From Paramoeba atlantica (taxonomy: Eukaryota; Protista; Discosea): a stretch of DNA of 29,831 nucleotides. Under the pieces are notes generated by a model, which searched no databases, was not told where the DNA came from, and was given only the letters and a program-made list of their open reading frames with translations. This document shows positions 1-29,831 of the stretch, piece after piece. The translations under genes were made by a program, and so were the position numbers. Numbering within the stretch: position 1 is the stretch's first letter; every line of letters starts with the position of its first letter. The stretch is from the NCBI GenBank assembly GCA_977017575.1, contig CDRNVI010000097.1, forward strand, positions 1 through 29,831, written 5' to 3'.

Positions 1-280
1 CACCCGTGAGGGTGTTCATGCATATATTGGATTTGCACAAATTTTCCACGATTGCTGGCCTGATTATAGGTGTCGTTGAGATCTTTGTAGGAGGCATTGA
101 CCGGGATTGCGGATGACCGAGAAGATTGGTTGATATATTGTGTGATGTGTTAGGATGGGTGCAGATTTAAATTGCGGTGCCGCAGATTTTCAGACGTTAA
201 TGAACATGCCATCCTGCCTATTTATCGGTGGAGTCCGATTTTGCGAGTCAGACTGCCTGGTGACAGAGTTATTGTAGCGC

Positions 281-388
281 AAATAAGCCCCAGTTCCCTT
301 CTCGGGAACCGGGGCCTTCAAGCGAACTTAGAGTTCGAAGCTTCTCATACCAACAAGGTACAGAAACTGTATCTTTATCGTTAAAGTT
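281..388 (-). ncRNA. SL RNA: Spliced leader (mini-exon donor) RNA gene, unit 1. Exon 388-351 (38 nt); 3' end uncertain
   Basis: Minus strand reads AACTTTAACGATAAAGATACAGTTTCTGTACCTTGTTG|GTATGAGAAGCTT. It has the AAC start, the ACAGTTTCTGTAC core, the TTG|GTATG donor and a trypanosome-like GTATGAGAAGCT intron start. Both alternative stem-loop I folds can form, followed by hairpins CGAACT/AGTTCG and a 14-bp GC stem. Confidence 0.93.
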
Positions 389-481
389 AACAAGGGGCTT
401 TACCAACCACCAGAGCTCATTGTTCGCTTTTGTCAAACTGATGAACTTGTTGTTCCACGAGTCTTAGCCCAAAATGCAACC

Positions 482-687
482 TGGAAACTTGTCTAGTGGC
501 AGGGCGTGCTTTTCTGAGACTGACGAACCCAAACTCCTGGTTCGATTCCCGCCCCGTCAATTTTCGCAACACGTGGCAAACTGTAGCCATGTGCTGAATG
601 TCAAAACACTTGCACGGAGGTTCGATCCTCAGCCCGTGTGACCTTTTCGAATGATAAAAACCCCGGAAGCCACTGCGCTAGCGTAAA
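482..687. promoter_or_regulatory. tRNA-like box A/box B cassette between SL and 5S, unit 1
   Basis: Plus strand: box A TTGTCTAGTGG 489-499, box B GGTTCGATTCC 539-549, second box B GGTTCGATCC 619-628 (quasi-palindromic). Minus strand: box A TAGCGCAGTGG 680-670. Confidence 0.65.
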
Positions 688-779
688 CATGGTGAGTAGC
701 GCCTCTGTGGGACACTCAGGATGAGGCAGATTGTCGTGGAAAATATTTCTTTCATAGTGGGGATTTCACAAGTTACGCC

Positions 780-898
780 GGGTACGACCATACTACGGTG
801 AAAACACCACATCCCGTTCGCTTTGTGAAGTTAAGCACCGTCAGGCTCAGTTAGTACTGAGGTGAGCGATCGCTCGGGAACCCTGAGTGTTGTACTCT
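780..898 (+). rRNA. 5S rRNA: 5S rRNA gene, unit 1
   Basis: GGGTACGACCATAC...GAAGTTAAGC...TTAGTACT...GGGAAC...GTGTTGTACTC followed by a T5 Pol III terminator (898-902). Helix I GGGTACGAC/GTTGTACTC, helix II ACGGTG/CACCGT, GCTCAG/CTGAGT and a GCGA tetraloop all fold as in eukaryotic 5S. Confidence 0.98.
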
Positions 899-1506
899 TT
901 TTAAATGCAAGAGGAATCAGGTGGTGAGGTTTCGACGACCTTTCACGACGTTTCACGAGATTTTCTTCAATGTCGTCTTTGCCTCTCTCACCTCAAGGGC
1001 CTAGTTGCGTTTCGAATCGGCATTGAGTCCTCGGGACGCTGTGATTTTTACGTACGGCTTTATAATACAGGGCGCATAGATGCCTTTGTATGTATGAATG
1101 TATGTAAAACAGGCGGTTACCCTTGTTCAATGATGTCGCCTCCCCTGAGAAAGCAGGGAAACTTGGAGGAAAGTGCCTGGTCGCTGAACGGTCGATACTC
1201 TGTGGAGTATCGATATGGCATAGGTGCCTTTACATCCCCATACTCCCCGTCAGGAAGTGCGGTGCCACGCTACTGGAGCAGGTGGTGGGATGGATGTAAC
1301 GTCTGCAAACCAAGGAAGCGGAATCCTCTGGCATCGAGAGGTGTCACCTTGCTGCTGCGGTGTATCGAACAGATAGCCTAACACACGTAAGCTCCCATCT
1401 AAGGAAGATTTCCGTTTACTGATCGACCCACAACGCATTCGGAGGTTTTCCCCCGCAGACAAAGGTGTGGTCAGAAGCGTTCCGCGTATTCGAAGCCGGG
1501 GCACCC

Positions 1507-1718
1507 GCACCCTTATATCTGTCATAGAAACTCGCACCCTTATCTGTCATAATGCACCCTTATCTGTCATACTGCACCCTTATCTGTCATACTGCACCCT
1601 TATCTGTCATACTGCACCCTTATCTGTCATAATGCACCCTTATCTGTCATACTGCACCCTTATCTGTCATATAAGCCCGCACCCTTATCTGTCATACTGC
1701 ACCCTTATCTGTCATAAT
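1507..1718. repeat. 20-bp minisatellite GCACCCTTATCTGTCATA(C/A)T x10, unit 1
   Basis: Ten copies counted directly; first copy has an AT insertion, copies 1 and 8 have longer linkers. Confidence 0.97.
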
Positions 1719-2036
1719 ACATTTTTTGTTAATTTTCTGTGAATGACGGTGGAAGGTAGAGTCAGCACACGCATCGACTCAACTCATCGGTCGCATATCG
1801 CATTGTTATATCTCTGTCATTCTTTTTCGCGTCTACAGCTCCGGTTTTTTCTCTCTTTATGATATCTAGACCTTGTCGTATCTGGGATTTCCGTGGTTTG
1901 TCTCGGTGTCGCCCAATACAACTGAGCATCACCTAGGGCTTCGCAAATTGCTTCCCACGAACTCAGCGTCACACTTTGACGTGACTCAATGGCCCGGCCG
2001 GCCCCTCCGTGCGTTCGGCCTCTCATTTCCCCCAAA

Positions 2037-2115
2037 ACAACTACCACCTTCCCCACATTTATCAGGGGTCGCTTGCGCGACCCCCCGCTAAATAGGGGGG
2101 GAAGGTGGTAGTTGT
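2037..2115. repeat. ~78-bp inverted repeat (long hairpin), unit 1
   Basis: ACAACTACCACCTTCCCC..ATTTA / TAAAT..GGGGAAGGTGGTAGTTGT enclosing GGGGTCGC-TTGC-GCGACCCC. Confidence 0.92.
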
Positions 2116-2191
2116 GGGGTATGGAGGCTTCTCGCAACTCCGGGGCCTCACCGGGACCACAATTGAGGCTACCTATTTTTTACGTTCCGTA

Positions 2192-2196
<5 letters not shown>

Positions 2197-2274
<78 letters not shown>
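2197..2274. repeat. (CT)39 microsatellite, unit 1
   Basis: Direct count. Confidence 0.97.
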
Positions 2275-2277
<3 letters not shown>

Positions 2278-2388
2278 GCACCGGGAAGAGTCTTACTGTT
2301 ACATGCCCGTTGCCGGCCGGCAGTAAGGGCGAAACTGCCCCTCTTTCTTCGGTGAAGCAGGGGACGCGCTTCCCATTACCCCTCCCCG

Positions 2389-2413
2389 GCTCACTCTTTG
2401 AGTGAGCTTTTTT
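2389..2413 (+). terminator. Terminator-like perfect hairpin + T6 (unit 1; present in all full units)
   Basis: GCTCACTC-TTT-GAGTGAGC-TTTTTT; no transcript demonstrated. Confidence 0.35.
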
Positions 2414-2860
2414 CCCTTGAGACTTCCCCTTGAGTACCGCTGTGCGTGACTCTGCCTCGTGTTATCGTTCCAAATGCCCCTTGGTGCGACATCCGTTGTG
2501 GGCGGATCATGTGCCGATGATATCGACCGTCGCATTAAGGGGAATATCTCTGCGCCAATGAGCGTATGATAAACAAGGTCCACCCGTGAGGGTGTTCATG
2601 CATATATTGGATTTGCACAAATTTTCCACGATTGCTGGCCTGATTATAGGTGTCGTTGAGATCTTTGTAGGAGGCATTGACCGGGATTGCGGATGACCGA
2701 GAAGATTGGTTGATATATTGTGTGATGTGTTAGGATGGGTGCAGATTTAAATTGCGGTGCCGCAGATTTTCAGACGTTAATGAACATGCCATCCTGCCTA
2801 TTTATCGGTGGAGTCCGATTTTGCGAGTCAGACTGCCTGGTGACAGAGTTATTGTAACGC

Positions 2861-2968
2861 AAATAAGCCCCAGTTCCCTTCTCGGGAACCGGGGCCTTCA
2901 AGCGAACTTAGAGTTCGAAGCTTCTCATACCAACAAGGTACAGAAACTGTATCTTTATCGTTAAAGTT
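2861..2968 (-). ncRNA. SL RNA: SL RNA gene, unit 2
   Basis: Same sequence as unit 1. Confidence 0.93.
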
Positions 2969-3067
2969 AACAAGGGCTTTACCAACCACCAGAGCTCATT
3001 GTTCGCTTTTGTCAAACTGATGAACTTGTTGTTCCACGAGTCTTAGCCCAAAATGCAACCTGGAAAC

Positions 3068-3078
3068 TTGTCTAGTGG
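3068..3078 (+). promoter_or_regulatory. Box A-like element divergent to SL gene (-100..-110), unit 2
   Basis: TTGTCTAGTGG, 1 mismatch to TRGYNNARYGG, inside an intact D-arm GTCT-AGTGGCA-GGGC. Confidence 0.6.
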
Positions 3079-3116
3079 CAGGGCGTGCTTTTCTGAGACT
3101 GACGAACCAAACTCCT

Positions 3117-3127
3117 GGTTCGATTCC
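3117..3127 (+). promoter_or_regulatory. Box B element (-149..-159 from SL start), unit 2
   Basis: GGTTCGATTCC, perfect tRNA box B. Confidence 0.7.
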
Positions 3128-3144
3128 CGCCCCGTCAATTTTCG

Positions 3145-3218
3145 CAACACGTGGCAAACTGTAGCCATGTGCTGAATGTCAAAACACTTGCACGGAGGTT
3201 CGATCCTCAGCCCGTGTG
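3145..3218 (+). pseudogene. Degenerate tRNA-like element 2, unit 2; present in all units
   Basis: TGGC/GCCA D-like stem, GAGG-TTCGAT-CCTC T-like arm, ACACG/CGTGT residual acceptor pairing, TTTT 4 nt downstream. Confidence 0.5.
3197..3206 (-). promoter_or_regulatory. Box B element (-152..-161 from 5S start), readable on both strands, unit 2
   Basis: Plus GGTTCGATCC, minus GGATCGAACC; both fit GWTCRANNC. Confidence 0.6.
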
Positions 3219-3247
3219 ACCTTTTCGAATGATAAAAACCCCGGAAG

Positions 3248-3258
3248 CCACTGCGCTA
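3248..3258 (-). promoter_or_regulatory. Box A element divergent to 5S gene (-100..-110), unit 2
   Basis: Minus strand TAGCGCAGTGG, perfect TRGCNNAGYGG. Confidence 0.65.
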
Positions 3259-3357
3259 GCGTAAACATGGTGAGTAGCGCCTCTGTGGGACACTCAGGAT
3301 GAGGCAGATTGTCGTGGAAAATATTTCTTTCATAGTGGGGATTTCACAAGTTACGCC

Positions 3358-3476
3358 GGGTACGACCATACTACGGTGAAAACACCACATCCCGTTCGCT
3401 TTGTGAAGTTAAGCACCGTCAGGCTCAGTTAGTACTGAGGTGAGCGATCGCTCGGGAACCCTGAGTGTTGTACTCT
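3358..3476 (+). rRNA. 5S rRNA: 5S rRNA gene, unit 2
   Basis: Same sequence as unit 1, T5 follows. Confidence 0.98.
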
Positions 3477-4084
3477 TTTTAAATGCAAGAGGAATCAGGT
3501 GGTGAGGTTTCGACGACCTTTCACGACGTTTCACGAGATTTTCTTCAATGTCGTCTTTGCCTCTCTCACCTCAAGGGCCTAGTTGCGTTTCGAATCGGCA
3601 TTGAGTCCTCGGGACGCTGTGATTTTTACGTACGGCTTTATAATACAGGGCGCATAGATGCCTTTGTATGTATGAATGTATGTAAAACAGGCGGTTACCC
3701 TTGTTCAATGATGTCGCCTCCCCTGAGAAAGCAGGGAAACTTGGAGGAAAGTGCCTGGTCGCTGAACGGTCGATACTCTGTGGAGTATCGATATGGCATA
3801 GGTGCCTTTACATCCCCATACTCCCCGTCAGGAAGTGCGGTGCCACGCTACTGGAGCAGGTGGTGGGATGGATGTAACGTCTGCAAACCAAGGAAGCGGA
3901 ATCCTCTGGCATCGAGAGGTGTCACCTTGCTGCTGCGGTGTATCGAACAGATAGCCTAACACACGTAAGCTCCCATCTAAGGAAGATTTCCGTTTACTGA
4001 TCGACCCACAACGCATTCGGAGGTTTTCCCCCGCAGACAAAGGTGTGGTCAGAAGCGTTCCGCGTATTCGAAGCCGGGGCACCC

Positions 4085-4295
4085 GCACCCTTATATCTGT
4101 CATAGAAACTCGCACCCTTATCTGTCATAATGCACCCTTATCTGTCATACTGCACCCTTATCTGTCATACTGCACCCTTATCTGTCATACTGCACCCTTA
4201 TCTGTCATAATGCACCCTTATCTGTCATACTGCACCCTTATCTGTCATATAAGCCGCACCCTTATCTGTCATACTGCACCCTTATCTGTCATAAT
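4085..4295. repeat. 20-bp minisatellite x10, unit 2
   Basis: Direct inspection. Confidence 0.97.
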
Positions 4296-4613
4296 ACATT
4301 TTTTGTTAATTTTCTGTGAATGACGGTGGAAGGTAGAGTCAGCACACGCATCGACTCAACTCATCGGTCGCATATCGCATTGTTATATCTCTGTCATTCT
4401 TTTTCGCGTCTACAGCTCCGGTTTTTTCTCTCTTTATGATATCTAGACCTTGTCGTATCTGGGATTTCCGTGGTTTGTCTCGGTGTCGCCCAATACAACT
4501 GAGCATCACCTAGGGCTTCGCAAATTGCTTCCCACGAACTCAGCGTCACACTTTGACGTGACTCAATGGCCCGGCCGGCCCCTCCGTGCGTTCGGCCTCT
4601 CATTTCCCCCAAA

Positions 4614-4691
4614 ACAACTACCACCTTCCCCACATTTATCAGGGGTCGCTTGCGCGACCCCCGCTAAATAGGGGGGGAAGGTGGTAGTTGT
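4614..4691. repeat. Inverted repeat, unit 2
   Basis: As unit 1. Confidence 0.92.
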
Positions 4692-4767
4692 GGGGTATGG
4701 AGGCTTCTCGCAACTCCGGGGCCTCACCGGGACCACAATTGAGGCTACCTATTTTTTACGTTCCGTA

Positions 4768-4772
<5 letters not shown>

Positions 4773-4832
<60 letters not shown>
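4773..4832. repeat. (CT)30, unit 2
   Basis: Direct count. Confidence 0.97.
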
Positions 4833-4835
<3 letters not shown>

Positions 4836-5418
4836 GCACCGGGAAGAGTCTTACTGTTACATGCCCGTTGCCGGCCGGCAGTAAGGGCGAAACTGCCCCT
4901 CTTTCTTCGGTGAAGCAGGGGACGCGCTTCCCATTACCCCTCCCCGGCTCACTCTTTGAGTGAGCTTTTTTCCCTTGAGACTTCCCCTTGAGTACCGCTG
5001 TGCGTGACTCTGCCTCGTGTTATCGTTCCAAATGCCCCTTGGTGCGACATCCGTTGTGGGCGGATCATGTGCCGATGATATCGACCGTCGCATTAAGGGG
5101 AATATCTCTGCGCCAATGAGCGTATGATAAACAAGGTCCACCCGTGAGGGTGTTCATGCATATATTGGATTTGCACAAATTTTCCACGATTGCTGGCCTG
5201 ATTATAGGTGTCGTTGAGATCTTTGTAGGAGGCATTGACCGGGATTGCGGATGACCGAGAAGATTGGTTGATATATTGTGTGATGTGTTAGGATGGGTGC
5301 AGATTTAAATTGCGGTGCCGCAGATTTTCAGACGTTAATGAACATGCCATCCTGCCTATTTATCGGTGGAGTCCGATTTTGCGAGTCAGACTGCCTGGTG
5401 ACAGAGTTATTGTAACGC

Positions 5419-5526
5419 AAATAAGCCCCAGTTCCCTTCTCGGGAACCGGGGCCTTCAAGCGAACTTAGAGTTCGAAGCTTCTCATACCAACAAGGTACA
5501 GAAACTGTATCTTTATCGTTAAAGTT
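5419..5526 (-). ncRNA. SL RNA: SL RNA gene, unit 3
   Basis: Same sequence as unit 1. Confidence 0.93.
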
Positions 5527-5618
5527 AACAAGGGCTTTACCAACCACCAGAGCTCATTGTTCGCTTTTGTCAAACTGATGAACTTGTTGTTCCACGAGTC
5601 TTAGCCCAAAATGCAACC

Positions 5619-5823
5619 TGGAAACTTGTCTAGTGGCAGGGCGTGCTTTTCTGAGACTGACGAACCAAACTCCTGGTTCGATTCCCGCCCCGTCAATTTT
5701 CGCAACACGTGGCAAACTGTAGCCATGTGCTGAATGTCAAAACACTTGCACGGAGGTTCGATCCTCAGCCCGTGTGACCTTTTCGAATGATAAAAACCCC
5801 GGAAGCCACTGCGCTAGCGTAAA
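5619..5823. promoter_or_regulatory. Box A/B cassette, unit 3
   Basis: Same as unit 2. Confidence 0.6.
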
Positions 5824-5915
5824 CATGGTGAGTAGCGCCTCTGTGGGACACTCAGGATGAGGCAGATTGTCGTGGAAAATATTTCTTTCATAGTGGGGAT
5901 TTCACAAGTTACGCC

Positions 5916-6034
5916 GGGTACGACCATACTACGGTGAAAACACCACATCCCGTTCGCTTTGTGAAGTTAAGCACCGTCAGGCTCAGTTAGTACTGAGGTG
6001 AGCGATCGCTCGGGAACCCTGAGTGTTGTACTCT
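5916..6034 (+). rRNA. 5S rRNA: 5S rRNA gene, unit 3
   Basis: Same sequence as unit 1. Confidence 0.98.
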
Positions 6035-6640
6035 TTTTAAATGCAAGAGGAATCAGGTGGTGAGGTTTCGACGACCTTTCACGACGTTTCACGAGATTTT
6101 CTTCAATGTCGTCTTTTGCCTCTCTCACCTCAAGGGCCTAGTTGCGTTTCGAATCGGCATTGAGTCCTCGGGACGCTGTGATTTTTACGTACGGCTTTAT
6201 AATACAGGGCGCATAGATGCCTTTGTATGTATGAATGTATGTAAACAGGCGGTTACCCTTGTTCAATGATGTCGCTCCCCTGAGAAAGCAGGGAAACTTG
6301 GAGGAAAGTGCCTGGTCGCTGAACGGTCGATACTCTGTGGAGTATCGATATGGCATAGGTGCCTTTACATCCCCATACTCCCCGTCAGGAGTGCGGTGCC
6401 ACGCTACTGGAGCAGGTGGTGGGATGGATGTAACGTCTGCAAACCAAGGAAGCGGAATCCTCTGGCATCGAGAGGTGTCACCTTGCTGCTGCGGTGTATC
6501 GAACAGATAGCCTAACACACGTAAGCTCCCATCTAAGGAAGATTTCCGTTTACTGATCGACCCACAACGCATTCGGAGGTTTTCCCCCGCAGACAAAGGT
6601 GTGGTCAGAAGCGTTCCGCGTATTCGAAGCCGGGGCACCC

Positions 6641-6851
6641 GCACCCTTATATCTGTCATAGAAACTCGCACCCTTATCTGTCATAATGCACCCTTATCTG
6701 TCATACTGCACCCTTATCTGTCATACTGCACCCTTATCTGTCATACTGCACCCTTATCTGTCATAATGCACCCTTATCTGTCATACTGCACCCTTATCTG
6801 TCATATAAGCCGCACCCTTATCTGTCATACTGCACCCTTATCTGTCATAAT
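6641..6851. repeat. 20-bp minisatellite x10, unit 3
   Basis: Direct inspection. Confidence 0.97.
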
Positions 6852-7170
6852 ACATTTTTGTTAATTTTCTGTGAATGACGGTGGAAGGTAGAGTCAGCAC
6901 ACGCATCGACTCAACTCATCGGTCGCATATCGCATTGTTATATCTCTGTCATTCTTTTTCGCGTCTACAGCTCCGGTTTTTTCTCTCTTTATGATATCTA
7001 GACCTTGTCGTATCTGGGATTTCCGTGGTTTGTCTCGGTGTCGCCCCAATACAACTGAGCATCACCTAGGGCTTTCGCAAATTGCTTCCACGAACTCAGC
7101 GTCACACTTTGACGTGACTCAATGGCCCCGGCCGGCCCCTCCGTGCGTTCGGCCTCTCATTTCCCCCAAA

Positions 7171-7247
7171 ACAACTACCACCTTCCCCCATTTATCAGGG
7201 GTCGCTTGCGCGACCCCCGCTAAATAGGGGGGGAAGGTGGTAGTTGT
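7171..7247. repeat. Inverted repeat, unit 3
   Basis: As unit 1. Confidence 0.92.
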
Positions 7248-7323
7248 GGGGTATGGAGGCTTCTCGCAACTCCGGGGCCTCACCGGGACCACAATTGAGG
7301 CTACCTATTTTTTACGTTCCGTA

Positions 7324-7328
<5 letters not shown>

Positions 7329-7394
<66 letters not shown>
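7329..7394. repeat. (CT)33, unit 3
   Basis: Direct count. Confidence 0.97.
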
Positions 7395-7397
<3 letters not shown>

Positions 7398-7980
7398 GCA
7401 CCGGGAAGAGTCTTACTGTTACATGCCCGTTGCCGGCCGGCAGTAAGGGCGAAACTGCCCCTCTTTCTTCGGTGAAGCAGGGGACGCGCTTCCCATTACC
7501 CCTCCCCGGCTCACTCTTTGAGTGAGCTTTTTTCCCTTGAGACTTCCCCTTGAGTACCGCTGTGCGTGACTCTGCCTCGTGTTATCGTTCCAAATGCCCC
7601 TTGGTGCGACATCCGTTGTGGGCGGATCATGTGCCGATGATATCGACCGTCGCATTAAGGGGAATATCTCTGCGCCAATGAGCGTATGATAAACAAGGTC
7701 CACCCGTGAGGGTGTTCATGCATATATTGGATTTGCACAAATTTTCCACGATTGCTGGCCTGATTATAGGTGTCGTTGAGATCTTTGTAGGAGGCATTGA
7801 CCGGGATTGCGGATGACCGAGAAGATTGGTTGATATATTGTGTGATGTGTTAGGATGGGTGCAGATTTAAATTGCGGTGCCGCAGATTTTCAGACGTTAA
7901 TGAACATGCCATCCTGCCTATTTATCGGTGGAGTCCGATTTTGCGAGTCAGACTGCCTGGTGACAGAGTTATTGTAACGC

Positions 7981-8088
7981 AAATAAGCCCCAGTTCCCTT
8001 CTCGGGAACCGGGGCCTTCAAGCGAACTTAGAGTTCGAAGCTTCTCATACCAACAAGGTACAGAAACTGTATCTTTATCGTTAAAGTT
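7981..8088 (-). ncRNA. SL RNA: SL RNA gene, unit 4
   Basis: Same sequence as unit 1. Confidence 0.93.
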
Positions 8089-8180
8089 AACAAGGGCTTT
8101 ACCAACCACCAGAGCTCATTGTTCGCTTTTGTCAAACTGATGAACTTGTTGTTCCACGAGTCTTAGCCCAAAATGCAACC

Positions 8181-8385
8181 TGGAAACTTGTCTAGTGGCA
8201 GGGCGTGCTTTTCTGAGACTGACGAACCAAACTCCTGGTTCGATTCCCGCCCCGTCAATTTTCGCAACACGTGGCAAACTGTAGCCATGTGCTGAATGTC
8301 AAAACACTTGCACGGAGGTTCGATCCTCAGCCCGTGTGACCTTTTCGAATGATAAAAACCCCGGAAGCCACTGCGCTAGCGTAAA
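8181..8385. promoter_or_regulatory. Box A/B cassette, unit 4
   Basis: Same as unit 2. Confidence 0.6.
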
Positions 8386-8477
8386 CATGGTGAGTAGCGC
8401 CTCTGTGGGACACTCAGGATGAGGCAGATTGTCGTGGAAAATATTTCTTTCATAGTGGGGATTTCACAAGTTACGCC

Positions 8478-8596
8478 GGGTACGACCATACTACGGTGAA
8501 AACACCACATCCCGTTCGCTTTGTGAAGTTAAGCACCGTCAGGCTCAGTTAGTACTGAGGTGAGCGATCGCTCGGGAACCCTGAGTGTTGTACTCT
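8478..8596 (+). rRNA. 5S rRNA: 5S rRNA gene, unit 4
   Basis: Same sequence as unit 1. Confidence 0.98.
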
Positions 8597-9204
8597 TTTT
8601 AAATGCAAGAGGAATCAGGTGGTGAGGTTTCGACGACCTTTCACGACGTTTCACGAGATTTTCTTCAATGTCGTCTTTGCCTCTCTCACCTCAAGGGCCT
8701 AGTTGCGTTTCGAATCGGCATTGAGTCCTCGGGACGCTGTGATTTTTACGTACGGCTTTATAATACAGGGCGCATAGATGCCTTTGTATGTATGAATGTA
8801 TGTAAAACAGGCGGTTACCCTTGTTCAATGATGTCGCCTCCCCTGAGAAAGCAGGGAAACTTGGAGGAAAGTGCCTGGTCGCTGAACGGTCGATACTCTG
8901 TGGAGTATCGATATGGCATAGGTGCCTTTACATCCCCATACTCCCCGTCAGGAAGTGCGGTGCCACGCTACTGGAGCAGGTGGTGGGATGGATGTAACGT
9001 CTGCAAACCAAGGAAGCGGAATCCTCTGGCATCGAGAGGTGTCACCTTGCTGCTGCGGTGTATCGAACAGATAGCCTAACACACGTAAGCTCCCATCTAA
9101 GGAAGATTTCCGTTTACTGATCGACCCACAACGCATTCGGAGGTTTTCCCCCGCAGACAAAGGTGTGGTCAGAAGCGTTCCGCGTATTCGAAGCCGGGGC
9201 ACCC

Positions 9205-9415
9205 GCACCCTTATATCTGTCATAGAAACTCGCACCCTTATCTGTCATAATGCACCCTTATCTGTCATACTGCACCCTTATCTGTCATACTGCACCCTTA
9301 TCTGTCATACTGCACCCTTATCTGTCATAATGCACCCTTATCTGTCATACTGCACCCTTATCTGTCATATAAGCCGCACCCTTATCTGTCATACTGCACC
9401 CTTATCTGTCATAAT
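9205..9415. repeat. 20-bp minisatellite x10, unit 4
   Basis: Direct inspection. Confidence 0.97.
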
Positions 9416-9733
9416 ACATTTTTTGTTAATTTTCTGTGAATGACGGTGGAAGGTAGAGTCAGCACACGCATCGACTCAACTCATCGGTCGCATATCGCAT
9501 TGTTATATCTCTGTCATTCTTTTTCGCGTCTACAGCTCCGGTTTTTTCTCTCTTTATGATATCTAGACCTTGTCGTATCTGGGATTTCCGTGGTTTGTCT
9601 CGGTGTCGCCCAATACAACTGAGCATCACCTAGGGCTTCGCAAATTGCTTCCCACGAACTCAGCGTCACACTTTGACGTGACTCAATGGCCCGGCCGGCC
9701 CCTCCGTGCGTTCGGCCTCTCATTTCCCCCAAA

Positions 9734-9811
9734 ACAACTACCACCTTCCCCACATTTATCAGGGGTCGCTTGCGCGACCCCCGCTAAATAGGGGGGGAAG
9801 GTGGTAGTTGT
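9734..9811. repeat. Inverted repeat, unit 4
   Basis: As unit 1. Confidence 0.92.
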
Positions 9812-9887
9812 GGGGTATGGAGGCTTCTCGCAACTCCGGGGCCTCACCGGGACCACAATTGAGGCTACCTATTTTTTACGTTCCGTA

Positions 9888-9892
<5 letters not shown>

Positions 9893-9948
<56 letters not shown>
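9893..9948. repeat. (CT)28, unit 4
   Basis: Direct count. Confidence 0.97.
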
Positions 9949-9951
<3 letters not shown>

Positions 9952-10534
9952 GCACCGGGAAGAGTCTTACTGTTACATGCCCGTTGCCGGCCGGCAGTAA
10001 GGGCGAAACTGCCCCTCTTTCTTCGGTGAAGCAGGGGACGCGCTTCCCATTACCCCTCCCCGGCTCACTCTTTGAGTGAGCTTTTTTCCCTTGAGACTTC
10101 CCCTTGAGTACCGCTGTGCGTGACTCTGCCTCGTGTTATCGTTCCAAATGCCCCTTGGTGCGACATCCGTTGTGGGCGGATCATGTGCCGATGATATCGA
10201 CCGTCGCATTAAGGGGAATATCTCTGCGCCAATGAGCGTATGATAAACAAGGTCCACCCGTGAGGGTGTTCATGCATATATTGGATTTGCACAAATTTTC
10301 CACGATTGCTGGCCTGATTATAGGTGTCGTTGAGATCTTTGTAGGAGGCATTGACCGGGATTGCGGATGACCGAGAAGATTGGTTGATATATTGTGTGAT
10401 GTGTTAGGATGGGTGCAGATTTAAATTGCGGTGCCGCAGATTTTCAGACGTTAATGAACATGCCATCCTGCCTATTTATCGGTGGAGTCCGATTTTGCGA
10501 GTCAGACTGCCTGGTGACAGAGTTATTGTAACGC

Positions 10535-10642
10535 AAATAAGCCCCAGTTCCCTTCTCGGGAACCGGGGCCTTCAAGCGAACTTAGAGTTCGAAGCTTCTC
10601 ATACCAACAAGGTACAGAAACTGTATCTTTATCGTTAAAGTT
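10535..10642 (-). ncRNA. SL RNA: SL RNA gene, unit 5
   Basis: Same sequence as unit 1. Confidence 0.93.
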
Positions 10643-10734
10643 AACAAGGGCTTTACCAACCACCAGAGCTCATTGTTCGCTTTTGTCAAACTGATGAACT
10701 TGTTGTTCCACGAGTCTTAGCCCAAAATGCAACC

Positions 10735-10939
10735 TGGAAACTTGTCTAGTGGCAGGGCGTGCTTTTCTGAGACTGACGAACCAAACTCCTGGTTCGATTC
10801 CCGCCCCGTCAATTTTCGCAACACGTGGCAAACTGTAGCCATGTGCTGAATGTCAAAACACTTGCACGGAGGTTCGATCCTCAGCCCGTGTGACCTTTTC
10901 GAATGATAAAAACCCCGGAAGCCACTGCGCTAGCGTAAA
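10735..10939. promoter_or_regulatory. Box A/B cassette, unit 5
   Basis: Same as unit 2. Confidence 0.6.
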
Positions 10940-11031
10940 CATGGTGAGTAGCGCCTCTGTGGGACACTCAGGATGAGGCAGATTGTCGTGGAAAATATTT
11001 CTTTCATAGTGGGGATTTCACAAGTTACGCC

Positions 11032-11150
11032 GGGTACGACCATACTACGGTGAAAACACCACATCCCGTTCGCTTTGTGAAGTTAAGCACCGTCAGGCTC
11101 AGTTAGTACTGAGGTGAGCGATCGCTCGGGAACCCTGAGTGTTGTACTCT
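11032..11150 (+). rRNA. 5S rRNA: 5S rRNA gene, unit 5
   Basis: Same sequence as unit 1. Confidence 0.98.
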
Positions 11151-11758
11151 TTTTAAATGCAAGAGGAATCAGGTGGTGAGGTTTCGACGACCTTTCACGA
11201 CGTTTCACGAGATTTTCTTCAATGTCGTCTTTGCCTCTCTCACCTCAAGGGCCTAGTTGCGTTTCGAATCGGCATTGAGTCCTCGGGACGCTGTGATTTT
11301 TACGTACGGCTTTATAATACAGGGCGCATAGATGCCTTTGTATGTATGAATGTATGTAAAACAGGCGGTTACCCTTGTTCAATGATGTCGCCTCCCCTGA
11401 GAAAGCAGGGAAACTTGGAGGAAAGTGCCTGGTCGCTGAACGGTCGATACTCTGTGGAGTATCGATATGGCATAGGTGCCTTTACATCCCCATACTCCCC
11501 GTCAGGAAGTGCGGTGCCACGCTACTGGAGCAGGTGGTGGGATGGATGTAACGTCTGCAAACCAAGGAAGCGGAATCCTCTGGCATCGAGAGGTGTCACC
11601 TTGCTGCTGCGGTGTATCGAACAGATAGCCTAACACACGTAAGCTCCCATCTAAGGAAGATTTCCGTTTACTGATCGACCCACAACGCATTCGGAGGTTT
11701 TCCCCCGCAGACAAAGGTGTGGTCAGAAGCGTTCCGCGTATTCGAAGCCGGGGCACCC

Positions 11759-11969
11759 GCACCCTTATATCTGTCATAGAAACTCGCACCCTTATCTGTC
11801 ATAATGCACCCTTATCTGTCATACTGCACCCTTATCTGTCATACTGCACCCTTATCTGTCATACTGCACCCTTATCTGTCATAATGCACCCTTATCTGTC
11901 ATACTGCACCCTTATCTGTCATATAAGCCGCACCCTTATCTGTCATACTGCACCCTTATCTGTCATAAT
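11759..11969. repeat. 20-bp minisatellite x10, unit 5
   Basis: Direct inspection. Confidence 0.97.
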
Positions 11970-12287
11970 ACATTTTTTGTTAATTTTCTGTGAATGACGG
12001 TGGAAGGTAGAGTCAGCACACGCATCGACTCAACTCATCGGTCGCATATCGCATTGTTATATCTCTGTCATTCTTTTTCGCGTCTACAGCTCCGGTTTTT
12101 TCTCTCTTTATGATATCTAGACCTTGTCGTATCTGGGATTTCCGTGGTTTGTCTCGGTGTCGCCCAATACAACTGAGCATCACCTAGGGCTTCGCAAATT
12201 GCTTCCCACGAACTCAGCGTCACACTTTGACGTGACTCAATGGCCCGGCCGGCCCCTCCGTGCGTTCGGCCTCTCATTTCCCCCAAA

Positions 12288-12365
12288 ACAACTACCACCT
12301 TCCCCCCATTTATCAGGGGTCGCTTGCGCGACCCCCGCTAAATAGGGGGGGAAGGTGGTAGTTGT
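12288..12365. repeat. Inverted repeat, unit 5
   Basis: Perfect 20-bp outer arms. Confidence 0.92.
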
Positions 12366-12441
12366 GGGGTATGGAGGCTTCTCGCAACTCCGGGGCCTCA
12401 CCGGGACCACAATTGAGGCTACCTATTTTTTACGTTCCGTA

Positions 12442-12446
<5 letters not shown>

Positions 12447-12510
<64 letters not shown>
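12447..12510. repeat. (CT)32, unit 5
   Basis: Direct count. Confidence 0.97.
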
Positions 12511-12513
<3 letters not shown>

Positions 12514-13096
12514 GCACCGGGAAGAGTCTTACTGTTACATGCCCGTTGCCGGCCGGCAGTAAGGGCGAAACTGCCCCTCTTTCTTCGGTGAAGCAGGGGA
12601 CGCGCTTCCCATTACCCCTCCCCGGCTCACTCTTTGAGTGAGCTTTTTTCCCTTGAGACTTCCCCTTGAGTACCGCTGTGCGTGACTCTGCCTCGTGTTA
12701 TCGTTCCAAATGCCCCTTGGTGCGACATCCGTTGTGGGCGGATCATGTGCCGATGATATCGACCGTCGCATTAAGGGGAATATCTCTGCGCCAATGAGCG
12801 TATGATAAACAAGGTCCACCCGTGAGGGTGTTCATGCATATATTGGATTTGCACAAATTTTCCACGATTGCTGGCCTGATTATAGGTGTCGTTGAGATCT
12901 TTGTAGGAGGCATTGACCGGGATTGCGGATGACCGAGAAGATTGGTTGATATATTGTGTGATGTGTTAGGATGGGTGCAGATTTAAATTGCGGTGCCGCA
13001 GATTTTCAGACGTTAATGAACATGCCATCCTGCCTATTTATCGGTGGAGTCCGATTTTGCGAGTCAGACTGCCTGGTGACAGAGTTATTGTAACGC

Positions 13097-13204
13097 AAAT
13101 AAGCCCCAGTTCCCTTCTCGGGAACCGGGGCCTTCAAGCGAACTTAGAGTTCGAAGCTTCTCATACCAACAAGGTACAGAAACTGTATCTTTATCGTTAA
13201 AGTT
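13097..13204 (-). ncRNA. SL RNA: SL RNA gene, unit 6
   Basis: Same sequence as unit 1. Confidence 0.93.
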
Positions 13205-13296
13205 AACAAGGGCTTTACCAACCACCAGAGCTCATTGTTCGCTTTTGTCAAACTGATGAACTTGTTGTTCCACGAGTCTTAGCCCAAAATGCAACC

Positions 13297-13501
13297 TGGA
13301 AACTTGTCTAGTGGCAGGGCGTGCTTTTCTGAGACTGACGAACCAAACTCCTGGTTCGATTCCCGCCCCGTCAATTTTCGCAACACGTGGCAAACTGTAG
13401 CCATGTGCTGAATGTCAAAACACTTGCACGGAGGTTCGATCCTCAGCCCGTGTGACCTTTTCGAATGATAAAAACCCCGGAAGCCACTGCGCTAGCGTAA
13501 A
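13297..13501. promoter_or_regulatory. Box A/B cassette, unit 6
   Basis: Same as unit 2. Confidence 0.6.
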
Positions 13502-13593
13502 CATGGTGAGTAGCGCCTCTGTGGGACACTCAGGATGAGGCAGATTGTCGTGGAAAATATTTCTTTCATAGTGGGGATTTCACAAGTTACGCC

Positions 13594-13712
13594 GGGTACG
13601 ACCATACTACGGTGAAAACACCACATCCCGTTCGCTTTGTGAAGTTAAGCACCGTCAGACTCAGTTAGTACTGAGGTGAGCGATCGCTCGGGAACCCTGA
13701 GTGTTGTACTCT
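13594..13712 (+). rRNA. 5S rRNA: 5S rRNA gene, unit 6 (G66A variant)
   Basis: As unit 1 except G>A at 13659. Confidence 0.98.
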
Positions 13713-14320
13713 TTTTAAATGCAAGAGGAATCAGGTGGTGAGGTTTCGACGACCTTTCACGACGTTTCACGAGATTTTCTTCAATGTCGTCTTTGCCTCT
13801 CTCACCTCAAGGGCCTAGTTGCGTTTCGAATCGGCATTGAGTCCTCGGGACGCTGTGATTTTTACGTACGGCTTTATAATACAGGGCGCATAGATGCCTT
13901 TGTATGTATGAATGTATGTAAAACAGGCGGTTACCCTTGTTCAATGATGTCGCCTCCCCTGAGAAAGCAGGGAAACTTGGAGGAAAGTGCCTGGTCGCTG
14001 AACGGTCGATACTCTGTGGAGTATCGATATGGCATAGGTGCCTTTACATCCCCATACTCCCCGTCAGGAAGTGCGGTGCCACGCTACTGGAGCAGGTGGT
14101 GGGATGGATGTAACGTCTGCAAACCAAGGAAGCGGAATCCTCTGGCATCGAGAGGTGTCACCTCGCTGCTGCGGTGTATCGAACAGATAGCCTAACACAC
14201 GTAAGCTCCCATCTAAGGAAGATTTCCGTTTACTGATCGACCCACAACGCATTCGGAGGTTTTCCCCCGCAGACAAAGGTGTGGTCAGAAGCGTTCCGCG
14301 TATTCGAAGCCGGGGCACCC

Positions 14321-14531
14321 GCACCCTTATATCTGTCATAGAAACTCGCACCCTTATCTGTCATAATGCACCCTTATCTGTCATACTGCACCCTTATCTG
14401 TCATACTGCACCCTTATCTGTCATACTGCACCCTTATCTGTCATAATGCACCCTTATCTGTCATACTGCACCCTTATCTGTCATATAAGCCGCACCCTTA
14501 TCTGTCATACTGCACCCTTATCTGTCATAAT
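14321..14531. repeat. 20-bp minisatellite x10, unit 6
   Basis: Direct inspection. Confidence 0.97.
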
Positions 14532-14849
14532 ACATTTTTTGTTAATTTTCTGTGAATGACGGTGGAAGGTAGAGTCAGCACACGCATCGACTCAACTCAT
14601 CGGTCGCATATCGCATTGTTATATCTCTGTCATTCTTTTTCGCGTCTACAGCTCCGGTTTTTTCTCTCTTTATGATATCTAGACCTTGTCGTATCTGGGA
14701 TTTCCGTGGTTTGTCTCGGTGTCGCCCAATACAACTGAGCATCACCTAGGGCTTCGCAAATTGCTTCCCACGAACTCAGCGTCACACTTTGACGTGACTC
14801 AATGGCCCGGCCGGCCCTTCCGTGCGTTCGGCCTCTCATTTCCCCCAAA

Positions 14850-14927
14850 ACAACTACCACCTTCCCCCCATTTATCAGGGGTCGCTTGCGCGACCCCCGC
14901 TAAATAGGGGGGGAAGGTGGTAGTTGT
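14850..14927. repeat. Inverted repeat, unit 6
   Basis: Perfect 20-bp outer arms. Confidence 0.92.
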
Positions 14928-15003
14928 GGGGTATGGAGGCTTCTCGCAACTCCGGGGCCTCACCGGGACCACAATTGAGGCTACCTATTTTTTACGTTCC
15001 GTA

Positions 15004-15103
<100 letters not shown>

Positions 15104-15686
15104 GCACCGGGAAGAGTTTTACTGTTACATGCCCGTTGCCGGCCGGCAGTAAGGGCGAAACTGCCCCTCTTTCTTCGGTGAAGCAGGGGACGCGCTTCCC
15201 ATTACCCCTCCCCGGCTCACTCTTTGAGTGAGCTTTTTTCCCTTGAGACTTCCCCTTGAGTACCGCTGTGCGTGACTCTGCCTCGTGTTATCGTTCCAAA
15301 TGCCCCTTGGTGCGACATCCGTTGTGGGCGGATCATGTGCCGATGATATCGACCGTCGCATTAAGGGGAATATCTCTGCGCCAATGAGCGTATGATAAAC
15401 AAGGTCCACCCGTGAGGGTGTTCATGCATATATTGGATTTGCACAAATTTTCCACGATTGCTGGCCTGATTATAGGTGTCGTTGAGATCTTTGTAGGAGG
15501 CATTGACCGGGATTGCGGATGACCGAGAAGATTGGTTGATATATTGTGTGATGTGTTAGGATGGGTGCAGATTTAAATTGCGGTGCCGCAGATTTTCAGA
15601 CGTTAATGAACATGCCATCCTGCCTATTTATCGGTGGAGTCCGATTTTGCGAGTCAGACTGCCTGGTGACAGAGTTATTGTAGCGC

Positions 15687-15794
15687 AAATAAGCCCCAGT
15701 TCCCTTCTCGGGAACCGGGGCCTTCAAGCGAACTTAGAGTTCGAAGCTTCTCATACCAACAAGGTACAGAAACTGTATCTTTATCGTTAAAGTT
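15687..15794 (-). ncRNA. SL RNA: SL RNA gene, unit 7
   Basis: Same sequence as unit 1. Confidence 0.93.
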
Positions 15795-15886
15795 AACAAG
15801 GGCTTTACCAACCACCAGAGCTCATTGTTCGCTTTTGTCAAACTGATGAACTTGTTGTTCCACGAGTCTTAGCCCAAAATGCAACC

Positions 15887-16091
15887 TGGAAACTTGTCTA
15901 GTGGCAGGGCGTGCTTTTCTGAGACTGACGAACCAAACTCCTGGTTCGATTCCCGCCCCGTCAATTTTCGCAACACGTGGCAAACTGTAGCCATGTGCTG
16001 AATGTCAAAACACTTGCACGGAGGTTCGATCCTCAGCCCGTGTGACCTTTTCGAATGATAAAAACCCCGGAAGCCACTGCGCTAGCGTAAA
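15887..16091. promoter_or_regulatory. Box A/B cassette, unit 7
   Basis: Same as unit 2. Confidence 0.6.
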
Positions 16092-16183
16092 CATGGTGAG
16101 TAGCGCCTCTGTGGGACACTCAGGATGAGGCAGATTGTCGTGGAAAATATTTCTTTCATAGTGGGGATTTCACAAGTTACGCC

Positions 16184-16302
16184 GGGTACGACCATACTAC
16201 GGTGAAAACACCACATCCCGTTCGCTTTGTGAAGTTAAGCACCGTCAGGCTCAGTTAGTACTGAGGTGAGCGATCGCTCGGGAACCCTGAGTGTTGTACT
16301 CT
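16184..16302 (+). rRNA. 5S rRNA: 5S rRNA gene, unit 7
   Basis: Same sequence as unit 1. Confidence 0.98.
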
Positions 16303-16910
16303 TTTTAAATGCAAGAGGAATCAGGTGGTGAGGTTTCGACGACCTTTCACGACGTTTCACGAGATTTTCTTCAATGTCGTCTTTGCCTCTCTCACCTCAA
16401 GGGCCTAGTTGCGTTTCGAATCGGCATTGAGTCCTCGGGACGCTGTGATTTTTACGTACGGCTTTATAATACAGGGCGCATAGATGCCTTTGTATGTATG
16501 AATGTATGTAAAACAGGCGGTTACCCTTGTTCAATGATGTCGCCTCCCCTGAGAAAGCAGGGAAACTTGGAGGAAAGTGCCTGGTCGCTGAACGGTCGAT
16601 ACTCTGTGGAGTATCGATATGGCATAGGTGCCTTTACATCCCCATACTCCCCGTCAGGAAGTGCGGTGCCACGCTACTGGAGCAGGTGGTGGGATGGATG
16701 TAACGTCTGCAAACCAAGGAAGCGGAATCCTCTGGCATCGAGAGGTGTCACCTTGCTGCTGCGGTGTATCGAACAGATAGCCTAACACACGTAAGCTCCC
16801 ATCTAAGGAAGATTTCCGTTTACTGATCGACCCACAACGCATTCGGAGGTTTTCCCCCGCAGACAAAGGTGTGGTCAGAAGCGTTCCGCGTATTCGAAGC
16901 CGGGGCACCC

Positions 16911-17121
16911 GCACCCTTATATCTGTCATAGAAACTCGCACCCTTATCTGTCATAATGCACCCTTATCTGTCATACTGCACCCTTATCTGTCATACTGCA
17001 CCCTTATCTGTCATACTGCACCCTTATCTGTCATAATGCACCCTTATCTGTCATACTGCACCCTTATCTGTCATATAAGCCGCACCCTTATCTGTCATAC
17101 TGCACCCTTATCTGTCATAAT
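16911..17121. repeat. 20-bp minisatellite x10, unit 7
   Basis: Direct inspection. Confidence 0.97.
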
Positions 17122-17439
17122 ACATTTTTTGTTAATTTTCTGTGAATGACGGTGGAAGGTAGAGTCAGCACACGCATCGACTCAACTCATCGGTCGCATA
17201 TCGCATTGTTATATCTCTGTCATTCTTTTTCGCGTCTACAGCTCCGGTTTTTTCTCTCTTTATGATATCTAGACCTTGTCGTATCTGGGATTTCCGTGGT
17301 TTGTCTCGGTGTCGCCCAATACAACTGAGCATCACCTAGGGCTTCGCAAATTGCTTCCCACGAACTCAGCGTCACACTTTGACGTGACTCAATGGCCCGG
17401 CCGGCCCCTCCGTGCGTTCGGCCTCTCATTTCCCCCAAA

Positions 17440-17517
17440 ACAACTACCACCTTCCCCCCATTTATCAGGGGTCGCTTGCGCGACCCCCGCTAAATAGGGG
17501 GGGAAGGTGGTAGTTGT
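17440..17517. repeat. Inverted repeat, unit 7
   Basis: Perfect 20-bp outer arms. Confidence 0.92.
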
Positions 17518-17593
17518 GGGGTATGGAGGCTTCTCGCAACTCCGGGGCCTCACCGGGACCACAATTGAGGCTACCTATTTTTTACGTTCCGTA

Positions 17594-17598
<5 letters not shown>

Positions 17599-17650
<52 letters not shown>
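17599..17650. repeat. (CT)26, unit 7
   Basis: Direct count. Confidence 0.97.
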
Positions 17651-17653
<3 letters not shown>

Positions 17654-18236
17654 GCACCGGGAAGAGTCTTACTGTTACATGCCCGTTGCCGGCCGGCAGT
17701 AAGGGCGAAACTGCCCCTCTTTCTTCGGTGAAGCAGGGGACGCGCTTCCCATTACCCCTCCCCGGCTCACTCTTTGAGTGAGCTTTTTTCCCTTGAGACT
17801 TCCCCTTGAGTACCGCTGTGCGTGACTCTGCCTCGTGTTATCGTTCCAAATGCCCCTTGGTGCGACATCCGTTGTGGGCGGATCATGTGCCGATGATATC
17901 GACCGTCGCATTAAGGGGAATATCTCTGCGCCAATGAGCGTATGATAAACAAGGTCCACCCGTGAGGGTGTTCATGCATATATTGGATTTGCACAAATTT
18001 TCCACGATTGCTGGCCTGATTATAGGTGTCGTTGAGATCTTTGTAGGAGGCATTGACCGGGATTGCGGATGACCGAGAAGATTGGTTGATATATTGTGTG
18101 ATGTGTTAGGATGGGTGCAGATTTAAATTGCGGTGCCGCAGATTTTCAGACGTTAATGAACATGCCATCCTGCCTATTTATCGGTGGAGTCCGATTTTGC
18201 GAGTCAGACTGCCTGGTGACAGAGTTATTGTAACGC

Positions 18237-18344
18237 AAATAAGCCCCAGTTCCCTTCTCGGGAACCGGGGCCTTCAAGCGAACTTAGAGTTCGAAGCTTC
18301 TCATACCAACAAGGTACAGAAACTGTATCTTTATCGTTAAAGTT
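18237..18344 (-). ncRNA. SL RNA: SL RNA gene, unit 8
   Basis: Same sequence as unit 1. Confidence 0.93.
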
Positions 18345-18436
18345 AACAAGGGCTTTACCAACCACCAGAGCTCATTGTTCGCTTTTGTCAAACTGATGAA
18401 CTTGTTGTTCCACGAGTCTTAGCCCAAAATGCAACC

Positions 18437-18641
18437 TGGAAACTTGTCTAGTGGCAGGGCGTGCTTTTCTGAGACTGACGAACCAAACTCCTGGTTCGAT
18501 TCCCGCCCCGTCAATTTTCGCAACACGTGGCAAACTGTAGCCATGTGCTGAATGTCAAAACACTTGCACGGAGGTTCGATCCTCAGCCCGTGTGACCTTT
18601 TCGAATGATAAAAACCCCGGAAGCCACTGCGCTAGCGTAAA
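18437..18641. promoter_or_regulatory. Box A/B cassette, unit 8
   Basis: Same as unit 2. Confidence 0.6.
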
Positions 18642-18733
18642 CATGGTGAGTAGCGCCTCTGTGGGACACTCAGGATGAGGCAGATTGTCGTGGAAAATAT
18701 TTCTTTCATAGTGGGGATTTCACAAGTTACGCC

Positions 18734-18852
18734 GGGTACGACCATACTACGGTGAAAACACCACATCCCGTTCGCTTTGTGAAGTTAAGCACCGTCAGGC
18801 TCAGTTAGTACTGAGGTGAGCGATCGCTCGGGAACCCTGAGTGTTGTACTCT
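18734..18852 (+). rRNA. 5S rRNA: 5S rRNA gene, unit 8
   Basis: Same sequence as unit 1. Confidence 0.98.
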
Positions 18853-19460
18853 TTTTAAATGCAAGAGGAATCAGGTGGTGAGGTTTCGACGACCTTTCAC
18901 GACGTTTCACGAGATTTTCTTCAATGTCGTCTTTGCCTCTCTCACCTCAAGGGCCTAGTTGCGTTTCGAATCGGCATTGAGTCCTCGGGACGCTGTGATT
19001 TTTACGTACGGCTTTATAATACAGGGCGCATAGATGCCTTTGTATGTATGAATGTATGTAAAACAGGCGGTTACCCTTGTTCAATGATGTCGCCTCCCCT
19101 GAGAAAGCAGGGAAACTTGGAGGAAAGTGCCTGGTCGCTGAACGGTCGATACTCTGTGGAGTATCGATATGGCATAGGTGCCTTTACATCCCCATACTCC
19201 CCGTCAGGAAGTGCGGTGCCACGCTACTGGAGCAGGTGGTGGGATGGATGTAACGTCTGCAAACCAAGGAAGCGGAATCCTCTGGCATCGAGAGGTGTCA
19301 CCTTGCTGCTGCGGTGTATCGAACAGATAGCCTAACACACGTAAGCTCCCATCTAAGGAAGATTTCCGTTTACTGATCGACCCACAACGCATTCGGAGGT
19401 TTTCCCCCGCAGACAAAGGTGTGGTCAGAAGCGTTCCGCGTATTCGAAGCCGGGGCACCC

Positions 19461-19665
19461 GCACCCTTATCTGTCATAGAAACTCGCACCCTTATCTGTC
19501 ATAATGCACCCTTATCTGTCATACTGCACCCTTATCTGTCATACTGCACCCTTATCTGTCATACTGCACCCTTATCTGTCATAATGCACCCTTATCTGTC
19601 ATACTGCACCCTTATCTGTCATATAGCACCCTTATCTGTCATACTGCACCCTTATCTGTCATAAT
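19461..19665. repeat. 20-bp minisatellite x10, unit 8
   Basis: Direct inspection; copy 8 linker shortened (ATATAGCACC). Confidence 0.97.
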
Positions 19666-19983
19666 ACATTTTTTGTTAATTTTCTGTGAATGACGGTGGA
19701 AGGTAGAGTCAGCACACGCATCGACTCAACTCATCGGTCGCATATCGCATTGTTATATCTCTGTCATTCTTTTTCGCGTCTACAGCTCCGGTTTTTTCTC
19801 TCTTTATGATATCTAGACCTTGTCGTATCTGGGATTTCCGTGGTTTGTCTCGGTGTCGCCCAATACAACTGAGCATCACCTAGGGCTTCGCAAATTGCTT
19901 CCCACGAACTCAGCGTCACACTTTGACGTGACTCAATGGCCCGGCCGGCCCTTCCGTGCGTTCGGCCTCTCATTTCCCCCAAA

Positions 19984-20061
19984 ACAACTACCACCTTCCC
20001 CCCATTTATCAGGGGTCGCTTGCGCGACCCCCGCTAAATAGGGGGGGAAGGTGGTAGTTGT
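19984..20061. repeat. Inverted repeat, unit 8
   Basis: Perfect 20-bp outer arms. Confidence 0.92.
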
Positions 20062-20137
20062 GGGGTATGGAGGCTTCTCGCAACTCCGGGGCCTCACCGG
20101 GACCACAATTGAGGCTACCTATTTTTTACGTTCCGTA

Positions 20138-20142
<5 letters not shown>

Positions 20143-20210
<68 letters not shown>
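20143..20210. repeat. (CT)34, unit 8
   Basis: Direct count. Confidence 0.97.
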
Positions 20211-20213
<3 letters not shown>

Positions 20214-20796
20214 GCACCGGGAAGAGTCTTACTGTTACATGCCCGTTGCCGGCCGGCAGTAAGGGCGAAACTGCCCCTCTTTCTTCGGTGAAGCAGGGGA
20301 CGCGCTTCCCATTACCCCTCCCCGGCTCACTCTTTGAGTGAGCTTTTTTCCCTTGAGACTTCCCCTTGAGTACCGCTGTGCGTGACTCTGCCTCGTGTTA
20401 TCGTTCCAAATGCCCCTTGGTGCGACATCCGTTGTGGGCGGATCATGTGCCGATGATATCGACCGTCGCATTAAGGGGAATATCTCTGCGCCAATGAGCG
20501 TATGATAAACAAGGTCCACCCGTGAGGGTGTTCATGCATATATTGGATTTGCACAAATTTTCCACGATTGCTGGCCTGATTATAGGTGTCGTTGAGATCT
20601 TTGTAGGAGGCATTGACCGGGATTGCGGATGACCGAGAAGATTGGTTGATATATTGTGTGATGTGTTAGGATGGGTGCAGATTTAAATTGCGGTGCCGCA
20701 GATTTTCAGACGTTAATGAACATGCCATCCTGCCTATTTATCGGTGGAGTCCGATTTTGCGAGTCAGACTGCCTGGTGACAGAGTTATTGTAACGC

Positions 20797-20904
20797 AAAT
20801 AAGCCCCAGTTCCCTTCTCGGGAACCGGGGCCTTCAAGCGAACTTAGAGTTCGAAGCTTCTCATACCAACAAGGTACAGAAACTGTATCTTTATCGTTAA
20901 AGTT
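20797..20904 (-). ncRNA. SL RNA: SL RNA gene, unit 9
   Basis: Same sequence as unit 1. Confidence 0.93.
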
Positions 20905-20996
20905 AACAAGGGCTTTACCAACCACCAGAGCTCATTGTTCGCTTTTGTCAAACTGATGAACTTGTTGTTCCACGAGTCTTAGCCCAAAATGCAACC

Positions 20997-21201
20997 TGGA
21001 AACTTGTCTAGTGGCAGGGCGTGCTTTTCTGAGACTGACGAACCAAACTCCTGGTTCGATTCCCGCCCCGTCAATTTTCGCAACACGTGGCAAACTGTAG
21101 CCATGTGCCGAATGTCAAAACACTTGCACGGAGGTTCGATCCTCAGCCCGTGTGACCTTTTCGAATGATAAAAACCCCGGAAGCCACTGCGCTAGCGTAA
21201 A
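20997..21201. promoter_or_regulatory. Box A/B cassette, unit 9
   Basis: Same as unit 2 except T>C at 21109. Confidence 0.6.
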
Positions 21202-21293
21202 CATGGTGAGTAGCGCCTCTGTGGGACACTCAGGATGAGGCAGATTGTCGTGGAAAATATTTCTTTCATAGTGGGGATTTCACAAGTTACGCC

Positions 21294-21412
21294 GGGTACG
21301 ACCATACTACGGTGAAAACACCACATCCCGTTCGCTTTGTGAAGTTAAGCACCGTCAGGCTCAGTTAGTACTGAGGTGAGCGATCGCTCGGGAACCCTGA
21401 GTGTTGTACTCT
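21294..21412 (+). rRNA. 5S rRNA: 5S rRNA gene, unit 9
   Basis: Same sequence as unit 1. Confidence 0.98.
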
Positions 21413-22020
21413 TTTTAAATGCAAGAGGAATCAGGTGGTGAGGTTTCGACGACCTTTCACGACGTTTCACGAGATTTTCTTCAATGTCGTCTTTGCCTCT
21501 CTCACCTCAAGGGCCTAGTTGCGTTTCGAATCGGCATTGAGTCCTCGGGACGCTGTGATTTTTACGTACGGCTTTATAATACAGGGCGCATAGATGCCTT
21601 TGTATGTATGAATGTATGTAAAACAGGCGGTTACCCTTGTTCAATGATGTCGCCTCCCCTGAGAAAGCAGGGAAACTTGGAGGAAAGTGCCTGGTCGCTG
21701 AACGGTCGATACTCTGTGGAGTATCGATATGGCATAGGTGCCTTTACATCCCCATACTCCCCGTCAGGAAGTGCGGTGCCACGCTACTGGAGCAGGTGGT
21801 GGGATGGATGTAACGTCTGCAAACCAAGGAAGCGGAATCCTCTGGCATCGAGAGGTGTCACCTTGCTGCTGCGGTGTATCGAACAGATAGCCTAACACAC
21901 GTAAGCTCCCATCTAAGGAAGATTTCCGTTTACTGATCGACCCACAACGCATTCGGAGGTTTTCCCCCGCAGACAAAGGTGTGGTCAGAAGCGTTCCGCG
22001 TATTCGAAGCCGGGGCACCC

Positions 22021-22229
22021 GCACCCTTATCTGTCATAGAAACTCGCACCCTTATCTGTCATAATGCACCCTTATCTGTCATACTGCACCCTTATCTGTC
22101 ATACTGCACCCTTATCTGTCATACTGCACCCTTATCTGTCATAATGCACCCTTATCTGTCATACTGCACCCTTATCTGTCATATAAGCCGCACCCTTATC
22201 TGTCATACTGCACCCTTATCTGTCATAAT
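22021..22229. repeat. 20-bp minisatellite x10, unit 9
   Basis: Direct inspection. Confidence 0.97.
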
Positions 22230-22547
22230 ACATTTTTTGTTAATTTTCTGTGAATGACGGTGGAAGGTAGAGTCAGCACACGCATCGACTCAACTCATCG
22301 GTCGCATATCGCATTGTTATATCTCTGTCATTCTTTTTCGCGTCTACAGCTCCGGTTTTTTCTCTCTTTATGATATCTAGACCTTGTCGTATCTGGGATT
22401 TCCGTGGTTTGTCTCGGTGTCGCCCAATACAACTGAGCATCACCTAGGGCTTCGCAAATTGCTTCCCACGAACTCAGCGTCACACTTTGACGTGACTCAA
22501 TGGCCCGGCCGGCCCCTCCGTGCGTTCGGCCTCTCATTTCCCCCAAA

Positions 22548-22625
22548 ACAACTACCACCTTCCCCCCATTTATCAGGGGTCGCTTGCGCGACCCCCGCTA
22601 AATAGGGGGGGAAGGTGGTAGTTGT
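22548..22625. repeat. Inverted repeat, unit 9
   Basis: Perfect 20-bp outer arms. Confidence 0.92.
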
Positions 22626-22706
22626 GGGGTATGGAGGCTTCTCGCAACTCCGGGGCCTCACCGGGACCACAATTGAGGCTACCTATTTTTTACGTTCCGT
22701 ATCTCC

Positions 22707-22712
22707 CTCTCT

Positions 22713-22756
<44 letters not shown>
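22707..22756. repeat. Interrupted (CT)n, 50 bp, unit 9
   Basis: CCC and TTT interruptions. Confidence 0.97.
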
Positions 22757-22759
<3 letters not shown>

Positions 22760-23342
22760 GCACCGGGAAGAGTCTTACTGTTACATGCCCGTTGCCGGCC
22801 GGCAGTAAGGGCGAAACTGCCCCTCTTTCTTCGGTGAAGCAGGGGACGCGCTTCCCATTACCCCTCCCCGGCTCACTCTTTGAGTGAGCTTTTTTCCCTT
22901 GAGACTTCCCCTTGAGTACCGCTGTGCGTGACTCTGCCTCGTGTTATCGTTCCAAATGCCCCTTGGTGCGACATCCGTTGTGGGCGGATCATGTGCCGAT
23001 GATATCGACCGTCGCATTAAGGGGAATATCTCTGCGCCAATGAGCGTATGATAAACAAGGTCCACCCGTGAGGGTGTTCATGCATATATTGGATTTGCAC
23101 AAATTTTCCACGATTGCTGGCCTGATTATAGGTGTCGTTGAGATCTTTGTAGGAGGCATTGACCGGGATTGCGGATGACCGAGAAGATTGGTTGATATAT
23201 TGTGTGATGTGTTAGGATGGGTGCAGATTTAAATTGCGGTGCCGCAGATTTTCAGACGTTAATGAACATGCCATCCTGCCTATTTATCGGTGGAGTCCGA
23301 TTTTGCGAGTCAGACTGCCTGGTGACAGAGTTATTGTAACGC

Positions 23343-23450
23343 AAATAAGCCCCAGTTCCCTTCTCGGGAACCGGGGCCTTCAAGCGAACTTAGAGTTCGA
23401 AGCTTCTCATACCAACAAGGTACAGAAACTGTACCTTTATCGTTAAAGTT
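23343..23450 (-). ncRNA. SL RNA: SL RNA gene, unit 10 (exon variant A17G)
   Basis: As unit 1 except plus-strand T>C at 23434 (exon ...AAAGGTACAG...). Confidence 0.93.
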
Positions 23451-23542
23451 AACAAGGGCTTTACCAACCACCAGAGCTCATTGTTCGCTTTTGTCAAACT
23501 GATGAACTTGTTGTTCCACGAGTCTTAGCCCAAAATGCAACC

Positions 23543-23747
23543 TGGAAACTTGTCTAGTGGCAGGGCGTGCTTTTCTGAGACTGACGAACCAAACTCCTGG
23601 TTCGATTCCCGCCCCGTCAATTTTCGCAACACGTGGCAAACTGTAGCCATGTGCCGAATGTCAAAACACTTGCACGGAGGTTCGATCCTCAGCCCGTGTG
23701 ACCTTTTCGAATGATAAAAACCCCGGAAGCCACTGCGATAGCGTAAA
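23543..23747. promoter_or_regulatory. Box A/B cassette, unit 10 (5S-side box A mutated)
   Basis: C>A at 23738 changes minus-strand TAGCG to TATCG. Confidence 0.55.
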
Positions 23748-23839
23748 CATGGTGAGTAGCGTCTCTGTGGGACACTCAGGATGAGGCAGATTGTCGTGGA
23801 AAATATTTCTTTCATAGTGGGGATTTCACAAGTTACGCC

Positions 23840-23958
23840 GGGTACGACCATACTACGGTGAAAACACCACATCCCGTTCGCTTTGTGAAGTTAAGCACCG
23901 TCAGGCTCAGTTAGTACTGAGGTGAGCGATCGCTCGGGAACCCTGAGTGTTGTACTCT
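23840..23958 (+). rRNA. 5S rRNA: 5S rRNA gene, unit 10
   Basis: Same sequence as unit 1. Confidence 0.98.
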
Positions 23959-24566
23959 TTTTAAATGCAAGAGGAATCAGGTGGTGAGGTTTCGACGACC
24001 TTTCACGACGTTTCACGAGATTTTCTTCAATGTCGTCTTTGCCTCTCTCACCTCAAGGGCCTAGTTGCGTTTCGAATCGGCATTGAGTCCTCGGGACGCT
24101 GTGATTTTTACGTACGGCTTTATAATACAGGGCGCATAGATGCCTTTGTATGTATGAATGTATGTAAAACAGGCGGTTACCCTTGTTCAATGATGTCGCC
24201 TCCCCTGAGAAAGCAGGGAAACTTGGAGGAAAGTGCCTGGTCGCTGAACGGTCGATACTCTGTGGAGTATCGATATGGCATAGGTGCCTTTACATCCCCA
24301 TACTCCCCGTCAGGAAGTGCGGTGCCACGCTACTGGAGCAGGTGGTGGGATGGATGTAACGTCTGCAAACCAAGGAAGCGGAATCCTCTGGCATCGAGAG
24401 GTGTCACCTTGCTGCTGCGGTGTATCGAACAGATAGCCTAACACACGTAAGCTCCCATCTAAGGAAGATTTCCGTTTACTGATCGACCCACAACGCATTC
24501 GGAGGTTTTCCCCCGCAGACAAAGGTGTGGTCAGAAGCGTTCCGCGTATTCGAAGCCGGGGCACCC

Positions 24567-24775
24567 GCACCCTTATCTGTCATAGAAACTCGCACCCTTA
24601 TCTGTCATAATGCACCCTTATCTGTCATACTGCACCCTTATCTGTCATACTGCACCCTTATCTGTCATACTGCACCCTTATCTGTCATAATGCACCCTTA
24701 TCTGTCATACTGCACCCTTATCTGTCATATAAGCCGCACCCTTATCTGTCATACTGCACCCTTATCTGTCATAAT
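24567..24775. repeat. 20-bp minisatellite x10, unit 10
   Basis: Direct inspection. Confidence 0.97.
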
Positions 24776-25093
24776 ACATTTTTTGTTAATTTTCTGTGAA
24801 TGACGGTGGAAGGTAGAGTCAGCACACGCATCGACTCAACTCATCGGTCGCATATCGCATTGTTATATCTCTGTCATTCTTTTTCGCGTCTACAGCTCCG
24901 GTTTTTTCTCTCTTTATGATATCTAGACCTTGTCGTATCTGGGATTTCCGTGGTTTGTCTCGGTGTCGCCCAATACAACTGAGCATCACCTAGGGCTTCG
25001 CAAATTGCTTCCCACGAACTCAGCGTCACACTTTGACGTGACTCAATGGCCCGGCCGGCCCCTCCGTGCGTTCGGCCTCTCATTTCCCCCAAA

Positions 25094-25171
25094 ACAACTA
25101 CCACCTTCCCCCCATTTATCAGGGGTCGCTTGCGCGACCCCCGCTAAATAGGGGGGGAAGGTGGTAGTTGT
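25094..25171. repeat. Inverted repeat, unit 10
   Basis: Perfect 20-bp outer arms. Confidence 0.92.
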
Positions 25172-25252
25172 GGGGTATGGAGGCTTCTCGCAACTCCGGG
25201 GCCTCACCGGGACCACAATTGAGGCTACCTATTTTTTACGTTCCGTATCTCC

Positions 25253-25258
25253 CTCTCT

Positions 25259-25300
<42 letters not shown>
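25253..25300. repeat. Interrupted (CT)n, 48 bp, unit 10
   Basis: Same CCC and TTT interruptions as unit 9. Confidence 0.97.
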
Positions 25301-25301
<1 letters not shown>

Positions 25302-25886
25302 CGGCACCGGGAAGAGTCTTACTGTTACATGCCCGTTGCCGGCCGGCAGTAAGGGCGAAACTGCCCCTCTTTCTTCGGTGAAGCAGGGGACGCGCTTCCC
25401 ATTACCCCTCCCCGGCTCACTCTTTGAGTGAGCTTTTTTCCCTTGAGACTTCCCCTTGAGTACCGCTGTGCGTGACTCTGCCTCGTGTTATCGTTCCAAA
25501 TGCCCCTTGGTGCGACATCCGTTGTGGGCGGATCATGTGCCGATGATATCGACCGTCGCATTAAGGGGAATATCTCTGCGCCAATGAGCGTATGATAAAC
25601 AAGGTCCACCCGTGAGGGTGTTCATGCATATATTGGATTTGCACAAATTTTCCACGATTGCTGGCCTGATTATAGGTGTCGTTGAGATCTTTGTAGGAGG
25701 CATTGACCGGGATTGCGGATGACCGAGAAGATTGGTTGATATATTGTGTGATGTGTTAGGATGGGTGCAGATTTAAATTGCGGTGCCGCAGATTTTCAGA
25801 CGTTAATGAACATGCCATCCTGCCTATTTATCGGTGGAGTCCGATTTTGCGAGTCAGACTGCCTGGTGACAGAGTTATTGTAACGC

Positions 25887-25994
25887 AAATAAGCCCCAGT
25901 TCCCTTCTCGGGAACCGGGGCCTTCAAGCGAACTTAGAGTTCGAAGCTTCTCATACCAACAAGGTACAGAAACTGTACCTTTATCGTTAAAGTT
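25887..25994 (-). ncRNA. SL RNA: SL RNA gene, unit 11 (exon variant A17G)
   Basis: As unit 1 except plus-strand T>C at 25978. Confidence 0.93.
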
Positions 25995-26086
25995 AACAAG
26001 GGCTTTACCAACCACCAGAGCTCATTGTTCGCTTTTGTCAAACTGATGAACTTGTTGTTCCACGAGTCTTAGCCCAAAATGCAACC

Positions 26087-26291
26087 TGGAAACTTGTCTA
26101 GTGGCAGGGCGTGCTTTTCTGAGACTGACGAACCAAACTCCTGGTTCGATTCCCGCCCCGTCAATTTTCGCAACACGTGGCAAACTGTAGCCATGTGCCG
26201 AATGTCAAAACACTTGCACGGAGGTTCGATCCTCAGCCCGTGTGACCTTTTCGAATGATAAAAACCCCGGAAGCCACTGCGATAGCGTAAA
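26087..26291. promoter_or_regulatory. Box A/B cassette, unit 11 (5S-side box A mutated)
   Basis: C>A at 26282. Confidence 0.55.
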
Positions 26292-26383
26292 CATGGTGAG
26301 TAGCGTCTCTGTGGGACACTCAGGATGAGGCAGATTGTCGTGGAAAATATTTCTTTCATAGTGGGGATTTCACAAGTTACGCC

Positions 26384-26502
26384 GGGTACGACCATACTAC
26401 GGTGAAAACACCACATCCCGTTCGCTTTGTGAAGTTAAGCACCGTCAGGCTCAGTTAGTACTGAGGTGAGCGATCGCTCGGGAACCCTGAGTGTTGTACT
26501 CT
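26384..26502 (+). rRNA. 5S rRNA: 5S rRNA gene, unit 11
   Basis: Same sequence as unit 1. Confidence 0.98.
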
Positions 26503-27110
26503 TTTTAAATGCAAGAGGAATCAGGTGGTGAGGTTTCGACGACCTTTCACGACGTTTCACGAGATTTTCTTCAGTGTCGTCTTTGCCTCTCTCACCTCAA
26601 GGGCCTAGTTGCGTTTCGAATCGGCATTGAGTCCTCGGGACGCTGTGATTTTTACGTACGGCTTTATAATACAGGGCGCATAGATGCCTTTGTATGTATG
26701 AATGTATGTAAAACAGGCGGTTACCCTTGTTCAATGATGTCGCCTCCCCTGAGAAAGCAGGGAAACTTGGAGGAAAGTGCCTGGTCGCTGAACGGTCGAT
26801 ACTCTGTGGAGTATCGATATGGCATAGGTGCCTTTACATCCCCATACTCCCCGTCAGGAAGTGCGGTGCCACGCTACTGGAGCAGGTGGTGGGATGGATG
26901 TAACGTCTGCATACCAAGGAAGCGGAATCCTCTGGCATCGAGAGGTGTCACCTTGCTGCTGCGGTGTATCGAACAGATAGCCTAACACACGTAAGCTCCC
27001 ATCTAAGGAAGATTTCCGTTTACTGATCGACCCACAACGCATTCGGAGGTTTTCCCCCGCAGACAAAGGTGTGGTCAGAAGCGTTCCGCGTATTCGAAGC
27101 CGGGGCACCC

Positions 27111-27319
27111 GCACCCTTATCTGTCATAGAAACTCGCACCCTTATCTGTCATAATGCACCCTTATCTGTCATACTGCACCCTTATCTGTCATACTGCACC
27201 CTTATCTGTCATAATGCACCCTTATCTGTCATAATGCACCCTTATCTGTCATACTGCACCCTTATCTGTCATATAAGCCGCACCCTTATCTGTCATACTG
27301 CACCCTTATCTGTCATAAT
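27111..27319. repeat. 20-bp minisatellite x10, unit 11
   Basis: Direct inspection; copy 5 ends AAT rather than ACT. Confidence 0.97.
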
Positions 27320-27637
27320 ACATTTTTTGTTAATTTTCTGTGAATGACGGTGGAAGGTAGAGTCAGCACACGCATCGACTCAACTCATCGGTCGCATATC
27401 GCATTGTTATATCTCTGTCATTCTTTTTCGCGTCTACAGCTCCGGTTTTTTCTCTCTTTATGATATCTAGACCTTGTCGTATCTGGGATTTCCGTGGTTT
27501 GTCTCGGTGTCGCCCAATACAACTGAGCATCACCTAGGGCTTCGCAAATTGCTTCCCACGAACTCAGCGTCACACTTTGACGTGACTCAATGGCCCGGCC
27601 GGCCCCTCCGTGCGTTCGGCCTCTCATTTCCCCCAAA

Positions 27638-27715
27638 ACAACTACCACCTTCCCCCCATTTATCAGAGGTCGCTTGCGCGACCCCCGCTAAATAGGGGGG
27701 GAAGGTGGTAGTTGT
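27638..27715. repeat. Inverted repeat, unit 11
   Basis: Inner arm carries G>A (TATCAGAGGT). Confidence 0.92.
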
Positions 27716-27796
27716 GGGGTATGGAGGCTTCTCGCAACTCCGGGGCCTCACCGGGACCACAATTGAGGCTACCTATTTTTTACGTTCCGTATCTCC

Positions 27797-27950
<154 letters not shown>

Positions 27951-28532
27951 GCACCGGGAAGAGTCTTACTGTTACATGCCCGTTGCCGGCCGGCAGTAAG
28001 GGCGAAACTGCCCCTCTTTCTTCGGTGAAGCAGGGGACGCGCTTCCCATTACCCCTCCCCGGCTCACTCTTTGAGTGAGCTTTTTTCCCTTGAGACTTCC
28101 CCTTGAGTACCGCTGTGCGTGACTCTGCCTCGTGTTATCGTTCCAAATGCCCCTTGGTGCGACATCCGTTGTGGGCGGATCATGTGCCGATGATATCGAC
28201 CGTCGCATTAAGGGGAATATCTCTGCGCCAATGAGCGTATGATAAACAAGGTCCACCCCGTGAGGGTGTTCATGCATATATTGGATTTGCACAAATTTTC
28301 ACGATTGCTGGCCTGATTATAGGTGTCGTTGAGATCTTTGTAGGAGGCATTGACCGGGATTGCGGATGACCGAGAAGATTGGTTGATATATTGTGTGATG
28401 TGTTAGGATGGGTGCAGATTTAAATTGCGGTGCCGCAGATTTTCAGACGTTAATGAACATGCCATCCTGCCTATTTATCGGTGGAGTCGATTTTGCGAGT
28501 CAGACTGCCTGGTGACAGAGTTATTGTAACGC

Positions 28533-28640
28533 AAATAAGCCCCAGTTCCCTTCTCGGGAACCGGGGCCTTCAAGCGAACTTAGAGTTCGAAGCTTCTCAT
28601 ACCAACAAGGTACAGAAACTGTATCTTTATCGTTAAAGTT
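28533..28640 (-). ncRNA. SL RNA: SL RNA gene, unit 12
   Basis: Same sequence as unit 1. Confidence 0.93.
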
Positions 28641-28731
28641 AACAAGGGCTTTACCAACCACCAGAGCTCATTGTTCGCTTTTGTCAAACTGATGAACTTG
28701 TTGTTCCACGAGTCTTAGCCCAAAATGCAAC

Positions 28732-28936
28732 TGGAAACTTGTCTAGTGCAGGGCGTGCTTTTCTGAGACTGACGAACCAAACTCCTGGTTCGATTCCCGC
28801 CCCGTCAATTTTCGCAAACACGTGGCAAACTGTAGCCATGTGCCGAATGTCAAAACACTTGCACGGAGGTTCGATCCTCAGCCCGTGTGACCTTTTCGAA
28901 TGATAAAAACCCCGGAAGCCACTGCGATAGCGTAAA
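28732..28936. promoter_or_regulatory. Box A/B cassette, unit 12 (5S-side box A mutated; several single-base indels)
   Basis: C>A at 28927; SL-side box A reads TTGTCTAGTGC (a G is missing, probably read error). Confidence 0.5.
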
Positions 28937-29028
28937 CATGGTGAGTAGCGTCTCTGTGGGACACTCAGGATGAGGCAGATTGTCGTGGAAAATATTTCTT
29001 TCATAGTGGGGATTTCACAAGTTACGCC

Positions 29029-29147
29029 GGGTACGACCATACTACGGTGAAAACACCACATCCCGTTCGCTTTGTGAAGTTAAGCACCGTCAGGCTCAGT
29101 TAGTACTGAGGTGAGCGATCGCTCGGGAACCCTGAGTGTTGTACTCT
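29029..29147 (+). rRNA. 5S rRNA: 5S rRNA gene, unit 12
   Basis: Same sequence as unit 1. Confidence 0.98.
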
Positions 29148-29756
29148 TTTTAAATGCAAGAGGAATCAGGTGGTGAGGTTTCGACGACCTTTCACGACGT
29201 TTCACGAGATTTTCTTCAGTGTCGTCTTTGCCTCTCTCACCTCAAGGGCCTAGTTGCGTTTCGAATCGGCATTGAGTCCTCGGGACGCTGTGATTTTTAC
29301 GTACGGCTTTATAATACAGGGCGCATAGATGCCTTTGTATGTATGAATGTATGTAAAACAGGCGGTTACCCTTGTTCAATGATGTCGCCTCCCCTGAGAA
29401 AGCAGGGAAACTTGGAGGAAAGTGCCTGGTCGCTGAACGGTCCGATACTCTGTGGAGTATCGATATGGCATAGGTGCCTTTACATCCCCATACTCCCCGT
29501 CAGGAAGTGCGGTGCCACGCTACTGGAGCAGGTGGTGGGATGGATGTAACGTCTGCAAACCAAGGAAGCGGAATCCTCTGGCATCGAGAGGTGTCACCTT
29601 GCTGCTGCGGTGTATCGAACAGATAGCCTAACACACGTAAGCTCCCATCTAAGGAAGATTTCCGTTTACTGATCGACCCACAACGCATTCGGAGGTTTTC
29701 CCCCGCAGACAAAGGTGTGGTCAGAAGCGTTCCGCGTATTCGAAGCCGGGGCACCC

Positions 29757-29831
29757 GCACCCTTATCTGTCATAGAAACTCGCACCCTTATCTGTCATAA
29801 TGCACCCTTATCTGTCATACTGCACCCTTAT
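29757..29831. repeat. 20-bp minisatellite, unit 12 (truncated by window end)
   Basis: Direct inspection. Confidence 0.95.

Follow-up and report, generated by a model that had tools for sequence, protein, structure and literature searches.

Putative tRNA-derived A/B boxes shared by divergent genes for SL RNA and 5S rRNA in a tandem array

Where an SL RNA gene and a 5S rRNA gene lie back to back in a tandem array, the question arises what drives the two genes from the short spacer between them, and whether one and the same polymerase reads both. We address this question for the window, by which we mean the whole stretch of DNA that was analysed (29,831 nucleotides of contig CDRNVI010000097.1). 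A sequence-only reading of this DNA had suggested that tRNA-type A and B boxes, placed at -100 from both gene starts and pointing away from them, may form a bidirectional Pol III cassette.

The window is a tandem array with units of about 2.56 kb, each holding a 5S rRNA gene on the plus strand and, 390 nt away, an SL RNA gene on the minus strand. There are 12 tandem units in the window, and Rfam reports 12 matches to 5S (96.9-99.2 bits). Read from 2968 on the minus strand, the SL gene begins with AACTTTAACGATAAAGATACAGTTTCTGTACCTTGTTG, which is directly followed by the donor GTATGAG; it carries the kinetoplastid SL core CAGTTTCTGTAC, and its RNA is predicted to form three stem-loops (z = -6.7). 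Public-run data (four runs, all contigs) are informative on the use of the SL exon: in contigs from runs X1, X4 and X8 the exon at 2931-2968 is joined to many unrelated sequences, and it is therefore a used trans-splicing donor. Both starts are purines (A and G), as had been supposed. The coordinates of all features are collected in Table 1.

Table 1. Features of the SL-5S unit, given as positions in the window, and the U6, U2 and 7SL genes of the same genome
Feature	Position	Strand	Remarks
5S rRNA gene	3358-3476	+	Rfam RF00001, full length, 99.2 bits
5S T5 terminator	3476-3480	+	gene plus terminator = 3358..3480
SL RNA gene	2864..2968	-	exon 2931-2968 (38 nt); intron part down to ~2864
SL 3' flank	2854..2866	-	TTATTT 2866->2861 (interrupted T-run, T2AT3); TGCGTTAC 2861->2854
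Minimal SL unit	2850..3145	-	296 bp: tRNA-like 1, 88-bp spacer, SL gene, TGCGTTAC
SL-side box A, TTGTCTAGTGG	3068-3078	+	start exactly 100 nt from SL start
SL-side box B, GGTTCGATTCC	3117-3127	+	A-to-B start distance 49 nt
5S-side box A, TAGCGCAGTGG	3258-3248	-	perfect; start exactly 100 nt from 5S start
5S-side box B, GGATCGAACC	3206-3197	-	A-to-B start distance 52 nt
tRNA-like 1, divergent from SL	3057..3142	+	box A, box B, TTTT 3139-3142
tRNA-like 2, divergent from 5S	~3268-3181	-	box A, CAT anticodon-like loop, box B, TTTT 3184-3181
Conserved motif CGTGGCAAA	3150..3158	+	between the two terminators; colinear island with L051 248-256
U6			divergent real tRNA-Arg(TCG), box A -97
U2			divergent real tRNA-Cys, box A -101
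7SL			divergent real tRNA-Lys, box A ~-103

Some further features of the array were observed. A 20-bp tandem repeat (GCACCCTTATCTGTCATACT) is present in every unit in about nine copies, together with a (TC)n tract of variable length and a long G+C-rich hairpin (1534-1716 and 2192-2275, recurring per unit; 2016-2134). A sub-family of units, with 5S at 23840, 26384 and 29029, differs by four changes each: A17>G in the SL exon (equivalent to 2952), G10>T in the 5S-side box A (3256), T>C at 3173 and C>T at 3280.

All four boxes lie where the sequence-only reading had placed them, and box A stands 100 nt from the SL start and the 5S start alike. The spacer was shuffled 20,000 times and searched for A/B pairs with up to 2 mismatches in box A and 1 in box B, the box A being 95-105 nt from the divergent neighbour. 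One such pair is present in 0.02% of the shuffled spacers (~2e-4), and pairs on both sides are present in none (0/20,000). The A/B layout is far beyond chance.

Both pairs are part of longer stretches with tRNA character. On the SL side, tRNA-like 1 resembles the D-arm and T-loop of tRNA-Gly(UCC) with a score of 50 (against 29.8 +/- 3.3 for shuffles), and it has GTCTAGTGGCAGG plus the T-loop in common with the tRNA-Gly(UCC) of this genome. The best match of tRNA-like 2, on the minus strand, is the initiator-type tRNA-Met of the genome, with a score of 42 (against 30.6 +/- 3.0 for shuffles, maximum 38). Its CAT loop is correctly placed, and the initiator tRNA-Met has the same unusual A54 box B (GGATCGAA): the 5S-side box B, which shows two mismatches to the consensus, is the A54 form found in the genome's own initiator tRNA-Met. 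This box B is near-palindromic, and in the window the reading on the other strand is almost as good or better. A tRNA-like 2 on the plus strand (a box A-like TGGCAAACTGT with GGTTCGATCCT) was nevertheless ranked below the minus strand: its tRNA similarity is 36 against 30.0 +/- 3.1 for shuffles, and it is also disfavoured by the relative described below (L051), in which the strict A/B pair on the 5S side is that of the minus strand.

Neither ARAGORN nor Rfam (at the gathering threshold and at E up to 10) reports a tRNA in the spacer, and the minimum-energy folds of the two tRNA-likes show no cloverleaf. Judged by their similarity to real tRNAs, tRNA-likes 1 and 2 are best described as decayed tRNA genes, not as random motifs. 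Since each relic ends in its own TTTT, the two are convergent, with their terminators about 40 bp apart. On contig C3 (L039 704-1091) a 388-bp SINE-like element is inserted inside the 5S-side box B (equivalent to 3197-3206 of the window); it has a tRNA-type head (GTGGCGGAGTGG ... GAGTTCAAACCCGC) and a 10-bp flanking duplication, GGTTCGATCC.

In the same genome, U6, U2 and 7SL each have a real tRNA gene in divergent orientation (Table 1), and this layout is the trypanosomatid arrangement. With both at -100, SL and 5S fall in the middle of the organism's own spacings, which range from -97 to about -103. The start of 7SL is fixed by a copy on contig C50 (L048), as this copy matches the other two (L047 and L049) only from GCTGGGG to the T-run; it has no upstream tRNA and is probably a retro-copy. 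The motif CGTGGCAAA is absent at the U6, U2 and 7SL loci.

The 45.7-Mb assembly also includes AT-rich contigs, from about C137 upward (L001, L002, L044, L085, L086), as opposed to the lower-numbered contigs, on which the SL arrays and the tRNA-linked U6, U2 and 7SL genes lie. These AT-rich contigs carry canonical U6, U2 and U1 genes without a linked tRNA, together with many identical tRNA copies, and the assembly seems to contain a second eukaryote. An Rfam search of the genome for U4, U3 and U5 found none of them, and its U1 matches lie only on contigs of the second, AT-rich organism. U4 was sought via the complement of U6 as well, with matches no better than controls.

To what extent is the spacer conserved? 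A scan of metagenomes with the SL pattern yielded a single useful relative, a contig of 1.8 kb (L051). Samples in which this lineage occurs are marine or come from microbial mats. Its SL exon is identical to that of the window, its 5S differs by 1 nt, and its layout is the same, with the SL start at 63 (minus strand) and the 5S start at 450 (plus strand). The spacer is otherwise randomised (1-4 of 10 matches per 10-nt bin). At a strict threshold A/B pairs are found at -101/-152 on the SL side and at -96/-153 on the 5S side, with A-to-B distances of 51 and 57 nt; box A thus keeps its spacing within 1-4 nt of that in the window, across intervening sequence that is randomised. Colinear islands of window and relative comprise box A and box B of tRNA-like 1, its T-run, CGTGGCAAA, and a second T-run followed by box B of tRNA-like 2, and box B is the best conserved among them. 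Near-diagonal 11-mers with at least 9 matches occur 12 times, where 0.77 are expected and 300 shuffles give 9 at most.

The predicted folds of the tRNA-likes differ between the window and L051, and those of tRNA-like 2 are no more stable than shuffles. Given that there is no cloverleaf and no fold common to both species, the constraint acts on the boxes rather than on an RNA. In this comparison, the kept features are the boxes plus their position, which is the way promoter elements evolve. Conservation in relatives, which the sequence-only reading had proposed as a check, is seen in one diverged relative that keeps both A/B pairs near -100. The array copies themselves are homogenised, so that identity among them says nothing on constraint. 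In the four other SL repeats of kinetoplastid type that the metagenomes yielded, neither strand has an A/B pair.

Upstream of SL, no other position-conserved block is present from -1 to -95 in the comparison of the window with L051, and in these two species none of the positions from -30 to -70, the region in which trypanosomatid-type Pol II SL genes have position-fixed promoter elements, holds a position-conserved element. Such SL upstream elements are not sequence-conserved between genera. One candidate for an SL promoter element, the 12-mer GCTTTTGTCAAA at -37 to -48 (11/12 matching), was rejected, as it is shifted by 17 nt in L051 and probably a chance match.

Copies outside the arrays are informative on the activity of tRNA-like 1. 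A copy on contig C54 (L036 1001-1086; C54:755786-755871) is 95% identical and spans exactly 3057-3142, so that its ends are the TTTT and a point 11 nt ahead of box A. Pieces of a tRNA-headed SINE-like repeat adjoin it on both sides, and other copied small-RNA fragments surround it. With these ends the copy would look like a retro-copied Pol III transcript, and tRNA-like 1 would then be a Pol III unit of its own. Contigs C24 and C11 contain, beside full units, extra tandem mini-units of 296 bp that contain the SL gene and tRNA-like 1 only. The SL RNA, too, has full-length copies outside the arrays, with the intron still present (L041, L042 and L043, on C6, C87 and C83, respectively). These begin at +3 or +4, and their last part is GGGGCTTA plus oligo(A); by their look they are retro-copies that would mark the ends of the mature SL RNA.

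The evidence is weaker on the 5S side than on the SL side. The 5S-side box A has 2 mismatches in L051, lies 4 nt off and is less conserved than the SL-side box A, and 3/12 units of the window carry G10>T in it; box B and the T-run of this side are conserved in place in L051. The 5S gene is Pol III-transcribed in any case, and the upstream boxes are candidate elements for it. Among trypanosomatids, the 5S genes of L. major always adjoin tRNA genes, and no tRNA is linked to the 5S arrays of T. brucei and T. cruzi (PMC2695483). No TFIIIA has been found in trypanosomatids, and Tau95 is undetected on the 5S of T. brucei (PMC10781861).

With respect to the polymerase that reads SL, the 3' ends deserve attention. 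U6 (T6), 7SL (T5), 5S (T5) and both tRNA-likes (T4) end in a T-run, and all are without TGCGTTAC. The SL transcribed region has no run of at least 4 T's, and the SL strand has its first T4 at +932, with none in the preceding 931 nt from the SL start. The octamer TGCGTTAC, found in the SL 3' flank, follows right after the last stem of U2 too (L045, L046 1651-1658); it sits 2-5 nt past the last stem in SL and U2, and an adjacent T-run is present in neither. Being common to SL and U2, which lack the adjacent T-run, it sets apart a separate 3'-end class and may be a candidate shared 3'-end signal. It occurs once per SL unit, on the SL strand only, and is conserved in L051 (1733, minus strand), where GGGGCTTATTTGCGTTAC of the 3' flank is kept as well. 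Three pattern scans for a third gene (box B, then TGCGTTAC) gave only an SL variant and one chance match. U2 has a T4 at +191, within the stretch that its two copies have in common. Long T-runs follow all four of the other metagenomic SL genes; the U-rich site that precedes their last stem (AATTTTTGG in L054) is replaced here by CTTGAAGG.

A SNAP50 homologue (PF12251, 37.8 bits) is encoded in 459-aa open frames on contigs C29 and C49 (L089, L090), which look like haplotype copies of each other. Its presence does not show its use at the SL gene, and the choice of polymerase is not readable from the sequence.

Overall, we consider it rather likely that the A/B boxes are functional upstream elements of the snRNA type for SL and 5S. 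The tRNA remnants, the spacing like that of U6, U2 and 7SL, the conservation in L051 and the apparent behaviour of tRNA-like 1 as a Pol III unit together make a shared cassette the best reading. This part of the sequence-only reading is upheld; its other part, the transcription of SL by Pol III, is unproven, there being no T4 for 931 nt. The 390-bp spacer would thus consist of two convergent decayed tRNA genes that have kept only their A/B boxes, their position and their T-run terminators, each relic having its box A about 100 nt upstream of the divergent gene, as in the extragenic layout of kinetoplastid U-snRNA and 7SL genes. Following the trypanosomatid model, TFIIIC would bind the boxes and load TFIIIB in the gap of about 90 bp, from where transcription would start both ways, one direction leading into the tRNA-like and the other into the divergent small-RNA gene. 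If so, SL and 5S expression would depend on the boxes. That the boxes arose by chance, or that they are neutral remains of pseudogenes, is very improbable in view of the shuffle statistics, the in-place conservation in L051 and the significant similarity of both relics to real tRNAs, even though the tRNA finders do not call the spacer and the homogenised array copies carry no information on constraint. Less improbable but still unlikely is the explanation that each tRNA-like is an independent Pol III unit or a TFIIIC site, and that the two form a boundary between a self-sufficient Pol II promoter of SL and an internally promoted 5S gene, the -100 position being incidental. Two active Pol III units between independent promoters could also explain the conservation if they acted as a boundary or kept nucleosomes away; tRNA-like 1 looks like a Pol III unit in its own right, and internal promoters are assumed for 5S genes (PMC7920299). 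Such a role does not sit well with a spacing that matches U6, U2 and 7SL and holds within 1-4 nt in L051, nor with the mini-units, which keep tRNA-like 1 together with the SL gene, and another conserved SL upstream element was not found in the two species.

Within the preferred reading, in which the boxes serve both genes, it might be argued that Pol III makes the SL RNA itself, driven by the upstream A/B boxes as in the case of trypanosomatid U-snRNAs, and that the trans-splicing donor is a Pol III product. All other kinetoplastid gene classes with this layout are transcribed by Pol III (PMC4950102, PMC10781861). The lack of T-runs (at least 4 T's) within the SL transcribed region, where the U-rich site has been replaced, and the absence of a position-conserved element at -30 to -70 point in the same direction, as does the TTATTT at the 3' end: this is a T2VT3 element, and among the non-canonical terminators of human Pol III this type is the better one (PMC3141230); the TTATTT is kept in L051. 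Nonetheless, the first T4 comes only at +932 whereas the other small-RNA genes and both tRNA-likes end in T4-T6, and the copies elsewhere end at GGGGCTTA, before the TTT and without a U-tail. In addition, SL has TGCGTTAC in common with U2, which is here without the T6 that directly follows U2 in L. major (PMC4950102); the SNAP50 homologue is retained, and the trypanosomatid SL RNA gene is a Pol II/SNAPc gene (PMC5829719, PMC1888695). Transcription of SL by Pol III is therefore a possibility that we hold to be doubtful, and equally doubtful is its fuller form, in which a tRNA-derived promoter shared back to back with 5S produces an SL RNA that is terminated at TTATTT. An alternative that we put forward just as tentatively is that the A/B module is polymerase-neutral and positions or opens the promoter: SL and U2 would be Pol II genes, or at least genes of a machinery without use for T-runs, with TGCGTTAC as the 3'-end signal, and U6, 7SL and 5S by Pol III. 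The two clear 3'-end classes within one genome, the strand-specific single occurrence of TGCGTTAC per SL unit and its conservation, and the presence of SNAP50 are in line with this, and for the trypanosomatid SL locus, which Pol II reads, Brf1 and low Tau95 signals have been reported (PMC7920299, PMC10781861). However, only two gene families have the octamer, with no third emerging from the three scans; an 8-mer common to two genes could be due to chance (estimated ~1 in 600), and the T4 of U2 at +191 lies in a conserved stretch.

The SL RNA gene supplies trypanosomatids with their sole well-defined Pol II promoter, a bottleneck that all mRNA production has to pass, and the U-snRNAs of these organisms all use the upstream tRNA A/B-box device with Pol III. 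An SL gene that has the A/B device in a related lineage, conserved across two species and contained in a compact unit of 296 bp, is a natural experiment. If the Pol III reading is true, the trans-splicing donor, from which every mRNA receives its cap and leader, can be made by Pol III; alternatively, TFIIIC-bound A/B boxes could serve genes without T-run ends. Either outcome bears on the action of the boxes at a distance (PMC4950102) and on the evolution of polymerase choice among small RNAs. For 5S, the layout would offer a TFIIIA-independent route to expression where TFIIIA is not found (PMC10781861). Our literature search found no paper on a tRNA-like A/B module at an SL gene or on a divergent relic at -100 from 5S, and nothing on this SL sequence.

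The known systems that come closest are the extragenic promoters of trypanosomatid U-snRNA and 7SL genes, which, according to Nakaar et al. 1994 (cited in PMC10781861) and, for L. major U2, to PMC4950102, consist of a divergent tRNA or tRNA-like sequence with A/B boxes. In these, box A is found 104-106 bp upstream of snRNA genes, and U2 is no longer expressed when it is mutated (PMC4950102), the distance from tRNA to U3 is 93-105 bp (PMC2784804), and the TFIIIC subunit Tau95 occupies such promoters (PMC10781861). The locus studied here agrees with them in the divergent tRNA-like whose box A stands about 100 nt upstream, box B following some 50 nt beyond it (49 and 52 nt, where kinetoplastid extragenic promoters lead one to expect 30-55 nt past box A), in a position that is more conserved than the sequence of the boxes, and in the T-run on the tRNA-like. 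It differs in that the dependent genes are SL and 5S, neither of which has been described with such a layout, in a spacing of -97 to -103 instead of -104 to -106, and in the absence of an adjacent T-run at SL and U2, 5S having its T5.

The trypanosomatid SL RNA gene ends in a T-tract terminator. Similar to that gene are the SL RNA architecture, the SL core sequence, the tandem arrays and the SNAP50 homologue in the genome, whereas the gene studied here has no T-tract after it and has a tRNA-like A/B module at -100. Transcription of the trypanosomatid gene is by Pol II, from an upstream promoter that uses SNAPc/TRF4 (PMC5829719, PMC1888695).

Linked SL-5S repeats are known from euglenozoans, nematodes and dinoflagellates (PMC10161547, PMC2784804, PMC7859406), and as in those, SL and 5S share one tandem unit here. 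Their descriptions are without tRNA-like boxes, however, and the Euglena genes have the same orientation, whereas here SL and 5S point away from each other and enclose two convergent tRNA relics. Finally, a tRNA-type promoter next to 5S, where TFIIIA is unknown or bypassed, is also seen in L. major and in Yarrowia, the latter with dicistronic tRNA-5S genes (PMC2566860). In contrast to both, the relic is here divergent at a fixed -100, neither co-transcribed with 5S nor merely clustered with it. In comparison with these systems, the class of mechanism is already known, and its putative use at SL and 5S would be new.
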